64,000 nt of DNA, taken from the IMG/VR virus record IMGVR_UViG_2974596396_000001, positions 88,254 through 152,253 of that record. One strand, written 5' to 3'. The notes beneath the pieces were generated by a model, which was not told where the DNA came from, ran no database searches, and saw only the letters and a program-made list of their open reading frames with translations. A program made the position numbers and the translations under genes. This stretch comes from a virus. Its lineage: Duplodnaviria; Heunggongvirae; Uroviricota; Caudoviricetes; Ackermannviridae. Of this stretch, positions 1 to 64,000 are shown one piece after another (position 1 is the stretch's first letter; every line of letters starts with the position of its first letter).

Positions 1-4
1 TCCG

Positions 5-880
5 TTGAACAACCTGGTTACGACTGAAGATGCGACTGTAATTTATGCCATCACTCGCGCCCCTGAGAAACGCGCATTCTATCTTGACGTCGGTACTCTC
101 GGTAAGAAATCTGCTGAAGAATACATGACCATGATGATGGGTAAATTCAAAAACCGCAACGCATATGACCGCACCACTGGTAAGATAACAGGTAATGCCC
201 ATCTTATGGGTATTGCAGAGGATTATTGGTTGCCGCGCCGCGAAGGTCAGAATGCTACAGAGATTGCGACTGTTGGGGGTGGGAATCAATTGGGCGAAAT
301 GGATCACGTGAACTATTTCCGTGAAAAACTCTATGATGCTCTAATGATCCCTAAGAGCCGCCTCCAAGAGGAAGGATCTATTAACATTGGGGGTTCTAAC
401 CTTGCGGAGATTACACAGGAAGAGCTGCGCTTCAGCAAGTTCTGTGCTGGGTTACGACGCCGTTACTCCCATTTCTTTATGGAATTCTTGCGCCGCCAGT
501 TAATTTTGAAAGGCGTTACGGATGAAAAGGATTGGAATGAGAAGATCAAACCGTTTATAAAGTTTGAATTCACATCCGATAGTTACATTCGTGAACAACA
601 AGAAAACGCTATCTTGAATGATCGTCTGGCTTCATTGAACACTGTTGAGCCATTTGTTGGTTCCATTTTCTCCATAGACTACGTCATGAGAAATGTATTG
701 CGTATGTCTGATGAAGAAGTTAAAGAACAACAAACGAAGATCGCGGAAGAGAAGAAGAAAGGTCTCTATCCGAAGGTTCAAGCAGATGAAACTGGCAATT
801 ATAGCGGTTCAGATGTTAGTCCGTTGAAGTTTAAACCTGAGACTATCCCATTCTCCGGTTCAACAGACGATAGTATTTAA
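5..880 (+). CDS. 20: Portal vertex protein gp20, C-terminal part; the 5' end lies outside the window
   Basis: The ORF runs from the window edge and resembles the T4 gp20 C-terminus. gp67/68/21/22/23 follow in T4 order. Confidence 0.8.
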   Translation: MNNLVTTEDATVIYAITRAPEKRAFYLDVGTLGKKSAEEYMTMMMGKFKNRNAYDRTTGKITGNAHLMGIAEDYWLPRREGQNATEIATVGGGNQLGEMDHVNYFREKLYDALMIPKSRLQEEGSINIGGSNLAEITQEELRFSKFCAGLRRRYSHFFMEFLRRQLILKGVTDEKDWNEKIKPFIKFEFTSDSYIREQQENAILNDRLASLNTVEPFVGSIFSIDYVMRNVLRMSDEEVKEQQTKIAEEKKKGLYPKVQADETGNYSGSDVSPLKFKPETIPFSGSTDDSI

Positions 881-886
881 AGTTCA

Positions 887-894
887 ACTAAATA
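887..894 (+). promoter_or_regulatory. Candidate late-promoter variant ACTAAATA
   Basis: ACTAAATA lies 28 nt upstream of the ATG at 922. An identical octamer sits at the same spacing before gp22. Confidence 0.3.
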
Positions 895-921
895 TAGAAA
901 ATTAATTCGGAGATCAAAATC

Positions 922-1092
922 ATGAGCGCAATTGATATCGTTCGTGCAGTAATTGACGGCGACACTGAAACTGCTGTTGCAGAATGCAACATGGAACTTG
1001 ATGCACGTAGTCAAGAACTATTAAACCAAGGCACAGCATATGTTCTGGATTCTATCGCAGCTGATATGAATTCAAACAACAACGGCCAGTAA
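922..1092 (+). CDS. 67: Small prohead core protein (gp67-like), 56 aa; below the ORF-track cutoff
   Basis: ATG preceded by a GGAG RBS. Small Ala/Asp-rich protein between gp20 and gp68/gp21, as in T4. Confidence 0.45.
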   Translation: MSAIDIVRAVIDGDTETAVAECNMELDARSQELLNQGTAYVLDSIAADMNSNNNGQ

Positions 1093-1100
1093 GGAGATGC

Positions 1101-1418
1101 ATGATGGAAATCACAGAGATCGCCACGTTCGCTGATTTCCTGGCCTCTCGTATGGACGAGCAGCGAGTCATCGATAAAGTGAACGCTCGTGGTAAACGCC
1201 GCCGCCGCTTGAAATGTGCCCCTGGGTTCAAATTGTCGGCTGATGGTTCACGTTGTGAAGTTATGGACGCCAGCGAACGTCGTGTTCGCAAGATCGGCAA
1301 CCGCAAAGCCCTCCGCTCTAAAAAGCGTATGGGAATGGGCTATCAACGTAAAATCGAGCGCCGCAAGAAAAAGGCTATGAAGTTCCGCAAAATGATGGGA
1401 CTGAGTAAGAACAAGTAA
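1101..1418 (+). CDS. 68: Basic prohead core protein (gp68-like)
   Basis: AAGGAG RBS and a very Lys/Arg-rich product. It occupies the gp68 position upstream of gp21. Confidence 0.5.
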   Translation: MMEITEIATFADFLASRMDEQRVIDKVNARGKRRRRLKCAPGFKLSADGSRCEVMDASERRVRKIGNRKALRSKKRMGMGYQRKIERRKKKAMKFRKMMGLSKNK

Positions 1419-1425
1419 GGAGTTT

Positions 1426-2094
1426 ATGATGAAACTGTTGCGTGAGATCACAGCGATAGGGAAGGATCTTCAAATCGGTGAGGCCACAACCTCAACTGGT
1501 GGGAAGGCCATGTTCATCGAAGGTCCGTTTGTGATGTGTAACCAAGTCAACCGTAACGGGCGTAACTATGATCTGCAGAAAGTGGGTATTCCTGCTGTCG
1601 AAGCATACGACAAAGAGTATATCCAAGATCGTCGCGCAATCGGTGAAGTCACACATCCTGACTATCCTTTCCCTAATCTGGTGGAAGCTGCGCTCAAAAC
1701 CGAATCCCTTCGCTGGGAAGGCACTAATGCCATCGGTCGGGCGCGAATTTTAAATACACCAAAAGGCCAAATCATACGTGCATTGGCCGAAGCAGACTTC
1801 AATCTGGCCGTGTCTACACGTGGCCTGGGTGAGACCAAGTCAGTAAACGGTTATGATGACGTTCAGCCTGGCTTTATGCTCACCGCTGTTGATGCAGTCG
1901 ACCGTCCTTCTGGACAAGTTTGTTATGTTAAGGCTGTGAGTGAATCTGTTGAATGGCAGCTTGATGAGGCTTCTGGTATTTGGATGCCTCGGGATGTTAA
2001 AGGAAACGTTGTTGATCAGTTGGTGAAAGCCAATATTCAAGTAGAAGACGACTTCCTGCGCCGCCTTGATGCAGCATTGAATCATCTGGGCTGA
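1426..2094 (+). CDS. 21: Prohead core scaffold protease gp21
   Basis: Product resembles T4 gp21 (NGR-Y and GEVTHP blocks match the T4 NGRIYP and GEVDHP blocks). AGGAG RBS. Confidence 0.85.
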   Translation: MMKLLREITAIGKDLQIGEATTSTGGKAMFIEGPFVMCNQVNRNGRNYDLQKVGIPAVEAYDKEYIQDRRAIGEVTHPDYPFPNLVEAALKTESLRWEGTNAIGRARILNTPKGQIIRALAEADFNLAVSTRGLGETKSVNGYDDVQPGFMLTAVDAVDRPSGQVCYVKAVSESVEWQLDEASGIWMPRDVKGNVVDQLVKANIQVEDDFLRRLDAALNHLG

Positions 2095-2104
2095 ATTTCA
2101 GCTC

Positions 2105-2112
2105 ACTAAATA
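2105..2112 (+). promoter_or_regulatory. Candidate late-promoter variant ACTAAATA
   Basis: ACTAAATA lies 29 nt upstream of the gp22 ATG. Same octamer and spacing as at 887. Confidence 0.3.
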
Positions 2113-2140
2113 CTGAAAAATCGTTCAGAAGGAAACTATC

Positions 2141-2980
2141 ATGAAACCTGAATTGCAAAAACTGTTTGAAGGCGTTAATGGCCTCAGCACCGATTTCTTG
2201 GACAAAGTATCTGGTCTGCTGGAATCTAAAGTTGAAGCCGCCCGTCTGCAAGCTATTCAAGAAACTGAAGCGGCTGGTAACGTTGAGCGCCTGACTCTGG
2301 TAGAAGCCCACCAGAAAGAAGTCGCAGACCTTAAAGAAAATTTCACTCTTCAGTTGGCGGAAAAAGTTGATTCGTTCCTCAACGCGGTTGTTGAAGAATG
2401 GGCTAACAAAAATGCTCCGGCCATTGACGCTCAGATCAAAACCGAAGCTGCTGAACGCTTCCTCACTGGTTTCTCTAATGTTCTGAAAGAAGCAGGTGTT
2501 AGTTTCGCCACTGACCCAGACGGTCAGATTGCAGCTCTCACCAACCGCCTGGCTGAAGCAGAGAAACGCGCCAGCATTGCCAATACTGAATTGGCTCAGC
2601 TCAAAGAAAGTGAAACCAAACGCCAGCGCAATGATGTCATTGATCGTATTTGTGAAGGTATGGTTGACACCAAGAAAGACACTGTTGTCAACCTGCTGGA
2701 AGGTATTGAATTCCAGACCGAGTCTGAATTTGAATCCCGTGTGCGCACCTTCCGTAACCTGGTAGAAGGCAAAGATGACTTCTCTGATAAAGTCGGCAAA
2801 GACAATGAAAAAGGCAAGCCGGATGGCGACAATTCTGAAAAAGACATCAAAGAAGGTAAAAAACCGAAGAAAGAAGGTGAAGCCGACGATGATGACGATG
2901 ACGATGATGACAAAGACGAAGTTGGCAAAGAAGTCAACGAAGCCGTCCGTCGCCAGATCAGTGCTTTGCTGAACGGCTAA
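2141..2980 (+). CDS. 22: Prohead core scaffolding protein gp22
   Basis: Helical, coiled-coil-like protein with a poly-Asp/Glu C-terminal tail. Sits between gp21 and gp23 as in T4. Confidence 0.75.
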   Translation: MKPELQKLFEGVNGLSTDFLDKVSGLLESKVEAARLQAIQETEAAGNVERLTLVEAHQKEVADLKENFTLQLAEKVDSFLNAVVEEWANKNAPAIDAQIKTEAAERFLTGFSNVLKEAGVSFATDPDGQIAALTNRLAEAEKRASIANTELAQLKESETKRQRNDVIDRICEGMVDTKKDTVVNLLEGIEFQTESEFESRVRTFRNLVEGKDDFSDKVGKDNEKGKPDGDNSEKDIKEGKKPKKEGEADDDDDDDDDKDEVGKEVNEAVRRQISALLNG

Positions 2981-3042
2981 TTTTAGCAGCCACAGCCCTC
3001 GAAAGGGGGCTTGATTTTGAACTACTAAGTAATTTCAACTTA

Positions 3043-3050
3043 ACTGAATA
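3043..3050 (+). promoter_or_regulatory. Candidate late promoter (ACTGAATA) for gp23
   Basis: Near-match to the ACTAAATA/TATAAATA class, 21 nt upstream of the gp23 ATG. Confidence 0.25.
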
Positions 3051-3071
3051 TCAATGTAAGGAACGAGCATC

Positions 3072-4394
3072 ATGACTAAGAAACTTGTAACCGAAGAAAT
3101 GCGCAAACAGTGGCTGCCAGTTCTCCAAAAAGAATCTGAAGCTATTCAACCTCTGTCTGCCGAAAACGTAACCATCCGTCTGATGCAGAACCAGGCTGAA
3201 TGGAACGCAAAAAACCTGGGCGAATCTGACGCACCTGGTTCTGTGAACAGCACTGTCGGTAAATGGCAGCCAGTTCTGATCGACATGGCAAAACGTCTGG
3301 CGCCGATCAACATCGCGATGGACTTCTTCGGTGTTCAGCCGCTGTCTGGTCCTGACGGTCAGATCTTTGCACTGCGCGCTCGCCAGGGTATTGGTGACAG
3401 TTCCAACACCGCACAGTCTCGTAAAGAACTGTTCATGCAGGAAGCCGATTCCGGCTATTCCGGTGATGGTACTGTACAGGCTGGCGACCCGTCAGGCTTT
3501 AGTCAGGCTGAGATCGAAGGTTCCGGCTCTGTCGTGACCACTATCGGTAAAGGTATGCCGTCAACCGACGCGGAACTGCTGGGTACTACCACCAATCCGT
3601 GGGCGCGTGTTGGTATCACCGTTCAGAAAGCGACCGTTACTGCCAAGTCTCGCGGCCTGTATGCTGATTACAGCCATGAACTGCGTCAGGATATGATGGC
3701 AATTCACGGCGAAGACGTGGATAATATCCTGTCTGACGTGATGGTAACTGAAATTCAGGCGGAAATGAACCGTGAATTCATCCGTACCATGAACTTCAGT
3801 GCTGTTCGCTTCAAAAAATTCGGCACCAACGGTGTTGTTGATATCGCGCAGGACATCTCTGGTCGTTGGGCGCTGGAAAAATGGAAGTTCCTGACTTTCA
3901 TGCTGGAAGTTGAAGCGAACGGTATCGGTGTTGACACCCGTCGTGGTAAAGGCAACCGTGTTCTGTGTTCTCCGAACGTGGCATCCGCTCTGGCGATGTC
4001 TGGCATGCTGGACTATGCTCCGGTTCTGCAGGAAAACACTAAACTGGCTGTTGACCCGACTGGCCAGACCTTCGCTGGTGTTCTGTCCAACGGTATGCGC
4101 GTCTATGTTGACCCGTATGCTGTAGCAGAATATATCACTCTGGCATACAAAGGCGCAACTGCGCTGGATGCCGGTATCTTCTTCGCGCCGTATGTGCCGC
4201 TGGAAATGTACCGCACCCAGGGTGAAACCACCTTCGCTCCGCGTATGGCGTTCAAAACCCGTTACGGCATCTGTGCTAACCCGTTCGTACAGATTCCGGC
4301 TAACCAAGACCCGCAGGTTTACGTGACTGCTGACGGTATTGCTCAAGACAGCAACCCGTATTTCCGCAAAGGTCTGATCAAATCTCTGTTCTAA
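3072..4394 (+). CDS. 23: Major capsid protein gp23 (440 aa; T4 gp23 is 521 aa)
   Basis: Collinear similarity to T4 gp23, including the blocks FGVQPLSGP-GQIFALRA and VLSNGMRVYVDPYA-YITLAYKG. Strong RBS. Confidence 0.9.
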   Translation: MTKKLVTEEMRKQWLPVLQKESEAIQPLSAENVTIRLMQNQAEWNAKNLGESDAPGSVNSTVGKWQPVLIDMAKRLAPINIAMDFFGVQPLSGPDGQIFALRARQGIGDSSNTAQSRKELFMQEADSGYSGDGTVQAGDPSGFSQAEIEGSGSVVTTIGKGMPSTDAELLGTTTNPWARVGITVQKATVTAKSRGLYADYSHELRQDMMAIHGEDVDNILSDVMVTEIQAEMNREFIRTMNFSAVRFKKFGTNGVVDIAQDISGRWALEKWKFLTFMLEVEANGIGVDTRRGKGNRVLCSPNVASALAMSGMLDYAPVLQENTKLAVDPTGQTFAGVLSNGMRVYVDPYAVAEYITLAYKGATALDAGIFFAPYVPLEMYRTQGETTFAPRMAFKTRYGICANPFVQIPANQDPQVYVTADGIAQDSNPYFRKGLIKSLF

Positions 4395-4412
4395 TCGACA
4401 GGTTTTGATAAC

Positions 4413-4440
4413 AAACCCCGCCGAAGCGGGGTTTTTCTTT
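4413..4440 (+). terminator. Rho-independent terminator after gp23
   Basis: AAACCCCGC-CGAA-GCGGGGTTT stem-loop followed by a T-tract. Confidence 0.8.
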
Positions 4441-4488
4441 ATAGGGATATGTAAGATAATAAAGCCTCATTTATCAAAGGAGGTTAAA

Positions 4489-4725
4489 ATGTCTCATCAA
4501 TTATCTGGCGGTGCAGTCGATACTCTATTCGTTCTTTTCTGGTTTGGACCTCGTGAAGCTGGGGAAATACCTGCTAAATCTGGAGAAGCCGAATTGGCCT
4601 CCCTGGGGTTTTGTAAACGAGTTGATGTTAAAAACGTACCAAAAGGTCGAGATACACATCTGTGTGTACTCACCGAGGAAGGTTACAAATACGCATATCT
4701 GAAATATGTTTCTCAAAATACGTGA
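4489..4725 (+). CDS. Hypothetical protein
   Basis: ATG with AAAGGAGG RBS. Inner start of ORF 4405. Confidence 0.4.
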   Translation: MSHQLSGGAVDTLFVLFWFGPREAGEIPAKSGEAELASLGFCKRVDVKNVPKGRDTHLCVLTEEGYKYAYLKYVSQNT

Positions 4726-4812
4726 TTGTTTATCGTAACGATTTAATACGCGAATAGTTCAATAACAATTCCTGTTGTACGATATAACTTTCTTACAACA
4801 GGAGTATCAGTC

Positions 4813-5127
4813 ATGACAACCCGAAATATTACCTCTGAACAATCCGTGTCACAAATCCTCATTAATTCCCGCACCCAAAAAGAACGTCTTTTTGACATCC
4901 TCACTAATGTGATCAATATTCGTCGACAATTAGATGGTGAATTTCCCGAATCTGATTCTGAAGAAAAATCAACACACAATCCAGGTCTTGTTGGTGCTAT
5001 CCTTAACATACAAGGAGAGCAGGACGATATCATCGATAGAATCAATGCCCACATGGACGTCATCCATACTAAACTGGGAACGTTTTATCACCCAAATTGT
5101 GAAGACGAGTCTAAAGATAATTGTTAA
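4813..5127 (+). CDS. Hypothetical protein
   Basis: ORF with CAGGAG RBS. Confidence 0.4.
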   Translation: MTTRNITSEQSVSQILINSRTQKERLFDILTNVINIRRQLDGEFPESDSEEKSTHNPGLVGAILNIQGEQDDIIDRINAHMDVIHTKLGTFYHPNCEDESKDNC

Positions 5128-5188
5128 TGTTTTCAATAAATGGGTAATGAACCATCATTACCCAACTTTCACAATAGGAATACAACTC

Positions 5189-5383
5189 ATGGCAAAAGAA
5201 ACTCTTAACAATGAAAACTCCAACTTTGCAGAATGGCATACCGAATTAGAGCGCGTTGCCCGTTCTCAACATGGTTCTGCCGCTGATGCAGATGCTTGGC
5301 GTGAAGATTATGAATCTGGAAAAACTCCACGTCAGGCTTGGGAAGACGAATGGGGGTGGGATGATGCCGACTCTAATCCGTAA
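5189..5383 (+). CDS. Hypothetical small acidic protein
   Basis: Inner ATG of ORF 4934. Trp/Asp/Glu-rich product. Confidence 0.3.
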   Translation: MAKETLNNENSNFAEWHTELERVARSQHGSAADADAWREDYESGKTPRQAWEDEWGWDDADSNP

Positions 5384-5594
5384 GATATATCTGGATAAGA
5401 ACTATTTGGAATCTAAAATCGAAGTTTTCACGGCTCAAAAAATATTTGAAGACGGTGAAACGAGATATTATCTGAATCCAGACCTTTATCTCCCAGGAAG
5501 TAATTTGAATCGCGACATATCCCAAATAGACGGCACAATCATTCGTTGGGAAATAGCGACGCAAGAAGACAACTGTCACAACATAACACTTTGA
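5361..5594 (+). CDS. Hypothetical protein
   Basis: ATGATG start preceded by a G-rich RBS. Overlaps the end of the previous gene. Confidence 0.3.
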   Translation: MMPTLIRKIYLDKNYLESKIEVFTAQKIFEDGETRYYLNPDLYLPGSNLNRDISQIDGTIIRWEIATQEDNCHNITL

Positions 5595-5609
5595 AGAGAG
5601 AACTACATC

Positions 5610-6056
5610 ATGTCTAAACAAAATTATATCTTTATTAGTCCAGGACGTTCCCAGTTTTTTCGTAGCGACATCGATACACCTATCGAAGGTTTTCGCATTT
5701 TCAAATGCTATAAATTGGCCAGCGGTGACATTGATTATCAAAGTCACGACAATGACCGCCAAGACTTGGTTGATAACGGTTGGGAAGAAATAGATTCTCC
5801 TCAATATCTGACCGTCAACCTTTATTATATGAAGGAAAGCGGTAAATATTATTCGACTGGGGAGTTGAAAATCCGAGTTTCAGAAGCCCAATCCAATCCA
5901 GCAAAAAGTTGGTATGACACGCAAGAGTTAGTGCGTGATCTCCTGAAGAAAGGCGAACTGCCTGGCTTGGTTAAAGGTTCCCGTTTTGATACCTTCATGT
6001 CCTGTGAACAACACCCGTGCTATGTTCCGACTTTATTTAAAATCAGCAACATGTGA
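5610..6056 (+). CDS. Hypothetical protein
   Basis: ORF with RBS. Confidence 0.5.
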   Translation: MSKQNYIFISPGRSQFFRSDIDTPIEGFRIFKCYKLASGDIDYQSHDNDRQDLVDNGWEEIDSPQYLTVNLYYMKESGKYYSTGELKIRVSEAQSNPAKSWYDTQELVRDLLKKGELPGLVKGSRFDTFMSCEQHPCYVPTLFKISNM

Positions 6057-6067
6057 GAGATTAATAT

Positions 6068-6442
6068 ATGAGCAATTTACCACTGCTTCAAGTCGGCGAT
6101 GTGTTCGTTCTCACAGAAGAAATGACCATTGAAACTCAGGTGCCTAAACATTTCTTGTATTCTAATTGCAAGGGAGATTGGCAAACGGACTCTGGTTATA
6201 TCACCCCTGAGGGATTCTTCGGTTACATGCAAGGGCATTATGTCGTTACCAAAACAGCTCTACAAGGAGGTAGCGCTGGTCACGACCCATACCCAGACGG
6301 TCATCATGTTTGGGCACAGCATACCGAAAATGAACGCATCAGGATCTGTTTTTATCAGACAGGCAGCTTCAGAAACATGCACCGTAACGTTCCAGTAGTC
6401 GGAAAAGCCAAGGCGCAAACATGGACTTGGGAGAAATTATGA
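6068..6442 (+). CDS. Hypothetical protein
   Basis: ORF with RBS. Confidence 0.5.
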   Translation: MSNLPLLQVGDVFVLTEEMTIETQVPKHFLYSNCKGDWQTDSGYITPEGFFGYMQGHYVVTKTALQGGSAGHDPYPDGHHVWAQHTENERIRICFYQTGSFRNMHRNVPVVGKAKAQTWTWEKL

Positions 6443-6675
6443 GAATCAAAAAGATTGGAGCAAGCCCGTTGACGGGCACTATCTTCCAAGGTACATTGAA
6501 TACCAAAACCAGTATGTGGGTAGGTGAGAAGACCGACGTGACTAACGACTGTGTAGCGGCTACGGCTGAACACATGCGCCACATCAAGAAAGACTACTGC
6601 TTCCCTACTAAAGACGGCAAGTTCCTGGTGCTGAGCGCTGAGGTTCACGACACTCTTCCTGATCGCTTCAAATAA
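6439..6675 (+). CDS. Hypothetical protein
   Basis: ATGA overlap with the upstream stop. GGGAGA RBS. Confidence 0.45.
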   Translation: MRIKKIGASPLTGTIFQGTLNTKTSMWVGEKTDVTNDCVAATAEHMRHIKKDYCFPTKDGKFLVLSAEVHDTLPDRFK

Positions 6676-6696
6676 ATTTAAAATTTATTCAATAAA

Positions 6697-6723
6697 CGGG
6701 GTTTACTTCTTCAATAAACCCCG
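6697..6723 (+). terminator. Hairpin terminator that encloses the -35 of the next promoter
   Basis: 8-bp stem CGGGGTTT / AAACCCCG with an 11-nt loop. Confidence 0.5.
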
Positions 6724-6729
6724 TATACT
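6701..6729 (+). promoter_or_regulatory. Host sigma70-type early promoter
   Basis: -35 GTTTAC/TTTACT, 16-17 nt spacer, -10 TATACT. AT-rich upstream sequence. The same architecture occurs at 43072 and 55615. Confidence 0.6.
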
Positions 6730-6778
6730 TCATTCCATAAGCAGCACAACACTGACTCTGAAATGAAGGAACTACACC

Positions 6779-7075
6779 ATGAACAACATGCCAACCACCA
6801 AAACTGCTCTGGAAATCGATTCTCGCTTTATCGTTGAAGCATGGGCCAACAGCCAAAACTCTTATGTGTATTCCCTTTATGTCGGTGACACTTATGTTTC
6901 TTGCCTCGGCATCGACGGCTCCAAGAACGAGCACGGCGTGAACGAGCGCTATACCAAAAAGCAGGCTATCGCTGATGCTACCAAATTCGCGACTGACATT
7001 CTGGGTCGCATCAATGCGGGTAAACCGTACAAACGCGGTGAAAAGGGCTATGTCACCCAATTGCTTGGTGCTTGA
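6779..7075 (+). CDS. Early hypothetical protein, first gene after the early promoter
   Basis: GAAGGA RBS. About 50 nt downstream of the promoter. Confidence 0.5.
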   Translation: MNNMPTTKTALEIDSRFIVEAWANSQNSYVYSLYVGDTYVSCLGIDGSKNEHGVNERYTKKQAIADATKFATDILGRINAGKPYKRGEKGYVTQLLGA

Positions 7076-7144
7076 TTTGTTCTAAACCTTTGAACGGGGT
7101 ATGTTAACCGCATACCCTATCCCCTACAAATAGAGGACTTTACC

Positions 7145-7489
7145 ATGACAGTCGACACCAAACTGAATAATTCCGTGGAGATCCCCCACATCGTCAAATT
7201 CGAAAAGCCGAGCGAGCGTAAGCCACGCAAAACGCGCCGCCTGGTCACCAAGCTGGATCTTCTGAAACAGAAGTTCGGCGATCACAGTGTGTTCACTCGC
7301 ATCCGTAACGCATTAAAGGAAGGGCGAACCGAGTTGGAGCTATATCGTCCAAACGGTTCGACTCGTGCGTATCAGACCACCGACGGTTTGCTGGAACTGA
7401 TCCGCCTCTCGGGAATGAGCATAGAACCTCGTTCATCAGGGACTCCCTTGTGCAGCCTGTACGTCATCAGCAATCTTGGGGCGCTGTGA
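7145..7489 (+). CDS. Hypothetical basic protein
   Basis: ORF with GAGGA RBS. Confidence 0.45.
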   Translation: MTVDTKLNNSVEIPHIVKFEKPSERKPRKTRRLVTKLDLLKQKFGDHSVFTRIRNALKEGRTELELYRPNGSTRAYQTTDGLLELIRLSGMSIEPRSSGTPLCSLYVISNLGAL

Positions 7490-7494
7490 GTTCT

Positions 7495-7917
7495 ATGAAG
7501 AAATATGTCGTGCTCATTACAGGTTCCCGCTCAATAACCGAGCGGGATAAAATCTTCGCCAAACTGGATGAACTGTTAGATCCCCACGAGATCGAAACTT
7601 TTATAGAAGGTGAAGCGGTTGGTGTGGACTTGATATCTCGTGATTGGTGTGAAATCAATTATGTCCATGTTACGCCAATGGGGATCCCTAAGGATTATCA
7701 CACGATATATGGGAAAGGCGCAGGAAACCAACGTAACAAAGATATGTTAGACAAAGCTACAACCCTGGCCAAACAAAAAGGTCTTGAGGTCTTTGGAATT
7801 GCGTTATGGGATGGTTCGTCTACTGGGACGCAAGACATGATTACCCGCATGAAAAAAGCAGGAGTCAATGTCAATATCACTCTCATGGGCAAACCCAAAA
7901 CCAAACGATTGTTATAA
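7495..7917 (+). CDS. SLOG/DprA-like (DUF2493-like) putative nucleotide-binding protein
   Basis: VVLITGSRS-ITERD N-terminal motif of the SLOG superfamily. Confidence 0.35.
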   Translation: MKKYVVLITGSRSITERDKIFAKLDELLDPHEIETFIEGEAVGVDLISRDWCEINYVHVTPMGIPKDYHTIYGKGAGNQRNKDMLDKATTLAKQKGLEVFGIALWDGSSTGTQDMITRMKKAGVNVNITLMGKPKTKRLL

Positions 7918-7950
7918 ATATGTTTGCCTTCACACCCATATGGAGTTAGC

Positions 7951-8122
7951 TATGCTGCAATTAATTTTGATTCTTTGTGTCGCTTTTACCATGTACTTTC
8001 TGGCGCGAATCAGTTATATCACACTAAATGATCTGAAAGATACACCACGCGAACCTAAATTTATATTTCTAAAGAAATACACCAAAAAGTTCTGCGAGAA
8101 TTTTATCTATCATCTTCCGTGA
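7951..8122 (+). CDS. Small membrane protein (1 TM)
   Basis: Inner ATG of ORF 7868 with GGAG RBS. Hydrophobic N-terminus. Confidence 0.35.
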
Positions 8123-8123
8123 T

Positions 8124-8131
8124 TATAAATA
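8124..8131 (+). promoter_or_regulatory. T4-type late promoter TATAAATA
   Basis: Exact TATAAATA 22 nt upstream of the ATG at 8154. A hairpin ACCCCCAAAATTGGGGGT follows it. Confidence 0.55.
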
Positions 8132-8153
8132 CCCCCAAAATTGGGGGTATTTT

Positions 8154-8882
8154 ATGAACGCACAAATCTACGATGTCCTTTCCTCTGGTAATGCATTTAG
8201 CAACCCGCTTCCGTCCCTCTCCGGACCCTCACAGGATTTAATCACCAGTGGTAGTACCAATATACCATTGATAACTGCCAACGCGACTCCGGAGATGCAG
8301 GCGGCTATGGTTGCTGGTGGACTAACACCAGAAAAACTCACAGCAGCCACCACCATGTATAGCGCCGCCAACACGGGGATAACGACACTGAACACATATG
8401 GCGACCAAAGTATCAATGACGCGTATTCTCGCATCGGTACTTCCGTGTCATACAAATCAGGTCTGAAGGGTATATCACGAGAGCCAAACAATTGTGATTT
8501 GATCAACAAGGCTTTTGGTGTTGTTCAGGATTTAGGACGCCAATGGCTGAATGCTATGGAAGGTGCTCTACAGACCGTAACAAACAAGATATCGGAATTG
8601 TATGACATGATTATGGAAGGTGCCTCAGAAGGGATGGCAAAACTACAGCAATTGGCTGCTGAAGTAACAGGACATATCAATGAGGCAATAACCGCCGTCA
8701 ATGGAGTTATAAACGATATCACCGATGGGATAGCTGCAGAACTTGCTCATATTGAAAGTATGATCAAAGAATGTCTAAACTTCTCTTTTGCGAATGTTCT
8801 TGGAGAATGGGCTAAAGATCTCTGTGCTGGAGGCGTTATTGATAAAATAGGGACTCCAGAATTAAAAGAGTCCCTGAAATAA
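8154..8882 (+). CDS. Late protein, probably virion structural
   Basis: Lies downstream of a consensus late promoter. No recognisable catalytic motif. Confidence 0.5.
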   Translation: MNAQIYDVLSSGNAFSNPLPSLSGPSQDLITSGSTNIPLITANATPEMQAAMVAGGLTPEKLTAATTMYSAANTGITTLNTYGDQSINDAYSRIGTSVSYKSGLKGISREPNNCDLINKAFGVVQDLGRQWLNAMEGALQTVTNKISELYDMIMEGASEGMAKLQQLAAEVTGHINEAITAVNGVINDITDGIAAELAHIESMIKECLNFSFANVLGEWAKDLCAGGVIDKIGTPELKESLK

Positions 8883-9503
8883 TCAATGTCTAGCGGGGAG
8901 AACTCCCACTGGTTCGATACCTTCCATCACCAGGGAGTTCACCCCAACATCACTCATTCGAATCCATACTTTACCGCCTGGTCTTATTTCATAGATGTTC
9001 ATTTCATTACCCACAGCAGATCCATTAACGAAAACACCCTGAGTGGCAATTCGGATCGGAGATTTGGTGTTATTAACTATCTGAAATGATATTGCAACGT
9101 CTCTGGTGATTTCTACGTCCCTTGCTTGAGTATTCCTTCTGAGTTTGTCAAAGAAAGAAGGGTTGAAAGTCGCTATGATGCTATTATTCTGAGAGTAATA
9201 AATACTTGCGGATAGATATGGGATCTTTCCTTCGTCACCTTTCCTCAATAGGGGAATCGTGGTTTTCCAGTATGGTCTCAGTGACTGGTTGTTATCATCA
9301 AAACAACCAACAGCTTGAAGAGTCTGGAAGTTCTGAAAATCAGATACTACTTGATTCAGAATATTTTTATTGCATTTATCAATGTCGGCTGAGATGTTAA
9401 CAGGTATGGTTCTGATTTCAGGATCCCAGAGGTCGGTTACAGAAATGACGGACGTGACAAAGATACGGCAACTTGTGAGTGCAAGCACCATTATCATCGT
9501 CAT
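8883..9503 (-). CDS. Putative lipoprotein on the opposite strand
   Basis: 232-aa minus ORF. The internal start MTMIMVLALTSC has a lipobox LTSC. The ORF-track first M is a non-ATG codon. Confidence 0.5.
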   Translation of the reverse strand: MTMIMVLALTSCRIFVTSVISVTDLWDPEIRTIPVNISADIDKCNKNILNQVVSDFQNFQTLQAVGCFDDNNQSLRPYWKTTIPLLRKGDEGKIPYLSASIYYSQNNSIIATFNPSFFDKLRRNTQARDVEITRDVAISFQIVNNTKSPIRIATQGVFVNGSAVGNEMNIYEIRPGGKVWIRMSDVGVNSLVMEGIEPVGVLPARH

Positions 9504-9566
9504 GATCCATTTTCTGAATCCGCGTATCAGGAACACTAAAACGTTCTCCACAGCAAAGGTGCTAAC

Positions 9567-10064
9567 ATGACAGGTGTACAATTCAAAAACGAAAATCCTA
9601 ATTTCGCGGCTTCCGATAAATGGCGCTTAACTATCGGAGACCTGATATTGCTTACTCGTTCAATACATGACTTCAGTATTCCTGGAGTGTATTCTGAAGG
9701 TATCGAGGGACCATCCCCTGGCGATGTGCTCAACTCCATACCTTCAGAACGTCTCACGTATGACCCCATCGTATTTACGTTCGTTATCGATGAGAGTTGG
9801 TACAACTGGGAACAGATTTACAATTGGATTGCGTCCAATGCTGGATCTGATTTAGCTGTTAGCCGTGACATCACCATCGACCTTCTTGATAACATGAATC
9901 GACCTGTTGGTCTACAATTGTTGTTGGAAGAAGCCCGTCCCACAGCTTTGGACAACGTATTGGTGGATGTGGATGCTGCGGTTCCCCAACTGGTCACGAC
10001 TGTCACGTTCAAATATTTGAAACTGACTCCGACTCGCGTCACCCGCGAAATTGATAAACAATAA
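9567..10064 (+). CDS. Hypothetical protein
   Basis: ORF with RBS. Confidence 0.5.
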   Translation: MTGVQFKNENPNFAASDKWRLTIGDLILLTRSIHDFSIPGVYSEGIEGPSPGDVLNSIPSERLTYDPIVFTFVIDESWYNWEQIYNWIASNAGSDLAVSRDITIDLLDNMNRPVGLQLLLEEARPTALDNVLVDVDAAVPQLVTTVTFKYLKLTPTRVTREIDKQ

Positions 10065-10102
10065 GTTATAATACAGAGAGTTGAAACAGCAGGGAATAAA
10101 TC

Positions 10103-10558
10103 ATGAGCGAAACAAAACTTGAAACGATGAAAACCGAAGATATAATGGCAGAATTGGAGCCTCTTATTTCGGTAAATCCTGAAGACATGAACTTAGACCA
10201 AATGTCATTGAAAATTGGTCGTTCGTGGATGACTGTGCAACGCCATTATATTCGTGAAGGAAGATATCTGGAGTATCTAACTGGCAAATTCCGCCAAATA
10301 GATCTCTATTTACGCCGATTTTATGCAGGGGAATTGCCGCCCAACGTTTATGTTGAACGCCCATTAAAAGTTCGACCCCTGAAATCTGATATAGACGTAT
10401 GGGTAAAAGCAGATGATGATTATATCGAATTGTCTAGCATGCTTCAAGAGCAGAAAGCCAAAGTCAAGTTTATCGAAAGTTGCTTAGATCGTTTGAACAA
10501 ACTCGGATATGAAGTGAAGAATGCTATTGATTGGCGAAAATATTTGGATGGGATGTAA
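10103..10558 (+). CDS. Hypothetical protein
   Basis: ORF with RBS. Confidence 0.5.
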   Translation: MSETKLETMKTEDIMAELEPLISVNPEDMNLDQMSLKIGRSWMTVQRHYIREGRYLEYLTGKFRQIDLYLRRFYAGELPPNVYVERPLKVRPLKSDIDVWVKADDDYIELSSMLQEQKAKVKFIESCLDRLNKLGYEVKNAIDWRKYLDGM

Positions 10559-11304
10559 TGGTTTCTCTACAGGCTTTGCGCAAACTTAATGACTTTGAAA
10601 ATCGTCATCATACATTTCAGCAATATTCCTTGCCGTTTAAGGAACTGACTTGCGTAACTACCGAAAATGGTCGTCACTATGTTTCCCCCACTGGAGTCAA
10701 ACTAACTTCAGTGACGACCATGTTAGGGCGTACTGGTGACCACACATGGTTAGAAGCCTGGCGGGACAAGTTGGGGCATGAAGCTGCTGATATAGAAACA
10801 CATCGTTGCGCAGACCGTGGGGAAAAACTCCATTTGGCTTGTGAGTTGTATCTCAAAAACAGACCAATGAAGGAAGTTCTGGAAGCTGCAGGGGAATACG
10901 TGTTTATGTTCAAACAGGTTTTCCCCTACCTTAACAAAATGAGCAAGATATATGCACAAGAGATTCCATTATATAGCGAAGTCCTGGGTCTTGCTGGTCG
11001 TGTTGACCTCATCGGGGTTTACGAAGGAATTCCAAGCATAATCGATTTCAAAACATCTAACACCCTAAAAACTCGAAGCATGATAGAAGATTATAGTATA
11101 CAATTGTGTCTATACTCAGTCATGTTTCAACAAATGTTTAATGTCAAGATAGAGCGTTTAATCAATATTATATCCAACGAAAATGCCCTTGTTCCCACCA
11201 TAATCGAATTCAATCGCAAAGACGTTATTTCTAAAATGTTTGACCGTGTCCGTCTGTATCACAAAATGGACAAAGAACAGAACGGAATCTGGGCGGATCG
11301 CTAA
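10558..11304 (+). CDS. PD-(D/E)XK (Cas4/RecB-like) nuclease
   Basis: GRVDLIGVY-IIDFKTS matches motifs II and III (D-x-K-T) of RecB-family nucleases. TAATG start overlap. Confidence 0.55.
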   Translation: MVSLQALRKLNDFENRHHTFQQYSLPFKELTCVTTENGRHYVSPTGVKLTSVTTMLGRTGDHTWLEAWRDKLGHEAADIETHRCADRGEKLHLACELYLKNRPMKEVLEAAGEYVFMFKQVFPYLNKMSKIYAQEIPLYSEVLGLAGRVDLIGVYEGIPSIIDFKTSNTLKTRSMIEDYSIQLCLYSVMFQQMFNVKIERLINIISNENALVPTIIEFNRKDVISKMFDRVRLYHKMDKEQNGIWADR

Positions 11305-11332
11305 ATACTCCATAATATTGGGGGAATTGGTG

Positions 11333-12838
11333 ATGTCAGAAATTCAAATAATCAAAGTTAATGAAGTCCGCATGCGTATCTTGGCAGAGGACTACATCCG
11401 CGAAGAACTCAACGATTACTTCAAATTTGAAGATCCCAATTTCCAACCAAATCCGTTCAGTAAATGGGATGGCGTGGTACGCCTATTCACAAAGAGTTCT
11501 GGTCTTATAGACATCGGCCTATTGTTTGAGGTGTTTAAATTCTGTAAGATGAATGGATACACCATTAAATTAGATCCCGCCTTAAAATATATCCAAGATA
11601 TACCAGACGAAGAGATACACACATTTATCAATTCTTTGAATGCTGTGTATCGTGATGAAAACAAGCAATACCAAATCGCAACAGTGCGTGACTATCAATT
11701 CGACTCAGTGGCCACAGCAATACGCCAGTCCAGATGCGTGCTGGAAGCGGCTACGAGCGCGGGTAAATCGTTTATTTTGTACATCATGGCGCGTTACTAC
11801 AGGCAACGCAGAGAGGCTCTGGAAAGCAATCTCAAGACGTTGATCGTTGTACCATCTATTCACTTGGTGACTCAGTTATATGACAACTTTGAGGAATACA
11901 GTCACGGCACAAATTGGAATACCATGATGAATGTCCAGATGATATGTGAAGGCGCGACAAAGGACATATTCAAGCCCATAGTCATTTCTACATGGCAGGG
12001 TATTCAGAATCAACCCAAAGAGTGGTTCCATCAGTTCGGGGATATTGTTGTTGACGAAGTACACACTTCTAAATCAGACAAGTTGTCTTACATCTTGAAT
12101 AACTGCGTTAATGCTGACCAAAGATTGGGAGTAACCGGAACCCTCGCAAATACAAAGGTTGCGGGATTGCAGGTCGTTGCCCACTTTGGCGCATACCATA
12201 AAATTATTACAGCGCGTGATTTGATAAATCTTGGTTATGCCACAGATATCCATGTTAACATGATTGAAGTTATACATCCAATGGCAGATTGTATAGAAAT
12301 GCACGGAGCCGAGTATCAAAAGGAAATAGAATTCCTCATAGCGAATGAACGTCGAAACGAATTGATAGCCAGAATGGCGTTGTCTTTGAAAGGCAACGTG
12401 GCTGTTATGTTCGAACGTATTGACGCTCATATGATGATCGTTTATGAAATGCTTTCTGCTGTCAAGAAAAACGTATTTGTCATCAATGGTGAAGTCAAAA
12501 CAGAAGTTCGTAAACAAATTCAGGCGGCGATGGAAGAAGGCGAAGACATAACACTGTTGGCGTCATATGGAACCATGCAGCAAGGCGTGTCAATCAAAAA
12601 ACTTCATCATCTGATATTAGCACACCCAAGTAAATCCTATATCCGTGTCATACAGACTTTAGGGCGTCTCATGCGTCAGCACTCTTCAAAGGATGTTGCC
12701 AAGATCTGGGATTTAGTCGACAACTTGCGTTACAATGGATTTTCGTACAACCATGCCCTTAGACATTCACATGAGAGATATAAATTTTATCTTATGGAGC
12801 GACACCCTGTACAAATGAAGAAAGTATCGCTCCAATAA
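11333..12838 (+). CDS. uvsW: UvsW DNA helicase (SF2, DExH)
   Basis: Collinear with T4 UvsW. Walker A GKS, a DEVH box, and the HHLILAHPSKS-IQTLGRLMR C-terminal motifs. Confidence 0.9.
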   Translation: MSEIQIIKVNEVRMRILAEDYIREELNDYFKFEDPNFQPNPFSKWDGVVRLFTKSSGLIDIGLLFEVFKFCKMNGYTIKLDPALKYIQDIPDEEIHTFINSLNAVYRDENKQYQIATVRDYQFDSVATAIRQSRCVLEAATSAGKSFILYIMARYYRQRREALESNLKTLIVVPSIHLVTQLYDNFEEYSHGTNWNTMMNVQMICEGATKDIFKPIVISTWQGIQNQPKEWFHQFGDIVVDEVHTSKSDKLSYILNNCVNADQRLGVTGTLANTKVAGLQVVAHFGAYHKIITARDLINLGYATDIHVNMIEVIHPMADCIEMHGAEYQKEIEFLIANERRNELIARMALSLKGNVAVMFERIDAHMMIVYEMLSAVKKNVFVINGEVKTEVRKQIQAAMEEGEDITLLASYGTMQQGVSIKKLHHLILAHPSKSYIRVIQTLGRLMRQHSSKDVAKIWDLVDNLRYNGFSYNHALRHSHERYKFYLMERHPVQMKKVSLQ

Positions 12839-12840
12839 AT

Positions 12841-13215
12841 TTATCTGTCTTGATTCACATAGGCGGGGGTTGCCTCGCCTTCATCACCCGCTGCACCGAA
12901 CAACTTGTCCAGGGAAGCCAAGCATTGAGAATTCAGGTGCTCGCCAATCGTGTCTTTCAACATCTGCTCACTGCCGAGTTGGAATGGTAACACTTTCGCT
13001 TCGATGCCGTTGTCATACGAAACCACACCGACATACAGACCAACTTTCAGGCCTGTCATCAACCCCAGCGGGATGAAGCGCGGCTCTACTGGGAAGTTTT
13101 TGTCAGCAGCCAGTTGAGAAAGAAAGACTGGTGTGCCTGTAACGAATTGCCCTGCGGTGAGGATGGCATCCGGCTTACTGCATCCCACTGCGTATAATCC
13201 TACGAACTGTTTCAT
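12841..13215 (-). CDS. Small reverse-strand protein, possible lipoprotein
   Basis: 124-aa minus ORF with the N-terminus MKQFVGLYAVGC (lipobox-like AVGC). Convergent with uvsW at 2-nt spacing. Confidence 0.4.
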   Translation of the reverse strand: MKQFVGLYAVGCSKPDAILTAGQFVTGTPVFLSQLAADKNFPVEPRFIPLGLMTGLKVGLYVGVVSYDNGIEAKVLPFQLGSEQMLKDTIGEHLNSQCLASLDKLFGAAGDEGEATPAYVNQDR

Positions 13216-13553
13216 ATATTACTCTCGTGTGTTGGTTAACATGACTACATATTATTTCGCGCCCATGTTTAGACCAAATTAAATTAATTTTGCTGTTGAA
13301 TAAAAACTGCTTTCCTGTTGAACAAATGGCGTGGTATTATACGAGTTGTGAGCTTTGCGAGCAACGAGTATTATCACGAGCGAAGCGAGTAGACTAATAA
13401 AGAAAGGTTTTATTAAAACAGAATACTATAAATGCCGTCAGGCATTTATTTACCGCGCGTAGGGCATTAACACTTGTTCTATAACTACAAACACGCGATA
13501 CTAATTTGCGTCAAACATGACTTGAACCCCACTATATTTTGAGGATATAAACA

Positions 13554-14222
13554 ATGCAAGAGATCACTCTCTCCGAACGCACTTTACAACTGCTGGCTAA
13601 CTTTGAAACCATTTGCCCTTCTATCGTTCTGGCACCTGGTAAAAAGCTGCGCACGGTTAACGATTCCAGCACCGTCATCGCTATTGCCGATATTGACGAA
13701 GACTTCCCGTTTGAATTTCCTATTCTGGATCTGACCAAACTTCTGGCCATTCAGCGTCTGCCTAGTTTCAAAGGCGGTAAAATCGAAATGTCGGAAGACC
13801 ACATTTTACTGAAAGGTGAAAACTCTCAGCTGCAATTCTGGCGCTCAGCAAAAGAATTGACTGTCGTTCCTGCCGACAGCATTGATCTCCCGTCCGTTGA
13901 ATTCGAAGCGACGGTCACTCCTGAAAAAATGAAAGAGCTGACTCGCGCCTGTTCCACCCTGGGCCACAAAACTGTTCGTCTGGTCGCCAGCGGCGGTAAA
14001 ACTCGTCTGGTTGGTACGACTACGACTATCGATAATTCCAACGATTACACCGTTGAATTGGGTGAAACTGCTCTGGCTGATTTCGCTATGCCTGTCGACG
14101 TTGTTAACCTGAAAATGATCGAAGGCAACTATGTGATCCGCGCCTGTGCTGAAATGCAGCTTGTCAACTTCCAGTCGGCCGATGGCACCATCAACTACTA
14201 CGTTGGTATGCAGCTGGATTAA
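13554..14222 (+). CDS. 45: Sliding clamp gp45
   Basis: Length and N-terminal pattern match T4 gp45 (L-NF-I). Followed by gp44 and gp62. Confidence 0.85.
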   Translation: MQEITLSERTLQLLANFETICPSIVLAPGKKLRTVNDSSTVIAIADIDEDFPFEFPILDLTKLLAIQRLPSFKGGKIEMSEDHILLKGENSQLQFWRSAKELTVVPADSIDLPSVEFEATVTPEKMKELTRACSTLGHKTVRLVASGGKTRLVGTTTTIDNSNDYTVELGETALADFAMPVDVVNLKMIEGNYVIRACAEMQLVNFQSADGTINYYVGMQLD

Positions 14223-14253
14223 TCAATAACGCTTCGGCGCTTTATTATCGGCG

Positions 14254-14278
14254 GCGGGGTTATTATCCCGCCCTTTGA
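14254..14278 (+). terminator. Hairpin after gp45
   Basis: GGCGGG-N8-CCCGCC stem followed by CTTT. Confidence 0.4.
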
Positions 14279-14302
14279 AATGGTTTATCTAAAGAGGCTG
14301 CA

Positions 14303-15292
14303 ATGTCCAACATCACTATCGTTACAGACCAATACGCGTGGGAAAACAAATATCGTCCTGATAATTTAGACGAGATCGTTCTCCCCTCAGACGTCCGTGC
14401 CAAGATCCATGGTTATGTTACCTCTGGTAACGGAAACATCCCCTCTATGCTGTTCTACTCCCCTCAGCCTGGTACGGGTAAAACTACTTCTGCTCTGGCA
14501 GTGTGCAACGAAATCGGTTGTGTGAAACCTCTGATGATCAACGCATCGCTTGACAACAGCATTGATGTGATTCGCGATCGTGTTATTCAATATGCTACTG
14601 GCGTCAGCGTTTTCGGTGGCCGGAAAGTCGTCATCCTGGACGAAGTTGAGCGTCTTTCTATGGCAGCGCAGGAATCGTTGAAAGGTATCGTGGAAAAGGT
14701 ATCCAAGAACTGTTCGTTTATCTTGACCACCAATGCAAAACAGCGTGTCAATGAGCCTCTGCGTTCTCGTTGTCGTGAAATTGATTTTATCTGGTCTGAA
14801 AAAGAAGCCGACGAAGTTAAACTTCAATTCATGCGTCGTTGCGCCACTATCCTGACGGAAGAAGGTATCCCATACGAAGCTGGTGTTATTGCATCGATTG
14901 TCAAATCTTATTTCCCTGACAACCGCAAGATTATGGGAACCCTTCAGGATAATGCCACCACGTTTGGTAAAATCGATGAACGTGCTTTGGCTCAGGTGAA
15001 AGCAGGTGAATTCCAGGCGCTGGTCGATTTCTTAAAGGCCAATGATTGGGCTGGCATGAAGCAATGGGTGACTGACAACCAAAACTATATTACAGAGGAC
15101 TTCTACTCTCGTTTCTTCCATTTCTGTGTCCCACAGAACAAAGAGAAGACTCCTTTGATTCAGAACGAATCTATCCCAGATTTGGTCTGCGTTTGTGGTC
15201 AGTCACAGATTGAACATCGTTCAGTTGGAGACGTCTGGTTACACGGCGTTTACTTCCTGACCAACGTCATGCTCAACATCAAGTGGAAGTGA
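14303..15292 (+). CDS. 44: Clamp loader large subunit gp44 (AAA+)
   Basis: The Walker A SPQPGTGKTT is nearly identical to the T4 gp44 Walker A SPSPGTGKTT. DExx box ILDEVE. Confidence 0.9.
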   Translation: MSNITIVTDQYAWENKYRPDNLDEIVLPSDVRAKIHGYVTSGNGNIPSMLFYSPQPGTGKTTSALAVCNEIGCVKPLMINASLDNSIDVIRDRVIQYATGVSVFGGRKVVILDEVERLSMAAQESLKGIVEKVSKNCSFILTTNAKQRVNEPLRSRCREIDFIWSEKEADEVKLQFMRRCATILTEEGIPYEAGVIASIVKSYFPDNRKIMGTLQDNATTFGKIDERALAQVKAGEFQALVDFLKANDWAGMKQWVTDNQNYITEDFYSRFFHFCVPQNKEKTPLIQNESIPDLVCVCGQSQIEHRSVGDVWLHGVYFLTNVMLNIKWK

Positions 15293-15296
15293 TATT

Positions 15297-15719
15297 ATGG
15301 CCGCTCCGTCACTGTTCGATTACCTGGGTGCTCTGAACAGCACCAAAGAGAATCTGTTGTTGACCGAAGACCCCGAAATCAGAAAGGCATTTGATCCTTT
15401 CATGACTCGGCGCGGCCTTGCCCAGAGTAAAGACACGTTGGTGGTTGCAGAACGAATGAACCACTTTCATGCCATTACTCCTTGGATGCAATGGAACCTT
15501 GCGTTTCATAGCATTCCGGCGAAACGCCGTTATGATAAATGGTCTAAGAAAGGAGCCATGGACCCTGATGTAAAATTGATTTCCGAGTATTACTACATCA
15601 GTCCTGAAAAGGCTTCTGAATATGTTCGATTCCTGCCGAAAGAAGTCCTGGCTGAAATCAAGGCGAAGGTCGAACGTTCTAACAGCAACGAAAAAGCTAA
15701 ACCGCGCAAGGCTAAGTAA
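15297..15719 (+). CDS. 62: Clamp loader small subunit gp62
   Basis: SIPAKRRYDKWSK matches the T4 gp62 block AVPRGKRYGKWAK. Immediately follows gp44. Confidence 0.7.
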   Translation: MAAPSLFDYLGALNSTKENLLLTEDPEIRKAFDPFMTRRGLAQSKDTLVVAERMNHFHAITPWMQWNLAFHSIPAKRRYDKWSKKGAMDPDVKLISEYYYISPEKASEYVRFLPKEVLAEIKAKVERSNSNEKAKPRKAK

Positions 15720-15748
15720 TTCAAATAATTGTTAAAGGGGTATGAGTC

Positions 15749-16213
15749 ATGGCGCGTAATACGCTGGACATCTTAAAACTTTCAGCTGTCAACGATGAGG
15801 CCAGCATTGTTGACTGTATGGTTGAAGTTCAATTGAACCAAGACAAACCAGGGATTTTCCTGGGTATCAAGGAAACGCTGAGTCGGATAGGGGTTAACAC
15901 TCGTCAAGAGCCTAACACCTTGTATCAAACGTGCCATATCTTGCATAAATTTGGCAGATATCACATCGTGCATTTCAAGCATTTGTTCATGCTAGATGGG
16001 CACTACAACGGCTTTACGCGTGAAGATGTCCTGCGTATGAATCGGATTATACGGCTTCTGGAGCAATGGAATATGGTTAAGATCTTGCATCCGGAACAAA
16101 TAACCGAAGTGGCTGACATGTCTCGGATCAAAGTTGTAAAACATGACCAAGTTTCTGAGTGGAAATTGGTTCCAAAATACACTATTCGCCCAAGTCGGGC
16201 AAAAAGCGAATAA
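15749..16213 (+). CDS. regA: RegA translational repressor
   Basis: TLSRIGV-LYQTCHILHKFGRYHIVHFK and the C-terminal EWKLVPKYTI match T4 RegA. Confidence 0.85.
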   Translation: MARNTLDILKLSAVNDEASIVDCMVEVQLNQDKPGIFLGIKETLSRIGVNTRQEPNTLYQTCHILHKFGRYHIVHFKHLFMLDGHYNGFTREDVLRMNRIIRLLEQWNMVKILHPEQITEVADMSRIKVVKHDQVSEWKLVPKYTIRPSRAKSE

Positions 16214-16229
16214 CTGGAGTCGCTATATT

Positions 16230-17099
16230 ATGACAACTACATTTAATAAAAACGTGAGATTGAATTTGGCTTTTGGTAATGCGGCTGGAGATATTACAGC
16301 CCCTGACTTCGGTAAAATTCGCAATCAGGCCAAACTGGTTCTGGAAGAGACCCGCGAATTACTGGAAGCGGCTTATTTCGACCACGAGGTGAAAATTGAG
16401 TTCACTGCATCTCCGCGAGTCCTGAAAGAACCTGCTGTTGTCGACATCAAAGACATTATGCGCCAGATTCTGGACGCTCAGGGCGACATCACAACAGTCA
16501 ATGACGGCGTGGCACACATTGCTGGTTTCAACGGCGATGAGTGCTTGCAGCGTGTTTATGCCTCCAACATGAGCAAATTTATTCGCTCAGAAGATGAAGT
16601 CGGTCCGGCACTGGAATATTATTATTCACGCGGTTTCCCAGATGGCCAGTTACGCGTTGAAGGTGAATTCCCTCAGGCATGCATCAAAGTGAATGAGACT
16701 GTGATGTGGAATGGCAAAGAATATCCGAAAGGAAAATTCCTGAAAAACATGGCTGTGTTCAAAGAGCCTGATTTCTCTGATATGCTGACGAATACCCCTT
16801 CCCGTCAGATCAATGACATCGTTGCCAGCATGGCAATTGAAGAAGGTCAGGTATTTGTTGATGATATGAACGGCGTGGCGTTGGTATCTCCAAAAACGTT
16901 GGAAGTAATTCTTTCTATGGCAGTTGAAAAATCTTCTCGACCCGTAGATGTTAACGGCCAAATTGAAAGTTATGTGCCAGCGTATATCATTAACGATACC
17001 AATATGCCTAAGCTGTGTGGGGTGTGGGGTGCTAATGTTCGTGTATACGCGTGCGCACCTGTTCAAAACACTGTGACACACCTCTCTCGCTTCGATTAA
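16230..17099 (+). CDS. Hypothetical protein; possible all-alpha (MazG-like) NTP pyrophosphohydrolase
   Basis: EETRELLEA-EVK resembles the EExxE-E-D metal-binding motifs of MazG and T4 gp56. Weak call. Confidence 0.35.
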   Translation: MTTTFNKNVRLNLAFGNAAGDITAPDFGKIRNQAKLVLEETRELLEAAYFDHEVKIEFTASPRVLKEPAVVDIKDIMRQILDAQGDITTVNDGVAHIAGFNGDECLQRVYASNMSKFIRSEDEVGPALEYYYSRGFPDGQLRVEGEFPQACIKVNETVMWNGKEYPKGKFLKNMAVFKEPDFSDMLTNTPSRQINDIVASMAIEEGQVFVDDMNGVALVSPKTLEVILSMAVEKSSRPVDVNGQIESYVPAYIINDTNMPKLCGVWGANVRVYACAPVQNTVTHLSRFD

Positions 17100-17123
17100 T
17101 ATAATCCGTTATTCACTAAACAA

Positions 17124-17150
17124 CAGAGGCTATAATGGCCTCTGTTTTTG
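17124..17150 (+). terminator. Rho-independent terminator
   Basis: CAGAGGC-TATAATG-GCCTCTG followed by TTTTT. Confidence 0.75.
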
Positions 17151-17168
17151 TATTCTAGAGAGGATACC

Positions 17169-18365
17169 ATGAAAGATAAACCATATGACATCCCATATTG
17201 CGGTGTCCGTGAAGATAAAATCAAATCAGCCAAACCTGTGCTTAGTCCGACCCATACCCGCCTGTCTTACGAATGGATGAGCGAGCGCTATAAGATCCAC
17301 GTTCGAAAGGACGTCCAGCGTCTTCCTGCTCCTTGGACCAATAATCCTATACTACGGCAGGTCAAGTTCTGTAACGTCCGGAGAGAGCACGACAGGCAGT
17401 CTCTTAACCTGATCAACAACATCATCAACAACGATGCTCTGGGTATGGCAGACAAGATGTTTAACTGCGTGCTGTTCCGCATGTTCAACCTCTGGGATCC
17501 AATTCAGGCTATCGGCGGCGCGATGACGATCAAAGACTTCGCCAAGATCAACCTTGACGCAACCCGCGAACGACTTCAGAAGTTCGAGGCCGACGGCGGT
17601 AAGGTATTCACTAATGCCTTCAACACGGGCGGCCTGAAGCAATGCCTGGCTTTCCCTGAGCTGGTTGTCAACCACAAGGAGCAACGCTTCGGTGGGATGA
17701 TGGTGAATCTGATCTACAAAGATGGTTCAACCCAGAATATGGATTATAAGGAAGCCAAGGCAATTGCTGAAGCAGAGCCGGACTTCTACACCATTGAGGG
17801 TTGGGAGCCGTACATGCCGATGCGCGTCATCCGTTCTCTGAGGGCATTCGTCAACAAGCACCCTGATTACTTCGAGCGGCTGCTGGAATGCGAATCTCCG
17901 GATGAAGTCTACCAGGCCATGTACGACGAAATCGAAGGCTTGGGTCCATTCCTGGCCTATCAGATCTGGGTGGACTTTACGTACATTCCTGAGTATCCGT
18001 TCAGTGAGAACCATTTCACCATCGCTGGACCGGGTTGCCGCGCTGGGATCGACCTGTTGTTCCTGAACAAGGACGGCATGACGCATGAAGAATGTATCTT
18101 CTGGTTGCGAGATAATCAGGACGCGGTGTACTCCCAATATGGATATGTTCGCGAGCAATTCTGGTCAGCCGAAGAGCCTTGGGATCAGTGTATGAATGTT
18201 CAACAATTAGAAAACCACTTTTGTGAATTGTCGAAATATACCCGTTGTGTAGAGGCTTTACAGCAAGGTAAAAAACCACGCGGGAAGGTTGGATACGATG
18301 GGGAAGGACAACCTAAAGCGACGACATCTGGTTCTAAAAACCTACTAAATTTATTTAAAAAGTAA
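17169..18365 (+). CDS. Hypothetical 398-aa protein, possibly a nucleotide- or DNA-modifying enzyme
   Basis: ATG with GAGAGGA RBS. No P-loop. Placed next to the replication genes. The function is unknown from sequence alone. Confidence 0.5.
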   Translation: MKDKPYDIPYCGVREDKIKSAKPVLSPTHTRLSYEWMSERYKIHVRKDVQRLPAPWTNNPILRQVKFCNVRREHDRQSLNLINNIINNDALGMADKMFNCVLFRMFNLWDPIQAIGGAMTIKDFAKINLDATRERLQKFEADGGKVFTNAFNTGGLKQCLAFPELVVNHKEQRFGGMMVNLIYKDGSTQNMDYKEAKAIAEAEPDFYTIEGWEPYMPMRVIRSLRAFVNKHPDYFERLLECESPDEVYQAMYDEIEGLGPFLAYQIWVDFTYIPEYPFSENHFTIAGPGCRAGIDLLFLNKDGMTHEECIFWLRDNQDAVYSQYGYVREQFWSAEEPWDQCMNVQQLENHFCELSKYTRCVEALQQGKKPRGKVGYDGEGQPKATTSGSKNLLNLFKK

Positions 18366-18425
18366 CTTACTTTGTGAGTTAATAAAATATATTATAACAG
18401 GAACTTTCATTTTGGGGTTCCTGTT

Positions 18426-19349
18426 ATGTTTTATGAATTGTTGGTTTCTAAAGGCGGCAAACCGCATTTTGTCAAGAAGTATTTGAGGATGGTTCAATCT
18501 TTCAAATATTCTGATGGTGACTACACCGAATTACACCACATCCTTCCCAAGAGCATGTTCCCTGAATATTCCAAAGACAAGATCAATTTGACAAGACTTA
18601 CTGGCAGGCAACATTATCTTGCCCATGTGTGTTTGGCCTTGGCTTTCCCACACACGAGAATGGTGTATGCTGTGGTAGCTATGAGAAAGGGAGGAAGGAG
18701 AAATAAATCAGGGATTCGGTTTAATTCTCATTTGTATGAAAGTTTCAGAATTAAATTCAGTGAACAACTATCTTTACAATGGAAAGGGGTTTCTCGGTTT
18801 GTGGGTAAAGACAACCCAATGTATGGGAGAAGGGGAAAGAATAATCCCCAATATGGATATAAGAGAACTCCAGAGCAAGTCAAGAAAATTACCAAAGGAT
18901 TGATGAAAATCCATGAAAGGATGGCTTCTGATCCGGAATATAAAAGAGAAGTTTTAGATCAGCGTCGTGCCAATACGGATTTAAAGCAATTTTCTGAGCG
19001 TTCCCGCCAAGCAAAACTCGGGAAACTCAACCCAAATTATGGGAAGGACTTAACCAACTCATTCACACCAGAGCAACGCGCCAAACAGAAAGAAAACGCT
19101 CAGAAAGGCATGTTGGTTAAGATGCCCTGGGAGAAGGGTAAATGGAACCCAGAAAATGATGTATATTGGGAGAAAGCTGATCAATTCCTTGAAGCCCTGA
19201 AAACGATGAAACGTTCAGAAGCCCTCTTGTTTGTGTACGGAACAAAGGATTTGAAGGCGTTTAATGCATCTAGTGGGATCATCGAACGTTTCAATAAAGG
19301 GTGGGAACCATTAAAATGTGGTAAATGGTTAAAAAGGTACAAAGGATAA
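18426..19349 (+). CDS. HNH homing endonuclease with NUMOD-like repeats
   Basis: ELHHILPKS-HYLAH HNH core, plus repeated NPMYGRRGKNNPQYG modules. Free-standing gene. Confidence 0.7.
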   Translation: MFYELLVSKGGKPHFVKKYLRMVQSFKYSDGDYTELHHILPKSMFPEYSKDKINLTRLTGRQHYLAHVCLALAFPHTRMVYAVVAMRKGGRRNKSGIRFNSHLYESFRIKFSEQLSLQWKGVSRFVGKDNPMYGRRGKNNPQYGYKRTPEQVKKITKGLMKIHERMASDPEYKREVLDQRRANTDLKQFSERSRQAKLGKLNPNYGKDLTNSFTPEQRAKQKENAQKGMLVKMPWEKGKWNPENDVYWEKADQFLEALKTMKRSEALLFVYGTKDLKAFNASSGIIERFNKGWEPLKCGKWLKRYKG

Positions 19350-19353
19350 AGAA

Positions 19354-19578
19354 ATGAGCTGGAAATTGTTCAAACTGCGTAAAGCGACTGATGAGTTTCT
19401 TCTGAAAGCCCGTATGGAAGGACGTCTCGTGTACACTCCTTACCCAGGCACTACTCGGTTTTGCAGTACGCTGAGGAAACAGAAATCAGTTTCTGGGCCG
19501 AGACGTTTGATGAACCAGGGTATGTTGTCTTTTAACACGGGAGACCACAGACCGTGTGATGGCGGTCGGATTATCTGA
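19354..19578 (+). CDS. Hypothetical small protein
   Basis: ORF with RBS. Confidence 0.35.
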   Translation: MSWKLFKLRKATDEFLLKARMEGRLVYTPYPGTTRFCSTLRKQKSVSGPRRLMNQGMLSFNTGDHRPCDGGRII

Positions 19579-19695
19579 ATAAAGAATCGCGTTACTTCGT
19601 TCTTCAATAACTTTTTCAACGTATATATTGACCTCACTTTAACGACGCGCCCCGATAAGGGCGCTCACTTTGAACTGAAACAGGAAGACTATACC

Positions 19696-21714
19696 ATGGC
19701 AGAATTCAAACCCTTCGCAACGGCAGTTAATAACAACGTGCTGGCGATGTCCGCAACTGGTCTGTTCATGACCAATATCGATAAAGATGCTCTTTGGGAT
19801 CTGTATCTGGCATCTTTCCCTGCTGGTACCAACCCGCTTTACCGTGAGCGTACCGAGCACGACTGCACCTGCTGTAAACAATTCATCCGTAACATCGGCG
19901 GTGTGGTCACCATCGACTCCGACCTGAACTTAATTTCTATCTGGGACAACATTGATCTGGGTAATGAATATGACGTGGTGGCTGCGGCGCTGTCTGCGTA
20001 TGTCAAGCAACACGCAATCGTCGACGTGTACTTCAACGATACCAAGAAAGTCGGTGTTGAGTCGAATCACGAAATGAAAGACGGCAATGTCCGCACCTAC
20101 AACCACTTTCACACCGACCTGCTGGGTAGCTATGTTCTGCGTCCGGACGCAATCGCTTCGAAAAAAGGTGAAATCCGCCAGGCTATTGAATTGTTTGAAC
20201 GCGGTCTGCGTGAAATTACTCTGGAATCAGCTGAAATCGTTCTGGAACTGATTGACCAGAATTCTCTGTATCGCGGCGCAGAACACAAAGCAGCAGTGAA
20301 GGGATTTGTTGAAACCAAAAAGGCATATGAACAAGTCCCCGAATCAGCCCGTTCTCTTTGGGCATGGCATACTGGATACCGTTCAAACAATCATGTTCCA
20401 CACGGCATCCGTAACACAGTTATCGGCACTCTGCTGACTGATATCAGTGAAGGCGTGGAACTGGAAAAGGCCGTTAAGTCGTTTGAAACCAAAGTTGCCC
20501 CAGCGAACTACAAACGCCCGACGGCTCTGGTCTCCAAGTCCATGATCGAAAACGCTCAGAAAGAAGTGATTGCTCTCGGTCTGGAAGATTCGCTGGCGCG
20601 TCGTTATGCAGTTTATGACGACCTGACGATCAATAACGTTCTGTTTGCAGACCTGGCTGCTCAAAAAGCGATGGATCCATTCGCTCAACTGGCCGCCGAA
20701 GTGAAAACGCCGACCAAGTCGCTGGATAAAGTTGAAGAGATCGGCATTGACGACTTCCTGAGCAATATCCTGCCGAAAGCGCATTCAATGGAAGTGCTGG
20801 TTGAAAACTCGCATACAGGAAACCTGATGTCTCTGGTCGCTCCGGCTATCGCAGGTGCTCCTAACCTTTTCAAATGGGGCAACGGTTTCTCATGGTCATA
20901 CAACGGCGAAGTGGCCGACTCCATCAAAGAGCGTGTGAAAGCGGCTGGCGGTAAAGTCGACGGGTTCCTCCGTGTATCCCTGGCCTGGCATAACAACGAT
21001 GACCTCGATCTGCATATGTTCTTTAACAATATGGAACATGTGTACTTCCGCGATCGTCGTTCAATGACTGGTGCACATCTCGATATCGACATGAACGGTA
21101 TGGACGGCATCGACCCGAACCGCTCTCCGGTAGAAAACATCATCTTCACTGATGAAAGAAAGTTGCGTGACGGTGAATATCGTTTTGAGATTCACAACTA
21201 CAACCAACGTGAAAAGATCGACGAAGGGTTTGAAATTGAAGTTGAATACAAAGGCGCTACGCAACGTTTCAGCCACAATGGGTTAAAAGACCAGGGGCGC
21301 ATCACTGCCGTCGTTCTGACTGTTAAAGACAAACAAGTCGTTAGCATCAAGTCCGAGCTGGCGAATGTTGATAAATCCAAAGAAATTTGGGGCATTAAGA
21401 CAGCGACCTTCCAGAAGGTACAACTGGTCCTGAACTCACCGAACCATTGGGATGGTGAACAAACTGGCAACAAGCACGTCTTCTTCATCCTGGAAGGTTG
21501 TGCAAATCCTGAAGGTACTCGTGGTTTCTACAACGAATATCTGAAGCCGGAACTGGATAAACATCGTAAGGTTTTTGAAATGTTGGGTAGTAAAATGAAA
21601 GTCCAGCCGAATGAAAACCAACTGTCCGGTCTGGGATTCTCGACGACGCAACGCAACCACGTGTTCGTCAAAGTGTCCGGCGCGTTTAACCGTACTGTAA
21701 AAGTCATTTTCTAA
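19696..21714 (+). CDS. Large hypothetical protein (672 aa)
   Basis: Long ORF with GAAGAC RBS. No motif I can assign. The minus-strand ORFs inside it are spurious. Confidence 0.6.
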   Translation: MAEFKPFATAVNNNVLAMSATGLFMTNIDKDALWDLYLASFPAGTNPLYRERTEHDCTCCKQFIRNIGGVVTIDSDLNLISIWDNIDLGNEYDVVAAALSAYVKQHAIVDVYFNDTKKVGVESNHEMKDGNVRTYNHFHTDLLGSYVLRPDAIASKKGEIRQAIELFERGLREITLESAEIVLELIDQNSLYRGAEHKAAVKGFVETKKAYEQVPESARSLWAWHTGYRSNNHVPHGIRNTVIGTLLTDISEGVELEKAVKSFETKVAPANYKRPTALVSKSMIENAQKEVIALGLEDSLARRYAVYDDLTINNVLFADLAAQKAMDPFAQLAAEVKTPTKSLDKVEEIGIDDFLSNILPKAHSMEVLVENSHTGNLMSLVAPAIAGAPNLFKWGNGFSWSYNGEVADSIKERVKAAGGKVDGFLRVSLAWHNNDDLDLHMFFNNMEHVYFRDRRSMTGAHLDIDMNGMDGIDPNRSPVENIIFTDERKLRDGEYRFEIHNYNQREKIDEGFEIEVEYKGATQRFSHNGLKDQGRITAVVLTVKDKQVVSIKSELANVDKSKEIWGIKTATFQKVQLVLNSPNHWDGEQTGNKHVFFILEGCANPEGTRGFYNEYLKPELDKHRKVFEMLGSKMKVQPNENQLSGLGFSTTQRNHVFVKVSGAFNRTVKVIF

Positions 21715-21752
21715 TTGATTTTGACCACAAATTCGTAATAAGGAACAATGAA

Positions 21753-22124
21753 ATGTTTGATCAAGCAACCCGTTTAAAACTGCGTTTCAACTCTAACAAA
21801 GGTCTGCTGTCTGTTGAGCAGGTTTGGGATCTGAACCTGAATGCCCTAAACGAACTGGCGAAAGACCTCAGCCGTCAGGTGAAGGAAGCCGCCAGCGATG
21901 AAGAAGATTTCATCGGCGTGAAAAGCGCAGTCGACTCTCAGTTACAACTGCGTTTCGATATCGTGAAAGCGATCATCGGTGTTAAACTGAAAGAACGTGA
22001 CGAAAGCGCAACCGCCGCCGAACGTAAAGCGAACAACCAGGCGATCATGGAACTGATCCAGCGTAAGAAACAGCAGGAACTGGAAGGTCTCTCTGTTGAA
22101 GAACTGGAAAAACTCCTGAAATAA
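21753..22124 (+). CDS. Coiled-coil hypothetical protein
   Basis: Heptad-like charged repeats. AGGAAC RBS. Confidence 0.5.
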   Translation: MFDQATRLKLRFNSNKGLLSVEQVWDLNLNALNELAKDLSRQVKEAASDEEDFIGVKSAVDSQLQLRFDIVKAIIGVKLKERDESATAAERKANNQAIMELIQRKKQQELEGLSVEELEKLLK

Positions 22125-22145
22125 TCTGTCGGCTCCGGCCTGAGC

Positions 22146-22172
22146 AACCCCGCCGTGTGCGGGGTTTCTTTT
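22146..22172 (+). terminator. Rho-independent terminator
   Basis: AACCCCGC-CGTGT-GCGGGGTT followed by TCTTTT. Confidence 0.8.
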
Positions 22173-22183
22173 AGGTAAAGAAT

Positions 22184-22558
22184 ATGAAACCTGTCATCTG
22201 TGATTACTGCGGCCTTCCTGCCAAATACGTCAGTGGTGATGTACTCTACCCTCATCGCCCAGATCTACACAAACTGAAGTTCTGGGTATGCTCGCCATGC
22301 GACGCTCGTGTGGGTTGCCATACCCATGGGGATGGTAGACAACCTCTGGGAAGGATGGCGAATGCCGCTCTCCGTGCTGCTAAGCAGGAAGCTCATAGGT
22401 CGTTTGACCCTATCTGGAAAAGTGGGCAGAGGAGCAGGAGTGATGCTTACAGCTGGCTGGCTCATAATCTGGGGATCAAGAAGCGCGATTGCCATATCGG
22501 CTTGTTCGATATCGTCATGTGCCGTAAAGTAGTGGAGGTCTGTAAACAAATATCATAG
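22184..22558 (+). CDS. Zinc-finger protein (DUF3268-like)
   Basis: CDYCGLPA-YPHRPDL-FWVCSPCDARVGCH pattern of two C-x-x-C pairs. Confidence 0.45.
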   Translation: MKPVICDYCGLPAKYVSGDVLYPHRPDLHKLKFWVCSPCDARVGCHTHGDGRQPLGRMANAALRAAKQEAHRSFDPIWKSGQRSRSDAYSWLAHNLGIKKRDCHIGLFDIVMCRKVVEVCKQIS

Positions 22559-22566
22559 GATAACAC

Positions 22567-23439
22567 ATGACAACTCGTACTGGCATCAAACTCACTCCTG
22601 AAGTCCTGAAGTCACATATCGCTGAGGTGATTTACGAAGACCGCGAAGTCGGCGGTCACCGGGCTATCACTTGTCATTTCAAGATGGATAACGGCTTCGT
22701 CGTTCACGGCACCAAGCCCAGCACATCCATAGACCCGGCCAACTTCGATGAAGCCCTGGGCAAAGAGATTTCCTACAATAACACCTTCGACCAGCTGTGG
22801 CAGCTGGAGGCGTACCGGGCGCTTGTTGAACAAGATCTGTTGGCCAAAGCCACGGAAACGGCAGAGATCCGGATCGATCAATACGCTGTTGAACGTAGCG
22901 CCCTCTGTCCGGCCTATCACCTCGGCTTCAATGTGATGATTCAGGACGTGATGTTCAGAGCGGAAAATGGCGAGCGCTTCTTGGCGTCTTTCGTTTGTGG
23001 GCCGGATGACATGGAACTTGTTGTTGACTCTCACAACGCCAAATCTCGTAAGGCTGTTAGTGATTTCCTGCGCGCCAACTCCAAACTCGATCTCACTTAT
23101 TCGCCATTGGTTCTGCGCATCGCCAAGATTTGTCATGAAGCCAACCGCGCATACTGCAAGTCTGTTGGTGACGACTCTCAACTGCCTTGGGAACAATCTC
23201 CGGCCTGGCAGCGTGAGAGCGCTTGCAAAGGTGTTATCTTCCATCTCACTGGTGATCGTAAGCCCAGCGAATCGCATGAGAGCTGGATGGCGGAGAAGGA
23301 GGCTGAGGGATGGGTGTATGGCCCAGTCAAAGACCCTCAGACCAAGCAACACCCTTGCATGGTTCCGTATGGAGAACTCCCGGTACAACAACGCTCCAAA
23401 GATTATATTTTCAAATCCATTGTAGACTCCTTTAAATAA
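22567..23439 (+). CDS. RyR-domain protein
   Basis: The C-terminal WMAEKEAEGWVYGPVKDPQTKQHPCMVPYGELPVQQRSKD matches the RyR (ryanodine-receptor) domain consensus. Confidence 0.6.
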   Translation: MTTRTGIKLTPEVLKSHIAEVIYEDREVGGHRAITCHFKMDNGFVVHGTKPSTSIDPANFDEALGKEISYNNTFDQLWQLEAYRALVEQDLLAKATETAEIRIDQYAVERSALCPAYHLGFNVMIQDVMFRAENGERFLASFVCGPDDMELVVDSHNAKSRKAVSDFLRANSKLDLTYSPLVLRIAKICHEANRAYCKSVGDDSQLPWEQSPAWQRESACKGVIFHLTGDRKPSESHESWMAEKEAEGWVYGPVKDPQTKQHPCMVPYGELPVQQRSKDYIFKSIVDSFK

Positions 23440-23467
23440 GCTCTGAATAATATTTCAACCTGTCAAT

Positions 23468-23552
23468 AATATAATGCCCGGTTATATTCAATCGGGCATT
23501 TTATTATATTAATTGGCATCAATACCGCCTGTCGTAATATAATAGTCCCATG
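23468..23552. promoter_or_regulatory. Cluster of three TAATATAAT boxes (+,-,+) flanking an ATGCCCG/CGGGCAT hairpin
   Basis: Direct reading. Each box contains a perfect TATAAT. Upstream of the vWA operon. Confidence 0.4.
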
Positions 23553-23588
23553 TTGAAATAGTTGGGAAATATAACTCACGAGAGCCTG

Positions 23589-23765
23589 ATGACCGACAAC
23601 AAATTAAAACGCGCCGGACTTGATTGTCTTGACAATTCATTCCGTCCCAGTGATGTTCTGGTCGCCCAAATGGAAAACAACCGGGATTTCATTGAAACTA
23701 TGCTGGAGAACGCCGACGCGAACTCCAAACACTCCAAAGCCCAAAAAGGTCAAAACGATGATTGA
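23589..23765 (+). CDS. Hypothetical small protein
   Basis: Inner ATG of ORF 23562. Ends with an ATGA overlap into the vWA gene. Confidence 0.3.
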   Translation: MTDNKLKRAGLDCLDNSFRPSDVLVAQMENNRDFIETMLENADANSKHSKAQKGQNDD

Positions 23766-25974
23766 ATCATTAACATTTAAGAATGCGGTTGCGACTGTCG
23801 CGCCGTCTAACCATGTAATCGTTGTGGATATCTCCGGTTCCATGTATCGTTCACTTCCAGAAGTTCGTAAGCATCTGAAGGAGAACCTGCCTTCCCTGGT
23901 GAAACCGGAAGATACTGTGAGCATCCTTTACTTTTCATCTCGCGGTGATTTCGGAACGGTATTTGCCGGACGTCAGATTAACAGTGCAACTGATCTCAGT
24001 GAGATCAATAATCTAATTGACCGTTTCCTGAAGCCTTCTGGTTGTACTGGTTTTGTTGAGCCACTGAAACTGGCTGCGGAAACTGCCATTAGCCTGAATA
24101 AACCTGGTTATGTTAACAACCTGGCATTCATGACCGACGGATATGACAACTGCTGGCGTTCTAATGAAATCCTGGATGCCGCTGAAGTACTGCCCAAAGC
24201 GTTTGATAACATTACCTTCATCGAATACGGTTGGTATTGTAATCGCGAACTGCTGGGGCTAATGGCAGAACGTTCTGGTGCGACCCACGTATTCGCCGAA
24301 GGACAGAATGAATATCAGACCGAATTGGAAAACGTGCTGAAAACTTCTTCACCGAAAGTTGTAGTCGATGTTCCTCTGGTTTATACCCATGCCATTTATG
24401 TTGAAAATGGCGTGGCGACTGTTTTAGCTGTGCATCCTGATGAAGAGCACCCTATTGGCCACGTCAGCATCCCTGAAAGCGTTTCTCAGCTGTGGGTTGT
24501 AAACCCCAACATGATCGACCAGCTGGATAATCTGGCAGACAACCAGGCGGCATACGTGCTGGCATTCTATGGCGTGTACACCATGGACGCCGATTTGGTC
24601 TGGGCCGCGCTGAAGAAGACGGGTGACGTCCGCTTCATCAAACAGTACAGCAACTGTTTCACCAAGCAGGATTACTCCAACATCAAAGTTGATCTGACTC
24701 AGGCTATCGTAGACGAATCTCTGCGAGGAGTTGATGGCATCGATTATAATATGGTTCCGGCTGAAGACGCCACCACCATTGTTGATGTTCTGACGTATCT
24801 GGCTGAAGCAGATGTCTCTATTGTCACCAAGCATCCGCTATTCTCTTACAAGAGCATTGGGCGCGGTACTGTACAGAAAGTTGATGACACCGAAGACAAG
24901 TTGGCCGAAGAGATTGCGAATGCGACTTCTAAAGAAGAGCGTAAAGCCCTGGCGCTCAAACTGGCCGAGCACGAAGATTGGACCCCCGAATTCAATCCAG
25001 CGGATGATAAAGGGATTGTCCCGATCAGCAATTTGGTCTACAATTCAGAACGTCCTAACATCAGTGTGCAGACAGTTCAACACGGAACGGTTGTTGTGCC
25101 TGAGTTTGTACAGAAGAAATATGAACTTCCTGAAGAACTGGGAACCTGGCGTTATCGCAATTATACCATTGTCAAGGATGGCATCATCAACCTGAAAACA
25201 ATGCCTATCACTGCAGATTCTCCGATTGTTCGGGCTAAGGTGGCACAGGATTTGACTGCCATGGGCGTTCATGTGTTTGGTGGGCCGGAAGTCTTCATTG
25301 TAAATCTGGAAAGTGTCCCAATGGTTAACCGCGCCATGACAAAGAATATCAGTGCTGCTGAATTCTTTGCAGACAATGTGCGCCGTGAAGCATTGAAGGC
25401 AAAACAGAAAGTTCTGAAATTCTACCGTGATGAACTGGTTGGTAAAGGCAACGCTACTGGTCTGGCTTCAAAATATGGCAAAGAAGCGGCTGATTTCCTG
25501 TCAGCAAACGGCATTCGCGACTATGGATTTTCACCGAAGACTTCTTCTGTAGAATCAACCGATGTCTATATGAGTCGTGAATTGAATGTGAAAATCAAAG
25601 GCGCATCTTCACTGCCGAGCATCGCGTCTGTTATCAAAAAACAGACGGACGGTAAAAAACTCAATGTCGCTGATCAGCTGATCGCTAATGCCCTGGCAGA
25701 ATACAATGCGTTTGTTAAATCGCCGATGATCACCAGCGTACCGGAAGAGACTCAGAAAAAGCTGATCGAAAGTTGGATCGGTGACGCAGCAAAAGCGGCC
25801 ATTAACGAAGTCCGCTCTCTGAACAAAACGCTGTCCAAGGTAGTTTATGGGATTGTTGCAGGCCATGGTTGGTTTACCGACCTGGATTTGGAAGAATCCA
25901 CTATGGATGTGGAAGTTGATGGGGTGAAATACACCGTCACTGCCGAACTGGCTGAAAAAGAAGTCAAAATCTAA
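23758..25974 (+). CDS. von Willebrand factor A (vWA/MIDAS) domain protein, 738 aa
   Basis: MIDAS VVVDISGSMYRS and AFMTDGYDN. Start placed at ATG 23758 (ORF 23620 extends spuriously upstream). Confidence 0.65.
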   Translation: MIESLTFKNAVATVAPSNHVIVVDISGSMYRSLPEVRKHLKENLPSLVKPEDTVSILYFSSRGDFGTVFAGRQINSATDLSEINNLIDRFLKPSGCTGFVEPLKLAAETAISLNKPGYVNNLAFMTDGYDNCWRSNEILDAAEVLPKAFDNITFIEYGWYCNRELLGLMAERSGATHVFAEGQNEYQTELENVLKTSSPKVVVDVPLVYTHAIYVENGVATVLAVHPDEEHPIGHVSIPESVSQLWVVNPNMIDQLDNLADNQAAYVLAFYGVYTMDADLVWAALKKTGDVRFIKQYSNCFTKQDYSNIKVDLTQAIVDESLRGVDGIDYNMVPAEDATTIVDVLTYLAEADVSIVTKHPLFSYKSIGRGTVQKVDDTEDKLAEEIANATSKEERKALALKLAEHEDWTPEFNPADDKGIVPISNLVYNSERPNISVQTVQHGTVVVPEFVQKKYELPEELGTWRYRNYTIVKDGIINLKTMPITADSPIVRAKVAQDLTAMGVHVFGGPEVFIVNLESVPMVNRAMTKNISAAEFFADNVRREALKAKQKVLKFYRDELVGKGNATGLASKYGKEAADFLSANGIRDYGFSPKTSSVESTDVYMSRELNVKIKGASSLPSIASVIKKQTDGKKLNVADQLIANALAEYNAFVKSPMITSVPEETQKKLIESWIGDAAKAAINEVRSLNKTLSKVVYGIVAGHGWFTDLDLEESTMDVEVDGVKYTVTAELAEKEVKI

Positions 25975-25982
25975 TTTCAACT

Positions 25983-26007
25983 GGCGGGGAAACCCGCCTT
26001 CATTTTG
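25983..26007 (+). terminator. Rho-independent terminator
   Basis: GGCGGG-GAAA-CCCGCC followed by TTCATTTT. Confidence 0.7.
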
Positions 26008-26017
26008 AGATATGCTT

Positions 26018-26329
26018 ATGTCAAACAAACCAACTTATGTTGAAGTGATGCGTGTTCTGGCTCAGTACGCTTGTGACAACCTGAACATGGAAACTTGGCG
26101 CAATGGGGATCACAAGGACAAGTTTGATAACATTGATGATAATATCGATGCTTTAGCGCCGTTACGGGTTAAGAATGATCTCGGCGGTGACGATCTTGAC
26201 ATGATTGAGCTGGTCATGGAAATCGAAGAAGAGTACGATGTAGAAATTAGTGACGAGTGGGTGGGTAAACATGGAGATGATCCTACCCTCGGAGAGTTAG
26301 CTGAACTCGTCGTTGTTCTCTGCAAATAA
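26018..26329 (+). CDS. Acyl carrier protein homologue with the active-site Ser replaced by Asp
   Basis: DLGGDDLDMIELVMEIEEEYDVEISDE aligns with E. coli AcpP [27 protein letters not shown]. The phosphopantetheine Ser corresponds to Asp59 (codon GAT, 26192-26194). Confidence 0.7.
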   Translation: MSNKPTYVEVMRVLAQYACDNLNMETWRNGDHKDKFDNIDDNIDALAPLRVKNDLGGDDLDMIELVMEIEEEYDVEISDEWVGKHGDDPTLGELAELVVVLCK

Positions 26330-26338
26330 TAATCCATG

Positions 26339-26370
26339 AAATCCCCAATAATTATTGGGGATTTTTACTT
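26339..26370 (+). terminator. Rho-independent terminator
   Basis: AAATCCCCAATAATTATTGGGGATTT followed by TTT. Confidence 0.8.
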
Positions 26371-26378
26371 TCAAAGGC

Positions 26379-26407
26379 TTTACTTGAATAAACATTTGCC
26401 GTATTAT
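26379..26407 (+). promoter_or_regulatory. Host sigma70-type early promoter
   Basis: -35 TTTACT, 17-nt spacer, -10 TATTAT. Confidence 0.5.
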
Positions 26408-26460
26408 TCAATAACTGGCTAACGTGGGGTTGGTCAGAAATTGAATAGGTTGATTATAAC

Positions 26461-26700
26461 ATGTCAAACAAGAAAGTAGAAACGGCAGTAGAAATAGACC
26501 GCAATTGGGGCTTGCTCCGCGCTAAAGGATTCCGCCGTGTGTACATGACTAAGGAAGTCTATGCTTCGCGCCGAGATGTTATCATTAGCAAGAAAGGAAA
26601 AGTATGGGTTGCTGAAGAGGTTGATGCCGAAACGGGTGTCGTCGGTAAGGTTAAAGCCAAGGCGAATATTCTTTTCGCTCTTCTGAAGCATATCAATTAA
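26461..26700 (+). CDS. Early hypothetical basic protein
   Basis: First ORF downstream of the promoter at 26379. Confidence 0.5.
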   Translation: MSNKKVETAVEIDRNWGLLRAKGFRRVYMTKEVYASRRDVIISKKGKVWVAEEVDAETGVVGKVKAKANILFALLKHIN

Positions 26701-26759
26701 TTCTATAAATTATGGCGGGGTATGATTACCCCGTCGATTTGAAATGCAGGAACTATACC

Positions 26760-27215
26760 ATGACTCGCATCAATGTTATTCCCGTTGAATCTCTTTGCGA
26801 CCAACACCTCCTTGCCGAGTATAAAGAACTTGCGCCTGTTGTCCTTAACGTGGTGAATGGAAAACGCCGTAATCTCAAGGGCGCTCCAAAGCAGTACAAA
26901 CTCAACGAAGGTCATGTGCTGTTCTTCCGCGACAAACTCATTTATCTGATCGAGCGTTACGATCAGCTTGTTGCCGAACTGATTTCTCGTGGGTATGTTG
27001 TCAACTATCCTTCGCTCCGCAATCAGGTGACGTCCGACAATCGACAGGAACTCGCGATCTATTTGAACGATTACCAACCGACCCAGGCCGCAGTAGAAGA
27101 GAATGCCGAGCGCATTGTCGAACGTCTGAATGGCATGGGCAAGATCACGTATAACAGAACACCAGTAGATTCATCCTACATGGTGAACGTTATGAAACAA
27201 ACATTCCAATTTTGA
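26760..27215 (+). CDS. denV: Endonuclease V (pyrimidine-dimer DNA glycosylase) DenV
   Basis: MTRINVIPVESLCDQHLLAEYKELA-NGKR-GHV-FF-DKL is collinear with T4 DenV, [24 protein letters not shown]. Confidence 0.85.
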   Translation: MTRINVIPVESLCDQHLLAEYKELAPVVLNVVNGKRRNLKGAPKQYKLNEGHVLFFRDKLIYLIERYDQLVAELISRGYVVNYPSLRNQVTSDNRQELAIYLNDYQPTQAAVEENAERIVERLNGMGKITYNRTPVDSSYMVNVMKQTFQF

Positions 27216-27227
27216 AGAGGCTATATT

Positions 27228-27512
27228 ATGCAAAGAATAATCCGTAACAAATTGAACATCATGGTGTCAAACAAATTAAATCTGGATTCCCGTCAGACTA
27301 ATTCTGTTGTAAAACTTATGGTGATCAAAAATGATATCGACAAGGGAGATATCACTTCCGCGTTGAATGGGATTCTGGGTTTCATTTTGCGAGAATCTGA
27401 TCTTGGTCCAGTTCACGAAATCGATGATTTGACTAAGATGCTGAATACTAGCGGGGAAGATTTTGATTCCGCTCGTGTCTTAATCGATGGAATTAATAAA
27501 GATGAGGTGTAA
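27228..27512 (+). CDS. Hypothetical protein
   Basis: ORF with GAGG RBS. Confidence 0.45.
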   Translation: MQRIIRNKLNIMVSNKLNLDSRQTNSVVKLMVIKNDIDKGDITSALNGILGFILRESDLGPVHEIDDLTKMLNTSGEDFDSARVLIDGINKDEV

Positions 27513-27514
27513 CT

Positions 27515-27673
27515 TTGGATAATGAATTAATTTGGGAAATTGTAAAGGGTATCCTGGTGATAATCGGAGTCATCTTCGTATTGGGTGGTAATTTCTTCTA
27601 TCTGTTATTCCGGTTTGAACATAAGCGGAGGGAACGACAAGAATCGAGAAGAAAAGATAGGTGGATGAACTAA
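27515..27673 (+). CDS. Possible small single-TM protein with a non-ATG (TTG) start
   Basis: 52-codon frame WEIVKGILVIIGVIFVLGGNFFYLLF followed by a basic tail. Start codon uncertain. Confidence 0.2.
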   Translation: MDNELIWEIVKGILVIIGVIFVLGGNFFYLLFRFEHKRRERQESRRKDRWMN

Positions 27674-27705
27674 CTAAGGGATAACCCTATATCCCGAGGT
27701 GTGTC

Positions 27706-28155
27706 ATGTTCCTTACATCCTTTATTGACTGGATGAATATCATAAATGGCCTGAGGATCCCTGTTGGGAACCTCGGGCTTTCTCGTTCTTCTATGCCGCA
27801 AATCGATGCCGACAAACAAGAAGATTTTCACAAATATCTTGAAGACAACGGCGTGTCTATAGATGCTGCGCAAGTGCCTATCAAAATGCTTCGTCTTACC
27901 CAGAACGAAATCAATAAAATGAAGGTCTGGAAGATTATGAAGCAGATCAGAAATAAGAAGCCCATGGGTCGAGTTTGGGTATCTTCTGACAATTACGTTG
28001 TTGACGGTTCTCACCGATTTGTCGCTGCGTTGAACATGGACGGCAAACAGCGCATGAAGGTCTACAAAGTTGATTTGCCAGCGATGGAATTTGTTAAACT
28101 CGCTAAACAGTTTCAGGGTGTGCGATACAGAACGGTCAGCGATACCCGTTTCTGA
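27706..28155 (+). CDS. ParB-like nuclease domain (ParB/Srx fold) protein
   Basis: VVDGSHRFVAAL resembles the ParB N-terminal DGxHR motif. Confidence 0.45.
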   Translation: MFLTSFIDWMNIINGLRIPVGNLGLSRSSMPQIDADKQEDFHKYLEDNGVSIDAAQVPIKMLRLTQNEINKMKVWKIMKQIRNKKPMGRVWVSSDNYVVDGSHRFVAALNMDGKQRMKVYKVDLPAMEFVKLAKQFQGVRYRTVSDTRF

Positions 28156-28234
28156 ATACGATAGTTTATTGAAACCCTTTACTCAACATGGTGACAGCCC
28201 TATCATTTTATCCAATGAAATAAGGAGAATCACC

Positions 28235-28924
28235 ATGAAACGTTTAATCATCGGGGTTGTGCTGGCTGGTCTGGCACTTCCTGCCACCGCCAAGCTGAAT
28301 TCCACGGGTGAAAAACTGTGGTCTGATCTTTCCTACTGTGCTGGGTTCTCCCAAGCCGTCGCTATAGACAAAACTGGTTCCATAGAGAACTTTGCTGAAC
28401 TCTGGGCCACAGGTAATGTCACAGATGCCGTTGTAAATGCTGGTATTGAGTTTAATCGATATAAGCAAGGCGCGTTCAACCTGAAAGGATATATGAACGA
28501 CAAAGAATTTAACCGAGGAGGCATGGAGGCTGGCGATCTTATTATGACTGGTCGTATGGGCACACAAGGACGAATGACCGTAAGACAGTGCCGTTCTCTT
28601 CCTTCTCCAGCATTACAAAAAGGTGTGCAGGTTGGCCGACGTCAGCTGGATCTCATCAATGATGGCAACCAATGTATCCGAGTATTTGAATATAGTGCTG
28701 ATCAAGAATCAGATCAACGTTTGAAAAAGGAATGGCGGACTCGCGCCCTTGGCCTGAGAGCATGGCTGGTGGAAAATGATCATTATTATGAAGACCGTGT
28801 TCAGAATGGTTTGAAAGATCTTTCCACTAATTTGTCTGTCAATCTAGACGACCCAAGGCTTTCGCGTGAACTCAAGCAAACAAGAATTGACTGCGATAAT
28901 ATGATGAAGGAGAACGAAAGATGA
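28235..28924 (+). CDS. Secreted or periplasmic protein
   Basis: AGGAGAA RBS. Signal peptide MKRLIIGVVLAGLALPATA. Confidence 0.5.
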   Translation: MKRLIIGVVLAGLALPATAKLNSTGEKLWSDLSYCAGFSQAVAIDKTGSIENFAELWATGNVTDAVVNAGIEFNRYKQGAFNLKGYMNDKEFNRGGMEAGDLIMTGRMGTQGRMTVRQCRSLPSPALQKGVQVGRRQLDLINDGNQCIRVFEYSADQESDQRLKKEWRTRALGLRAWLVENDHYYEDRVQNGLKDLSTNLSVNLDDPRLSRELKQTRIDCDNMMKENER

Positions 28925-29241
28925 AAATCAAAATCTTATTGTTATTCCTGTACGCTTTCATGTCTTCCCAAGTATTGGCAGCTCCGGCCAGTAAGTTGAA
29001 TATTTGTGCTGCTTGGTTGTCTACATATCAACAATTTCATCCGGATGATAAGGACACATCAATCCTTTTATCTGATTATGAAGGTGAATTGAAACGCCTT
29101 GATCTCTATAGTGTGGACCAGATAGAGAATGCGCTTGATTTACCCATGATGGAATCTGCTGCAGACAACAGCAAACAGACTATTAAAGATTTGACTATGT
29201 GCCGTGAAATTGCAACTAATTTCGTTGGAAATCAAAGATAG
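28921..29241 (+). CDS. Secreted small protein
   Basis: Signal peptide MKIKILLLFLYAFMSSQVLAA. ATGA overlap with the previous gene. Confidence 0.5.
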   Translation: MKIKILLLFLYAFMSSQVLAAPASKLNICAAWLSTYQQFHPDDKDTSILLSDYEGELKRLDLYSVDQIENALDLPMMESAADNSKQTIKDLTMCREIATNFVGNQR

Positions 29242-29290
29242 TTTCAGGTTAAAATTTTATTCCCCATTGAACTGAAAGGTGTATTTCGTG

Positions 29291-30082
29291 ATGATCATTA
29301 CCAAAAAGATCGCTGAGGCGATCGTTGAAAAGAATAAAATGTTCGCACCTAACAAAGCAAAGGTTATTCTGATCCATGATGATGGTCGCGTGGTCTTCGC
29401 TGAAAAATTTGAGCAAGGGTGCGCTTTCTGGTTTGCAGACACGATGCGTGAAAGCAAGCTACAGGGCATCATTTACAAATTAACTCTGGTTGCCAAGCGC
29501 AACGACCAGGGTGACTGGGTTACGGTTTGTGATTTCAGCTCCAAGGTTGATACTCGACCAAAATCTCGCCAAGAGAGAATTCTGGAAGCTCAGGAAAAAC
29601 TTGTTGCTGCTCGTACTTCACCAGTCATTAAGCCAGCAGTCATCTCCCCTTCTATTGATCTGCCGCCTGTCAGCCAAAAGGCTGTTGAGCAATATGCAGA
29701 AAAACGAAAAGAAGAACCCGTGAAGTCTCCGGTTGAGAATAAAGAAGAATCTGAATTTATTTCAATCAGGCAGTTATGTCCGCAAGAAAGGCGATTTTCT
29801 TCACCAAATGATTTATTCGTGTCTTTCCGGTCTAATGGGAAGATTATATTGTGCAAAACCCTACGGGAACAATTGCAGTGGCCTAACATCAATATGATGG
29901 TGAGTCGGAACTTCAAACGATTCGCAATCGGTGAAGGTAAAGATTATCCTGTTAATAAGAGCGGAACATATGCAAATCGTCATATGTGCGACAAATTGTC
30001 TTTCCCAAACGATTCTGGCACTATTCGTGTTCGTTTAGAATGGGATGAAAGTTTGAACATGTATGTCGGTGATATAAAATAA
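29291..30082 (+). CDS. Hypothetical protein
   Basis: ATG (or GTG at 29288). Confidence 0.5.
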   Translation: MIITKKIAEAIVEKNKMFAPNKAKVILIHDDGRVVFAEKFEQGCAFWFADTMRESKLQGIIYKLTLVAKRNDQGDWVTVCDFSSKVDTRPKSRQERILEAQEKLVAARTSPVIKPAVISPSIDLPPVSQKAVEQYAEKRKEEPVKSPVENKEESEFISIRQLCPQERRFSSPNDLFVSFRSNGKIILCKTLREQLQWPNINMMVSRNFKRFAIGEGKDYPVNKSGTYANRHMCDKLSFPNDSGTIRVRLEWDESLNMYVGDIK

Positions 30083-30095
30083 TTCAATAACATTA

Positions 30096-30125
30096 GGGCG
30101 GTTATTATTAAACCGCCTTTTATTT
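30096..30125 (+). terminator. Rho-independent terminator
   Basis: GGCGGTT-ATTATTA-AACCGCC followed by TTTTATTT. Confidence 0.7.
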
Positions 30126-30139
30126 GAGAGATCTATATT

Positions 30140-30808
30140 ATGAACAACAAGAGCCGTATTATCATCGGGGCTGACCAGGGTAATTTATATTTTGAAAGAT
30201 CTGATGTTGTCGCCCACGCTATCCTTCCCACTGGAATTTCCGTTTATTGTGTGGAACATCCTGACCCTGCAGTTAAACGTCTTTGCTATGTCTCCCGTGA
30301 AAATGGACTAATTGTATTGCCAGAAGGCGCGATTATGCGCGCTCGTTTTTGGCCGATCGATTTTAATTCCGTGAGCAATAGGGAGATCGACGCCCGTTTC
30401 TTCGTACATAATATGAACCGGACTCTGAAAAATGAAACTCAGAGAGTTGTTCATTTCGACAATGAAACTCATGGAGTGACGTTAGAATTCAGAACTCGTG
30501 GTGAAGCTCTTCAGGTGAAGAAATCAAGCTGGAAAACTGAAGGGACGTTCACATATGATTATGCGTTAATCGACAAATTGTGTAATCAGTTTCGCATTAG
30601 CCTGACTGCCAACGACGATTTAGGTCAGTATGTTGTATGGACAGCCCGTTCACCACATATGAACGGTATCATGATGGAGAGTGAAACTCGTAATCGCGCT
30701 GTGCTCCAACTGCTGCTGTTAGACGCGTATTCTCGCAACCCGTTGGAATATCTGTCTCGGGAACAGATTGATAACGCGCTTTCTCATTGTAACCGTCTGG
30801 AGGTGTAA
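30140..30808 (+). CDS. Hypothetical protein
   Basis: ORF. Confidence 0.5.
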   Translation: MNNKSRIIIGADQGNLYFERSDVVAHAILPTGISVYCVEHPDPAVKRLCYVSRENGLIVLPEGAIMRARFWPIDFNSVSNREIDARFFVHNMNRTLKNETQRVVHFDNETHGVTLEFRTRGEALQVKKSSWKTEGTFTYDYALIDKLCNQFRISLTANDDLGQYVVWTARSPHMNGIMMESETRNRAVLQLLLLDAYSRNPLEYLSREQIDNALSHCNRLEV

Positions 30809-30809
30809 T

Positions 30810-31097
30810 ATGTCCGGCGTATGGTGTGATGTATTGTTGGTAAGATTTTCAAACGGGATGGATAACCAGATTATTTCATTCTTTTATCCTGTTCCCTTTT
30901 CTTCTATGGGTCTGACTGTCAAGCGCGTTCTTGACATAGAAGAAAAACTCAACGCCATGCCGTATATGGCGCGACCACACGTGCTGGGTTGTGAACTGTT
31001 AAACGAAATGATGATTGACGAGAACCTTGTTGAAACCATCATTACTCGTGAGCAAATGAAAGTAATATTGGCGCAGGGAGAACCCCATGTCGAATAA
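30810..31097 (+). CDS. Hypothetical protein
   Basis: GGAGGT RBS. Inner start of ORF 30768. Confidence 0.45.
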   Translation: MSGVWCDVLLVRFSNGMDNQIISFFYPVPFSSMGLTVKRVLDIEEKLNAMPYMARPHVLGCELLNEMMIDENLVETIITREQMKVILAQGEPHVE

Positions 31098-31407
31098 ACC
31101 GTTTGAACTTAAATTTCGCGTTTGGCATATTCCCCAGGTTCCTGGGATCGCTTTTCATGTTGAGGTTCCAACATTTGAAGAAGCGCAGCGCCTGAAGAAT
31201 ACTCTGGCTGATTACGACCTGTTTCAGTATAACAATAACATCAAGCCGGATTATTGTAATGCTTCCGGCGTTCAAATATACCAACATGATCTGACTGAAG
31301 AAGATCTAAATGATATGGGTCTGGATGATCGTTGGGTTGATATCGAAGATATTGACGAACTCAACGATTATTTTGATCATCTGCGTAGCACAGGGTGGGA
31401 AATATGA
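31087..31407 (+). CDS. Hypothetical acidic protein
   Basis: GGAGAA RBS. Asp/Glu-rich C-terminal half. Confidence 0.45.
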   Translation: MSNKPFELKFRVWHIPQVPGIAFHVEVPTFEEAQRLKNTLADYDLFQYNNNIKPDYCNASGVQIYQHDLTEEDLNDMGLDDRWVDIEDIDELNDYFDHLRSTGWEI

Positions 31408-31613
31408 TCGGGTTAATCCGTTATCTGTTCATATTCGTAATTTCAACATTCATTTTATTTTTCTTTTTCAAATACTTGAAAGAGACTAAAATCTACCGAA
31501 GTAAACGTTGGCGTAAACGGGTGAGGGTAACTTTCCTGCTGCTGATTTCTTCGGTTACAATAACCGCACTCACATTGGGTGCTTATATTTACATTTTTGA
31601 AGGGGTACATTGA
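31404..31613 (+). CDS. Small 2-TM membrane protein
   Basis: Two hydrophobic helices separated by the basic loop KRWRKR. Translationally coupled to the SPFH gene. Confidence 0.45.
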   Translation: MIGLIRYLFIFVISTFILFFFFKYLKETKIYRSKRWRKRVRVTFLLLISSVTITALTLGAYIYIFEGVH

Positions 31614-32404
31614 TGTTCAAGAAATTGGTGTTTGGTGCAATTATGGTTCTGGCTGCAAGTCTACTTTCTGGTTGTGGTGGCGTTATCGATGAAGGTAATG
31701 TCGGCGTTCGAACCCAATGGGGTGAAGTGGACATGAACCCTGTAACCGCAGGTATCTACACCAGTTTCGTTTCAAGTGTAGATGTCTATACGACTAAAGA
31801 AGCCGTCGTGAGTCTGACGAAAATGACGCCAAAGGCCAAAGACAACCTGACCTTGGAAGATCTGGATGTGGACGTTTATTACACACCGAACGTCGCGAAG
31901 GTTCCTTGGTTCCATACCAAATTTGCAGGTCAGAGCGCTGAACTCGGTGACGGCACGATAGCGGTGGGATTCAACCTGGTTAAAACCGCCGCAGCATCCT
32001 CAACGATGGACGCCGTTTCCTCTTTGGATTCTATGACAATTCACACCCAACGGGCTGAGTTAGAAAAGATGATCAAGGAACGCACCCAGCAGCAATTGGA
32101 AACTGCTGCGCCTGGCATGTTCACAATCACACGTGTGTTGGTGAAAAAGGCGCTGACAGATCCTTCGATTGAGCAATCTATCCGTGATAATGTCATGGCC
32201 GACAAACGTTTGGATACAGCAAGAAAGAACGTTGAAATTCGAGACCAAGAAGCCAGGGCGAATCAGAAACTGACGACATCTCTGACACCTGAATATTTAC
32301 AACACGAATATAACATGGTGTTGCAATCTTGCGCCAACAGCGGGAAATGTACTCTGATCGTTGACGGATCCGGCTCAGGTAAAATGCTGAACGTCGGCAA
32401 ATAA
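31613..32404 (+). CDS. SPFH/Band-7 (stomatin/HflK-like) domain lipoprotein
   Basis: Lipobox LLSGC. VIDEGNVGVRTQWGEV fits the SPFH N-terminal motif. GAAGGGG RBS. Confidence 0.6.
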   Translation: MFKKLVFGAIMVLAASLLSGCGGVIDEGNVGVRTQWGEVDMNPVTAGIYTSFVSSVDVYTTKEAVVSLTKMTPKAKDNLTLEDLDVDVYYTPNVAKVPWFHTKFAGQSAELGDGTIAVGFNLVKTAAASSTMDAVSSLDSMTIHTQRAELEKMIKERTQQQLETAAPGMFTITRVLVKKALTDPSIEQSIRDNVMADKRLDTARKNVEIRDQEARANQKLTTSLTPEYLQHEYNMVLQSCANSGKCTLIVDGSGSGKMLNVGK

Positions 32405-32487
32405 ACGCTTTATTCAATAATATTTGTTAGGTAAGCTGTAGTCCTCTTGTAGTGAAACATTGTAAACAACTAACTGGAGTAATCCGA

Positions 32488-32766
32488 ATGAACCGTACTG
32501 ATTTTATTGCTCACATCGCCCAGACTCAGGGTATGACCAAAGGCGAAGCTGAGAAAATCGTTGCATCTTTTATTAATGGCGTGAAAACTGCAGTCGCGGC
32601 TGGCCAATCTGTCCAATTCGTAGGCTTCGGCGCGTTCGAAGTTAAACATCAGGAAGCGCGCACTGGCCGCAACCCGCTGAACGGACAACAGATCCAGATC
32701 GAAGCGAAAAATGTAGTTAAATTCAAAGTCGGTGAAGGTCTGAAAGCTGCTGCCAACGGCCAGTAA
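32488..32766 (+). CDS. HU/IHF-family DNA-binding protein
   Basis: GFGAFEVKHQEARTGRNPLNGQQIQIEAK aligns strongly with the E. coli HU [26 protein letters not shown]. Confidence 0.8.
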   Translation: MNRTDFIAHIAQTQGMTKGEAEKIVASFINGVKTAVAAGQSVQFVGFGAFEVKHQEARTGRNPLNGQQIQIEAKNVVKFKVGEGLKAAANGQ

Positions 32767-32825
32767 TCACACCAGGCGTCGGCCCAGCGCATGTCTGCAG
32801 TGCAGCGGCGCAAGGCTAAAAGGAG

Positions 32826-32853
32826 AAGCCGAGGTTAATGCCTCGGCTTTTTC
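32826..32853 (+). terminator. Rho-independent terminator
   Basis: AAGCCGAGG-TTAATG-CCTCGGCTT followed by TTT. Confidence 0.85.
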
Positions 32854-32901
32854 GTTGTTGGGATTCGGGTAAACTATAACAGAATCCAAAGGAGGAACAA
32901 C

Positions 32902-34623
32902 GTGACAGCATTTAATCAACACCGAAAGGCGATTGACGCCATAGGCCGTAAGGTTCCTGTGGAAGAAATACAACGCCTTGCCAAAGATGAATTCCCATAT
33001 GACAAAGCGAACCCAGGCCAGATGGAATGTATCGTCGAAGCCGTTGATGCCTTGGTCAACAAAAAGGTCAAACACGTAATCATTGAAGCCCCAACTGGCG
33101 TGGGGAAATCTTTGATTGGCACTACCATTCATAAAGTGATTCGCCATCTAGTTTTACAGGCTGATCCTTATGGGCAATTTCGCACTTCTATCAGCACCCC
33201 GACCAAAGGTCTGCAAGATCAGTATGCTGCTGAAAAGGCGGTGGCGATAGACATCCTAAAAGGCAAGAAGAACTATCGTTGCCACGTACACCCAGATGTG
33301 TATTACAACGCTGTGCAATGCCGTATAGCATGCCGCGACGGGCATTGTAGCAAACGCCGTTGTCCTTATGTACAGGCGCGCAATTTATGGACTGATATTT
33401 CGTCATTGCGTTGCACTAATGCAGCTATGATGATTGAGATGTGCACCACCATCTGTATGAAGCCTGAAAACCGTTCCGATATGCTGATCTTAGACGAGTG
33501 TCATAAGATGCCCTCTACGCTCCTAGAGCACACGATCATGGAATACAATACAAAGGCCGTGGAGGGGCTGCGTTCTATCCCTGAGGGCAAGGAGATCGTC
33601 TCTACCATTGGTGATATCGTAGAACGCACCAAGGACTATGTCCTGGGCAAGTTATATTCTTTGTCTGGTGAACTACATTCAATGTTTGAAGACCTCCATC
33701 TCAAAGTAGAAAATTTGTTGGAAGTTCTTGAAGAATTGGTCGAAGATGATCGCTTGAGTGAAAGCCAAGTGATGAAACTCGCAGACATTATAGATGTCTT
33801 GCATAACTTGAGTGATTATTGCGGTATTATGTCACAAACCCAAGCAAGTACATTTATTGTGCAAGAAAAGGGGGAAGATTTTATCCGGTTTAAACCTGTT
33901 ATGCCTTCTGATGTAAGCGAATTCGGGTTATTCCGAAAAGCCGATTATCACGTTCATATGTCAGCAACGATCTGCGGCATAGATTCTTATGCTCGTTCAT
34001 TGGGTATTCGACAGGGGGATTATCATTCCATTCAGATCGGCAACCCTATCCCAATTGAAAACAGAAAAGTCAACTATATGCCCATAGTGAAGATGACTAA
34101 CAATATGGGCGACTATGAAATGAAAAGGTTGACGGAATATATTGATGAAATAATCGCGTTCCACCCAGGTCAGTCCGGCATTATCCATACAGTGAGTTAT
34201 GATCGCGCCTTGGCAATACAAAAATTTAGTAAATATCAGAATTTTATCCATGTTCCGCGCACCCGAAAGGCGTTGATGGATATTATGGAAAATGCTTTTA
34301 GAACAAAGTCCCCATGCGTCATTGCCAGTCCGGCTATGGAAGAAGGTTATGATTTCAAAGGGGATTACAGCCGTTTCCAAATACTGATCAAAGTCCCTTA
34401 TGATTATCTGGGCGATCCACTGATAGCACATATCAATTCAGTGGATCCGTCGGCATATTTCCGCAATGCAGTACTGCGCATTGTTCAAATGTGTGGGCGT
34501 TCGGTCAGGGGTGTTGATGACTGGGCTGCGACATACATCATTGATTCATCCTTTGAATCTCTTATGATGCGCAACCCAGAATTCTTCCCAACCTGGTTCA
34601 CCGATGCAGTGTTTGAGGTTTAA
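32902..34623 (+). CDS. DinG/XPD-family (Rad3-like) Fe-S helicase
   Basis: GTG start after an AAGGAGG RBS. Walker A EAPTGVGKS. Four-Cys cluster CRIACRDGHCSKRRCPY. DEAH box LILDECH. Confidence 0.7.
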   Translation: MTAFNQHRKAIDAIGRKVPVEEIQRLAKDEFPYDKANPGQMECIVEAVDALVNKKVKHVIIEAPTGVGKSLIGTTIHKVIRHLVLQADPYGQFRTSISTPTKGLQDQYAAEKAVAIDILKGKKNYRCHVHPDVYYNAVQCRIACRDGHCSKRRCPYVQARNLWTDISSLRCTNAAMMIEMCTTICMKPENRSDMLILDECHKMPSTLLEHTIMEYNTKAVEGLRSIPEGKEIVSTIGDIVERTKDYVLGKLYSLSGELHSMFEDLHLKVENLLEVLEELVEDDRLSESQVMKLADIIDVLHNLSDYCGIMSQTQASTFIVQEKGEDFIRFKPVMPSDVSEFGLFRKADYHVHMSATICGIDSYARSLGIRQGDYHSIQIGNPIPIENRKVNYMPIVKMTNNMGDYEMKRLTEYIDEIIAFHPGQSGIIHTVSYDRALAIQKFSKYQNFIHVPRTRKALMDIMENAFRTKSPCVIASPAMEEGYDFKGDYSRFQILIKVPYDYLGDPLIAHINSVDPSAYFRNAVLRIVQMCGRSVRGVDDWAATYIIDSSFESLMMRNPEFFPTWFTDAVFEV

Positions 34624-35387
34624 TAACCCGCAATAAACGATAAATGGCACTTGATATTTGGTTCAAGTGTCGTTATCGTGATAATCATATTGTCCACATC
34701 TTGGCTGAAAGATATATTTGCGATCGGTTTGGTTTGAACATGATTATACAGGCTATAAATCAGATCTTCACCACGATAACCGATTTTGCCATCAGTGTCC
34801 TGCCAATGACCGAGGGTAGACTCTCGAGCGTGTACTCGGAATTCGACCATATGAAACAATGCTTTTGGGATGGTCTTCAGTATGCTGGTCCCAACAACCG
34901 GAATATCAATAGAAGAGTCGTTGGAGTTTCCTTCATAAACAGATTCCCAACCAAATATTGGATCCCCACCAGCTACAGGAGTTCTTTTCCAGTATTGGAA
35001 TTCTGGGTTTCCGGCAGAGTTCTTTTGTAGGAGGATTACTTCACCGCCTTCAAAATTGGAAGTGTCTATATCGTCCCTTGCTAATAAATCTGCCGGAGAA
35101 CCAATAAATTTCCAAGTTTCGCGATCTAAAATAGACTTATAATGATCGGTGAATACGTTACTGTCGCCAGCTGAATTAATTGCGTCTTTAAGACCTTGAC
35201 CTGTGACCATCTCATTGAGTTTGATCCACATGTTCTTAACAGCTGACGCAGCTGCGACCTGACCTTCAGTCCCACCCGCCGTGTAGTCATATACGATGTC
35301 CAGCTTTTGTATGGAATCATTTATAGACAAGAGCAAACGCTCAATTTCTGGGGCGGTCAGACTGAAACGATATGCGCGTTCTGACAT
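34620..35387 (-). CDS. Reverse-strand hypothetical protein
   Basis: 255-aa minus ORF whose stop overlaps the helicase stop. No signal peptide. Confidence 0.5.
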   Translation of the reverse strand: MSERAYRFSLTAPEIERLLLSINDSIQKLDIVYDYTAGGTEGQVAAASAVKNMWIKLNEMVTGQGLKDAINSAGDSNVFTDHYKSILDRETWKFIGSPADLLARDDIDTSNFEGGEVILLQKNSAGNPEFQYWKRTPVAGGDPIFGWESVYEGNSNDSSIDIPVVGTSILKTIPKALFHMVEFRVHARESTLGHWQDTDGKIGYRGEDLIYSLYNHVQTKPIANISFSQDVDNMIITITTLEPNIKCHLSFIAGY

Positions 35388-35429
35388 GATTCGTTCCTCA
35401 TCGATAAAACCAGTTTGGGATACTTATAC

Positions 35430-35966
35430 ATGATTGAAATATACACTGACGGGGCATCATCCCCTCAGAAGACACGAGCCGCTGGTTGGGCATTTGCCAT
35501 CAGTCCAATCACTGGAGAGCAATGGAAAGTGTTTTATGGGTATTTACCCCCGCCGTCAACGAACAATATAGCTGAGTTACTCGGGGTTATAAACGCGATG
35601 AAGATCCTATGGAAATTCTCTAATTGCGGTGAACGCTGCATTCCCCCAGCCCGCATTATATCCGACAGCCAATATGTTATCAATAGCGTTTTGGAGTGGC
35701 GTCGTAAATGGGAATATGAAGGAATGCCGCCTAAGAACACAGAACTTCTGCTCGAGTTGTTCGATTATTATGACAAAGTTTGTTCAATTTGTGAACTTGA
35801 ATTAAAATGGGTGAAAGGTCATGCAGGAACGATGGGCAACGAAATTGCGGATCAGTGGAGCGTTAGAGCCAAAGAAGATAGTTCAATGGTTCTTGAAAAT
35901 AACCGTTTCTCGGTCAAGAAAGTCGTTGGTTCTTTCAATGAATTCATTGGTATCTCTGAGGGGTAG
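35430..35966 (+). CDS. rnh: Ribonuclease H (RNase HI-type)
   Basis: IEIYTDGA-AE-ISDSQYV-W-KWVKGHAG-NE-AD matches the RNase HI catalytic motifs. Confidence 0.8.
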   Translation: MIEIYTDGASSPQKTRAAGWAFAISPITGEQWKVFYGYLPPPSTNNIAELLGVINAMKILWKFSNCGERCIPPARIISDSQYVINSVLEWRRKWEYEGMPPKNTELLLELFDYYDKVCSICELELKWVKGHAGTMGNEIADQWSVRAKEDSSMVLENNRFSVKKVVGSFNEFIGISEG

Positions 35967-35969
35967 ATC

Positions 35970-36692
35970 ATGAGTATTCCATTCGTTTACTGTTTGAAAA
36001 GTAAGGATGGACATTTGTATTTTGGCTCCAAGATTGGAGAAGATTCTGATCCAAAGCAGCTTATGGAAACATATTTCACTTCATCAAAATATGTCAAAGA
36101 CTTGATGAAAACAAAAGGAAACGATTATTTTCAGGTAGTGGGTATAGAAATATTTCCAGGTAAACCGGAAGAAGCGTTTTGGAAAGAACAACAATTGATA
36201 GAGTCCTCTTACGACAACCCCATGTTACTAAACAAACATTATCAAACTGTTGGGACTAAACCATGGACTCAATTAGGCAGAAAGGGGAACAAACAGTATT
36301 TGTTTGGAAAGGGGCACCTCCGCGCTGGTAAAAATAATCCAATGTTTGGTAAACAAGGAGCCATGAAAGGTATTACAGGGAAAGACCATCCGGCCTATGG
36401 CGTAGATCGGTCGGGTGACAAAAATGGTATGTTTGGGAAATGCGGGGAATTACATCACCACTATGGAACTCCTCCATGGGAAGTTCCAATAAGCAAGAAA
36501 TTGGGGACTTCAAAACATTGGTTGGTTGCAGAAGAAATACGATTGGAGTGGGTTGCTGGCGCAAGGCAATGCGACTTGTCAAGGAAATATGGAATTAGCA
36601 TAAAGACCATTGAAACTATGGTCGGCAAATTCCGTTCCGGTTGGATACCTTCACAAGACCCTCAGTGGGTTAATTTTAAAGGTGGTGTATAA
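35970..36692 (+). CDS. GIY-YIG homing endonuclease (Seg-like) with NUMOD3 repeats
   Basis: FVYCLKSKDGHLYFGSK GIY-YIG core. Repeated NPMFGK/HPAYG/NGMFGK modules. Confidence 0.65.
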   Translation: MSIPFVYCLKSKDGHLYFGSKIGEDSDPKQLMETYFTSSKYVKDLMKTKGNDYFQVVGIEIFPGKPEEAFWKEQQLIESSYDNPMLLNKHYQTVGTKPWTQLGRKGNKQYLFGKGHLRAGKNNPMFGKQGAMKGITGKDHPAYGVDRSGDKNGMFGKCGELHHHYGTPPWEVPISKKLGTSKHWLVAEEIRLEWVAGARQCDLSRKYGISIKTIETMVGKFRSGWIPSQDPQWVNFKGGV

Positions 36693-37486
36693 TGTGTGCT
36701 ATGAATTTTGTAGACAGGGGTGATAACGTCACCAAATATTTCACAGACGAAGATAATGACCGTGTTGTTGGAATATTGAGAGATTGGATTCCGGCTCGCA
36801 AAAAGGCTTTGGCCGAAGGAACACCCCTACCAAGAATCCCCAATTATGTGGCCATGAATGTTCAGATGATTATTAAGAACATGAGTATGCGCTACAACTA
36901 TCGTGATTATCCATACCGCGAAGACATGGTCAGTGAGGCCGTTGTCAACATCCTTCGTTACCTCCATACATTTGACGTCAGTCATATCGGCAAGAAAGGA
37001 AAAATCAATTTCTTCTCTTGGGTAACGATGTGTGCCGACCGTTCATTCGCCAAGAAACTCACCAGTGAAGAAGAACACAATTATATCAAGTTGCGTTCAT
37101 TTGAAGAAGCAGGTGGTTTCGCTGCATTATCAGATGACCCAGACTTCCAGCAACAGACATTCGTAGACAGCACTGGTATAACAATGGACTTTCGTGAGCG
37201 TATCGGAAATTTTGAAACTAAGAAAGAAGCCCAGCGCGAAAAGGAACGCCAAAAGCAAATCGCCATCAAAGAAGAGGAAAAGAATAAGAAAATTCCTCGC
37301 GGTATACTTCAATGTCTCACAAAGAGTGAAAATACCATTACCGCCGACGCCGAAGATAATTCAGACTATGACTTCGGCTCTACTCAATTCAATCTGGAAG
37401 ACGAAATATGTTCTATGGAACCAGATTGGGAAGAAGCAAAGAAACGAGCATTAGAACGGGAGCAACAAAATAATGGCGATTGCTAA
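36692..37486 (+). CDS. 55: Late-transcription sigma factor gp55
   Basis: I-DW, RYNYRDY and LHTFD blocks are collinear with the T4 gp55 blocks RFNFSGY and LHNFD. Sits before gp47 as in T4. Confidence 0.7.
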   Translation: MCAMNFVDRGDNVTKYFTDEDNDRVVGILRDWIPARKKALAEGTPLPRIPNYVAMNVQMIIKNMSMRYNYRDYPYREDMVSEAVVNILRYLHTFDVSHIGKKGKINFFSWVTMCADRSFAKKLTSEEEHNYIKLRSFEEAGGFAALSDDPDFQQQTFVDSTGITMDFRERIGNFETKKEAQREKERQKQIAIKEEEKNKKIPRGILQCLTKSENTITADAEDNSDYDFGSTQFNLEDEICSMEPDWEEAKKRALEREQQNNGDC

Positions 37487-38588
37487 AATTGGCGATTTAC
37501 ATATTGGGAGCCGTAATGGTTCCCGTTACGTTCGAGAATTCATAAAGAATTATCTCATCAATTATTTTATTCCAGAATTGGTTGACGCCGATATTAAAGA
37601 AGTGTGGCAATTTGGTGATACGTTTGATGTTCGCAAATTCATGTATGGTCGCGATAAAGATTGGTTGAAAGATGAATTGACGCCAGCGCTGCGCAAAGCA
37701 GGTATTAAATGGAATGGCATCGTCGGCAACCATGATATCACGTTAGAAGAGTCCAATCGTATTAACTGGCCTTCTTATCTTAATGAATTGGCACCGGATG
37801 TTTATCATTATTACAGCGAACCAACTGAAGTAATGATTGAAGGTGTCAAGACCCTCCTACTGCCGTGGATTAACAAAGAGAACTATGATGCGTCCATTAA
37901 AGCGATACAAGATACAGACGCCAAGTACTGTTTTGCGCATCTGGAGTTGGCAGGGTTCAAAATGTACCAGTCCTCTGTATGTGATAAAGGTCAGATCGAC
38001 TTGGCGCTCCTTTCGAAATTCGAGCGCGTGGATACCGGACATTTCCATACCCGTTCGATGGAAGGTAACATTCAGTATATTGGGACTCCTTATCACCTTA
38101 CCTGGGAAGACCACAAAGACGGGACGAACCGAGGATTCTATGTAGACGACATGAATGGCGGGGAATTGTTTATCCCCAACAACGAACAACAAACGTTGTT
38201 CCGGTTCGTGGAATACGACTACACACAAATGTCTTCTGATACTGAAGGTAATTGGATCGACCCCGATTGGTTAAACAATGTTTTGGGTATTGAAGGGCAA
38301 ATCGTTAAGGTGATTGTACAGAACCGTGACAATGCCAAGCATTATGAAAAGTTCTGTGACGCATTGAAGCGCTGTAAATGCATCGATTACAACTTCATCG
38401 ATCGGACGATTACTGTTGCTTCCGAGAAGGTAGAAGTCACTGAAGAGATGGTGGCGACTGATGCTGTGGAAGTCTTGAAGAAAGATATCCGCGCCGCCAA
38501 TAATATCCAGCGCCCTGAAAATGTTTGCAAATTAGCAGAACAATTCTATAATGCTGCCCAACAACGCCTGAACACATTGGATGCATAA
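37473..38588 (+). CDS. 47: Recombination endonuclease subunit gp47 (Mre11-like)
   Basis: IGDLHIG-GNHD-GHFH phosphoesterase motifs. Collinear with T4 gp47. Confidence 0.85.
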   Translation: MAIAKIGDLHIGSRNGSRYVREFIKNYLINYFIPELVDADIKEVWQFGDTFDVRKFMYGRDKDWLKDELTPALRKAGIKWNGIVGNHDITLEESNRINWPSYLNELAPDVYHYYSEPTEVMIEGVKTLLLPWINKENYDASIKAIQDTDAKYCFAHLELAGFKMYQSSVCDKGQIDLALLSKFERVDTGHFHTRSMEGNIQYIGTPYHLTWEDHKDGTNRGFYVDDMNGGELFIPNNEQQTLFRFVEYDYTQMSSDTEGNWIDPDWLNNVLGIEGQIVKVIVQNRDNAKHYEKFCDALKRCKCIDYNFIDRTITVASEKVEVTEEMVATDAVEVLKKDIRAANNIQRPENVCKLAEQFYNAAQQRLNTLDA

Positions 38589-38590
38589 TA

Positions 38591-40924
38591 ATGAGCAATG
38601 TAGATCTATTATCAAAATTTGGTTCGCTGTTGAAAGAAGCGGACACTCCTGTTTCTGTTGAAGCACCATTTGAAATCCGTGGGGAAATTACCCACAAACT
38701 GACTTTCCATCGCGGTCGCGCTAAAAACTTCCGTTCCATCGGTAATGAATTCATGGAAATTGATTACCAACGCAATTCGGCAACCTTGGTTACATCCGAT
38801 GACAATGGCGCTGGTAAATCCACCATGCTTGTCTGGCTGCTGTTCTTCGTTCTGTATAATGACACATATAGCAAGAAAGAAAAGAAAGCCGGATTAGTCA
38901 ATTCCCAAAACAAAAAGGAATGCGTGGGTGAAGTTGAGTTCTCCACTCGAGGAAGTGAATGGAAAGTCCGTCGTGGTATCAAACCTGATTTCGTAGAAGT
39001 CTATCAGATGGTAGACGGTGAGTGGAAGCAGGTCGTGAATGATGCGGCCAAAGCTGACATGAACAAATATATTGTGAACCTGATTGGCGTAGACCAGAAG
39101 ATGTTTGAGAACTCCCTGGTTCTAGGCAAAGAGAAGTTCATCCCATTCACGGAAATGTACACTGCCGACCGTCGCGCTATGGTAGAGACAATCTGGGATT
39201 TGGGGTTCTTCAGTTTGATGAATGAAGATGTAAAAGCATCTATCAAGACAGTAACGAATGAACTCACGACGGTCACCAATGATTACGCCTTTCATGATGT
39301 AAATTTAAAAGGCCAGCAAGCGCAGTTGGAACAGATCAATAATTCCAATGCGATGATCCAGCAACAATCTGCGGATATCCTTGTCCAAGAGAAGGGACGT
39401 CTGAATAGCCTGAATTCAGATATCGGCGCAGTGCAGGAACAACTGACAGAGTCCCGTGCTCAAGACTCTAAATTGGAATCAGAATTATCAGAAGTCCGTA
39501 ATCGCCTGAATGCCGAAATGAAAGGGGATATCGATGCCATCAATGACGAGTATTTTGCCAAAATTCAAGCGGTTCAGGATGAGGCTGATACCAAGGCTGA
39601 AGACTATGAGCGTATCGAGGTGTCTGATGGCGAACGTTCATTACAAGAAATTCGGGAGAGAATGGCGGTAGTCGCGGAACGTAAAAATGATCTGGTCAGC
39701 CAACGGAATGCTAACCTGGATGAACTGAACAAAGCATTAGCGCGGCGTCAGCAGGGTGAGAACTTCCGTATCAAATTCGTAACAGAAATGGAAGGACATG
39801 AATCTGCCATCAAACGTTTCCACGATATGGGCACTTGCCCTACGTGTACGCAATTAGTGTCGGACGATACCAAATCACGCATTGAAAGTCAATATTATCC
39901 ACAAATCAGTGAACTGACTGACAAGATTCTTCAGGTTGATACAGCCCTAGAAGAAGTGAATTCCCTGATTGAGAATTACAATGTCAGAGATTCAGAATTA
40001 TCTTCTCAGATTTCGGTTATTGACAAAGAACTGGATGCTTTGCGCAATGAAATCCGAGAAGCGGAATCAGCGATCGCTACATTAAAACGCGACATCCAAG
40101 GATTCTATGATGTCGCTGCTGTTGAGAAAACATCTTTACAGCGGGAACAACAGTCCAAAATTAACGACGTCCTCAAGGCCGTAGACACCCGTTATGAAGA
40201 TATCACGACGTCAATCCGTCAAGCGCGTGAGCAGCTCTCTAAGAGTATCAACGACACGGCTGATAAACTCACCAGCCTGAAATCACGCCGTGCCCCTCTA
40301 GAGGCATCTATTGCCGATTTAGAGCGTAAATTGGCGGTTAAGCCGACACCAACTGACGCCCTGGAAGGAGAGATCGCTCGCATCACGGCATTAATGGAAG
40401 ATCTGAATGCGCGGCGCGTAGAGTTGGATGAGAAATTGCAAGACCTGAACCATCTTCTGTTCTTCCTAAAAGATGACCAGACCAAAGCGCGCATTATCAG
40501 TCTGTACTTGCCTTTCCTCAATAGCAAGATAAACGAGTATCTTGAAGCACTCAATATGTTCTTGGATATTGCGGTTGATGATACATTTGAAATCACTATG
40601 AGCGCTGCTGGTCGTAAAGGGCAAAGCATATTCTCCCTGTCTACAGGACAACGCAGCCGACTCAATCTGGCGGTGACATTAGCCCTGCGGGACGTGGCCA
40701 ACCTCAAGGCGTCGGTGCAATGTAACCTGTTTGTGTTAGATGAAATCCTTGAGAACATGAGCGAGCGTGGCGTACAAGAATCGGTTGAGATGCTGAAACA
40801 TAAATTTGGTGGGAACAATCTATTTGTCATCAGTCAGCGTGAGCAGGAGTTCCAAGAATATTTCCAACATAACATTCGTTATGGTCTGCGTAATGGCATG
40901 ACCGAAGTGATTAAGAAGGATTGA
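38591..40924 (+). CDS. 46: Recombination endonuclease subunit gp46 (Rad50/SbcC-like), 777 aa
   Basis: N-terminal Walker A DNGAGKST, long coiled coil, C-terminal signature LSTGQRSRLNL and D-loop LFVLDE. Confidence 0.85.
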   Translation: MSNVDLLSKFGSLLKEADTPVSVEAPFEIRGEITHKLTFHRGRAKNFRSIGNEFMEIDYQRNSATLVTSDDNGAGKSTMLVWLLFFVLYNDTYSKKEKKAGLVNSQNKKECVGEVEFSTRGSEWKVRRGIKPDFVEVYQMVDGEWKQVVNDAAKADMNKYIVNLIGVDQKMFENSLVLGKEKFIPFTEMYTADRRAMVETIWDLGFFSLMNEDVKASIKTVTNELTTVTNDYAFHDVNLKGQQAQLEQINNSNAMIQQQSADILVQEKGRLNSLNSDIGAVQEQLTESRAQDSKLESELSEVRNRLNAEMKGDIDAINDEYFAKIQAVQDEADTKAEDYERIEVSDGERSLQEIRERMAVVAERKNDLVSQRNANLDELNKALARRQQGENFRIKFVTEMEGHESAIKRFHDMGTCPTCTQLVSDDTKSRIESQYYPQISELTDKILQVDTALEEVNSLIENYNVRDSELSSQISVIDKELDALRNEIREAESAIATLKRDIQGFYDVAAVEKTSLQREQQSKINDVLKAVDTRYEDITTSIRQAREQLSKSINDTADKLTSLKSRRAPLEASIADLERKLAVKPTPTDALEGEIARITALMEDLNARRVELDEKLQDLNHLLFFLKDDQTKARIISLYLPFLNSKINEYLEALNMFLDIAVDDTFEITMSAAGRKGQSIFSLSTGQRSRLNLAVTLALRDVANLKASVQCNLFVLDEILENMSERGVQESVEMLKHKFGGNNLFVISQREQEFQEYFQHNIRYGLRNGMTEVIKKD

Positions 40925-40926
40925 AC

Positions 40927-41100
40927 ATGAACTGGGATCATCTGTGGTTGGCTATCAGTGTCTTTATGTTCTTTGATGCGTTGTTGGGAACGTACGAGAT
41001 GAGTAGGGAGTCCAGAGTCGGGGTGATGGTTTGTTGTTCCCTTATCGGCGTGGTATCCCTTTATTTCGCGATTGGGTTTGCCGCAGAGATCTTCAAATGA
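40927..41100 (+). CDS. Small membrane protein (57 aa; below the ORF-track cutoff)
   Basis: Two hydrophobic segments. ATGA overlap into the next gene. Confidence 0.3.
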   Translation: MNWDHLWLAISVFMFFDALLGTYEMSRESRVGVMVCCSLIGVVSLYFAIGFAAEIFK

Positions 41101-41426
41101 AAGTTGTCCACTTCAAGAAGGAGCCATACGACGTCTACATTGGTCGCCCTGGTAAATGGGGAAACCCGTTCGAGGTTAAAGACCACGGGCGGGGAAACTG
41201 TATTGAGTTGTTTGAAGACGACTTGTATGTGCGCCTGATTGAAGGGGATATCACCGAAGATGAACTCCTTGAATTAGATGGAAAGACCTTGGGGTGCTGG
41301 TGTAAGCCGCGCCCATGTCATGGAGATGTTTATGTCAAAGTGATCGGTCGTATTAAACTATTCCGTAAGTTGGGTAAATCTTTTACTGAATATTTGAGAC
41401 AAACATATGTCAGAAGAGAAAGATGA
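41097..41426 (+). CDS. DUF4326-like protein
   Basis: YIGRPGKWGNPF motif. Confidence 0.45.
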   Translation: MKVVHFKKEPYDVYIGRPGKWGNPFEVKDHGRGNCIELFEDDLYVRLIEGDITEDELLELDGKTLGCWCKPRPCHGDVYVKVIGRIKLFRKLGKSFTEYLRQTYVRRER

Positions 41427-41691
41427 AATTCAGATTGCTTGTGATATCGCTGTCGAGTTATGGAATCAGCGAAACAAACATTATCAGGTGACGTTGACCC
41501 CAAAGCGTTATCTAGAGCAAGGTGGCTTAATAGTCGTTGATGCCGTGTTAGGTTTCAACAAATATACTGATATGCAAATCTTGGACGGGGATTTCACTAT
41601 TGCTTCCAATACAGCTTGGGATGATCCTATGGAATTTGTCTACGGTTGGTTGGAATGCATCGAGGAATCATACCATCTGATCTACGAATAA
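41407..41691 (+). CDS. Hypothetical protein
   Basis: ORF. Confidence 0.45.
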   Translation: MSEEKDEIQIACDIAVELWNQRNKHYQVTLTPKRYLEQGGLIVVDAVLGFNKYTDMQILDGDFTIASNTAWDDPMEFVYGWLECIEESYHLIYE

Positions 41692-41695
41692 GGTG

Positions 41696-41730
41696 AAGGG
41701 CACTAAATATCACGTGCCCTTTATCTTTTA
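41696..41730 (+). terminator. Rho-independent terminator
   Basis: AAGGGCAC-N10-GTGCCCTT followed by TATCTTTT. Confidence 0.7.
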
Positions 41731-41788
41731 ACCCTGTCAGGAGGCTCAATCGAGCTGCAAGTCGACAAACCACATAAGGAACGCCATC

Positions 41789-42403
41789 ATGACGATGACA
41801 ACGTTGAAGGCCATGGCCTTGTCCGTGACCTTTACCATTGCCAGCGGGAATGTGCACGCTTCCCAAAATACAAGTCAATGTGTTTATGATTTCTCTGAGC
41901 AACAACTTAATACGCTGGCAACCGCCTATCACATAGGCAAGACGCAAGACCTTGGTTACACTCTGGCCGCCATATCTTGGCGAGAGAGTCGCGCTGGTGA
42001 AGATGTAGTGTCAATGCGATACGGCCTCAAGGCGGCCAACATGGGAGCCTTTCAGAACAAGGTGAAGACAGTTGGTGATCGCGAAGGTTGTAAGAATCGC
42101 AAGTGTTATGCCAATGTCGCCATAAAGTTGCTGACCGACCAAGAATATGCCGCGCAAGCCGCCCTCGATGAGATGCAGTTCTGGCTGGCCTATCACAATC
42201 AGAATATCCGCAAATCTCTCTCCTCTTACAATGCTGGCTTCGCCCGTAATCCCGCATCGAACGCCTATGCCGCCGACGTCGTGAAGAAAGCTAAATATCT
42301 TCAGAAATGTGTGTCCTTCAAAGGCCAGACCATCTCCGAGGTAGATCCTCAGGTGATCGCCATGAACAAGCGCACGATAGAGAAACTGAAGAGGACAAGA
42401 TAA
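41789..42403 (+). CDS. Secreted lytic transglycosylase-like (SLT domain) protein
   Basis: Signal peptide. WRESRAG (catalytic E-S) and SYNAG (AYNAG motif). Confidence 0.45.
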   Translation: MTMTTLKAMALSVTFTIASGNVHASQNTSQCVYDFSEQQLNTLATAYHIGKTQDLGYTLAAISWRESRAGEDVVSMRYGLKAANMGAFQNKVKTVGDREGCKNRKCYANVAIKLLTDQEYAAQAALDEMQFWLAYHNQNIRKSLSSYNAGFARNPASNAYAADVVKKAKYLQKCVSFKGQTISEVDPQVIAMNKRTIEKLKRTR

Positions 42404-43041
42404 TGAACATCACTCCATCTCAGACCGGATATGAACATATCTTGGTCTTCATCGCTCTACAGGGCGCGAAGGAAGGCATCATCGTATCCGAGTACTCGGG
42501 GACTGTGCGCCTTGCCGATTATGTCGCACCCGAGGCGTTCATTAAGAAGTGCATTGATGCGTGGTGCCTCTATGCCCTCGGCACGTATCCTGCTCCTCCT
42601 GAGGGCGAGCTGTTGTTTACTGTACCGACTCCGGCTGCTGGTGATACGGATGCGATCTTTGCCGATATGCTGGCCAAGGGGTATCTGGTGTATGATATCA
42701 CTCACGATGTCTATTCCTTCACCTCCCTGAACACTGTGTTTGGATTCACCATCACATCTGAAGCCAACATCCCTGACTGGGGCATCTTGGCGTGGGGCGT
42801 TGACGGCCTGGGCGCAACCTATGCATCATCTGATGTCGGTCCTGTTCTGATTGATGATGGTGTAACCATGGAGCAGTACCTTGCCCAGTTCCCTCAACAC
42901 AACATCACAGGCAGCGACATCATTTTGGTTCAGCCTGGTGCTATCGCTCTCCCTCGTTTGGTGGATGGCTGGAAGTCCCAGCTGAAGGACATCATTGCCG
43001 GAATCAGATTCCATATTCCCATCGTGAACCCAGCACCGTAA
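42403..43041 (+). CDS. Hypothetical protein
   Basis: TAATG overlap start. Confidence 0.5.
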   Translation: MNITPSQTGYEHILVFIALQGAKEGIIVSEYSGTVRLADYVAPEAFIKKCIDAWCLYALGTYPAPPEGELLFTVPTPAAGDTDAIFADMLAKGYLVYDITHDVYSFTSLNTVFGFTITSEANIPDWGILAWGVDGLGATYASSDVGPVLIDDGVTMEQYLAQFPQHNITGSDIILVQPGAIALPRLVDGWKSQLKDIIAGIRFHIPIVNPAP

Positions 43042-43055
43042 AAATAATTCAATAA

Positions 43056-43080
43056 AAGGGGCGAAAGCCCCTTTACTTCT
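43056..43080 (+). terminator. Hairpin terminator fused to the next promoter
   Basis: AAGGGGC-GAAA-GCCCCTT. The 3' arm runs into the -35 TTTACT. Confidence 0.6.
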
Positions 43081-43100
43081 TCAATATCCTTCCCTATACT
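43072..43100 (+). promoter_or_regulatory. Host sigma70-type early promoter
   Basis: TTTACT, 17-nt spacer, TATACT. The downstream sequence is almost identical to the promoter at 6701. Confidence 0.6.
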
Positions 43101-43148
43101 TCATTCCATAAGCAGTACGATACCAACTTGAAACGAAGGAGCTATATC

Positions 43149-43484
43149 ATGACACAACTCAAAAACTTCACCGCAGATGACATGTTTGCCTTCCAGGGCG
43201 CTGAGCACTTTGCTGACGGCTCCGTCCCGCGCATCTACTATTTCTCTGATGAAGAAATGGAAGATTTCTTCGCCCTGATGGAAAAGGAATACACAGAAAC
43301 TGATTTCGTCTACGTCATCCACCATGCCGAAGGGTTGTCTCTTGGTTGGACGGCCAACGGCGAGCCGGAAGAAGTGAACTTCCCTGAAGGCATCATGTCC
43401 GAGCGCGTAGAGTACCTGCTGGAAGCCCTGGATCCACACACCCTCCCACTCTGGGCGATGTCAGTTGCCCAAATTCAAAAATAA
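43149..43484 (+). CDS. Early, strongly acidic small protein; a candidate DNA mimic or anti-restriction protein
   Basis: AAGGAG RBS. About 24 Asp/Glu against 7 Lys/Arg in 111 aa. First gene after the early promoter. Confidence 0.5.
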   Translation: MTQLKNFTADDMFAFQGAEHFADGSVPRIYYFSDEEMEDFFALMEKEYTETDFVYVIHHAEGLSLGWTANGEPEEVNFPEGIMSERVEYLLEALDPHTLPLWAMSVAQIQK

Positions 43485-43492
43485 GACAAGGG

Positions 43493-43520
43493 GAGCCGAA
43501 GCTCCTCTTTTGTTTTCGCT
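43493..43520 (+). terminator. Rho-independent terminator
   Basis: GGAGC-CGAA-GCTCC followed by TCTTTTGTTTT. Confidence 0.75.
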
Positions 43521-43563
43521 AATTAAGGGAAACCGCACCGATTTTATAATCAGGAGAATTATA

Positions 43564-45171
43564 ATGGCCATCCCATCTTTCTTGAACTTTCTTGAAGAGT
43601 CTAAACAATTAGACGAAGCGTTTAACTCATCCCCGTATGAATTGACATTCGGAAAGAAGAACGCTGGTGACATTTTCTTCACATTTGTTGATGAAGACGA
43701 AAAAGAATTCCGTATTCAATTCTATACTCCACAAGGTCTAGGCAAGAATGTTCGCCAAGTCTTTATCGGTCAGAAGCGTGGTTCAACCTATCCAGACGCA
43801 ATCGGTCGTTTCAAGAATCCGATGCGTGTTATCGCATCCATGATTGAAGCAACAAAGCAATTCATGGCGACGCCTTTGGGTAAAACCATTGACGGCTTTG
43901 CAATTAACTTCTCCAAGAAAGCATTGGAGCGTGGTGTTACCCTCCTGCCGAAGATCATCCGTCAGTCCGGCCTGAAGCAGAAGCTCAATGTCATGGACCT
44001 GACGTATACCCCTATCCCTGATCGTGCATTCGTATGGGTTGTGCGTAAAGGTAAGGATCCTGCTCAGGTATTCGATGGTCCGAAAATGAAAGGTGTCACC
44101 TGGGATGACCCAGATAAGGTTGGTGATGTTCCGGTTCAGAACAATACTCCGGATGTGGGGGCTTCATCTTCTGTTGATGATTCCAACGGATGGAAATTAA
44201 CTTCAAACGGGGATCAGCCCATGTTGATATGGGTTGGTAAGGAGAGAGGCCGCATGGTCACGGCAAATATCGCTCCCCACTACGATGTGCCAGGCATGTA
44301 TGTTGGTGCATACATGAATGAAAAATCTGTACGTGGACAAAGCGCCGATTTTATTGCTAGTCAATTGAAATTACCGCAAGTCCCTATCGGTGTCCTGAAT
44401 GATTTCACGAAAATGGCAAGCAAATTCTGGAGTACCCAAGCCGGGGAAGTCGTAAACTCCAAAACCTTAAATATCCCAAAAAATGCTTTAGTCTTTGGTG
44501 AGACTATCAACGGTATGTCCATCAGTTGGAGTGGAATCGATTTCCCTAAAAGTGGGAAGTACGCTGATGCTATAATGACCACGAACATCATATTTGATTA
44601 CATTAACATCAAGGCAAAGTTTACCCCTATGGTTAATCAAAAAGGGCGAACTTTAAACAAACCAATAAGTTATGAAATCCGTTTGAAGAAAGATATTGTT
44701 CAATCCATGATCGATGAAATCTCATCAAAAATGGAATATCTTTCCAGAAACCTCCAACAGTTGAATAGTCAGGCATACAACCCAAACCAGGTTTTCTTGA
44801 ATGATATAACCATCACGGATAAAGGTGAAGTGATTTGGAACGATTACAACTTGTCTGACGGCAAAGTTACACAAATTATGCTGTCCATGATAAGCGCAGA
44901 AAATAGACGCTTGGAGAAAGTGACAAACAAGCCGGATATCACATTACCAAAGAAACAAGCCGAAGTAGTAGAATTTATAAACCGGATGATTGATATTGAT
45001 CTCGGACCTTATTTGAGAGAACCCAAAAAACTTGATGTGGTATTATTTGACTCTTCTGAATTGTCGATAAACCAACTCAACAACATAGAACGCCTGGGAA
45101 GAGAAACAGGAAAATGGTCTCTTCAGTCAAACGGCGGTATGGGTCATGCACTATTTCTGAATGTTTGGTGA
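43564..45171 (+). CDS. Large hypothetical protein (535 aa)
   Basis: AGGAGA RBS. No motif I can assign. Confidence 0.55.
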   Translation: MAIPSFLNFLEESKQLDEAFNSSPYELTFGKKNAGDIFFTFVDEDEKEFRIQFYTPQGLGKNVRQVFIGQKRGSTYPDAIGRFKNPMRVIASMIEATKQFMATPLGKTIDGFAINFSKKALERGVTLLPKIIRQSGLKQKLNVMDLTYTPIPDRAFVWVVRKGKDPAQVFDGPKMKGVTWDDPDKVGDVPVQNNTPDVGASSSVDDSNGWKLTSNGDQPMLIWVGKERGRMVTANIAPHYDVPGMYVGAYMNEKSVRGQSADFIASQLKLPQVPIGVLNDFTKMASKFWSTQAGEVVNSKTLNIPKNALVFGETINGMSISWSGIDFPKSGKYADAIMTTNIIFDYINIKAKFTPMVNQKGRTLNKPISYEIRLKKDIVQSMIDEISSKMEYLSRNLQQLNSQAYNPNQVFLNDITITDKGEVIWNDYNLSDGKVTQIMLSMISAENRRLEKVTNKPDITLPKKQAEVVEFINRMIDIDLGPYLREPKKLDVVLFDSSELSINQLNNIERLGRETGKWSLQSNGGMGHALFLNVW

Positions 45172-45195
45172 AACTGACTGGACCTTGAACAGAAT

Positions 45196-45216
45196 AAAGC
45201 CCCTTCGGGGGCTTAT
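45196..45216 (+). terminator. Hairpin (weak T-tract)
   Basis: AGCCCC-TTCG-GGGGCT. Confidence 0.4.
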
Positions 45217-45221
45217 AAATA
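45214..45221 (+). promoter_or_regulatory. T4-type late promoter TATAAATA
   Basis: Exact octamer 24 nt upstream of the ATG at 45246. Confidence 0.55.
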
Positions 45222-45245
45222 ACTGAAATCCCCGAGGAGATTAAG

Positions 45246-45815
45246 ATGAAACCGTTCATTCAGTATTTCAACGAGCAAGCTGCTCAGCCTCAGACCCATG
45301 CTGGTGTCCAGGGCAAAAGCGTATCCATCAAAAGCCAAGCTGATGGAACATTGTGGTGCTCTGGAGCAGTCATCACCCAGATCACCCCCGACAATCAGGC
45401 TGATGTCTACAACCTGGAACTCACTGACGGCAACACCGCAAAAGTCAAACTGACACCAGATCAGACTCATGGCATCACCCAAGGCCAAGAAGTTGTTGCT
45501 GTCCACGATGGCTTCGAATTCTTCTTTGGTAAGTCGGCCGACAAAGGCCAGGTGACTGAAGGGTATGAAGCTGTCCTGAAGAAAATGGGACAAGACATGG
45601 CTAAAACGCTGGGTGCGAAAACAACTCGCATGAGCGGTCGTCAGGAGTTCGAATATGGTGGCATACCAGGAATTGGTAAGCTGGTGCACATCGAATTTGG
45701 TGGTGAAGACGAGCCGTATGTGATCGTTTCTGTGGGCGGCAAAGAAACAGACTTCAGCAAGGGTAAAACCATGGCTGCCGACATTGCCAAGTTCCTCGGC
45801 GTTAAACCTGTCTAA
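45246..45815 (+). CDS. Late protein, possibly a virion component
   Basis: Late promoter plus GAGGAG RBS. Confidence 0.5.
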   Translation: MKPFIQYFNEQAAQPQTHAGVQGKSVSIKSQADGTLWCSGAVITQITPDNQADVYNLELTDGNTAKVKLTPDQTHGITQGQEVVAVHDGFEFFFGKSADKGQVTEGYEAVLKKMGQDMAKTLGAKTTRMSGRQEFEYGGIPGIGKLVHIEFGGEDEPYVIVSVGGKETDFSKGKTMAADIAKFLGVKPV

Positions 45816-45824
45816 GGAGGTTGT

Positions 45825-46067
45825 ATGAAAGGGTTCCAGGACTTCCTCTTGAAGGAAGCAAAGGTCGACCACCGGGCGCTGGGTAAGCGCGGTCAGTATG
45901 ACATCACCGATGTTGGCCGCCCAACCAAAGGCGAACTGATCGACTACTACAACCGCAACGGCGACAAGCGACAAGGGAAAGTGAAGTCTGTGAACGCACA
46001 AGACGTCATGACCCTGACGGACACCGAAACGGGGGAAACCGTCAAGCTGTATCTGGTCAAGCCGTGA
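45825..46067 (+). CDS. Hypothetical protein, co-transcribed with 45246
   Basis: AAGGAGG RBS. Confidence 0.45.
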   Translation: MKGFQDFLLKEAKVDHRALGKRGQYDITDVGRPTKGELIDYYNRNGDKRQGKVKSVNAQDVMTLTDTETGETVKLYLVKP

Positions 46068-46071
46068 TTGC

Positions 46072-46102
46072 AATCCCCCTAAATACAGGGGATTTCTTTT
46101 TC
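46072..46102 (+). terminator. Rho-independent terminator
   Basis: AATCCCC-N9-GGGGATT followed by TCTTTTT. Confidence 0.8.
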
Positions 46103-46116
46103 TGAGGAAACAAATC

Positions 46117-46470
46117 ATGGTCAATGCGAGTATTTTCATCAACCGTGGACTGCTTGCTATAGCCCACTCTCATGCCCTCCACTTCGTTACAACGTCCTAT
46201 GCCAAGCACAAGGCACTCGGGGAGTTCTACGGGGAACTGGAGGACTTGCTGGATACCTTTACAGAGGCATATATCGGCGCGGGTGGTGTATATGTCCCAG
46301 GGTTTGAGAATATTAAACTGTACAACCCAGATCCTATATCGTATGTCAACAGCGTTGTTATCGACGTAAACGGAATTTATGGTCAATGCGACAGCCATCT
46401 TCAAAATACGCTCGATGAAATCAAAACTTTGTGCTATCAGACCATCTACAAACTGAAGCAATTGTCTTAA
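46117..46470 (+). CDS. Hypothetical protein
   Basis: ORF. Confidence 0.45.
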   Translation: MVNASIFINRGLLAIAHSHALHFVTTSYAKHKALGEFYGELEDLLDTFTEAYIGAGGVYVPGFENIKLYNPDPISYVNSVVIDVNGIYGQCDSHLQNTLDEIKTLCYQTIYKLKQLS

Positions 46471-46532
46471 CTCAATAGAACATCCTTCAGGTTATAATTT
46501 GCCCATTCGTCATCAATAGGATACAGATAACA

Positions 46533-47150
46533 ATGGGCAAAATATTCATACCTTCGCATTCAGAAGGTTGTCAGATCGCAGCAAAATATCTTCACAAGCA
46601 AATGAACTGTGGTGCTGTGTTTGTAGAACCAAATTCTTTTGATAATCGTGAATCCCCTGACGCCATCGGGTTCAGACCTGGGGGTTGTTCTATATTAATG
46701 GAAGTTAAAGTCTCCCGCGCCGACTTCCTGACAGACAAAAAGAAACCTCATCGCATGAATCCTTCAACAGGAATGGGGGCATACCGATTTTATGTTTGTC
46801 CTGCTGATGTGATCAAAGTTGAAGATCTCCCACCAAAGTGGGTATTATTATATTTCACTCCTCGGAAATCATTGAAGCCCGTTCACGTTCCGAATATGCA
46901 ATATTCTTCGTTATCTTCTCCGGAACATTATGCATCATATTTGTCTAAATCCTTGGGCAAAAGAAATCCTACAGATATCCCTCCTTACCTGTTAGGATAC
47001 AAGCAGATGTTGGAAGAATTCGCCCACTTTGAACGAAATCAAGTCGCAGAGCAGAATATTCTATATGGTGCATGGAGACAGCTTTGCATAGCTCAAAGTC
47101 GCGGTGTAAATTATAATGTGACAGAAGTATTCCAAAGGCCAAACATATGA
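46533..47150 (+). CDS. PD-(D/E)XK-fold (VRR-NUC/MmcB-like) putative nuclease
   Basis: SPDAIGF-ILMEVKVSR fits the PD-(D/E)XK motif. Confidence 0.4.
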   Translation: MGKIFIPSHSEGCQIAAKYLHKQMNCGAVFVEPNSFDNRESPDAIGFRPGGCSILMEVKVSRADFLTDKKKPHRMNPSTGMGAYRFYVCPADVIKVEDLPPKWVLLYFTPRKSLKPVHVPNMQYSSLSSPEHYASYLSKSLGKRNPTDIPPYLLGYKQMLEEFAHFERNQVAEQNILYGAWRQLCIAQSRGVNYNVTEVFQRPNI

Positions 47151-47821
47151 ACTATAAAAGGATACACGACTCCATAATTTCCAGGGCGGTTAATCGGTCA
47201 CTGCCTTCGGGTTACACAGAGAAACATCATATCATTCCTCTTTCCATGGGTGGTAAAGATAGGAAATTTAATATGGTGGTTTTGACAGCGTCAGAACATT
47301 ATATTGTGCATATGTTGTTGGCTAAGATGTTTGGTGAAGTTATGAACAAAGCATTTACCAAAATGAAACATCTTACATCCAATCCATCCAATAACAAGGA
47401 GTTTTCATTAAGAAGGGAAATGATATGCACTATTTCTGGAAACAACGCTAAAAATGAAAGAAACAGAAAGACTCATTCTGATAAAATAAAAGGCCGAAAA
47501 CATACAGAAATTACCAAGAAATCTATTTCGGATTCTATGAAAGGGGTTAATAACCCAATGAAGGGGACCAGTCCTTGGAGAAATCCGACTAATATAAAAC
47601 GGGGTTCTCATAAAAATTGGTTGATAGCGGATAAAATATATGACAAATGGTGTAAGAACAAATCTGTTAGAGTCATAGATTTACTCAATGGAAACGATAT
47701 GCAGACTTCGTATACGACAGTTACAACTATGAAATTGAAATTTGAAGCTGGTTGGGTTCCTAAAGAAGACGAAGATTGGATTATCTTTGTCAAGGAGAAC
47801 AAACATGAAATTTCTCGATGA
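47147..47821 (+). CDS. HNH homing endonuclease
   Basis: YTEKHHIIPLSMGG-N-VVLTASEHYIVH HNH core. Basic C-terminal DNA-binding half. Confidence 0.65.
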   Translation: MNYKRIHDSIISRAVNRSLPSGYTEKHHIIPLSMGGKDRKFNMVVLTASEHYIVHMLLAKMFGEVMNKAFTKMKHLTSNPSNNKEFSLRREMICTISGNNAKNERNRKTHSDKIKGRKHTEITKKSISDSMKGVNNPMKGTSPWRNPTNIKRGSHKNWLIADKIYDKWCKNKSVRVIDLLNGNDMQTSYTTVTTMKLKFEAGWVPKEDEDWIIFVKENKHEISR

Positions 47822-48869
47822 ACAATTTATCAATTATCTTGCCCCGAGATTGGAAAAATTTGTCTGGGAAAGAACTGGTGCCGTTGCGAAATTTCGTTGT
47901 CCTCTATGCGGTGATTCTCAAAAACACGCCAGCAAACGTCGAGGTCATTTCTTCTATGACCATGATGAAGATGTGTTTAGATTTAAATGTTTCAATTGCA
48001 ATGAGATGAGCGGTTGGGCGTTTGAATTCTGGTTGAAGAAGTTTGACGAGCGTCTGTATAATGAATACAACCTTGAAAAATTCAGGATAATGGGGGATAC
48101 CAGTTCCCGCCCGTTACAAAAACTCAAACCATTACAGCGCCTGACCCAGACAGCACGTATCGGTTCTCAGGTCGCCAAACGGGATGAAGAGCACCTTGGG
48201 AATATGATACGCCTTGATCTTCTTGACCGTGATCATATCGCCCGTCGTTACGTTGAAGGCAGGGGAATGCCGGAGAGCACGTTATCTTTGTTATATTACA
48301 GCAGGAATTTTCGTCAAGATCTTCTGAGTTTTGAAACGGATGTTGAGAAGCAAAAGAAGATACCCGAAGATGAGCGGCTGGTAATCCCATTCTGGACCCA
48401 AGACGGGCGCATGAAGATAGTTCAGGGGCGCGCATTCGGCGATAACCTTCCTGATGGGGTATTACGGTATGCCACTGTCAAGCCTAAGAACGAAGATACT
48501 AAGATCTACGGGGAAGAGCGCATCATTTGGAACAAAACAAAGTTGGTAGTAGAAGGTCCAATTGATAGCTTGTTTCTACCTAATTGTCTTGCGACTGCCG
48601 ATGCCGACTTATTAAGTGCTAAGGGGGATATCTATATCCCCGATAACCAATACAGGAACAAACAAGTTTGTGACGGTATACAGAAGATGATAGACAGCGG
48701 AGTCAAAGTCGTTCTGTTTCCACCGGAAATACCGTGGAAGGATATCAATGATATGGTTCGCCCCGACAAGGGAAATATCCCGATACGTGATCTGCTTCAG
48801 ATCATAGCCAAGAACGTATATCAGGGACTGTCGGCGTCCTTACGATTTTCTGACTTGAGGAAGATATGA
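47805..48869 (+). CDS. 61: DNA primase gp61
   Basis: FRCPLCGDS-RGHF-FKCFNC zinc ribbon. The Toprim block EGPIDSLFL is conserved with the T4 gp61 block EGPIDSLFI. Confidence 0.85.
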   Translation: MKFLDEQFINYLAPRLEKFVWERTGAVAKFRCPLCGDSQKHASKRRGHFFYDHDEDVFRFKCFNCNEMSGWAFEFWLKKFDERLYNEYNLEKFRIMGDTSSRPLQKLKPLQRLTQTARIGSQVAKRDEEHLGNMIRLDLLDRDHIARRYVEGRGMPESTLSLLYYSRNFRQDLLSFETDVEKQKKIPEDERLVIPFWTQDGRMKIVQGRAFGDNLPDGVLRYATVKPKNEDTKIYGEERIIWNKTKLVVEGPIDSLFLPNCLATADADLLSAKGDIYIPDNQYRNKQVCDGIQKMIDSGVKVVLFPPEIPWKDINDMVRPDKGNIPIRDLLQIIAKNVYQGLSASLRFSDLRKI

Positions 48870-49075
48870 TGGATTTAAAAGAACTGAATAGTATGGACGA
48901 TGAAGAGATTCTTCGCGGGTATATGCAAGCCCGTGAAGGATATGTCCTATCTGGTTTAGAATCTAAGAGTTTCATCCATGGTTGGAGGAACGGAATGGTG
49001 GACTTCGGCGGTTGTCCTATCACTGAAGAACAAATGAATTTGGCTCGCCAGTATTTGAAAAAGAAGCCGACCTAA
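48866..49075 (+). CDS. Hypothetical small protein
   Basis: ATGA overlap with the primase gene. Confidence 0.4.
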   Translation: MMDLKELNSMDDEEILRGYMQAREGYVLSGLESKSFIHGWRNGMVDFGGCPITEEQMNLARQYLKKKPT

Positions 49076-49168
49076 AACTTTTTAACTCAAAAACCTTCTC
49101 TCTAGGCCTCATTCTACGAGGCCTTTTAAAATACTTCAAAAATAATTTAAAAATTTATTGAAAAAGAC

Positions 49169-49197
49169 TTTACTCTTCAATAATCATGCACTATTAT
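49169..49197 (+). promoter_or_regulatory. Host sigma70-type early promoter
   Basis: TTTACT, 17-nt spacer, TATTAT. AT-rich upstream region. Confidence 0.5.
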
Positions 49198-49274
49198 AGT
49201 TCACATAGGGCGGTACACAACACCCCGCCGAATGAAAAGTGAAACGACCCAACTACATTATGAGGAATTACATC

Positions 49275-49763
49275 ATGGCTACTACCAAAACTCTGATCAC
49301 CAACGGCACCATCTCTTTTGAACTGAACACCGAAGTTGCAAAAGTTGAAATGTTCCGCATCGCTCAGGCAGCTGGCTTCACTGGTGGCAAAACTTCCTTC
49401 ATGAATCTGCTGAACGGCAAAGTGAAAGCGACCAACGGCTTCACCCTGGTAGAGCAGGTTGTCGTAGACAAAGCCGTGGTTGCCAAGACTGCTGACAAAG
49501 TTGGCATGCTGAAAGACCTGGGCCATGACATCCACGTTGTCGAAGCGAATACCGAAACTTACGGCACCATCGTAGTCGGTAAAGGTCGCATTCAGCTGAA
49601 CCCGCTGAACAACGGAACCTTCTCCGTGATGGTATTCCCGAAAAAGGGTTATGACAACAGTGATATCGTGAAAGCCGCTGGCGGTGAAGCGAAATCCCAG
49701 TATGTCAAAATGGGTAAACTGAGCGCCGACGCAGTAGAAACTCTGGTGAATAAACTGGCTTAA
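49275..49763 (+). CDS. Early hypothetical protein
   Basis: GAGGAA RBS. First gene after the early promoter. Confidence 0.5.
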   Translation: MATTKTLITNGTISFELNTEVAKVEMFRIAQAAGFTGGKTSFMNLLNGKVKATNGFTLVEQVVVDKAVVAKTADKVGMLKDLGHDIHVVEANTETYGTIVVGKGRIQLNPLNNGTFSVMVFPKKGYDNSDIVKAAGGEAKSQYVKMGKLSADAVETLVNKLA

Positions 49764-49767
49764 CCGC

Positions 49768-49798
49768 AAGGGGGAAACCTCCCCCTTTCAAAGTTTTG
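49768..49798 (+). terminator. Rho-independent terminator
   Basis: AAGGGGG-AAACCT-CCCCCTT followed by TCAAAGTTTT. Confidence 0.75.
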
Positions 49799-49813
49799 GT
49801 AGGAGAATGAGAC

Positions 49814-50002
49814 ATGAGTAGAGCAATTATCCAAGCCTCTCCTGGCGCTCTATGGGTTGCCGACCGAATTCCCAACGCGCACTTTCCTCAGTTCCAAGAG
49901 GAACTGGAACAAGCGATGTTGAAAATATTTGAAAAATATGGGTATGATTCCGAAGTTAGGACTTCCTTCAAAGAAATCATGCCTGTCGTCGTAGTCAGAT
50001 AA
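49814..50002 (+). CDS. Hypothetical small protein
   Basis: AGGAGAA RBS. Confidence 0.35.
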   Translation: MSRAIIQASPGALWVADRIPNAHFPQFQEELEQAMLKIFEKYGYDSEVRTSFKEIMPVVVVR

Positions 50003-50071
50003 TCGACACTAAATCCTCAAGTTCGACTTTCACTTTAAATACCTTCGCATACATTGCGGAGGTATTTTCTT

Positions 50072-50866
50072 ATGGCCATTCTAAAACTTGGCAACCGAGG
50101 TTCTGAAGTCAAAGCGCTTCAACAAAGCCTCAACAAAATCGGTTTCTCCCTTACAGCCGATGGCATATTTGGTAAAGCAACAGAGAATGCAGTCAAATCC
50201 GTTCAGGCAGGTGCTGGATTGGTTATTGATGGTATTGCTGGGCCAAAGACCTTCTATGCTATCCGCAACGCTGGAGACGCTCATCAGGAACATCTGACCG
50301 AAGCGGACTTGGTTGACGCAGCACGTGAACTTGGTATTGAGCTGGCCAGTATGAAAGCTGTGAATCAGGTAGAATCCCGTGGCACGGGTTTTACCAAAAC
50401 TGGCAAGATCAAAACTCTGTTTGAGCGCCACATCATGTACAAAAAGGTGACGGCCAAATTCGGGCAAGCAAGAGCCAATGCTCTGTACCAACTCTATCCA
50501 ACATTGGTTAACCCCAATTCTGGCGGGTATATCGGCGGAGACGCGGAGTTGGAACGCCTTCAGGGTGCAATCGCCCTTGACGAGGACTGCGCTTACGAGA
50601 GTGCTTCCTACGGCCTATTCCAGATCATGGGGTTCAACTGCCAAATCTGTGGCTATTCAAATGCCAAAGAGATGTTCACTGATTTCCTGACTGGTGAACG
50701 CGCTCACCTTCTGGCATTTGTCAAGTTCATCAAGGCTGATGCCAATATGTGGAAAGCCCTGAAGAACAAAAATTGGGCTGAGTTCGCCCGTCGGTACAAT
50801 GGTCCAGCATACGCCAAGAACCAGTATGACACCAAACTGGCGGTAGCATACAAGAGTTTCTGCTAA
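50072..50866 (+). CDS. Endolysin: N-terminal peptidoglycan-binding domain plus C-terminal N-acetylmuramidase (DUF3380-like)
   Basis: PG_binding_1 signature LGNRGSEVKALQ-L-ADGIFG-T. YGLFQIMGFN muramidase motif. Confidence 0.7.
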   Translation: MAILKLGNRGSEVKALQQSLNKIGFSLTADGIFGKATENAVKSVQAGAGLVIDGIAGPKTFYAIRNAGDAHQEHLTEADLVDAARELGIELASMKAVNQVESRGTGFTKTGKIKTLFERHIMYKKVTAKFGQARANALYQLYPTLVNPNSGGYIGGDAELERLQGAIALDEDCAYESASYGLFQIMGFNCQICGYSNAKEMFTDFLTGERAHLLAFVKFIKADANMWKALKNKNWAEFARRYNGPAYAKNQYDTKLAVAYKSFC

Positions 50867-50872
50867 TTCTCA

Positions 50873-50897
50873 AGGCCGGAAACGGCCTTTTTCTTTA
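50873..50897 (+). terminator. Rho-independent terminator
   Basis: AGGCCG-GAAA-CGGCCT followed by TTTTC. Confidence 0.75.
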
Positions 50898-50973
50898 TCT
50901 GATATACAGGTATGCTGGGCGTGTCGCTTAATTAAAGGTGTCGACAACCCCTGTAGATATAGGAAGGTTCAAC

Positions 50974-51813
50974 ATGCAATCTGCGTCTAAAGTTGTATCC
51001 ATGAAGCCAGCGAAGACAAAATCTGCTCGTAAGAAAGACACCATCCAGAAGGAAGAAGACTGGATGAAGTTTTCCAAAGGCGATTTCAAAATTGCTCCGT
51101 TCAATGGCCTCTCAGAAAATCAGAACCTCGCATATCAATCCGCACTCAATGAACATCTCACTATCGCTATCGGTCCGGCAGGTACAGGCAAATCCTATTG
51201 TGGTGCATCTGCTGCAGCAAAACATCTGATTGACAAAACCATCAACAAGATTATCATCACGCGTTCTCCCCTTCCAACTGGCACCACAGCAGGGTTCCGG
51301 CCTGGTGATACATATGAAAAGTTGATGCCTTATTTGATGCCGCTCATACAGACATTCAAAAAGGTTCTCAAAACAGATACGGGTTCCGACGGTTTCTTCA
51401 ACTATCTGTGGGAGAAACGCATCATAGAAATTCAAGACCTTGAAACTGTAAAGGGGATGACTTTCGATGATTGTTTCCTGATTATCGAAGAGGCGCAGGA
51501 ATGCGATATGGAGCAGCTGAAGAACTTACTGACCCGTGCTTCAGATTCTTCGTACATCTTCGTGAATGGAGATATCAAACAGTCTAACAAGCGACTGCGT
51601 GACAGTGCGTTACAGACGTATGTGGATTCCTTTAAAGACTTCAACAATAAGCTGGAAACAGGTTCCTTGCAAATTGACGGTGTAGAAATCGGAGATGAAT
51701 ATCCAGAGTGGGTTCAACCATTCAGCATCATCGAATTCGATAAGTCTGATCGTAATGGTCGCGGCAACTTCACCCGCCTGATGTTAGAAATTAACGACCT
51801 GTACAACATTTAA
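50974..51813 (+). CDS. phoH: PhoH-like ATPase
   Basis: Walker A GPAGTGKS and the PhoH block IIEEAQE. AGGAAGG RBS. Confidence 0.8.
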   Translation: MQSASKVVSMKPAKTKSARKKDTIQKEEDWMKFSKGDFKIAPFNGLSENQNLAYQSALNEHLTIAIGPAGTGKSYCGASAAAKHLIDKTINKIIITRSPLPTGTTAGFRPGDTYEKLMPYLMPLIQTFKKVLKTDTGSDGFFNYLWEKRIIEIQDLETVKGMTFDDCFLIIEEAQECDMEQLKNLLTRASDSSYIFVNGDIKQSNKRLRDSALQTYVDSFKDFNNKLETGSLQIDGVEIGDEYPEWVQPFSIIEFDKSDRNGRGNFTRLMLEINDLYNI

Positions 51814-51897
51814 ATACCACACGAACTTCCCCGCCGCCTTCAATCCATGGAGGCGGTGTATAATAACAGCCTGCATAAACACAAACCGAGGATCGCT

Positions 51898-54180
51898 ATG
51901 ATTAACATCATAAAGCGGGACGGATCTTCTGTCCCCTTTGACATTGAAAAACTCCATACCGTTATTGAACGAGCATGTGACGGCCTTGAAGGAGTATCGG
52001 TGTCTGAGGTGGAAGCCACATCGAAGATTCAATTCACCGATAACATGAAAACCGAACGCATTCAGGATATCATTATCCAAGCTGCGGCCACCTTAATTTC
52101 TGTTGATAAACCCAACTATCAATATGTTGCTGCCCGCCTGAAGTCGTATGACCTGCGCAAGGTTGTCTATGGTCAGTACAAGCCACCTCATTTGCTGGAT
52201 ATCTTTGCAAAGAACACCAAGCTGGGTGTTTATGACCGCGAATTCCTCGAACTTTACTCTAAAGAAGAATTCGAAGAACTTAACACAGTCATCAACCACA
52301 AACGCGACAAGAATTTCACTTGGGCAGCAATGGGCCAGCTGACTCAAAAATATCTTTTGCGTGATCGTTCTTCTGACAGCAAAGTGTATTATGAAACCCC
52401 TCAAGTCATGTACATGGCAATCGCTATGGCATTATTCTCAGCGTGGGATAAAGAAAGCAGACTGACAATGGTGAAGAAGTTCTATGAATACGCCAGTACA
52501 GGCAAATTCAGTCTTCCAACACCTATTATGTCCGGCGTCCGCACCCCGACCCGACAGTTCAGCTCTTGTGTATTGATCAAAACTGGTGATACATTGGACT
52601 CAATTAATGCCACTGCGAAAAGCATCGTGGATTATGTTTCCAAACGTGCTGGCATCGGATTCGATGTTGGGGCAATTCGTGGCATCGGTAGCCCTATCCG
52701 TAAAGGGGAAATGGTCCATACAGGTCTGGTTCCATTCATCAAGTATTTGACTGGTGCCCTGAAGTCTTGCTCTCAAGGCGGTATCCGTGGTGGATCGGCA
52801 ACATGCTATGTTCCCATCTGGCATTATCAATTTGATGATGTCGTTGTTCTCAAAAACAACCGTGGATTGGAAGAGAACCGTGAACGCCGTATCGACTATG
52901 GGATTCAGATTAACCGCGTCATGTTCGAGCGCCTGGTGAACAAACAGCCTCTATACCTGTTTGATCCAAAAGACAACCGCGAAATGTATGAAGCATTTTT
53001 CGCAGACGTCAATAAATTCCGCGAAATGTACGACAATATGATCAAGGCCGCCGACGCCGGATTATGTCGTTCCAAAAAGCTGCAAGCTGAAGAAGTGTTC
53101 CAAATGCTACTAGACCAGCGTTCTGACACTGGACGGATCTACATCGCATTCGTTGATCACATGAACGAGTATAGTCCGTTCAATTTGGACACGATTTATA
53201 GCTCTAATCTGTGTTTAGAAATCGCGCTCCCGACTCGTGAGTTCCAACAGTATGATGATGAAGATGGTCGCATTGCCCTGTGTACACTCGCATCATTTAA
53301 CCTGACGGCATTTGAAGATCCAACAGAAATGGAAGATGTTGCTTTCGTTCTGGTTTCAGCTTTGGATATGTTGTTGGAATATCAGGACTACCCAGCTCGC
53401 CAAGCCCGTTTGGCCGTAGAAGAATATCGTCCTCTGGGTATCGGTATCGTCAACGTCGCACATTTCCTGGCCAAGAATTTCACGGGTTATGGATCGCCTA
53501 TCGGATTAGAACTTCTAGACAAGTGGATGGCGCATCTTCATTTCTACTTGGTCAAAGCGTCCAACCGTCTGGCCATGCGTTTCGGATCTTGTAAGAAGTC
53601 AACTATCCATGATTCCGGATTTGTAACAGCCGACCTTCAGCCTCTCCCGCTGGACATCCTACCCAATGGCAAAAAGCCTGTTGGGCAAGCCTATGGTCTT
53701 GACTGGGAAGGTCTTAAGCAGAACCTATCAGAGTATGGGATCCGTAACGCCACGTTGTTAGCCGTAGCACCAACTGAAAGCTCCTCTCAAGTGCTGAACG
53801 CAACGAACGGTATAGAGCCACCAAAAGGTCTCATCAGCATCAAAGGCAGCAAGGACGGCGTCTATAAACAGATCGTTCCGGATGTAGAAACCCTTGGTCC
53901 TCTATATGACCTGAAATGGAATCTGGATTGTATTGAATACCTGAAGACGGCTGCGGTCATACAACGTTGGGTAGATCAATCTATCAGCACCAACACATGG
54001 TATGACCCAGAGAAATATCCAGAAGGCAAGATCCCGCGCTCTCTTATGATGCAGGATATTCTGTCTTTCTACATGTGGGGTGGTAAAACTCTGTATTACA
54101 ACACCAACAAAGACTCCAAGGAAGACGAGGAGTTGAAACAAATTGAAGATCCGAATCACTGCGACACCTGTGTTGTCTGA
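51898..54180 (+). CDS. nrdA: Ribonucleotide reductase class Ia alpha subunit NrdA
   Basis: N-terminal ATP cone (IKRDGS-F). Catalytic Cys-containing blocks NLCLEIALP and SCVL. 760 aa, uninterrupted. Confidence 0.9.
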   Translation: MINIIKRDGSSVPFDIEKLHTVIERACDGLEGVSVSEVEATSKIQFTDNMKTERIQDIIIQAAATLISVDKPNYQYVAARLKSYDLRKVVYGQYKPPHLLDIFAKNTKLGVYDREFLELYSKEEFEELNTVINHKRDKNFTWAAMGQLTQKYLLRDRSSDSKVYYETPQVMYMAIAMALFSAWDKESRLTMVKKFYEYASTGKFSLPTPIMSGVRTPTRQFSSCVLIKTGDTLDSINATAKSIVDYVSKRAGIGFDVGAIRGIGSPIRKGEMVHTGLVPFIKYLTGALKSCSQGGIRGGSATCYVPIWHYQFDDVVVLKNNRGLEENRERRIDYGIQINRVMFERLVNKQPLYLFDPKDNREMYEAFFADVNKFREMYDNMIKAADAGLCRSKKLQAEEVFQMLLDQRSDTGRIYIAFVDHMNEYSPFNLDTIYSSNLCLEIALPTREFQQYDDEDGRIALCTLASFNLTAFEDPTEMEDVAFVLVSALDMLLEYQDYPARQARLAVEEYRPLGIGIVNVAHFLAKNFTGYGSPIGLELLDKWMAHLHFYLVKASNRLAMRFGSCKKSTIHDSGFVTADLQPLPLDILPNGKKPVGQAYGLDWEGLKQNLSEYGIRNATLLAVAPTESSSQVLNATNGIEPPKGLISIKGSKDGVYKQIVPDVETLGPLYDLKWNLDCIEYLKTAAVIQRWVDQSISTNTWYDPEKYPEGKIPRSLMMQDILSFYMWGGKTLYYNTNKDSKEDEELKQIEDPNHCDTCVV

Positions 54181-54212
54181 TTAGGTCTATACAACACAAA
54201 CGTTTAATATCA

Positions 54213-54240
54213 GGGGTGATTCGTCACCCCTTATTCATCA
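54213..54240 (+). terminator. Hairpin after nrdA
   Basis: GGGGTGA-TTCG-TCACCCC followed by TTATTC. Confidence 0.5.
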
Positions 54241-54250
54241 GGAAAGAAAC

Positions 54251-55354
54251 ATGAACGAACAAAAGCAATTTTCAGTATTTGACCCATCTTCAGATAATAC
54301 AGGTTTGCCGTTCTTTGGCGACCCTGTGAGCATTCAGCGCTATGACATCGTGGCATGGCCTTTTGTACAGAAGTGGTATGAGAAAGGTCTCAGCCAGTTC
54401 TGGCGTCCGGAAGAAGTGGATGTCACCAAAGACAAAGCAGACTTTGCCACTCTATCCGCTGCGGAACAACACATCTACTTCAGCAACCTGAAACGCCAAA
54501 CCATGCTGGACTCTATTCAGGGCGCTGCTCCGTTCGAAGCGTTTGGCCCATGGGCATCAACACCAGAAGCGCAATTTGCTATTCTGGAGTGGACGCGCCA
54601 AGAAGCCATCCACTCACTATCCTACACGCATATCCTTCGTAACACAGTGAATGATCCTGGTATCGTTTTTGACCATGTTCTGGACGTTCAGGAGATCGTC
54701 GATTGCGCCGGACAGATCAGCGTATACTACGACGACATGGTGCGTTACAGCGGGATGCGTATGGCTGGACGCGCGTTCACCCGTGAAGACATCATGAACG
54801 CCAAGCGTGCATTCTGGCGTGCTCTGTTTGCCGCCAACTCCCTCGAAGGCGTCCGTTTCTATGTTTCATTTGCGTGTTCTTGGGCATTCATGCAATTCCT
54901 CAACAAAATGGAAGGCAACGCTAAAATCATCCGTCAGATTGCTCGTGATGAGCAAGATCACCTCATCCTGACCCAGACTTTCCTGAACCGTCTGCCGCTG
55001 TTGGACCCTGATTTTGCCATTATTAGAGAAGAACTGCGCGGCGAAATGACCCAGATGTATGTCGACGTTGTCAACCAAGAAAAAGAATGGGCGAATTATC
55101 TGTTCAAAGACGGCTCAATGCTGGGACTGAATGCCAATATCCTTCATCAAATGGTGGACTGGTTGGCAACACATCGTATGGGAGCTATTGGCCACCCATA
55201 TCCAGGACAAGCCCGTAAAGACAATCCGGTGCCATGGATAAATGAGTGGCTAGATAATAAAACAATGCAATATGCATTACAGGAAGCGGAAGCCCCTGAT
55301 TATCTGACTGGTGTCCTTACTGGATCAGTCTCCGACGGTCTGAAATTTGCCTAA
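54251..55354 (+). CDS. nrdB: Ribonucleotide reductase beta subunit NrdB
   Basis: Di-iron ligand motifs (E-AIH, E-H). Tyr-radical region. Confidence 0.9.
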   Translation: MNEQKQFSVFDPSSDNTGLPFFGDPVSIQRYDIVAWPFVQKWYEKGLSQFWRPEEVDVTKDKADFATLSAAEQHIYFSNLKRQTMLDSIQGAAPFEAFGPWASTPEAQFAILEWTRQEAIHSLSYTHILRNTVNDPGIVFDHVLDVQEIVDCAGQISVYYDDMVRYSGMRMAGRAFTREDIMNAKRAFWRALFAANSLEGVRFYVSFACSWAFMQFLNKMEGNAKIIRQIARDEQDHLILTQTFLNRLPLLDPDFAIIREELRGEMTQMYVDVVNQEKEWANYLFKDGSMLGLNANILHQMVDWLATHRMGAIGHPYPGQARKDNPVPWINEWLDNKTMQYALQEAEAPDYLTGVLTGSVSDGLKFA

Positions 55355-55363
55355 AGGTGAGAA

Positions 55364-55588
55364 ATGATTACGATTTATTCCAAACAAGGTTGTGCGCAAT
55401 GTTTACAAGCTGAAAACATCTGTCGCATTCGCGGTATTGAACACCAAATTCTGAAGCTAGACAAAGACTACAAGCTGGAAGAATTACAGAAAATCACTGG
55501 TAAGCAACGCATGTCTATGCCCGTGATTGTTCTGGCTGACCAAACCGTGACCGACGTTACTGGACTCGCCGCAAGTTTGAAACGCTGA
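55364..55588 (+). CDS. Glutaredoxin/NrdH-like redoxin
   Basis: 74 aa with CAQC. Lies downstream of nrdAB. Confidence 0.65.
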   Translation: MITIYSKQGCAQCLQAENICRIRGIEHQILKLDKDYKLEELQKITGKQRMSMPVIVLADQTVTDVTGLAASLKR

Positions 55589-55594
55589 TCTTTC

Positions 55595-55618
55595 AAAGCC
55601 CCTCAATGAGGGGCTTTA
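55595..55618 (+). terminator. Hairpin terminator fused to the next promoter
   Basis: AAAGCCCCTC-AAT-GAGGGGCTTT. The 3' arm ends at the -35 TTTACT. Confidence 0.6.
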
Positions 55619-55643
55619 CTTTTGAAACCTTCCCACCTATACT
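55615..55643 (+). promoter_or_regulatory. Host sigma70-type early promoter
   Basis: TTTACT, 17-nt spacer, TATACT. Confidence 0.55.
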
Positions 55644-55693
55644 TCCCAGTAATTCATTGGCCAACGCCACAAATTGAAAGCGGGTACTACATC

Positions 55694-55927
55694 ATGACCA
55701 ACTCTGAAATATATCATGCTTCTATGCATTATCACGACCTACGCGCCCGTCCAGGACACGCCAAACAAAAGGCATTTTGGGTGGCAGAACTCAGATTACG
55801 CCGTGCTGTCGTTAACCACCAAATAATCATGAATCGGAAAAACGACAAATCACCGTTGTTGGCAGATTCTTATCTTGAACTCCGCACAGCCTATGAACAA
55901 GCCAAACAGCACGTAATAGGAGCATAA
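55694..55927 (+). CDS. Early hypothetical basic protein
   Basis: First ATG downstream of the promoter. ORF 55622 begins upstream of the -10 and is too long at its 5' end. Confidence 0.4.
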   Translation: MTNSEIYHASMHYHDLRARPGHAKQKAFWVAELRLRRAVVNHQIIMNRKNDKSPLLADSYLELRTAYEQAKQHVIGA

Positions 55928-55928
55928 T

Positions 55929-56390
55929 ATGTCCAACAAATTACTCACCAACCCCCGCCACAACTTTGGTTATATCCAATTACCAGAAGTGATCGATACG
56001 TTGTTTGCTGAAGACAAGGAAGAAGTTTGTTGGGCACCAGCGACCCTTATTGAACGCGAAATTTTCAAATCTGAAGTAGACGTGATGTTCCGTATCGGTT
56101 CATCCGGAGACCTCCATTATTTGGGGAAAGTGACCGAGTTAAAGACCTGCCATGCTCAAAGATTTTTGCGCATTGACACCACTCAATGTGAAGACTTTTC
56201 ATTCAGCATTCTGCGTGAATATGTTCAGGTCAACCGTCCTGTGTATCAACACCGTCCTTATTTGACGTCGATGCATATAGACAATTATATTTCTGACATT
56301 CATTTACGTGCATCAACTATCCATGAAGAAGATTCTGGTATCGCGGTTGATACAGTACTCAATATGATCGTCATTACTTTGGTGCCGTGA
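55929..56390 (+). CDS. Hypothetical protein
   Basis: GGAG RBS. Confidence 0.45.
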   Translation: MSNKLLTNPRHNFGYIQLPEVIDTLFAEDKEEVCWAPATLIEREIFKSEVDVMFRIGSSGDLHYLGKVTELKTCHAQRFLRIDTTQCEDFSFSILREYVQVNRPVYQHRPYLTSMHIDNYISDIHLRASTIHEEDSGIAVDTVLNMIVITLVP

Positions 56391-56391
56391 T

Positions 56392-56730
56392 ATGTACAAA
56401 TTCCCGATATTAGAAACAGTGTACTCTGTTCACAAAAAGGAAGGTCCATTATTTGAAAATTTGGATATTCTGTTAAAGGAAAATGTCCGTATCCCTCTGG
56501 TTCTAAAGGGAAAGCAAATAGGATATAGCCATGACTGCCAAATAATGCGTTCTGAAGGCACCGACGTCTTACGCATCCGTCTAACATTTGTGTTGACAGG
56601 TAATCTGGACGGTATGGTGGTTAATCTGAAACCAACCACCATAGTCCACAGAACGGGTGGGAAAATATTATATCGTTTATTAACTCATTTTGAGTTGGTG
56701 ACAAAATGCTCTGCCACGGACGTTCTTTAA
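56392..56730 (+). CDS. Hypothetical protein
   Basis: Translationally coupled to the previous gene. Confidence 0.45.
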   Translation: MYKFPILETVYSVHKKEGPLFENLDILLKENVRIPLVLKGKQIGYSHDCQIMRSEGTDVLRIRLTFVLTGNLDGMVVNLKPTTIVHRTGGKILYRLLTHFELVTKCSATDVL

Positions 56731-57144
56731 TCAATTTGTCCGTTTCAACCATATGGTGTCTGTTATCGGCTCTGGGTTGTTGACCACATAGAACGTGATG
56801 GTTACGCCCAGAGAATGATAATCGTCCGACAATGATACATCAACAGATTGCAATTCAGCTCTTGGCTCAAAAAGAGCAATGGCATCTTCAACTTTGTTCT
56901 TCACGTCGACCTGTATCGTGGGATTTGTATTTTCTCCCAGCATGGTATACAACCCCGCCCCAATACTCGGATACGTCGGCCAATCACCTACCGTCGCCAT
57001 CACTATATTACGCACAGATTGTAGTACAGCATAAATGCCTGTTTTCTTAGTGACATCTTTGGTGACCGGATGCATGCCAAACTTCAGGTCAATGTCCTTG
57101 TACTCTTTCATGTTAAACCCCTTTGGATATTGCCTCTCCAGCAC
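56731..57144 (-). CDS. 25: Baseplate wedge protein gp25-like
   Basis: Size and central region resemble T4 gp25. Adjacent to the gp5-like gene on the minus strand. Confidence 0.6.
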   Translation of the reverse strand: MLERQYPKGFNMKEYKDIDLKFGMHPVTKDVTKKTGIYAVLQSVRNIVMATVGDWPTYPSIGAGLYTMLGENTNPTIQVDVKNKVEDAIALFEPRAELQSVDVSLSDDYHSLGVTITFYVVNNPEPITDTIWLKRTN

Positions 57145-57175
57145 GAGAGGGCATTATCTGCCCTCACCAGTGTAA

Positions 57176-58801
57176 TCATGCGCCTTTACCACCAAAATTG
57201 CCACCGTTATCCTCTAACTCCGGTTTTATATCAATTGGACCTGGGCCTGTAGTTGTTACAGGAGTTGCCCCCGCACGTGAGGCGGCGCGGCCAGCGCCTT
57301 CAGCATATTTGATGTTGCCTTCAATAGTCTGCGCCACCGACAACTTATCACAAACTATTTCACTAGCCAGTATTTTAGGCACTTTCAAAGTATTGGAAAC
57401 TTCCAACATTTCACAGATGAGACGCAACACGTTCTGTGCCTGTATCTCAGCCAATTGGGAAAATTTCATCAACGCCGTGCCAGCGACCACATTGGAGTAG
57501 TTAGAAGAGTGCAAGTGGTAAACTTCTCCTGTCTTACGCTGTACTTCAGTCCCGCCGATAGTCAGGTTATGATCGCGCCCCACATAATAACGTTTGTCAA
57601 ACATCGTCAGATCATAATGATCTTTGACTGATTTATTGACCACGTCCCCGTCAGGAAGCATCTGCTTATAAGACCCCGAGGAGTGCATCCAATGGAGACG
57701 TTCCCCGCCTGGAGTGTCATCAACCTCCATAATATGCCCCGACCGAGATGCCATGACATTGTTGTAAGGATAACGAGACCCGCCAGCAGAAGGAACCGAT
57801 ACCTCTCCTGTGTTGTCAATATCCTGAACACGACCAGAAGGAGGCGGTGTTTCTTGGACTTTCGGGGTACGATCCGGAATAGGTTCAGACCATTTACCGT
57901 TTTGTTGTGCCGGAGCTGCTGAAGCTGTAGTTGCTGGACCTGGCCAACGATAACCCAACACGGATGAGCGGCTAAAACGGCTCACCTTCACAGAATCGGA
58001 TTGGTTTCCCCCGATACACCAAACGTAGTTGGCGTCAAATTTCTGAACGAATGCAACGTGACCGAATGTCGGGTTGTTCCCGCGCCGGAACACTACAACA
58101 GCGCCGTAACGTGGTTCTGACAGAGGAGACCCCCATTGTAAATATGAACGAGCCAAAGCAGAACGTGTTGATGTATATCCGGCCTGTATCAGAACCCATC
58201 CGACAAACGACGCACACCAACTAACTTCATCTTCTGACGCCCCCAGGGAAGTTGTCTTATGATATTCCAATATCCTTGGGTTGTTATTGAACTTACCAGA
58301 ATATTCTTTGACACCCAATTCCCCACGAGCCACGGTCATCCACTTCTCAGGATCATATCCGTCTACTGGTGGTTGTGGATCCGGTTGCGGTTCATCCTCA
58401 ATCTTAACAGGAACATTCTCGACGGCATTATACTTCTGCCTTTCTATAGATTGAACGACCTGACCCAGCGCCAATGGGTTTGTATCTGACCCATCTGTTG
58501 GTGTTGCTGCTGGCCATACCCATGCAATACGGATGTTCTGATATGCTTTATCTAAAGCAAACCCCATGACGTCAGAGCCGACAGTGATACCCGTCGGAGA
58601 CCAGCCTAAACCTGCCGAGGAGGCGTTAGATGCTGGCATAAGCATTTTACCCCAAGGCAATAATTCGGTAGGCAGGAGAGTGGTATCCTCCGTGTGTACC
58701 CCATAGATGCGTACTGCGACGCGCCCGTTTTGATCGGGATCATTCACGTCTTCAACGCGCCCGTAAAACCAACGCAAGTTGTCTAACATATTGAAACCCA
58801 T
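57176..58801 (-). CDS. 5: Baseplate hub/cell-puncturing protein gp5-like with a CHAP peptidase domain in place of lysozyme
   Basis: N-terminus NLRWFYGRVEDVNDP-GRV-VRIYG-LPW matches the T4 gp5 OB domain. The central domain C-ASFVGW-GHVAFV-GGNQ is a CHAP Cys/His peptidase. Confidence 0.75.
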   Translation of the reverse strand: MGFNMLDNLRWFYGRVEDVNDPDQNGRVAVRIYGVHTEDTTLLPTELLPWGKMLMPASNASSAGLGWSPTGITVGSDVMGFALDKAYQNIRIAWVWPAATPTDGSDTNPLALGQVVQSIERQKYNAVENVPVKIEDEPQPDPQPPVDGYDPEKWMTVARGELGVKEYSGKFNNNPRILEYHKTTSLGASEDEVSWCASFVGWVLIQAGYTSTRSALARSYLQWGSPLSEPRYGAVVVFRRGNNPTFGHVAFVQKFDANYVWCIGGNQSDSVKVSRFSRSSVLGYRWPGPATTASAAPAQQNGKWSEPIPDRTPKVQETPPPSGRVQDIDNTGEVSVPSAGGSRYPYNNVMASRSGHIMEVDDTPGGERLHWMHSSGSYKQMLPDGDVVNKSVKDHYDLTMFDKRYYVGRDHNLTIGGTEVQRKTGEVYHLHSSNYSNVVAGTALMKFSQLAEIQAQNVLRLICEMLEVSNTLKVPKILASEIVCDKLSVAQTIEGNIKYAEGAGRAASRAGATPVTTTGPGPIDIKPELEDNGGNFGGKGA

Positions 58802-58821
58802 TAGTCAATTAGAATCATGTG

Positions 58822-58830
58822 ATATTTATG
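58822..58830 (-). promoter_or_regulatory. Candidate late promoter (CATAAATAT) for the gp5-like gene
   Basis: Minus-strand ATAAATA about 20 nt upstream of the start at 58801. One mismatch to TATAAATA. Confidence 0.3.
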
Positions 58831-59135
58831 GCGGGGATTTGAAATCTGTCGAATAATATATTATAGGAAGCTCTGCTTCCGTTCAACCTTTATTCTTTTC
58901 GTTCCTACTCGCTGAAGCTCGTAACACCGCCTTGACAGGCAGTCCCATTCCAATGCCATGGAGGCATAAAGGCGAGGAAAATACTGTACACCTCAGAACA
59001 TGCGTAGAAAAGCATTATTTTTGTTTCAAAACAAATTCAAAACAGATTTACACAACATTCACATCAGGAACAATGGTGTTATAGCAATTTCGGGTTAAAC
59101 AATCCTTTCTTAAACGGTAATACAGGTAAGCAAAG

Positions 59136-59165
59136 AAAACCCCACATTACGTGGGGTTGGAAGAT
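59136..59165 (-). terminator. Rho-independent terminator (minus strand)
   Basis: AACCCCACGTAATGTGGGGTT followed by TTCTTTG on the minus strand. Terminates gene 59308-60111. Confidence 0.65.
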
Positions 59166-59307
59166 TTCTTAGACAATCTAATTTTCAGTGTCTCGGTAAG
59201 CAAATCAAGATGCCACGGCATCGATTCACTGATTTCAAATATACTATAGCCGTGTGCCTTTAATTCGTCACACATCACAAAATAGGAGAGTAAATCAATT
59301 TCAAAAA

Positions 59308-60111
59308 TTAAATGAAAATCTCAGTGACACTGTTAAATTTGACTTCGTGTTCTTTCCCACACGAAGGGCATTTAATTTTTGTCGCGTAACGAATACGCGG
59401 AATCTTTTTAAAGAAATCATTCGAAATGTCCTGAACAATCTCAGATTCAATATTGTCCCCAACCCATTTGACAAATTCATCCTTAATGCGTTGGCGTTCT
59501 TTAGCAACTTCTGGATCGATACCAGGTTCAGCCGGATTTTCCACCTTCCAAACCTGACCATCGTCGTCATACAGACAATCGATAAAGGTGGCAATCATTT
59601 GTTCAACAGAGGATGCTTCATTAAGCACTGAGGCATCCGAGAAGGACGGCTGGCGCATCTTTATATGATAACCACCTGGTAGATCAAACGTCTCCCTGAA
59701 GCCTTCTGGGGACACGCATTTTACCTGATTGAGCGGGATCGGTAACACAAGCTCTTGACCACAATCTTTAACACCAGAAACTGGTTCTTCACCTTCATTT
59801 GTGTCGGCTTGAACTTTATTGTTACATTTGTAACGTATCTTCATGACCTCGCCGATAGATATACAGCGCATCTTTAAAAATACTTCTTCAGTAACACCGA
59901 TTGGCAGTTTACTAAAGGGAACGCCAGCATCAACACAACTGTCAAATAGTTGCTCCAATGTTGCCACGCGCTCACTCATAGGAGTGTTCGGATCAGCAAC
60001 CTGAAGTAACATGGTCTGTTGCCCTGCTGTAAAGGCGCGGTATTTGATCACAGTCGGCCAGAAATCACTTTTATGTGTTCTCTCAGTTTTGGGCAATGAT
60101 GGTAAATTCAT
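59308..60111 (-). CDS. Late structural (baseplate-associated?) protein with a C-terminal zinc ribbon
   Basis: Minus-strand late promoter TATAAATA 28 nt upstream. C-terminal C-x-x-C KCPSCGKEH. Confidence 0.5.
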   Translation of the reverse strand: MNLPSLPKTERTHKSDFWPTVIKYRAFTAGQQTMLLQVADPNTPMSERVATLEQLFDSCVDAGVPFSKLPIGVTEEVFLKMRCISIGEVMKIRYKCNNKVQADTNEGEEPVSGVKDCGQELVLPIPLNQVKCVSPEGFRETFDLPGGYHIKMRQPSFSDASVLNEASSVEQMIATFIDCLYDDDGQVWKVENPAEPGIDPEVAKERQRIKDEFVKWVGDNIESEIVQDISNDFFKKIPRIRYATKIKCPSCGKEHEVKFNSVTEIFI

Positions 60112-60139
60112 AATGTATCTCCACGGTATATTGTAATTG

Positions 60140-60147
60140 TATTTATA
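60140..60147 (-). promoter_or_regulatory. T4-type late promoter TATAAATA (minus strand)
   Basis: The + strand reads TATTTATA, which is TATAAATA on the minus strand. 28 nt upstream of the start at 60111. Confidence 0.5.
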
Positions 60148-60160
60148 ACGAGGACTGAAA

Positions 60161-60685
60161 ATGCACGCGTTCTGTTTCAGTAAAGTGGGGGAGCAACTCG
60201 CAATTAATTATCCGGATGCAAACACGGACTTTTTTGTATTACTCACAGATTTTGCAAATAAATTGGGGATAAAGAATGTCGCCATGACCGTGTCCGATAT
60301 GAAATTCGGGTGGCTGGGAGTTAAAGATTTATTGAATTATGGATTCAATGTGATTATCGTTGATCCAACGTACAGCCCAATAGAAGAGGATGATGTTATT
60401 CCAGTTTGGGTTCAACGAGACATAAACACTCTGGATAAGCATTATCCCGATTGTGTCATCATTGGCGAATTAATACCATATTTTCATAAACGTCGTCGGC
60501 TTGAATCAATTAAAAGTTATTTTCAAGATAGCGATGACGGATATAAAATGGATGTCCTTACGAGCGGTTGGGTTGTGAAGAATACCACAGGCAATGCCGA
60601 CCGAATTACTTCCCGTCTTTATGAATATGTTAAAGAACGGGATTATGAACTGGAGAACAATAATGCCAAACGTAGAACGCGCTGA
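60161..60685 (+). CDS. Hypothetical protein
   Basis: ORF. Confidence 0.45.
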   Translation: MHAFCFSKVGEQLAINYPDANTDFFVLLTDFANKLGIKNVAMTVSDMKFGWLGVKDLLNYGFNVIIVDPTYSPIEEDDVIPVWVQRDINTLDKHYPDCVIIGELIPYFHKRRRLESIKSYFQDSDDGYKMDVLTSGWVVKNTTGNADRITSRLYEYVKERDYELENNNAKRRTR

Positions 60686-61148
60686 TATTCAGCAGGTACA
60701 AGACGTCATCCTTCAACGCCTTCGCGCTGTGATCACAAATGAAAAGGGAGAAATTGCGCCAGGGTTTGAAGGCGCATTCGACGGTTTCGTTGCTGATGAT
60801 CAGGGGAACCCCGTTGTACAAACGATCGCTGGCATGATTATGCTGAATAGCGAATTTATGGCTGATGGTAAAATCCATTATTCACCCAATCTCAGTGTTG
60901 ACGGAGAATCTTTGGCTTCCGAAGTGGTTGATTTAACGGTTGCCGTTGGTGAGTTGGGTTATGTTTTGATGGTTTGCACCGCGCATTATGTGGACGCCAA
61001 CGGCCATGTGTCGTATGGTGATGAGGCGCGAGGGATCAAACGTCATGTGGACACTTCTGCATTACTGCAACAGATACGTCAGATGCAAGAAGAAATGGAC
61101 TCCAAACCTCGCCTGATTTTACCGGAAAGCAAAATCGTCACCAGATAA
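60663..61148 (+). CDS. Hypothetical protein
   Basis: GGAGAA RBS. Overlaps the previous gene by 23 nt. Confidence 0.45.
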   Translation: MPNVERADIQQVQDVILQRLRAVITNEKGEIAPGFEGAFDGFVADDQGNPVVQTIAGMIMLNSEFMADGKIHYSPNLSVDGESLASEVVDLTVAVGELGYVLMVCTAHYVDANGHVSYGDEARGIKRHVDTSALLQQIRQMQEEMDSKPRLILPESKIVTR

Positions 61149-61160
61149 TCCGGTCTAAAT

Positions 61161-61197
61161 ACCCATAACACAATGAAACTTCGTTATGGGTATTTTT
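61161..61197 (+). terminator. Rho-independent terminator
   Basis: ACCCATAAC-N14-GTTATGGGT followed by ATTTTT. Confidence 0.7.
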
Positions 61198-61797
61198 ATG
61201 AAATTTTGCGGAATCGACTATTCTTACGGCTGTCCAGCCATGTGCTTCTGGGACGACAAAGATCCTCTGGATTTTGATCATCTTCATTTCTATGCACACC
61301 ATACCGTTGAGAAGCACTGTCGTCAAGTGCGACACAATATTCTTATTTTACGTCAACCCAAATATGAATCCCCCGAAGAACGGTTTTATAACATTTCCAA
61401 ATGGGCTGAAGCCGTACTTCTTACAGAGAAGCCGGATTTCATCACCCTAGAAGGCTATGCTATGGGGAATTCAAAAAACTCCAACAACATATGCCAAACC
61501 GCCGAGAACACATCTCTATTGAAACAAGCGATGCGCCGTAACAATATGGAATTTCAGATTGTTACCCCGTCTTTTGTTAAGAAACATTTTTGTGGTAAAG
61601 GAAATGCCGACAAATTGGTCATGATAGATCACTTTGAGAAGCTGTTCAACGTTAAGATGCGTGGTATAATGGACATGTTGGACGTGAAGGATCCAAAGCC
61701 TATCGATGATCTTGTAGACTCATTCGCAAACATGGTGTCTGGACCTTACTTCATAGAAAATTATCCCGATTTCAATAGAGGTGTAAGAAATGATTAA
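61198..61797 (+). CDS. RuvC-like Holliday junction resolvase
   Basis: FCGIDYS resembles the RuvC motif ILGIDPGS. KPDFITLEGYAMG resembles the RuvC motif QPDYFAIEQVF. An acidic block IDDLVDS is present. Confidence 0.55.
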   Translation: MKFCGIDYSYGCPAMCFWDDKDPLDFDHLHFYAHHTVEKHCRQVRHNILILRQPKYESPEERFYNISKWAEAVLLTEKPDFITLEGYAMGNSKNSNNICQTAENTSLLKQAMRRNNMEFQIVTPSFVKKHFCGKGNADKLVMIDHFEKLFNVKMRGIMDMLDVKDPKPIDDLVDSFANMVSGPYFIENYPDFNRGVRND

Positions 61798-62086
61798 TTA
61801 CTGGCTGTTGGCAGACATACTGCTTTTCGCCTTGCTGTTGATAACGGCATTTATTTGGGTTAAGGGATTCTTGACATTCCTTCATTCATTAAGTGCCATG
61901 GTATCTTTCTATGCGGTTTCGCCACATAGTGACGTCAATGTAAGAGCTGCAAATCAATCTGATATGTTGGCCGAATATGTTTTGCTGCGTGACAAAGCAA
62001 TCAGGATTGTCCTGTTTTCTACGCTGGTGGGAGCAGTTATTATATTTCTGCGACACGTATTGGAGGCGATTCATGCCGTTTTATGA
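61790..62086 (+). CDS. Membrane protein (2-3 TM)
   Basis: Hydrophobic helices. ATGA overlap. Confidence 0.45.
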   Translation: MINYWLLADILLFALLLITAFIWVKGFLTFLHSLSAMVSFYAVSPHSDVNVRAANQSDMLAEYVLLRDKAIRIVLFSTLVGAVIIFLRHVLEAIHAVL

Positions 62087-62318
62087 TTATGCCTGTACAG
62101 GTTGTGGAAATTCGTTTAGTGCTCGAAAATCTTGTGCTGAACGTCATACACCTGAATTAGAGCCATGTTCTGAATGTGGCGGTGAAATAAAAATGATTAT
62201 TGGAGCACCAAAGATCGTATCTGGTGTTCGTGGTCCTCAGTCCGCGCCTGATGGCTTCAAAGACGTTTTGCGTCATATTAAGAAGCAATCAGGGAAGGGG
62301 AATACAATCGATGTCTGA
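62073..62318 (+). CDS. FmdB-family zinc-ribbon protein
   Basis: MPFYDYACTGCG-CSECGG. GGAGG RBS. Confidence 0.55.
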   Translation: MPFYDYACTGCGNSFSARKSCAERHTPELEPCSECGGEIKMIIGAPKIVSGVRGPQSAPDGFKDVLRHIKKQSGKGNTIDV

Positions 62319-62553
62319 TCAACAAATAGCACAAGTGCTCACACCAGATTCTTTTTCCGAATTGGTGTTGATGAGAGCAAGCCAACGCAAGGAATCAATC
62401 CTTGAAACGATGGCCAGTGTTTGTGAAGAGTATGACATCGAAGAAGCAAAGGTCAAAAAATTGATCACGCCTCCTCTTCTGTCAAGGCTAACAGCTGAAT
62501 GTTCTGATGCTCGGTTGTTGAAGGGTGAATTGAAATCTAAAAAACTCATTTAA
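62311..62553 (+). CDS. Hypothetical protein
   Basis: ATG overlapping the upstream stop. Confidence 0.4.
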   Translation: MSDQQIAQVLTPDSFSELVLMRASQRKESILETMASVCEEYDIEEAKVKKLITPPLLSRLTAECSDARLLKGELKSKKLI

Positions 62554-62562
62554 GGTTGTAAC

Positions 62563-62802
62563 ATGAGCAAAGAGCAAATCTATAAAATGTTGAAGGCGCA
62601 AGAGTATCTGCCAGGTTCTATCCGCTGGCGGCACGGTAGCCTCAATGAACATGCTGATGATATGGATCGTGTACGTTACACGACGCCGGAAGGTAAATCC
62701 TATGTCATCGAATACCATACATTCTTGGAAGGACACAAAACCTTCTCAGATGTGTACGACATTATTGAAATAGACCCAGCAAAACAAATGATTGCGGGTT
62801 AA
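62563..62802 (+). CDS. Hypothetical protein
   Basis: ORF. Confidence 0.4.
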   Translation: MSKEQIYKMLKAQEYLPGSIRWRHGSLNEHADDMDRVRYTTPEGKSYVIEYHTFLEGHKTFSDVYDIIEIDPAKQMIAG

Positions 62803-62898
62803 CTCAATAGCAAAACGCAGTATAATTACACCGTCGGAATAATTGACAAATACATTTACAGAATAGCCCGAAGGGGCGGATTATAGAGGAATATTAAA

Positions 62899-63930
62899 AT
62901 GGGTAATTTATTTGATCGTCTTAAACAATCTCGTGGCCAACAAGCCGAAGCTATGCAACAGCGACTCGCTCAGCAAGGCCAGCGTGTTGGTGGCGGTCGT
63001 GACCCGCGCATCTGGAAGTGGACCTGGAATGACAAGGGTACTTCTGAAAACATCATTCGTTTCCTGCCGATCCCTTTGGTGGACATGAAGGCTCAAGAAG
63101 AAGGCACCATCCCTGAAGATGCTGTGTTAACTCCGTGTGCCATGATCATGAAACACGCATTCCAGGGCGCTGGTGGTTGGTATATCGAAAACTCTCCTCA
63201 GACTTTCGGTAACGATGATCCTGTTCGTGACCATGACCGTCCTCTGTGGGCACAACAGAAAGAAACGAATGATGAAAAGCTGAAAACAGTTCTCAAAAAA
63301 CGTCTGCCGGACACCAAATACTACGCCAACATCCTGGTGATCAAAGATGGTAACAATCCGGAAAACAACGGCAAGGTCTTCTTGCTTGAGTTCGGTAATG
63401 CCGTCAAGAAAATCCTGGATTCGGCTCAGAATCCTAAGTTCTCAACTGACCCTAAATTCGACCCGTTCGATATGTGGGAAGGCGCGAACCTGATTCTGAA
63501 CCTCTTTGGTGAAGAGAAAGAGTTCGGAAACTGGAAAGGTCTGGTGGCTAACTTCACCAATGTGAAGTGGGATACTCCGGCACCTTTGGGGACAGACGAA
63601 TACATTGAAGAGATCTGGGAAAAAGAACACAGTCTGTTTGAGTTCTTTAATCCGGCCAACTTCAAATCGTACGAAGATCTGGAAAAACGTTTGCGCAAAG
63701 TTCTGGCCATCCCTGACAATCAGCCTCTGGTTGAAGGTGGTGCTTCTACTATGGCACATGCGCCTACCCAGTCTCAGGAACCCCAGCGCCCAACAGCGCA
63801 GGAAAGTCTGAACCAACAACAATCTCAGCCTTCTAATGCACAGCAATCTGTTCCAGCCAATAATGGTGGTGCCGATGCGAAACAGACGGCTACTATTGAT
63901 GAGTTCGAGCAGTTCCTGAAGCAAGACTAA
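62899..63930 (+). CDS. 32: Single-stranded DNA-binding protein gp32
   Basis: IRFLP-, WYIE-S, YYANILVIKD-PENNGKVF and PWEGANL blocks match T4 gp32. Acidic C-terminal tail. Confidence 0.9.
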   Translation: MGNLFDRLKQSRGQQAEAMQQRLAQQGQRVGGGRDPRIWKWTWNDKGTSENIIRFLPIPLVDMKAQEEGTIPEDAVLTPCAMIMKHAFQGAGGWYIENSPQTFGNDDPVRDHDRPLWAQQKETNDEKLKTVLKKRLPDTKYYANILVIKDGNNPENNGKVFLLEFGNAVKKILDSAQNPKFSTDPKFDPFDMWEGANLILNLFGEEKEFGNWKGLVANFTNVKWDTPAPLGTDEYIEEIWEKEHSLFEFFNPANFKSYEDLEKRLRKVLAIPDNQPLVEGGASTMAHAPTQSQEPQRPTAQESLNQQQSQPSNAQQSVPANNGGADAKQTATIDEFEQFLKQD

Positions 63931-63937
63931 TTTCGCT

Positions 63938-63966
63938 AAAGCCCCTTCGGGGGCTTTTTAGTTTTT
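63938..63966 (+). terminator. Rho-independent terminator
   Basis: AAAGCCCC-TTCG-GGGGCTTT followed by TTAGTTTTT. Confidence 0.85.
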
Positions 63967-64000
63967 GACAACATCCTGTAACAATCCCAACAGACTACTC

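Follow-up and report, generated by a model that had tools for sequence, protein, structure and literature searches.

The region studied here, inside the Kuttervirus replication cluster, is a mosaic composed of three accessory units that are independent of each other, a reading to which we give a probability of about 80%. Unit 1 is a self-contained, horizontally mobile two-gene cassette made of a DUF8224 protein and a small partner, unit 2 is a swappable counter-defence slot with a DUF3268 and a RyR-domain gene, and unit 3 is a 58-aa ORF translationally coupled to the gene of a cytoplasmic, non-virion vWA protein. The original prediction had joined the genes of these units, apart from the 58-aa ORF, which it overlooked, into one block of five. 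The window, i.e., the whole stretch of 64,000 nucleotides that was analysed, comes from a Kuttervirus (Ackermannviridae) with 100% identity to Salmonella phage Se-H. The block sits between the 5-hmdU DNA kinase gene and the ACP/DenV genes, and all its genes are co-oriented (Table 1).

Table 1. Features of the three units and their boundaries; coordinates are counted from the first nucleotide of the window.
Feature	Coordinates	Strand	Remarks
74-aa ORF	19354-19578		Travels with the homing endonuclease; overlooked in the original prediction
Unit 1, large subunit, 672-aa DUF8224 (PF26675) / phrog_1735 protein	19696..21714	+	TerD-like beta-sandwich at about aa 420-555
Unit 1, small partner, 123-aa phrog_2018 protein	21753..22124	+	phrog_2018 E 2e-47
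Intrinsic-terminator-like hairpin closing unit 1	22146..22166	+	8-bp stem, 6 GC pairs, T-rich tail
Unit 2, DUF3268 zinc-ribbon protein, 124 aa	22184..22558	+	PF11672 E 4.1e-38, phrog_1934
Unit 2, RyR protein, 290 aa	22567..23439	+	N-terminal N4 gp49/Sf6 gp66 domain (PF13876 E 1.5e-11), C-terminal RyR (R12) domain (PF02026 E 1.9e-10)
Intrinsic-terminator-like hairpin closing unit 2	23473..23500	+	11-bp stem, T-rich tail
Sigma-70-like promoter candidate for unit 3	23513..23540	+	TTGGCA, 16-nt spacer, TAATAT; 9/12 matches; consensus match only
Unit 3, 58-aa ORF	23589..23765	+	Stop overlaps the ATG of the vWA gene
Unit 3, 738-aa solo vWA/MIDAS protein, phrog_2426	23758..25974	+	vWA and beta-sandwich, then about 450 aa without an assigned fold
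Intrinsic-terminator-like hairpin 3' of the vWA gene	25983..25998	+	6 GC pairs, T-rich tail

The analysis confirmed that the five predicted ORFs are real, that their domain calls are correct and that a terminator closes the block at its 3' end. The block had also been described as a single terminator-bounded island. Two further hairpins lie within it, and terminators are annotated in phage Maynard at the equivalents of all three. The two strong internal hairpins and the promoter-like site ahead of unit 3 therefore show that the block is not one terminator-bounded unit. Terminator hairpins can be leaky.

The 672-aa protein almost certainly belongs to DUF8224, by transitivity from its homologs: PF26675 is precomputed for a homolog of 97% identity, and 118 of the 119 other listed homologs carry it as well, the exception being a 452-aa fragment. 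The sole recognisable part of unit 1 is the TerD-like beta-sandwich, which accounts for about 20% of this protein; the other domains gave no PDB match. Within the beta-sandwich, an acidic cluster is invariant and may correspond to the Ca sites of TerD. The candidate sites in DUF8224 are a Cys/His/Asp site (D56, C57, C60 and H137) and a Ca-type TerD site. The comparison of DUF8224 with the vWA family using hhalign showed no relation between them. For the 123-aa partner, neither a Pfam family nor a source name was found, and a crude heptad test gave no support for a coiled coil.

The partner, detected with an HMM built from nine partner sequences, lies directly downstream of DUF8224 in 95 of the 95 evaluable loci (12/12 phage or metagenome loci, 3/3 further metagenome loci, 79/79 evaluable bacterial loci and phage Bue1). 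Among phages, at least seven lineages carry the cassette, namely Ackermannviridae, Schitoviridae, Vequintavirinae, phiCbK-like phages, Herelleviridae, Alteromonas phage AD45-P1 and Pseudomonas phage Lu11. It also occurs in 80 bacterial genome loci, with chromosomes including those of Micromonosporaceae, Myxococcota, Sericytochromatia, Bradyrhizobium and others. Its identity is about 40-50% among enterobacterial phages, Bacillus and Caulobacter phages and actinomycete chromosomes. The flanks of the cassette are not conserved, as no neighbouring gene is common to more than nine of the 80 bacterial loci, and outside Ackermannviridae the cassette has neither a vWA nor a RyR gene next to it. In Dickeya phage Ds9CZ, the partner gene is gone entirely and DUF8224 has been cut down to its first 89 codons.

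The obligate adjacency and extreme conservation of the two genes are thus observed directly, and the activity of the cassette is predicted. DUF8224 and its partner would act jointly as a metal-dependent enzyme or sensor, the substrate would be one common to distant bacteria, and phages may employ the cassette for host takeover or counter-defence. Based on the obligate pairing, mobility and extreme conservation, we give about even odds to a fuller reading, according to which this is an undescribed two-protein system that moves between the chromosomes of bacteria with complex development and virulent phages from seven lineages or more. Its large subunit would be a metal-dependent enzyme or sensor built from several domains, among them a TerD-like Ca/ligand module and two for which no relative has a solved structure, and the system's target in phage-host or inter-element conflict would be a cellular one that is universally conserved.

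Two other explanations concern unit 1 more closely. That the cassette is part of RNA (tRNA) damage and repair biology is suggested by several neighbourhoods: RtcB lies immediately 5' of the cassette in Bradyrhizobium (locus L034) and immediately 5' of an N-terminal-only relative in Rhizobium phage B1VFA, another N-terminal-only relative in Stenotrophomonas phage AXL1 is followed by one hypothetical gene and then by polynucleotide kinase and ligase genes, an RNA ligase is found within 3 kb of the cassette at locus L003, and tRNA clusters lie 3' of the cassette in Pokken and AD45-P1. However, RtcB occurs in only two of about 95 loci, no other repair gene recurs around the cassette and no nucleic-acid-binding fold was detected, so we regard this explanation as unlikely. 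The TerD-like domain adjoining a vWA protein is reminiscent of bacterial Ter clusters (TerD with TerY/TerF). A Ter-like module, in which the two proteins cooperate as in bacterial tellurite-resistance/phage-exclusion clusters and exclude superinfecting phages, would be in line with the superinfection-exclusion role that Iyer and colleagues reportedly proposed in 2021 for the Ter genes of jumbo phages. It is very unlikely here, as DUF8224 and the vWA family are found together only in Ackermannviridae, and it is the 123-aa protein that constantly accompanies DUF8224, rather than a vWA protein. Moreover, although the DUF8224 domain has the TerD beta-sandwich fold, it differs from the TerD family (K. 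pneumoniae TerD, 2KXT; SCO6318, 2QZ7) and from DUF2135 (YfaP-like) proteins: there is no Pfam TerD match, a weak DUF2135 match appears in only 2 of 42 members, and the ter operon context is lacking, with no TerB, TerC, TelA or TerY gene annotated or detected among the neighbours in 15 phage loci.

In unit 2, the first gene encodes a full-length member of DUF3268 (130.9 bits against a cutoff of 28.4), and the Rfam DUF3268 RNA motif is absent. This gene is intact in Maynard, moki (where it is unannotated) and Bue1, frameshifted in Gloob and absent from rabagast and Ds9CZ. The RyR gene is equally variable. Its ortholog in moki stops before the RyR core, and in the Agtrevirus phage Gloob a NARP1-like Adps/Namat pair, 31% and 42% identical to the NARP1 genes of mycobacteriophage DyoEdafos, replaces it in the same slot. 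Only a NARP1 fragment is left in Ds9CZ, and in rabagast both unit 2 genes are missing and the slot is empty. RyR proteins occur alone in phage CB1 and in the T4-like Yersinia phage TG1. At a threshold of at least 95% identity, the RyR core was found in only 67 phage records, mostly of Salmonella phages, whereas the whole block was matched by 164 Salmonella-phage records.

The view that RyR domains in phages are poorly understood has been overtaken by a May 2026 preprint, in which phage proteins with a RyR domain (PF02026) were reported to break down or sequester the cADPR signals of Thoeris (Lopez Rivera et al., bioRxiv 2026, PMC13232231). The PF02026 score of the 290-aa protein is above the gathering score, and phmmer matched the protein to RyR repeats (E 1e-19) and to the RyDEP structure 35tm_A (E 4e-11). 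BLASTP against RyDEP itself, which is DyoEdafos gp78 (PDB 35TM), gave 36% identity over 88 aa (E 8e-15). Residues H237, W240, H262 and D279 lie opposite H75, W78, H100 and D117 of RyDEP in an identical H-x2-W-x21-H-x16-D pattern, so that the catalytic dyad (His75/Asp117) and the ligand contacts (Trp78 and His100) are all retained; the homologs from Bue1, CB1 and TG1 show this pattern too. As all four residues are kept, the most likely role of the 290-aa protein is that of an anti-Thoeris cADPR sponge or glycosidase. This assignment is by homology only, since most of the RyDEP homologs tested left cADPR unhydrolysed and two of eight failed to bind it (PMC13232231). The tested Pectobacterium and Ruegeria phage homologs were sequestering, and sponge-type homologs likewise keep the dyad and ligand residues (PMC13232231).

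The window protein shares with RyDEP the Pfam domain and the residue pattern, and its gene is early, non-structural and located in a slot that relatives use for NAD-immunity countermeasures. At 290 aa it is longer than RyDEP (138 aa), with a linker and an extra N-terminal domain of the N4 gp49/Sf6 gp66 type. The founder is also tied to NAD+ reconstitution genes, although this is not a strict requirement, whereas the window RyR gene is not in a NARP1 operon: no Adps or Namat gene lies beside it, and the NARP1 (Adps and Namat) operon that fills the slot in Gloob is absent from the window. The RyR protein would bind the 2'/3'cADPR signals produced by Thoeris TIR proteins and then either sequester them or hydrolyse cADPR to ADPR; by either route the Thoeris effector would not be activated.

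The 58-aa ORF of unit 3 is conserved across Ackermannviridae and is annotated as Maynard_86 and rabagast gp053. In moki, Gloob and Ds9CZ, homologs of it (E 4e-15 to 5e-9) immediately precede the vWA gene, and none was found in the T4-like or Rhizobium phage loci. The 738-aa protein has the vWA Rossmann-like fold, and the intact MIDAS claimed for it was borne out: the DxSxS...T...D motif is complete, with D24, S26 and S28 nearly invariant and T97 and D127 invariant among 48 homologs. The family comprises 979 clusters at 50% identity (E<=1e-30). Full-length orthologs with 48% identity occur in T4-like Straboviridae (GAP161/RB16-type; Pseudotevenvirus). The statement that the block has no T4 counterpart accordingly holds for T4 itself and fails for T4-like phages, where the vWA gene (GAP161/RB16-type) and a RyR-domain gene (TG1) are found.

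The vWA orthologs of GAP161, Internexus, RL38J1 and a 160-kb metagenome contig lie by themselves, surrounded by small early genes. The observation that no AAA+/MoxR partner is visible also held, as a phmmer search with a phage MoxR query (E<=1) detected no MoxR-like ORF in the 64-kb window, and among the long ORFs of the window, PhoH alone has a G4xGK[ST] motif. No MoxR gene was found beside the vWA ortholog in four other phage lineages either. The MoxR AAA+/vWA chaperone pairs (NorQ/NorD, CbbQ/CbbO and the N4 gp24/gp25-like DUF2201 pair) share with unit 3 a vWA domain with an intact MIDAS and differ in having MoxR. The closest known proteins are those combining vWA with a beta-sandwich, namely ITIH1 (6FPY), ArnB (8S05/5A8J), a Catenulispora vWA protein (4FX5) and the Sec23/24 trunk. 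Following established vWA/MIDAS chemistry, the protein would clamp an acidic residue of a protein ligand via its metal site, without an ATPase.

In the original prediction, the five genes were seen as one novel functional system, such as a defence or anti-defence complex around the vWA protein. The genes are indeed co-oriented and adjacent, their order is conserved from Kuttervirus to Bue1, and a partner ATPase for the vWA protein was not found. However, two internal terminators divide the block, close relatives have deleted, truncated or replaced versions of its middle genes, Ds9CZ kept the vWA gene after losing unit 1, and each unit is found without the others outside Ackermannviridae. The comparison of gene neighbourhoods, on which the prediction had itself staked the combination, thus shows that the pieces separate; a single system is highly improbable and is largely refuted because the units fail to co-occur. 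An explanation of the large proteins as virion, internal or assembly proteins is extremely improbable. The vWA protein is labelled a minor tail protein in two GenBank records, and phages Pokken and AD45-P1 have a MoxR and DUF2201-vWA pair 5' of the DUF8224 cassette; MoxR-vWA pairs are assembly chaperones in other viruses. The large-protein genes are, however, located in the early/replication cluster and not in the structural module, and the DUF8224 cassette also occurs in bacterial chromosomes remote from any phage genes. Moreover, mass spectrometry of CsCl-purified Sajous1 virions gave only 1-3 spectra for gp179/gp180 compared with hundreds for structural proteins, and these proteins are therefore not structural; they are annotated as "VWA domain-containing" and "putative DNA-directed RNA polymerase", gp180 presumably being the DUF8224 ortholog.

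Within Ackermannviridae, the order DUF8224, partner, DUF3268, RyR, vWA is old. As this order is kept in Erwinia phage Bue1, in which the proteins are only about 50-66% identical, functional interaction of the block proteins inside this family is possible.

The division of the region removes a false five-gene system and puts three testable units in its place. Kuttervirus phages are much used in the biocontrol of Salmonella and E. coli O157, and about 40% of the Salmonella Kuttervirus records appear to carry the putative anti-Thoeris RyR-domain gene. The RyR slot, filled by NARP1 in other Ackermannviridae, is useful for predicting host range on strains bearing Thoeris or NADases. The large family of solo vWA/MIDAS proteins, with about a thousand clusters at 50% identity, shows that phages can maintain a vWA protein without a MoxR ATPase. 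The DUF8224-partner cassette belongs to the more conserved "dark matter" of phages and is the interesting remainder of the block, and its obligate partner and invariant residues offer an experimental handle on it.

We argue that the five-gene "island" is a mosaic, because its units are distributed independently of one another, terminators lie inside the block and the middle unit is freely replaced. The units are a cassette of the 672-aa DUF8224 protein and its 123-aa partner, a variable slot with the DUF3268 protein and a 290-aa RyR protein, and a 58-aa ORF followed by the 738-aa vWA protein. All five ORFs of the original prediction are present, Pfam bore out the DUF3268, RyR and VWA calls, and the MIDAS, described as intact, has residues conserved across 48 homologs of the vWA protein; the coiled coil proposed for the 123-aa protein was not supported by a crude heptad test. 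The idea of a single terminator-bounded island did not hold, as two strong terminator-like hairpins, both annotated as terminators in phage Maynard, were found inside the block. A promoter-like site, the 74-aa ORF after the homing endonuclease and the 58-aa ORF had been overlooked. The last of these has a stop that overlaps the vWA ATG, and Kuttervirus, Agtrevirus and Limestonevirus all have a conserved copy immediately before the vWA gene. The order of all five genes is old within Ackermannviridae, as it is kept in phage Bue1, but the units spread independently, which argues against one five-gene system; inside this family the five genes may still act together.

Features of the block and its surroundings (window positions)
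Feature	Position	Remark
RegA	15749-16213	upstream flank
MazG-like	16143-17099	upstream flank
5-hmdU DNA kinase	17148-18365	upstream flank; PF18723, E 3e-83
HNH/NUMOD homing endonuclease	18426-19349	upstream flank
DUF8224 protein	19696-21714	672 aa
Partner	21753-22124	123 aa
Terminator-like hairpin	22146-22166	internal
Variable slot	22184-23439	DUF3268 and RyR proteins
Terminator-like hairpin	23473-23500	internal
Promoter-like site	23513-23540	
58-aa ORF	23589-23765	
vWA/MIDAS protein	23758-25974	738 aa
ACP	26012-26329	downstream flank
DenV	26712-27215	downstream flank
PhoH-like ATPase	50932-51810	PF02562, E 6e-39

Over its 6.3 kb, the block shows 100% identity to Salmonella phage Se-H, and many Kuttervirus genomes (Ackermannviridae) match it at 90-96% identity, with 243 matching phage records in all. 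In annotated relatives, it lies in the replication/early cluster, preceded by the clamp, clamp loader, RegA, MazG and 5-hmdU DNA kinase genes and followed by those for acyl carrier protein, DenV, helicase, RNase H and the late sigma factor. The MazG-like pyrophosphatase and the 5-hmdU DNA kinase directly upstream (16143-18365) fit the pathway by which ViI-like phages are known to hypermodify thymidine; no evidence was found that ties these two genes to the five. The homing endonuclease and the 74-aa ORF (18426-19578) constitute a mobile intron-less homing element moving around this locus. They sit between the kinase and DUF8224 genes in the window and in phage rabagast, in Maynard a homing endonuclease gene precedes that of the kinase, and phage Gloob has no annotated one at this locus. 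The Rfam scan of the whole window gave no matches, the DUF3268 RNA motif included.

Orthologs of the vWA protein at 48% identity were found in T4-like Pseudotevenvirus and in Klebsiella and Cronobacter T4-like phages, and more distant relatives in Bacillus and Rhizobium phages. The vWA genes examined outside Ackermannviridae stand among small early genes, with no DUF8224, RyR or AAA+ gene beside them. A full profile search returned 979 clusters (50% identity) at E<=1e-30, with lengths of 680-820 aa and full-length matches in nearly all of them; ten sampled clusters, none with an informative name, traced to metagenome contigs as long as 375 kb. The label "minor tail protein" for the vWA protein was rejected on gene position and virion mass spectrometry. 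Among the long ORFs of the window, only the PhoH-like ATPase has a classical G4xGK[ST] Walker A motif, and it is no MoxR-class partner for the vWA protein.

With the 672-aa protein as query, the database search retrieved over 5,800 homologs, which typically align along their whole length at about 50% identity, and tblastn found matches in 557 phage records, including Ackermannviridae, relatives of Vequintavirinae, N4-like Schitoviridae, phiCbK-like siphophages, Bacillus Herelleviridae, Pseudomonas phage Lu11 and phages of Microcystis and Cellulophaga. In every fetched locus, a gene of 123-140 aa homologous to the 123-aa protein of the window (pairwise E 1e-17 to 1e-28) lies directly 3' of the DUF8224 gene, and the partner HMM matched directly downstream in 12 of 12 loci, in three of three further metagenome contigs and in Bue1. 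The bacterial survey, limited to one genome per species, returned 130 relatives, of which 80 loci were kept. Most belong to Micromonosporaceae (Micromonospora, Actinoplanes, Salinispora and Dactylosporangium), and the remaining ones to Myxococcota, Bradyrhizobium, Sericytochromatia and several MAGs; examples among these loci (L023-L102) are Micromonospora sp. ATCC 39149 (L065, 6001-8435) and Enhygromyxa salina (L031). The bacterial proteins are about 40% identical to the phage protein, and the partner is directly downstream in all 79 evaluable loci. No other conserved neighbour emerged from the 80 loci, where no further gene occurred in more than nine, and the flanks consist of ordinary chromosomal genes, an IS481 transposase, PhoD, ABC ATPases and regulators, not of prophage genes. 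As the partner is constant and the flanks are neither conserved nor prophage-derived, the DUF8224 gene and its partner are a self-contained mobile pair. In Dickeya phage Ds9CZ, only the first 89 DUF8224 codons are left (L015, 3740-4006) and the partner is gone; as both genes were lost jointly, the cassette is dispensable in the laboratory. This isolate shows decay of both the cassette and the NARP1-type slot.

The slot between the two internal terminators differs among relatives. Both of its genes are missing in rabagast. Moki-type phages keep an intact DUF3268 gene (L014, 4192-4593), unannotated in the GenBank record, and their ortholog of the 290-aa protein ends just before the H-x2-W core; a 78-aa ORF of moki was rejected as a truncated DUF3268, since the intact gene follows just after it. 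In the Agtrevirus Gloob, a frameshift or a sequencing error divides DUF3268 between two reading frames (L002, 8436-8859), and in place of the RyR gene stand two genes with 31% and 42% identity to the NARP1 genes (Adps and Namat, for NAD+ reconstitution) of mycobacteriophage DyoEdafos. The slot of Ds9CZ holds an ORF with the gp49 domain only, and a Namat/NAMPT fragment of 110 aa (L015, 4857-5189). The RyR core at >=95% identity occurs in only 67 phage records, mostly of Salmonella phages. This rarity and the plasticity of the slot make it a hot-swap site for genes that counter NAD-based immunity.

According to Pfam, the 290-aa protein combines an N4 gp49/Sf6 gp66 domain with a C-terminal RyR domain. 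It matches RyDEP, i.e., DyoEdafos gp78 (36% identity, E 8e-15; PDB 35TM, chain 35tm_A, E 4e-11), and the RyDEP catalytic dyad H75/D117 and ligand contacts W78/H100 correspond to H237, D279, W240 and H262. RyR homologs encoded by a Pectobacterium phage and by a Ruegeria phage are nanomolar sponges, and both sponge-type and degrading RyR proteins rescue phage from Thoeris (PMC13232231). The RyR domain of the window shares 59% identity with its counterpart in Pectobacterium phage CB1 and 43.5% with the one in Ruegeria phage V21; these two may or may not be the homologs assayed there. Judged by its sequence, the protein is a predicted new member of this just-described anti-Thoeris family.

The 672-aa protein had been described as lacking an assignable motif; it indeed gave no match in the Pfam scan, but its close homologs carry the newer PF26675 (DUF8224). 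Neither this protein nor its partner matched anything in Pfam, NCBIfam, PADLOC or PDB sequence and profile searches, the Foldseek search of the DUF8224 model against PDB gave no significant match, and hhalign showed no relation to the vWA family. Several GenBank records (OL615011, Gloob; OL615013, ChubbyThor; NC_048656, BIS47) and the Sajous1 proteomics table call the DUF8224 protein a "putative DNA-directed RNA polymerase", but sequence, profile and fold searches gave no support for this name. No relevant literature was found on DUF8224, on TerD with anti-defence or on Kuttervirus transcriptomes.

An RNA-repair context is hinted at by the RtcB RNA ligase gene directly upstream of the cassette in Bradyrhizobium sp. 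Tv2a-2 (L034, 4484-5941) and of a DUF8224 relative of about 540 aa, N-terminal only, in Rhizobium phage B1VFA (L012, 3452-4885); however, when association with RtcB, RNA ligase and PNK was tested, RtcB occurred in only two of about 95 loci, so this context is not general. A MoxR-like ATPase and a DUF2201 metallopeptidase/vWA protein, resembling N4 gp24/gp25, are encoded directly upstream of the cassette in Alteromonas phage AD45-P1 (L009, 2340-4966) and about 2.2 kb upstream in Stenotrophomonas phage Pokken (L005, 2551-4763). Both are podophages, and the pair probably reflects a shared N4 gp24/gp25 backbone instead of a functional tie to the cassette.

The alignment of 121 phage and bacterial DUF8224 sequences showed 96 positions conserved at >=97%, among them several Arg/Tyr motifs. 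Conserved D56, C57, C60 and H137 form a candidate metal site, and further conserved residues make up an acidic cluster (N433, D435, D436, D438, D463, D465, N467, E480 and N481) and a C-terminal set (S581-N583, H594, R609, N613, E614, H623 and E628). Our guess is that DUF8224 and its partner would be the two subunits of a metal-dependent enzyme or sensor whose substrate is shared by distant bacteria, and that phages would use this enzyme or sensor for host takeover or counter-defence. The DUF8224 cassette is the part of the block that deserves follow-up.

Follow-up and report, generated by a model that had tools for sequence, protein, structure and literature searches.

Acyl carrier proteins (ACPs) are highly connected: they serve fatty-acid, phospholipid, lipid A, biotin and lipoate synthesis, and they bind SpoT, MukB and IscS. 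The acceptor of the phosphopantetheine that AcpS and Sfp transfer is a serine hydroxyl, and ACPs dock their client enzymes with the acidic face of helix II. Few soluble proteins are as abundant as host AcpP, overproduction of ACP arrests growth, apo-ACP inhibits the glycerol-3-phosphate acyltransferase PlsB more strongly than holo-ACP does, and SpoT binds holo-ACP and not apo-ACP (PMC3896788). Apo- and holo-AcpP stimulate the ATPase of MukB to the same extent (PMC8602292). In the PlsB and MukB cases an ACP without its prosthetic group is active through binding alone, as we propose below for a phage protein; the ACP in those cases, however, is the host's own AcpP in a transiently unmodified state, whereas the phage protein is hard-wired, virus-encoded and negatively charged at the attachment site. 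Phages phiRSL1, BCSR5, phiXF1, Bajun, R6L and 10AMN also encode small PP-binding proteins that are annotated 'acyl carrier protein'; these keep the sequence DSLD and so are modifiable in principle, whereas the Ackermannviridae family described here never keeps it. A further parallel is with pseudoenzymes and dead-domain regulators, in which a catalytic or cofactor residue has been lost and the fold and binding surface are under selection. The literature that we found on Ser-less or phage ACPs consists of genome-annotation mentions, with no account of the missing serine or of a function, and we found no paper on pseudoenzyme-like loss in free-standing viral ACPs.

The DNA analyzed here (the window) is a 64,000-nucleotide stretch, positions 88,254 to 152,253 of IMG/VR record IMGVR_UViG_2974596396_000001. 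It is from a Kuttervirus (Ackermannviridae); over the 2 kb tested it is 100% identical to Salmonella phage Se-J, and many other relatives are 95-99% identical to it. The ACP-like gene lies in a T4-like replication and repair region with genes for the clamp loader, RegA, DenV, helicase and RNase H (Table 1 gives the features of the locus). RefSeq starts the gene at the ATG at 26012 (MLMSNK...), 6 nt before the ATG at 26018 that is used here; the latter has the better Shine-Dalgarno spacing (8 nt after the GAG at 26007-26009) and is the start common to other genera. Within Kuttervirus, the residue that separates the two Met codons is variable and can be L, N or D. Searches by tblastn found the gene in 271 phage records, which include phages of Salmonella, Klebsiella, Escherichia, Dickeya, Shigella, Enterobacter and Serratia, as compared to 25 phage records when E. 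coli AcpP was the query, and in many of the records (well over a hundred phage genomes) it is already labeled 'acyl carrier protein'. Its homologue in phage Sajous1 appears in a virion-proteomics table with a single peptide, which is too weak to give it the status of a structural protein. Two other genes of the region can be described as follows: positions 22567-23439 (+ strand) encode a 290-aa protein with an N4 Gp49 / Sf6 gene 66 family domain and a C-terminal RyR domain (Pfam E-values 1.5e-11 and 1.9e-10), and positions 27706-28155 (+ strand) encode a 149-aa protein that matches the middle of the 740-residue PHROG profile phrog_2859 and has a weak ParB-like match, so that it may be a free-standing ParB/Srx-like domain.

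Table 1. Features of the ACP-like locus, in window coordinates.
Feature	Position	Strand	Basis
VWA-domain protein, 738 aa; VWA domain N-terminal, MIDAS DxSxS intact	23758..25974	+	Pfam VWA; PHROG 2426
Upstream terminator-like hairpin, GGCGGG-GAAA-CCCGCC with T-rich tail, between VWA stop and ACP-like start	25983..26006	+	Terminator scan
ACP-fold protein coding sequence, 103 aa	26018..26329 (stop included)	+	ORF list, Pfam, PHROG, AF2, Foldseek, dN/dS
Residues 54-80: DLGGD-D-LD motif, helix II and the next loop	26177..26257	+	Conservation in 45 sequences; predicted helix 59-73
Asp59 codon (GAT) at the phosphopantetheine-Ser position	26192..26194	+	Sequence, phmmer alignment, family conservation
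Downstream terminator-like hairpin, 12-bp stem, 4-nt loop, T tract	26338..26371	+	-15.3 kcal/mol, z = -3.0
Sigma-70-like promoter match TTTACT-17-TATTAT for the next gene (26461-26700)	26379..26407	+	Promoter scan

Is the product of this gene truly related to ACPs? It passes the gathering threshold of the Pfam PP-binding family (PF00550; 30.8 bits against a threshold of 20.8, E = 3.6e-7) over residues 54-98, and all of its residues 1-103 align with positions 1-108 of PHROG 4154, the 'acyl carrier protein' profile of the Ackermannviridae type (E = 1.6e-56). The NCBIfam ACP models (TIGR00517 / NF002148-51) match it over residues 50-81 only and all score well under their cut-offs, the best being 40.3 against 71 bits and 37.3 against 70.45 bits. 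A phmmer search of the PDB aligned DLGGDDLDMIELVMEIEEEYDVEISDE with a 27-residue segment of B. subtilis ACP (E = 5e-8), with Asp59 placed on the modified Ser, and matched E. coli AcpP at 1.5e-5. The AF2 model built from 28 homologues (pLDDT 87.4, pTM 0.82) is a four-helix bundle of the ACP type in which helices I, II, III and IV span residues 7-21, 59-73, 79-84 and 91-101 and the insertion at residues 22-48 is modeled with less confidence; helix II begins exactly at residue 59. The top 50 Foldseek matches of this model in the PDB are all ACPs (target TM 0.7-0.77). The initial annotation, which had been made from the sequence alone, called the product a phage-encoded ACP whose prosthetic-group Ser is replaced by Asp59, and the profile search, the predicted structure and the alignment bear out both parts of that claim. 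By its sequence and modeled fold, then, the 103-aa product is a member of the PP-binding superfamily, and it has the fold, size class, acidity, DLGxD-x-LDxVE motif and acidic helix II surface of E. coli AcpP and B. subtilis AcpA. It differs from these two proteins in the Asp or Glu at the Ser site, in an N-terminal part that is 23 residues longer and has the insertion between helices I and II, and in a longer WxGxxxDDPT loop before helix IV. In the phmmer comparison it is no closer to the AcpP of its enterobacterial hosts than to the Bacillus ACP; a recent capture of the gene from the host is unsupported, as the best solved relatives are Bacillus ACPs and not enterobacterial AcpP.

The codon for residue 59 is two substitutions away from any Ser codon. 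At this site 33 of 45 distinct family sequences (cultured, IMG/VR and metagenomic relatives, down to 39% identity) have Glu and the other 12 have Asp, and a neighbor-joining tree of the family contains at least four interchanges between the two residues. Within Kuttervirus dN/dS is 0.03-0.09. The restriction of the site to Asp or Glu and these dN/dS values argue that the acidic residue is a selected feature, and sequencing error, which the initial annotation had also discounted, and a pseudogene are both rejected. The loss of the defining catalytic residue is what might be seen in a decaying, functionless relic of a captured ACP gene, but the low dN/dS, the maintenance of the gene across genera (271 phage records), the invariant residues (below), the confidently predicted fold and the retention of Asp or Glu through at least four switches all speak against such a relic. 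We give that idea almost no credence, as the selection data already refute it. A very divergent homologue is present in Erwinia phage phiEa2809 (KP037007.1; L482:4810-5109), where an unannotated 99-aa ORF occupies a 440-nt 'gap' between NW77_086 and NW77_085. This ORF follows the VWA gene of that phage, is related to the family with an hhalign probability of 95%, and has Glu at the Ser position.

The protein might in principle still be a carrier that is loaded at a non-canonical residue or through non-canonical chemistry, since it passes the PP-binding threshold and has a complete ACP fold. No position holds an invariant Ser among the 45 family sequences, however, and around the N-terminus of helix II neither Ser nor Thr nor Cys is conserved; the sole invariant or nearly invariant hydroxyl is that of T90, which caps helix IV. 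The NCBIfam ACP models, moreover, all leave the protein far under their cut-offs. The genome of Se-J (NC_049497) has no PPTase, FAS, PKS, NRPS, Dlt, ketosynthase, acyltransferase or adenylating enzyme, and no other transferase or enzyme that handles acyl or aminoacyl groups, annotated among its 215 features (an annotation check only, in a genome with many 'hypothetical' genes), and the ACP-like gene is not linked in the genome to fab genes or acpS. With Asp or Glu at the site, no conserved alternative and no annotated cognate enzymes, we take a carrier role to be impossible, and we consider loading by some unusual route very improbable. The canonical AcpS or Sfp reaction would find no acceptor, there being no Ser at the site and no invariant Ser elsewhere, which agrees with the original statement that the protein could not be converted to a holo form. 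It lacks the defining Ser of a functional ACP and should not, in the functional sense, be called an 'acyl carrier protein'.

If the protein does not carry acyl groups, what has been conserved? Residues D58, L60, I63, E64, M67, E70 and P89 are invariant in the 45 sequences, D61, I77 and D79 are at least 98% conserved, and W81, D87 and T90 are also nearly invariant. We take D58, L60, D61, I63, E64, M67, E70, I77 and D79 to be the equivalents of AcpP D35, L37, D38, V40, E41, M44, E47, I54 and D56, respectively, the positions at which AcpP contacts its partners in AcpP-enzyme co-structures; the docking residues are thus conserved across the 45 sequences. The fold, the helix II face and the negative charge at the former attachment point have all been kept by selection, and this argues that binding is the function of the protein. 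Outside the part shared with other ACPs, the family has its own N-terminal extension with conserved residues Y7, V10, Y17, N21 and N23.

We propose that the protein is an unmodifiable look-alike of ACP that occupies client proteins of the host ACP by binding alone, and we put the chances that this is correct at about even. According to this proposal, a four-helix ACP fold whose attachment Ser has been permanently lost in favor of Asp or Glu would be incapable of acyl shuttling and would act purely by protein-protein binding through its conserved acidic helix II, and during host takeover one or more host ACP-binding proteins would be occupied. From the conserved helix II we infer an inert mimic that would titrate ACP partners. 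The candidate targets would be proteins that see the unmodified or the phosphate-bearing Ser36 region. Because AcpP is extremely abundant, the most sensible targets are those for which the phage protein would not compete with the pool of holo- and acyl-ACP, among them AcpS and PlsB. AcpS is a candidate in that its natural substrate is the scarce apo form, although a carboxylate at residue 59 may clash with the acidic AcpS active site; PlsB is a candidate in that apo-ACP is its stronger inhibitor. MukB and other clients for which the cofactor of ACP is dispensable could also be bound. The negative charge that is always present at the Ser position may mimic the phosphodiester of holo-ACP, and such a phosphomimetic role would fit the D/E-only pattern; SpoT, with its preference for the holo form, is a place where a phosphate-mimicking carboxylate could matter.

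The transcription of the gene bears on this proposal. The upstream hairpin (-15.2 kcal/mol, z = -2.9) is kept across the clade with compensatory changes in its stem, and the downstream hairpin is kept in most genera, also with compensatory stem changes, and is absent from Taipeivirus-like loci. The initial annotation had described the gene as monocistronic and bracketed by two terminators. The bracketing holds, as both hairpins fold at about -15 kcal/mol with z near -3 and are conserved across the clade as just described, but the monocistronic part does not: the promoter scan found no promoter-like site in the 19 nt from the upstream hairpin to the ATG at 26018, and a promoter of its own that would make the gene monocistronic is rejected. 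Expression of the ACP-like gene probably depends on read-through from the upstream VWA gene. The promoter match that follows the downstream hairpin delimits the transcription unit to which the ACP-like gene belongs. A GG(G)TTTACTT box after the downstream hairpin (26366-26407) is kept in L005, L009, L012, L017, L021 and L348-L350 and is present even in the Taipeivirus-like loci that have no hairpin; it resembles a -35 region that would belong to the next unit's promoter. A simple competitor of the abundant AcpP would need very high expression or affinity, yet this gene lies behind a terminator-like hairpin without its own promoter, and this counts against the look-alike proposal.

Comparison of the neighboring genes raises a second difficulty. 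The ACP-like gene is the fastest-diverging gene of its block, with 39-65% identity to the window between genera, compared to 73-99% for the VWA gene and mostly 71-92% for the next, 79-aa gene. The hosts' AcpP is nearly the same across these genera, and divergence that is faster (39-65%) than that of the neighbors (71-99%) counts against the look-alike proposal, as does the fact that the closest solved relatives are B. subtilis ACPs and not host AcpP. Salmonella phage maane (L012, IMGVR_UViG_2974516482_000001) is mosaic with respect to window positions 23758-26700: its VWA gene is 99%, its ACP-like gene 65% and its next gene 91% identical, which suggests that ACP-like alleles are swapped as cassettes bounded by the two conserved hairpins. 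The conserved N-terminal extension, in turn, suggests an additional or different partner.

The hairpin, the likeness to Bacillus ACPs, the fast divergence and the N-terminal part keep alive the alternative that the protein is not a host mimic and is instead a dedicated subunit or adaptor of another phage protein. One version of this alternative has the MIDAS of the VWA protein ligating the exposed carboxylate of Asp/Glu59, much as the MIDAS of integrin I-domains takes an Asp or Glu as ligand. The VWA gene is directly upstream, at a distance of about 40 nt, in every member of the ACP-like family examined, including the 39-55%-identical members and phiEa2809; the pair is probably transcribed together, the VWA protein has a conserved MIDAS motif (DxSxS), the Ser site is limited to D or E in the Ackermannviridae family, and the N-terminal extension is both conserved and family-specific. 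Against this, the whole block is syntenic, so that adjacency is not independent evidence, and the VWA family is far wider than the ACP-like one (502 phage records across Ackermannviridae, RB43-like Straboviridae, Pseudomonas phage pf16 and Rhizobium phages), with no adjacent ACP-like gene in RB43 and pf16. In addition, the D/E ACP-like genes of other phages (below) have no VWA neighbor, nor any common neighbor, and the 99% VWA and 65% ACP-like identities of maane indicate no tight co-evolution. The AF2 model of the VWA protein (pLDDT 86) gave generic matches only, to VWA plus beta-sandwich structures (an ArnB/Sec23-24-like core) over about the first 380 residues; its C-terminal half has no fold match, and the protein has no sequence relative in the PDB. 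The VWA protein as an obligate partner is rejected by its occurrence without the ACP-like gene in RB43 and pf16 and by the generic fold matches, and we think an adaptor role in general unlikely.

Are Ser-less ACPs confined to the Ackermannviridae? A profile search of 1.84 billion representative proteins returned as nearest non-identical relatives P0028-P0033, P0036 and P0038, all of which have D or E at the site; the four of their contigs that were examined (P0028, P0029, P0031 and P0038) are all in Ackermannviridae-like synteny. Farther relatives are short ACP-like proteins of 82-98 aa with D or E. Four of these (P0041, P0043, P0048 and P0077) have no N-terminal extension, share a DD-containing loop before helix IV and are encoded on contigs of tightly packed small ORFs, mostly without Pfam matches; the gene for P0043 is directly after thyX. 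P0070 is encoded between RNR and Gam, ThyA and DHFR on a 147-kb contig that is clearly phage-like. The D-type metagenomic protein P0077 had no tblastn match in cultured phages. A D-type ACP-like protein from Streptomyces (P0176) was also found. Glu/Asp ACP-like domains that follow signal- or lipoprotein-like peptides, judged by eye, occur in metagenomic proteins P0130, P0172 and P0071 and in viral contig L035, and three such Ser-less domains are present in P0071; these four would be exported Ser-less ACP folds.

A scan of IMG/VR DNA with the degenerate motif D-L-G-x-D-[DE]-L-D-x-[IV]-E gave 72 matches, about 60 of them ACP-like (about 14 of those Ackermannviridae), from several unrelated phage lineages. 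When the Ser site was left free, 67 of the first 80 IMG/VR matches listed had Ser, nine had D/E and four had another residue; that scan had seven matches of the 'other' class overall, and two of them, one with Pro and one with Leu, are real ACP-like proteins. Among the first 120 matches listed from bacterial contigs (one genome per species), 119 had Ser, one had Gly and none had D/E. As the samples contain at most 120 rows, cover AcpP-like motifs only and are not phylogenetically independent, the enrichment of acidic-for-Ser ACP-like proteins in viral contigs over bacterial genomes that these values suggest is indicative only. The matches to the D/E motif include a large family of 71-75-aa proteins with the sequence DDLGAD[D/E]FD in marine viral contigs (L029, L031, L034, L039, L045-L047, L052, L054, L056, L346 and others). 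One member of this family has Pro at the site. Helix II lacks acidic residues in its second half (AIQEATG), and relatives in cultured phages do not exceed 47% identity. Member L054 passes the Pfam threshold, and its gene adjoins genes for a GH108 lysozyme, DnaJ, peptide deformylase and a ClpB-like ATPase. The D/E ACP-like genes of unrelated phages were found to have no neighbor in common, except that two short contigs share one downstream gene. These proteins of uncultured phages (the marine family, P0041, P0043, P0048, P0077 and P0070) are thus like the Ackermannviridae protein in their Asp/Glu site, small size and location in replication, nucleotide or chaperone modules, but they have no N-terminal extension and no VWA neighbor, and the marine family tolerates Pro. 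Ser was likely lost independently at least twice among phage ACP-like proteins. The Pro or Leu at the Ser position in other phage lineages would argue against the look-alike proposal, in that the acidic charge is not universal.

The acidity of the protein (net charge -17, pI 4.1) allows yet another explanation, that the ACP scaffold is simply a compact carrier of negative charge and that the protein is a decoy for nucleic-acid-binding proteins, i.e. a DNA or RNA mimic or an anti-defense protein. Its gene is among early/middle replication and repair genes, the D/E ACP-like genes of other phages are in nucleotide-metabolism or replication modules near RNR, Gam, ThyA or ThyX, and it evolves faster than its neighbors and is seemingly exchanged as a cassette, as genes for host interaction often are. 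Genuine AcpP, however, is just as densely charged (net -15 in 77 aa), conservation falls precisely on the residues with which ACPs dock and not on a new array of charges, and the fold searches show no similarity to any known DNA mimic. As to the DNA-mimic class (Ocr, ArdA, Gam-like), whose surface carboxylates imitate B-DNA phosphate spacing, the fold searches return only ACPs, and the charge of the protein is no higher than that of AcpP. An acidic decoy therefore seems to us quite improbable.

Returning to the ACP look-alike proposal, we can place it in a wider and more tentative one, which we think has somewhat less than an even chance of being right: phages may have evolved, at least twice, hard-wired 'pseudo-carriers' in which the cofactor-bearing Ser has usually become an Asp or Glu that imitates the phosphodiester, and which hijack the host ACP network (AcpS, PlsB, MukBEF, SpoT and others) for takeover or anti-defense. 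Among cultured phages, the Ackermannviridae protein would be the commonest example of this kind. The label 'acyl carrier protein' that it has in so many records implies a metabolic carrier function that is impossible for this protein, and many of the phages in question are in use, or have been put forward, as biocontrol agents against Salmonella, E. coli O157 and Klebsiella. If the look-alike proposal is true, a permanently unmodifiable viral ACP would represent a novel kind of tool for host takeover, and it would also be a natural probe for those ACP interactions that need the protein surface only. The apparent enrichment of such proteins in viruses suggests a broader, undescribed viral strategy.

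Follow-up and report, generated by a model that had tools for sequence, protein, structure and literature searches.

SPFH proteins, among them stomatin, prohibitin and flotillin as well as HflK/C, form membrane cages, and what most of these cages enclose, and for what purpose, is unclear. For twenty years copies encoded by viruses have been reported with no function attached, with genes on record since 2006 (PMC1524935), and our full-text searches of the literature turned up no study of what a phage SPFH protein does. What, then, does a phage do with an SPFH lipoprotein whose gene is joined to that of a small membrane protein? We addressed this question in a 64,000-nucleotide stretch of viral DNA, hereafter the window, which is Kuttervirus genome sequence with 100% identity to Salmonella phage Se-J. 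The original prediction, made from the sequence alone, was of a phage SPFH/Band-7 lipoprotein translationally coupled to a small two-transmembrane (2-TM) protein, and it was upheld by profile, fold and comparative evidence. The roles proposed along with it, in proteostasis, superinfection exclusion or counter-defence, are possible ones. Public records already carry the SPFH annotation of gp161, as the lipoprotein is called in Se-J; the pairing of gp160 with gp161 is the addition made here.

The features of the locus are collected in Table 1. The stop codon of the 69-aa reading frame (TGA, 31611-31613) shares its A with the ATG of the SPFH gene (31613-31615), in agreement with the predicted TGATG overlap, and the product of this frame has two hydrophobic helices by both AF2 and hydropathy. 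Starting at that ATG the SPFH protein has 263 aa, and 264 aa are reached only if TTG 31610 is taken as the start. The 69-aa frame itself starts on the stop of the upstream gp17-like gene in an ATGA overlap (31404-31407), and Shine-Dalgarno-like sequences precede both starts (GGGTGGG at 31393-31399 for the 2-TM gene and AAGGGG at 31600-31605 for the SPFH gene). The gp17-like gene, which adjoins the cassette in the window, falls in the Pfam family GP17, "superinfection exclusion gene product 17". The possibility that it forms a three-gene unit with the cassette was rejected, as Erwinia phage Bue1 has the cassette on the opposite side of this gene and other clades have no gp17-like neighbour. A foreign base composition was rejected as well: the GC content is 47.6% in the SPFH gene and 35.7% in the 2-TM gene against 44.9% in the window, the low value of the 2-TM gene being due to its Phe/Ile/Leu content.

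Table 1. Positions in the window of the two cassette genes, their parts and the upstream neighbour
Feature	Position	Strand	Remarks
Upstream neighbour, P22 gp17 homologue	31087..31407	+	PF17420, E=1e-49
Gene for 69-aa two-helix (hairpin) inner-membrane protein (predicted)	31404..31613	+	Se-J gp160; PHROG 11680 (function unknown)
TGATG stop/start overlap, 2-TM gene to SPFH gene	31611..31615	+	Sequence reading
Gene for 263-aa SPFH/Band-7 lipoprotein	31613..32404	+	Se-J gp161; PHROG 200 "lipoprotein"
Lipoprotein signal peptide with lipobox LSGC	31613..31675	+	Cys21 = 31673-31675
SPFH (Band_7) domain, residues 24-208	31682..32236	+	Pfam; AF2 strands/helices as SPFH1/SPFH2
Long helical region after SPFH domain	32162..32338	+	AF2 helices 184-223 and 226-242
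Cys240-x5-Cys246 pair (CANSGKC)	32330..32350	+	Directly 5' of C-terminal hydrophobic strand TLIVDGS

Both genes are annotated in more than 160 Kuttervirus records and both are under strong purifying selection. One comparison of the SPFH gene gave 76 synonymous and 6 non-synonymous differences, comparisons of the 2-TM gene gave 5-8 and 0-1, respectively, and the pN/pS values are approximately 0.01-0.03 and 0-0.06 in the SPFH and 2-TM genes. The number of records together with this selection on both genes argues that the cassette is not a chance arrangement.

The gp161 sequence matches the Pfam Band_7 profile (PF01145) with E=1.2e-12 and 48.6 bits against a cut-off of 23.6, over profile positions 2-168 of 176, which bears out the SPFH assignment. 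The extent of the domain had to be revised: it covers residues 24-208 rather than the proposed 24-264, the remainder being a long helical region and a C-terminal tail. The same profile is present in all 59 database homologues except one fusion fragment, and gp161 matches PHROG 200 with E=1.3e-57. The AF2 model (mean pLDDT 86) shows the alpha/beta fold of SPFH proteins and behind it a long helix, like the family members of solved structure. Foldseek returned prohibitin, erlin, HflK/C, stomatin and QmcA as full-length matches (E 1e-12 to 1e-8), and for these and flotillin the probability was 1.00 over 230-290 aligned columns. The alignments with cage-forming proteins take in the long helical region, and from the model its two helices are predicted to be the equivalent of the CC1/CC2 wall helices of SPFH cages. 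In one subfamily this region is longer by an insertion of exactly 11 residues.

The N-terminus of gp161, MFKKLVFGAIMVLAASLLSGC, is composed of a basic n-region, a hydrophobic core and the lipobox L-S-G-C, so that the lipobox proposed originally (LLSGC) can be read directly. Under a lipoprotein criterion of basic n-region, h-region and lipobox [LVI][ASTVI][GAS]C with the Cys at position 15-35, the protein fits the pattern as MFKK-LVFGAIMVLAASL-LSGC with Cys21, and is thus predicted to be exported and lipid-modified at this residue. The mature protein begins C-G-G-V-I-D-E-G-N-V-G-V, and the first SPFH strand starts 2-3 residues past Cys21 with no tether. Membrane attachment right before the SPFH domain therefore takes the form of a predicted lipid anchor, and the entire mature protein is predicted to be a periplasm-facing SPFH scaffold pinned directly to the membrane. 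The lipobox is kept in 47 of the 59 database homologues, Trp replaces its Cys in homologue P0012, and in alignment A1 the lipobox Cys falls where the TM helix of bacterial relatives ends. The residue that follows the Cys is G in 34, F in 8, M in 3, V in 1 and D in 1. The periplasmic side is predicted for the SPFH domain from the signal peptide, the lipobox and the cysteine pair; the +2 residue would be compatible with either the inner or the outer membrane.

The two C-terminal cysteines are both present in 42 of the 47 lipobox-bearing homologues and both missing in the other 5, with no case of a single Cys, and the pair occurs in none of 10 TM-anchored homologues. In the phage copies the spacing is C-x5-6-C, and the cysteines are kept or lost together. 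Cys240 and Cys246 are predicted to form a disulfide, for which the periplasm would be the only suitable compartment. The region of the pair has a pLDDT of 46-67 in the AF2 monomer. The C-terminal 20 residues as a whole are of low confidence in the monomer, as would be expected if their folding needs an oligomer, though low confidence of this kind does not in itself point to an oligomer.

In the AF2 model of gp160 (pLDDT 78) helices span residues 2-27 and 34-68, in agreement with hydropathy. The connecting loop contains 10 K/R versus 1 D/E and the C-terminal tail is acidic. This distribution recurs among the 19 partner proteins of the phage loci, all of 53-69 aa with two TM helices each: summed over them, the loops have 92 K/R versus 29 D/E and the C-tails, of 2-6 residues, 5 versus 17. 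The basic loop and acidic tail therefore predict a cytoplasmic loop and a periplasmic tail, which makes gp160 a predicted helical hairpin of the inner membrane. Profile and PDB searches gave no Pfam, NfeD, holin or PDB match for it.

To what extent do the two genes belong together? In 19/19 distinct phage loci, at an SPFH identity of 37-53%, the SPFH gene is preceded on its own strand by a homologous or analogous 2-TM gene, and the two genes overlap or lie no more than about 30 nt apart, except at one locus (L026) with one gene between them. The pair is also found in a Massilia phage-like contig, in a Ralstonia integrated element and in the remoter cyanophage S-CREM1 and Acinetobacter phage phiAB441. 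The SPFH protein of S-CREM1 has a TM anchor, yet the small partner is present, and the partner is therefore not simply a stand-in for a lost TM helix. Only one SPFH gene exists in the window and in every related locus. An all-against-all BLAST of flanking ORFs for other conserved neighbours in the phages returned clade-specific synteny only, namely an RNase T-like exonuclease near the cassette in 8 loci of one clade. That the pair persists in phages and hosts of very different kinds speaks for a physical partnership.

The closest bacterial relatives of gp161 (33-44% identity over the full length) are solitary SPFH proteins that occur in Beta- and Gammaproteobacteria (Steroidobacter, Zoogloea, Methyloversatilis, Uliginosibacterium and others) and are uncharacterised and annotated as "SPFH domain-containing" or "HflC-like". 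They share with gp161 the motifs TGNVGV, TPKAxDNL and TDPSIEQSI and are of equal length, but have an N-terminal TM helix in place of the lipobox and lack both the C-terminal Cys pair and the upstream 2-TM gene. This description holds for about 48 chromosomal relatives, the N-termini having been read in approximately 48 of 63, and in about a dozen high-GC loci an overlapping frame was picked. Their genes are located among housekeeping genes, and comparison of the flanking genes revealed no conserved neighbour. Judged from these genomes, the fixed SPFH/2-TM pairing appears as a phage-specific feature that is absent from the closest bacterial relatives. Other viral SPFH proteins are known from T4-like 44RR, Aeh1 and RB43, Vibrio phage pVa5, Rhizobium phage Pasto, N4-like GIB1 and giant viruses. 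These resemble gp161 in structure (BFVD matches, E 3e-19 to 1e-10), but most are distant (10-23% identity) and described as TM-anchored. The combination of lipobox, Cys pair and 2-TM partner has no description for any of them, the partner having been examined in S-CREM1 and phiAB441.

Natural variation at the locus suggests that the cassette is accessory and dispensable. In the viable phages GG32, STP55 and SeHz-1 an in-frame deletion joins residues 1-17 of gp160 to the last 66 of gp161. Taipeivirus lacks the cassette, and no copy came up by tblastn in the Ackermannviridae records for Dickeya, Klebsiella or Shigella. A LysM gene represents a further variation of the cassette slot. Membership in a defence system was rejected, PADLOC giving no match for the cassette or its four upstream neighbours. 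Signals for the timing of expression were sought with negative results: sigma-70-like matches are not above shuffled sequence (22 versus 16.9 +/- 4.8), and a literature search gave nothing usable on Kuttervirus transcriptomics.

The arrangement had been likened to bacterial SPFH-NfeD operons, such as E. coli QmcA-YbbJ and YqiK-YqiJ, Pyrococcus PH1511-PH1510 and the flotillin-NfeD pairs of B. subtilis and S. aureus. The likeness stands as far as the arrangement goes, the SPFH gene being co-directional with the adjoining gene of a small multi-TM protein, and QmcA is a fold match to gp161 (Foldseek E 8.5e-9). It does not extend to the identity of the partner, as neither NfeD (PF01957), at E up to 0.1, nor another Pfam family is matched by any of the 19 partners, and no YbbJ or other PDB match was obtained. 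An NfeD/OB-fold domain is lacking in the phage partners, which do not resemble NfeD or YbbJ in sequence; at 53-69 aa they leave no room for an OB-fold. Furthermore, QmcA-YbbJ faces the cytoplasm (PMC13086221), whereas gp161 is predicted to face the periplasm. Assembly into rings or domes is the general rule for SPFH proteins, and their oligomerisation may be promoted by NfeD (PMC13086221; bioRxiv 10.1101/2025.04.21.649849).

The fold with its long wall helix is shared with E. coli HflK/HflC-FtsH (Foldseek E about 1e-11), and so would be the periplasmic position predicted for the SPFH domain of gp161, which might act as a mimic that cages or displaces host FtsH, or joins HflK/C, and so alters the FtsH-dependent turnover of membrane or phage proteins. 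We consider this unlikely. HflK/C-FtsH structures are among the best fold matches (E 6e-12 to 1e-8), but prohibitin, erlin and stomatin match equally well, identity to HflK/C is only 15-17%, and no SPFH chain was found in the PDB with the single sequence or the family profile, even at E up to 10. Of the curated NCBIfam families the bacterial relatives touch HflC alone, weakly (E about 1e-7), and their genes do not adjoin ftsH. Orthology of gp161 itself to HflK or HflC was rejected, with 12.1 bits for the hflC model against a cut-off of 134.4 and no match for hflK. Because gp161 is not an orthologue, it is fold and topology, the latter predicted to be that of HflK/C on the inner membrane, that carry the FtsH idea. 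Two paralogous SPFH genes of the hflK-hflC type are not present; gp161 is a single gene, with a lipid anchor instead of a TM helix, a shorter wall helix and a dedicated 2-TM partner that has no counterpart in the hfl system. The phage of loci L005/L006 encodes a Bax1-I (YccA-type) membrane protein 3.5 kb downstream of the cassette, which favours a link to FtsH. E. coli YccA binds both FtsH and HflKC.

The size and TM count of gp160 are those of class II holins, which raises the question of whether the cassette is a lysis-timing device, with a holin- or antiholin-like 2-TM protein that the SPFH lipoprotein corrals or releases to set the time of lysis or to bring about lysis inhibition. We find this very unlikely. 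The gene order gives it some encouragement: in Bue1 the cassette lies directly after the spanins and before the gp17-like gene, in Kuttervirus about 2.2 kb downstream of the spanin genes, and in L005/L006 after rIIA-rIIB, genes tied to T4 lysis phenotypes. In most phages, however, it sits among replication and repair genes, which are the recurrent neighbours in the other clades, and no annotated endolysin gene occurs in the neighbourhoods read. Although one of the 19 partners weakly matches the LydA holin family (E=0.03), no holin family matches any of them above noise, and the acidic tails of the partners are not the charged cytoplasmic C-terminal tail of class II holins. A late promoter was not found nearby, the search for the T4 type giving none within 23 kb upstream and no TATAAATA, even with one mismatch close by. 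Finally, the cassette is deleted in viable GG32, STP55 and SeHz-1, and gp160 is therefore not an essential holin.

Alternatively, gp161 could be sorted to the outer membrane by the Lol system and there, like T5 Llp or Cor, block a receptor or entry route or stiffen the outer membrane, the 2-TM gene being only a co-expressed neighbour or export helper. In Enterobacteria the canonical retention signal is Asp at +2, with other residues predicting outer-membrane sorting, and lytic-phage lipoproteins such as T5 Llp act from the outer-membrane side. The Gly at +2 of gp161 agrees with such sorting, as does a prophage-encoded HflK/C-like Pasteurella protein reported in outer-membrane vesicles (PMC9872710). 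We nevertheless give this alternative little credence, since the partner, as an alpha-helical hairpin, is at home in the inner membrane, a TM helix anchors the closest bacterial relatives there as well, the lipid anchor leads into the fold with no tether, and homology to the Llp/Cor family was not found. The +2 residue itself varies among G, F, Y, M and D across homologues, and Seydel et al. are said to have found in 1999 that G, F and Y, besides D, cause inner-membrane retention in a reporter. A place in the virion is the least credible of the roles considered for gp161 and can practically be discounted. Its homologue was detected by mass spectrometry in CsCl-purified phage Sajous1, but with only 3 spectra compared to hundreds for structural proteins, a level similar to that of non-structural carry-over (rIIB 1-2, terminase 1-4, acyl carrier protein 1). 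On these counts, from a single proteomic record, a structural or virion role was rejected; the lipoprotein signal peptide, the location in a region of replication genes and the deletion in viable phages also speak against it, and no sign of a structural function was seen that would unseat the original prediction.

Our preferred explanation, which is quite possible if short of probable, is that the two genes form an accessory envelope cassette of the phage: a co-translated periplasmic SPFH ring or cage and its membrane subunit, serving in envelope protection or exclusion. The setting of the cassette speaks for it too, among replication and repair genes in most phages, behind rIIA-rIIB in L005/L006, beside the gp17-like gene in the window and with no T4-type late promoter in the 23 kb upstream. 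Like every solved SPFH protein, gp161 would oligomerise into a ring or dome, in this case on the periplasmic face of the inner membrane. The hairpin gp160 would be its integral-membrane subunit, as an enclosed client or as nucleator, and would do for it what NfeD does for QmcA, though gp160 and NfeD are unrelated. Such an assembly would fence off a patch of the inner membrane of the infected cell. The benefit for the phage, the most speculative step, might be a protected envelope of the infected cell, in which superinfecting phages are excluded at the DNA-entry step, or in which membrane-directed abortive infection or premature lysis is resisted by way of sequestered host inner-membrane proteins. 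The cassette would not be needed for replication or virion assembly. Some observations run counter to the envelope cassette. The SPFH protein of S-CREM1 has the small partner in spite of its TM anchor; by the textbook +2 rule the Gly of gp161 predicts the outer membrane, and sorting there would separate it from its inner-membrane partner; and the position of the Ackermannviridae cassette near the spanins suits a lysis role equally well.

The proposed envelope cassette resembles T4 Imm and Sp, T5 Llp, Cor and P22 SieA, which are likewise accessory, dispensable phage proteins located in the envelope. T4 Imm is a small 2-TM protein of the inner membrane, and Llp and Cor are lipoproteins. It is in location and genomic behaviour only that the cassette is like them, with no sequence relationship: PHROG and Pfam searches placed neither protein in the Imm/Sp, Llp, Cor or SieA families, the only PHROG matches being 200 and 11680. 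It is tempting to speculate further that large phages build a lipid-anchored, disulfide-locked SPFH cage around a phage-only two-helix subunit and thereby corral FtsH or DNA-entry channels, as a device for superinfection exclusion or against abortive infection; in this specific form we regard the idea as doubtful.

The phage version of the SPFH scaffold is compact, with a lipid anchor for the TM helix, a periplasmic Cys pair as predicted and an obligatory-looking, non-NfeD partner. Natural controls exist in the sister Kutterviruses with the in-frame deletion of both genes and in related genera that lack the cassette, and a small two-gene cassette with such controls makes the role of a viral SPFH scaffold directly testable. 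Should nothing be found, the gene would stay an ordinary accessory one that has its annotation already. Salmonella and E. coli phages with these genes are already in biocontrol use. If the speculation of a disulfide-locked cage is true, it would be the first time that a virus-encoded SPFH protein is assigned a function, and structural studies would gain a natural minimal system of SPFH protein plus partner. If the role is one of exclusion or counter-defence, it would represent a new class of mechanism.

The SPFH/Band-7 lipoprotein gp161 (263 residues, lipobox cysteine 21) and the 69-residue protein gp160, with two transmembrane (2-TM) helices, both named as in Salmonella phage Se-J, are encoded by a two-gene cassette. 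The N-terminus of gp161, MFKKLVFGAIMVLAASLLSGC, contains the lipobox LSGC, and the profile check against PF01145 (Band_7) gave 48.6 bits against a cut-off of 23.6 (E=1.2e-12). Together with the predicted fold, this bears out the original prediction of an SPFH lipoprotein; the domain had been placed at residues 24-264, whereas the Pfam match spans 24-208. PHROG 200 'lipoprotein' also matches gp161 (E=1.3e-57). In the AF2 model, for which 33 homologues served as input (mean pLDDT 86), a beta-rich SPFH domain is followed by two helices, the first of 40 residues (184-223) and the second at 226-242, and then by a C-terminal tail modelled at low confidence. In the PDB, Foldseek aligned the full length of the model (230-290 columns, probability 1.00, E 1e-12 to 1e-8) with SPFH proteins that form cages, namely prohibitin, erlin, HflK/C, stomatin and QmcA, and more weakly with flotillin and vault. 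The proposed TGATG overlap with the upstream gene could be read directly, and the AF2 model of gp160, a helical hairpin (helices 2-27 and 34-68, pLDDT 78), agrees with a 2-TM protein. The identification of an SPFH lipoprotein with a 2-TM protein is real and correct, and we hold both the identity and the cassette with high confidence.

Features in and around the cassette (window positions)
Feature	Position	Strand	Annotation or evidence
Terminator-like hairpin	30095-30119		Upstream of the five-gene run
P22 gp17 homologue	31087-31407	+	PF17420 GP17 'superinfection exclusion gene product 17', E=1e-49
ATGA overlap, upstream gene/gp160	31404-31407	+	Read from sequence
gp160	31404-31613	+	Se-J 'hypothetical protein'
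TGATG overlap, gp160/gp161	TGA 31611-31613, ATG 31613-31615	+	Read from sequence
gp161	31613-32404	+	Se-J 'lipoprotein'
HU gene			Downstream of cassette after 83-nt gap
Terminator-like hairpin	32826-32849	both	Just after HU gene

Relatives were gathered from the protein database, IMG/VR and contigs encoding homologues. In 19 of 19 distinct phage loci, whose SPFH proteins are 37-53% identical to gp161, a 2-TM ORF of 55-71 residues lies directly upstream of the SPFH gene on the same strand, overlapping its start or stopping at most ~30 nt before it, except in L026, where one gene intervenes. Several of these ORFs were left uncalled by the original annotators, including one of 57 residues in an uncultured phage (L005 5831-6004; also L006 2544-2717), where the cassette directly follows rIIA-rIIB and the ORF sits between rIIB and the SPFH gene with an ATGA overlap. 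The same phage encodes a 251-residue TM and coiled-coil protein right after the SPFH gene and a Bax1-I (YccA-type) membrane protein 3.5 kb downstream (L005 9578-10270). The partner proteins form BLAST-connected subfamilies and align on a common plan, in which M-h-x-R/K leads into two TM segments (TM1 and TM2) joined by a basic loop and followed by a tail of 2-6 residues that includes an acidic one. Searched against 5.8 billion proteins, the partner profile found only 16 members, all 'hypothetical' and none with a Pfam domain; one, from a large phage-like region of the Ralstonia pickettii chromosome, is again immediately followed by a Band_7 gene. This region (CP104381.1, 1013301-1033501), to be compared with a 111-kb Burkholderia gladioli contig and a 113-kb Massilia contig, carries the cassette with a phage-type ribonucleotide reductase, ThyX and an RNase T-like exonuclease, so that the ~110-kb cassette-bearing phage clade may include integrated or temperate members. 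Much more distant phages share the arrangement: cyanophage S-CREM1 has a two-helix protein of 53 residues ahead of an SPFH protein with a TM anchor (27% identity), and in Acinetobacter phage phiAB441 a 92-residue membrane protein abuts an SPFH lipoprotein. The suggested likeness to bacterial SPFH-NfeD operons holds in that a small membrane-protein gene is fixed beside the SPFH gene, but the partner is not NfeD: at E up to 0.1, none of the 19 partners matches that family, and the PDB search returned no match to YbbJ. PADLOC gave no match for the cassette or its upstream neighbours.

As a control, one genome per bacterial species was scanned, which yielded 65 loci (29-44% identity), mostly from Beta- and Gammaproteobacteria. 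Among the ~48 with readable N-termini, nearly all proteins have a TM helix running straight into a conserved TGNVGV motif, two showing ambiguous lipobox-like strings, and all lack both the C-terminal cysteine pair and the 2-TM gene that lies upstream in the phages. The Massilia contig, the only true positive for both, bears the sequence signature of the phage clade. The bacterial genes are located among housekeeping genes; comparison of their flanking genes revealed no conserved neighbour, neither NfeD nor ftsH, and HflC is the only curated family they touch, far under the cut-off. In contrast to these closest cellular relatives, the phage copies combine lipobox, cysteine pair and 2-TM gene. 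A lipobox is present in 47 of 59 database homologues, 42 of which carry two cysteines (C-x5-6-C) just before the C-terminal hydrophobic strand; the other five have none, exactly one is never seen, and the pair occurs in 0 of 10 TM-anchored homologues. Such a both-or-neither pattern is what a disulfide predicts, which would imply a periplasmic location. The lipobox cysteine, 1-3 residues away from the first strand, aligns where the TM helix of the bacterial proteins ends; the lipid therefore appears to have replaced the helix without an added tether. A metagenomic homologue (P0012, 51% identity), unlike every other lipoprotein-type member, has Trp for this cysteine (LTGW) and keeps the C-terminal pair; it reflects a sequencing error or else is a variant whose signal anchor stays uncleaved. 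In one SPFH subfamily exactly 11 residues, equal to three helical turns, are inserted in the long helix, which fits a helix whose register matters. Summed over the 19 partners, the loops hold 92 K/R against 29 D/E (10 against 1 in gp160) and the C-tails 5 against 17; by the positive-inside rule, the loop would be cytoplasmic and the acidic tail periplasmic, on the predicted side of the SPFH protein.

Within Kuttervirus, pN/pS is ~0.01-0.03 for the SPFH gene (76 synonymous versus 6 non-synonymous differences in one comparison) and ~0-0.06 for the 2-TM gene (5-8 versus 0-1). The cassette is deleted in GG32, STP55 and SeHz-1, leaving in GG32 (L033 2450-2701) an 83-residue ORF that fuses in frame residues 1-17 of the 2-TM protein with the last 66 of the SPFH protein; this is a natural double knock-out in viable phages. 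The match to phage bering is split in two, suggestive of an interrupted reading frame. The cassette is absent from Taipeivirus, and none turned up by tblastn in the Dickeya, Klebsiella or Shigella records of Ackermannviridae. Because purifying selection occurs alongside natural deletions and patchy presence, we conclude that the cassette behaves as an accessory set, mattering in nature but not on a laboratory lawn. Between some Kutterviruses (window 31404-32404 versus L009, L010, L011 and L036) the SPFH gene has diverged to ~90% nucleotide identity (pS ~0.4) but the adjoining 2-TM gene stays at 96-97% (pS ~0.1-0.15), which points to a recombination boundary at or near their junction. The slot between the gp17-like and HU genes gains and loses a LysM-domain gene (~102 residues, no signal peptide), which is found variably between the gp17-like gene and the cassette (L036, phage Matapan, 1905-2213; L033 2145-2453) and is absent from the window. 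At the same position in Taipeivirus KWBSE43-6 (L035 3809-4123) lies a 104-residue gene whose 'endolysin' label looks like over-annotation for so short a protein.

Over the 4 kb around the cassette, identity is 100% with Salmonella phages Se-H, Se-I, Se-J and Se-N and 97-98% with many further genomes of Kuttervirus (Vi01-like, Ackermannviridae), and window 1-49747 coincides with RefSeq NC_049497.1 from base 88254 onwards. Records of 'Pseudomonas phage Pa-sanjiao' and an 'Enterococcus' phage (MN871475.1 and others) are 97-98% identical to Salmonella Kutterviruses in this region, and their host labels are probably mistaken or due to contamination. The Se-J annotation includes three homing-endonuclease genes (window 18426-19349, 35970-36692 and 47147-47821), the second of which, between RNase H and the late sigma factor, is absent there in FrontPhageNews; the latter also has other small genes in place of the denV-like endonuclease V gene (26712-27215). 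The cassette ends a tightly packed five-gene run (30140-32404). Both hairpins are strong, and a single promoter-like match precedes the run (30053-30083), with the first hairpin standing between it and the genes. Early or middle expression seems likely, because no T4-type late promoter occurs within 23 kb upstream; sigma-70-like matches are no better than chance. The gp17-like gene is ~68% identical in nucleotides to P22 itself and ~68-72% over ~230 nt to P22, phage L, H-19B and Stx phages, which, in a virulent myovirus, suggests exchange between temperate lambdoid phages and Ackermannviridae. It was rejected as a member of the unit: Erwinia phage Bue1 carries the cassette between the spanins, which it follows directly, and the gp17-like gene, and other clades have other neighbours, including RecA/UvsX, FEN, ligase, DNA polymerase, exonucleases and helicases.

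According to the structural literature (bioRxiv 10.1101/2025.04.21.649849; PMC13086221), all SPFH proteins whose structures are solved assemble on a membrane as rings or domes, HflK/C as a 24-mer enclosing FtsH on the periplasmic side and QmcA, together with its NfeD partner, as a 26-mer on the cytoplasmic side. Since gp161 has all the parts of a cage (anchor, SPFH domain, wall helices and C-terminal strand), its most likely assembly would be a ring or dome seated on the inner membrane from the periplasmic side, with gp160 as integral-membrane subunit and the cysteine pair perhaps stabilising the cap region. By analogy we regard such an inner-membrane ring or cage as evenly poised. It would differ from QmcA in its predicted periplasmic side and its partner. 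As to purpose, we tentatively favour envelope protection or exclusion, a possible role suggested by genomic behaviour, because the cassette is accessory, envelope-located, carried by large phages and found beside rII or gp17-type genes. Taken as one chain, from identity and cassette through inner-membrane ring to protection or exclusion, our reading falls a little short of an even chance.

An HflK/C mimic directed at FtsH would share its predicted side of the membrane with HflK/C; family and PDB profile searches ruled out that gp161 is an orthologue of either, and we consider such a mimic unlikely. Control of lysis timing, by a cassette whose partner belongs to no holin family, is quite improbable. 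The residue after the lipobox cysteine is mostly not the canonical Asp (Gly 34, Phe 8, Met 3, Val 1 and Asp 1 among the 47 homologues; Tyr in three IMG/VR loci), and in one reporter study Gly and aromatic residues there reportedly gave inner-membrane retention. An Llp-like blocker at the outer membrane is quite improbable. A structural role in the virion, the alternative raised by the original prediction, is not supported and extremely improbable: CsCl-purified Sajous1 gave 3 spectra of the SPFH protein, at the level of rIIB, terminase and acyl carrier protein (1-4), against hundreds for structural proteins (PMC10892097). A gp161-type protein is expressed, yet is no stoichiometric virion component.

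The SPFH annotation itself is public. GenBank records already name gp161 'SPFH domain band 7 family (lipo)protein', the Sajous1 paper lists the protein under the SPFH name (PMC10892097), SPFH genes of T4-like phages were tabulated in 2006 (PMC1524935) and many viral SPFH models are present in BFVD. Authors commenting on viral SPFH proteins call their role unclear, and full-text literature searches found no functional study of any phage SPFH protein. Neither the annotation nor the searchable literature mentions the invariable small partner or the changes that distinguish the phage SPFH proteins from their bacterial relatives.

Follow-up and report, generated by a model that had tools for sequence, protein, structure and literature searches.

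The open reading frame at positions 43149–43484 on the + strand of the window, i.e. of the complete stretch of 64,000 nucleotides analysed here, is a real gene under purifying selection. It codes for a small, strongly acidic protein with a predicted fold of its own and is part of a promoter-to-terminator cassette in a swappable slot, in which phages of the family Ackermannviridae carry different small genes. The gene is identical to the gene for gp175 of Salmonella phage Se-J (YP_009966897), where it is annotated as 'hypothetical protein'. Its deposition under this label, its membership of PHROG 9866 and the occurrence of this cassette type in T4-type phages were already known. The presence of the gene in such a cassette in Ackermannviridae, the polymorphism of the slot and a fold without known relative are new.

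A stretch of 4 kb around the ORF shows 100% identity with Salmonella phages Se-H, Se-I, Se-J and Se-N and about 92% identity with allotria, SilasIsHot and others, all of which belong to the Ackermannviridae (Vi1-like phages). Almost all genes of the window are located on the + strand. The gp175 gene was found in the middle of the genome, between SbcCD-like recombination genes and the primase gene, and within a cluster of genes for virion proteins. Upstream, the gene order is late sigma factor, SbcCD-like recombination genes, a transglycosylase-like gene and a DUF7270 gene; downstream, it is a large variable protein, three small proteins and the primase. The sequence-only reading had regarded the gene as 'first-early', which does not agree with this position, as the gene is not at the start of an early region.

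The slot is bordered on the left by gp174 (42403–43041, + strand), a DUF7270 protein (Pfam E 1e-111), and on the right by gp176 (43564–45171, + strand), a 535-aa protein of PHROG 3867, the C-terminus of which matches an 'internal head protein' PHROG. Proteins of the gp176 type vary considerably in length, with 535 aa in Se-J, 964 aa in allotria, 795 aa in CBA120 and 786 aa in 0507-KN2-1; counterparts in the surveyed loci are located at L002 6565–9459, L003 6085–8472 and L005 3425–5785. The N-terminal part of about 300 aa is conserved among these relatives, and the version of LIMEstone1 is split into ORF082 and ORF081. The counterpart in allotria contains an annotated repeat region. The gene at 41789–42403 is designated 'RegB endoribonuclease' in many records and lytic transglycosylase in others. 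In Pfam, it gives a signal only for the SLT lytic transglycosylase domain, with an E-value of 4.6e-4 that lies barely under the cut-off. The designation 'RegB' is apparently an annotation error passed on from record to record.

The ORF starts with ATG at 43149, the stop codon ends at 43484, and a Shine-Dalgarno sequence AAGGAG (43136–43141) precedes the start codon with a 7-nt spacer. ORF, ribosome binding site and stop codon of the 111-aa product were hence verified. An antisense ORF (43101–43439) and an upstream TTG start (43128) were rejected, as both the alignment of homologs and the break in conservation favour the ATG at 43149. The protein contains 22 acidic residues (7 D and 15 E, 20% D + E) and five basic residues (3 K and 2 R) in addition to four histidines, resulting in a net charge of −17 and a pI of 4.17. 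The strong acidity noted from the sequence alone was thus confirmed, while the counts given there (about 24 acidic against 7 basic residues) are slightly too high compared with the 22 acidic residues and five Lys/Arg observed. Among the 73 annotated proteins of the window, gp175 ranks second in net acidity per residue, at 2.3 SD over the mean. It is exceeded by the acyl carrier protein alone, and four others are within 0.03, so that the charge of gp175 is notable, but not unique. The products of 31087–31407 (net −14 in 106 aa, annotated as 'superinfection exclusion') and 41407–41691 (net −12 in 94 aa) are nearly as acidic. A charge-based search for mimics in this phage must weigh these two products as well.

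The gene is embedded in a compact unit consisting of a hairpin, a promoter, an unstructured leader, AAGGAG, the ORF and a terminator; it is monocistronic and has terminators on both sides. The first element is a stem-loop at 43055–43074 (+ strand; GGGGC-GAAA-GCCCC with A-rich and T-rich flanks), which has an RNA folding energy of −14.4 kcal/mol (z −3.9). Its stem is invariant across genera, its loop varies and its 3' end overlaps with the −35 hexamer. It is the terminator of the upstream unit and at the same time the stem-loop part of the element described below. It is followed by a sigma70-type promoter, TTTACT-17-TATACT, at 43072–43100 (+ strand; −35 at 43072–43077, −10 at 43095–43100), which matches the consensus in 9 of 12 positions. 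The 5' leader (43101–43148, + strand) ends in the Shine-Dalgarno sequence, is conserved in the alignment and is unstructured, with a folding energy of −2.7 kcal/mol that is no better than that of shuffled sequence. The unit is closed by an intrinsic terminator at 43488–43516 (+ strand), with a 9-bp stem, the loop CGAA and the T-tract TTTTGTTTT. Its stable hairpin (43488–43509, −15.6 kcal/mol) follows right after the stop codon, in line with the initial proposal that the gene has its own terminator. An Rfam search of the region yielded only a chance match, to the terminator.

The promoter is conserved as TTTACT-N17-TATAAT/TATACT in Kuttervirus, Limestonevirus and Taipeivirus. In an alignment of six phages from these three genera, a mean identity of 86% was observed over hairpin, −35, −10 and leader, and the similarity stops at the ATG. 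Conservation across genera, together with the five + strand copies of the promoter class against 0.16 expected, makes the promoter credible. Its strength is a different matter. The match to 9 of 12 consensus positions and a generic promoter scan of the region, in which 7 sites were found against 12.6 expected and hence no local excess, do not demonstrate a 'strong' promoter. Of the 'strong early promoter' described before, the sigma70-like promoter stands. No late promoter TATAAATA was found before the gp175 gene; a canonical T4 late promoter of this sequence is located at 45214–45221, ahead of the adjacent virion gene at 45246. The annotators of LIMEstone1 designated the same promoter a 'putative middle promoter' (PMC3296691). 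Literature searches for Ackermannviridae transcriptomics or for anti-defence work on this gene yielded nothing usable. By analogy, the gp175 gene is probably expressed early in infection.

The promoter belongs to a repeated class. A strict search with a fixed 17-nt spacer returned only the target, and a spacer of 16–18 nt revealed four further copies. The copies (+ strand, TTTACT-N16-18-TATAMT/TATTAT) are located at 6702–6729, 26379–26407, 43072–43100, 49169–49197 and 55615–55643. The pattern TTTACT...TA[CT][AT][AC]T with a 16–18-nt spacer thus occurs five times on the + strand of the window and not at all on the − strand, compared to a mean of 0.155 and a maximum of 2 in dinucleotide shuffles, a statistic that is to be taken as indicative, because both the target element and the published consensus were known when the pattern was defined. 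All five copies are intergenic and positioned 45–62 nt upstream of an ATG, most of them after an AT-rich stretch and a hairpin, and their leaders end with ...GGAACTACA.CATG. Each of them precedes a small hypothetical gene (starts at 6779, 26461, 43149, 49260 and about 55691). The copy at 6702 has nearly the whole leader in common with the copy of the target.

These features match the promoter-early stem-loop (PeSL) elements of T4-type phages, in which a stem-loop is located just upstream of a sigma70-like promoter and the element ends with a Shine-Dalgarno sequence and an ATG (PMC4122927). An AT-rich stretch, a stem-loop, a sigma70-like promoter, a Shine-Dalgarno sequence and the ATG of a small gene were all found here. 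The T4/PST consensus is TTTACW-N17-TAYWAT (PMC4122927); the TATAAT of CBA120 fits it exactly, and the TATACT of Se-J deviates at one position. The stem form reported for PeSLs is A3-4G3-loop-C3T3-4 (PMC4122927; PMC2839356). The genes found with PeSLs are plastic and non-essential, and PeSLs have been linked to the exchange of ORFs (PMC4122927; PMC2839356); the elements of the window share with them the occurrence of several copies per genome, here five in the window, as well as the small uncharacterised ORFs beside the element that are inserted, deleted or replaced between relatives. Differences were also observed. The elements described here were found in Ackermannviridae, which are outside the scope of both studies (Arbiol et al. 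2010, PMC2839356; Comeau et al. 2014, PMC4122927). The promoter is present in one flanking element only, while the right border consists of the T-tract of the terminator and the conserved leader of the next gene. In addition, the exchange of cassettes is known here from sequence alone and not from a mini-circle or a recombination intermediate.

Comparison of Se-J with CBA120 and moki delineates the slot between gp174 and gp176. The upstream segment from hairpin to ATG is conserved, and so is the segment from the T-tract of the terminator to the next gene. The ORF in between is entirely different, coding for a protein of 91 aa in CBA120 and a basic protein of 122 aa in moki. The stem of the terminator differs among the alternative cassettes, while conservation extends from the T-tract onward. 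A survey of 25 loci added a fourth type of slot ORF (123 aa) in bering-like phages. The slot holds at least three unrelated alternative ORFs, so that one conserved promoter and leader precede at least four unrelated types of ORF or a tandem pair. The gp175 gene is present in 85 phage records, compared to 283 for the neighbouring DUF7270 gene, and is missing in about 70% of the relatives that retain the flanking virion genes. LIMEstone1 carries an extra 75-aa ORF (ORF083, L026 4880–5107) between the homolog of the target and the downstream virion genes. Its absence from Se-J is further evidence of indels at this locus. The gp175 gene is accessory and swappable and is located in a recombination-prone slot.

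The slot of Taipeivirus and of the metagenomic Ackermannviridae with the most distant homologs contains a conserved 91–94-aa gene directly followed in tandem by the gp175 homolog (L005 2715–3348, L020 4740–5373, L028 76–714, L029 92–739 and L030 1317–1964). The 91–94-aa protein is of the CBA120 orf112 type with the C-terminal tail NASRPFRR. In such two-gene slots, a 21-nt segment with the ribosome binding site (TTGAA..GAAGGAACTA..ATC) is repeated before both genes, and recombination between these repeats would yield exactly the layout of Se-J. The tandem arrangement may be the ancestral state, and the 91–94-aa protein and the acidic protein might work together.

Word-indexed, exhaustive and profile searches resulted in a family of 16 clusters with lengths of 109–118 aa. 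The homologs are confined to Ackermannviridae and are always found in the same slot. An exhaustive HMMER search of 1.8 billion representatives added only three true homologs. Two giant matches were discarded as repeat artefacts: P0008 (5539 aa) aligned only over a 24-residue repeat of the PE/SxPEGxS type, and P0011 (2296 aa) is built of Cna-B-like repeats. The homolog of Serratia phage 3M shows only 24% identity, yet it is located in the same slot and its predicted fold agrees with that of gp175 (TM 0.70). Pairwise dN/dS values range from 0.02 to 0.12, which corresponds to strong purifying selection and indicates that the gene is real and constrained. The net charge is between −11 and −17 in 16 of 16 clusters, even where identity has fallen to about 20%. 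As no more than about six positions are acidic in 75% or more of the members, it is the bulk negative charge that is conserved and not a fixed set of carboxylates. Residues F7, G17, P27 and W102 are invariant throughout the family, and L4, G24, Y31 and L99 are nearly so. The conserved residues are hydrophobic, glycine or proline and therefore point to a conserved fold rather than to a charge ladder.

An AF2 model based on a 10-sequence alignment was obtained with a pLDDT of 89.7 and a pTM of 0.83. It predicts an alpha/beta fold that begins with a short strand, helix 9–14, strand 28–31 and helix 34–43 and continues with strands 54–59, 62–69 and 72–79, followed by helices 82–93 and 99–109. Counted on the sequence, helix 34–43 contains five acidic residues. 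Helix 82–93 carries E85, E88 and E92, followed by D95, with a spacing of i, i+3, i+7 and i+10, which would place these residues in one acidic stripe. A Foldseek search against the PDB returned nothing below E 0.26, the BFVD fold search returned only the family itself, and neither Ocr nor ArdA was present in any of the fold-search lists. Pfam (E ≤ 1), NCBIfam and PADLOC yielded no match to gp175, and PHROG 9866 was the sole match in PHROGs. The best hit in a profile search of all PDB sequences was an unrelated enzyme (E 0.47). No homolog was found by tblastn against 72,556 plasmid records. The structure prediction, which the sequence-only reading had suggested as a check for a DNA-like charge ladder, thus gave a confident model without a match to Ocr or ArdA, and the conserved residues mark the fold.

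The cluster around the slot raises the question whether gp175 is part of the virion. In LIMEstone1, mass spectrometry identified ORF078, ORF080, ORF081, ORF082 and ORF085 in virions, while ORF084, the homolog of gp175, and ORF083 were not among the 39 virion proteins (PMC3296691). The LIMEstone1 counterparts of gp174 (ORF085) and gp176 (ORF081 and ORF082) are all confirmed virion proteins. A structural role, which the sequence-only reading had named as the finding that would speak against its proposal, is accordingly not indicated: the homolog was not detected and its neighbours were. Although absence in one LIMEstone1 experiment is not proof, gp175 is probably a non-virion protein. The capsid-targeting leader of phage T4 has the sequence MKTYQEFIAE. 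The N-termini encoded at 43564, 45246, 45825 and 2141 (MAIPSFLNFLEE, MKPFIQYFNEQ, MKGFQDFLLKE and MKPELQKLFEG) resemble this capsid-targeting/prohead-protease leader, and several of these proteins have homologs among the confirmed virion proteins of LIMEstone1. Packaged internal head proteins may be encoded by this cluster. The N-terminus of gp175 (MTQLKNFTADD) is without an [LI]-x-E leader, and its L4 and F7 are within the confidently modelled fold. An interpretation of the slot ORFs as internal proteins of the T4 kind, with one leader in common, was discarded, since no N-terminus is common to them. The internal protein (IP) locus of T4 is described, in the account of Repoila et al. (1994) given in PMC4122927, as a hypervariable set of packaged anti-restriction proteins. 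The slot resembles this locus in being variable, in its location among head-associated genes and in the swapping of unrelated ORFs behind a conserved regulatory sequence; it differs in that its ORFs do not share an N-terminal capsid-targeting leader and in that the target was not detected in LIMEstone1 virions.

Based on these results, we tentatively favour, at somewhat less than an even chance, that gp175 is a stoichiometric inhibitor or decoy directed at a basic and probably nucleic-acid-binding surface of a host or defence protein. Host RNA polymerase would transcribe the gene from its own sigma70-type pre-late promoter as a monocistronic, terminator-insulated unit, and the product would be a small cytoplasmic protein that is folded and strongly acidic. 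Early in infection, the conserved negative surface of this product would cover a positively charged site on the host or defence protein. In this respect, gp175 would be DNA-mimic-like in principle, with its own fold and no family tie to Ocr or ArdA. The cassette slot is of the PeSL type and is filled by Ackermannviridae phages with different small genes. The architecture of the unit, the conserved acidity, the accessory slot and the lack of detection of the homolog in LIMEstone1 virions are in favour of such an inhibitor. On the other hand, acidity alone is weak evidence in a window with other similarly acidic proteins, the promoter was annotated as a putative middle promoter in LIMEstone1, the family-wide conserved residues indicate a fold and not a charge ladder, and the gene is situated within a virion-protein cluster. 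Strong purifying selection and the broad range of host genera would fit a conserved housekeeping partner equally well. With neither a functional homolog nor a significant structural neighbour, nothing links gp175 to any target.

In an alternative that we regard as unlikely, gp175 does not inhibit an immune system, but regulates host takeover or a process of the phage itself by binding to a conserved housekeeping protein. Candidate partners would be RNA polymerase, a sigma factor, a nucleoid protein or an enzyme of DNA repair that acts on hydroxymethyluracil DNA. Homologs were found in phages of Salmonella, Escherichia, Shigella, Klebsiella, Dickeya, Serratia and Enterobacter, and selection is strongly purifying and not diversifying; both observations suit a conserved target, and the promoter is of an early type. 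However, most Kuttervirus phages, which have the same biology and DNA modification, do without the gene, and no homology supports any particular target.

It is rather improbable that gp175 serves the surrounding virion cluster, either as an assembly or packaging chaperone for gp176 or as a low-copy internal head protein missed by mass spectrometry. Such a role would fit the position between genes whose LIMEstone1 homologs are confirmed virion proteins, as well as the T4-leader-like N-termini encoded by the downstream genes, one of which also has the C-terminal 'internal head protein' match. Yet the gene is preceded by a sigma70-type promoter instead of the late TATAAATA and is separated by terminators from both neighbours, its homolog was not detected in LIMEstone1 virions, and its N-terminus is folded in the model and devoid of the leader. 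Furthermore, about 70% of the relatives keep the flanking virion genes without it, and the alternative ORFs of the slot have no leader in common with gp175.

The sequence-only reading had compared the protein with Ocr and ArdA, and it is improbable that gp175 is a DNA mimic of this kind with blocking activity against type I restriction-modification and/or BREX. Ocr (gp0.3 of phage T7), a DNA-mimic inhibitor of type I restriction-modification and BREX, is an all-helical dimer with a charge density higher than that of gp175 (0.20 acidic, net −17). Both are very acidic phage proteins of about 110–117 aa made before the late genes (for gp175, this timing is by analogy), and with 111 aa, a pI of 4.17 and a net charge of −17 gp175 falls within the range of small DNA mimics. 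A high D + E content and a low pI are conserved in all homologs, as expected for this class, but the feature is not specific; the sigma70-type promoter and the accessory status would also fit. In contrast to Ocr, gp175 is not encoded by the first gene to enter the cell, shows no sequence similarity to it and has a predicted mixed alpha/beta fold instead of an all-helical elongated dimer imitating bent B-DNA. ArdA of plasmids and transposons is likewise acidic, but no Pfam or PDB match links it to gp175, which is shorter and single-domain in the model, and the gp175 family is absent from the 72,556 plasmid records. Small size and acidity hold, whereas gp175 has no sequence or fold match to either family and no sequence match to any PDB chain; the comparison is one of charge alone, and gp175 is not a member of the Ocr or ArdA families. 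The closest known systems also include small phage inhibitors with an alpha/beta fold, e.g. Ugi (uracil-DNA glycosylase inhibitor) and AcrF1. The DNA of Ackermannviridae contains 5-NeOmdU, a modification that by itself protects against the restriction enzymes tested in vitro. The Taipeivirus phage phiHS2 is still moderately BREX-sensitive (bioRxiv 10.64898/2026.05.19.726188), the homolog being known from the sampled members of this genus. These two observations somewhat lower the probability of an Ocr/ArdA-like function.

A further conjecture, which we likewise consider improbable, extends the preferred inhibitor role. gp175 could found a new Ackermannviridae-specific family of nucleic-acid-mimic folds that neutralises a DNA-binding defence or repair enzyme, e.g. 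one attacking hydroxymethyluracil-derived DNA. The PeSL-type slot would then be an anti-defence 'cassette port', whose other, unrelated occupants would also act in counter-defence.

What stands firmly at present is modest, namely a real gene that belongs to the ordinary-looking 'dark matter' of phage genomes. If gp175 is indeed an inhibitor, a new fold would be added to the small set of phage decoy proteins. The slot, with its conserved promoter and leader on the left and the conserved terminator tail on the right, would then be a compact and recognisable site for the exchange of host-adaptation genes in Ackermannviridae, a family widely used for therapy and biocontrol against Salmonella, E. 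coli O157, Klebsiella and Dickeya.
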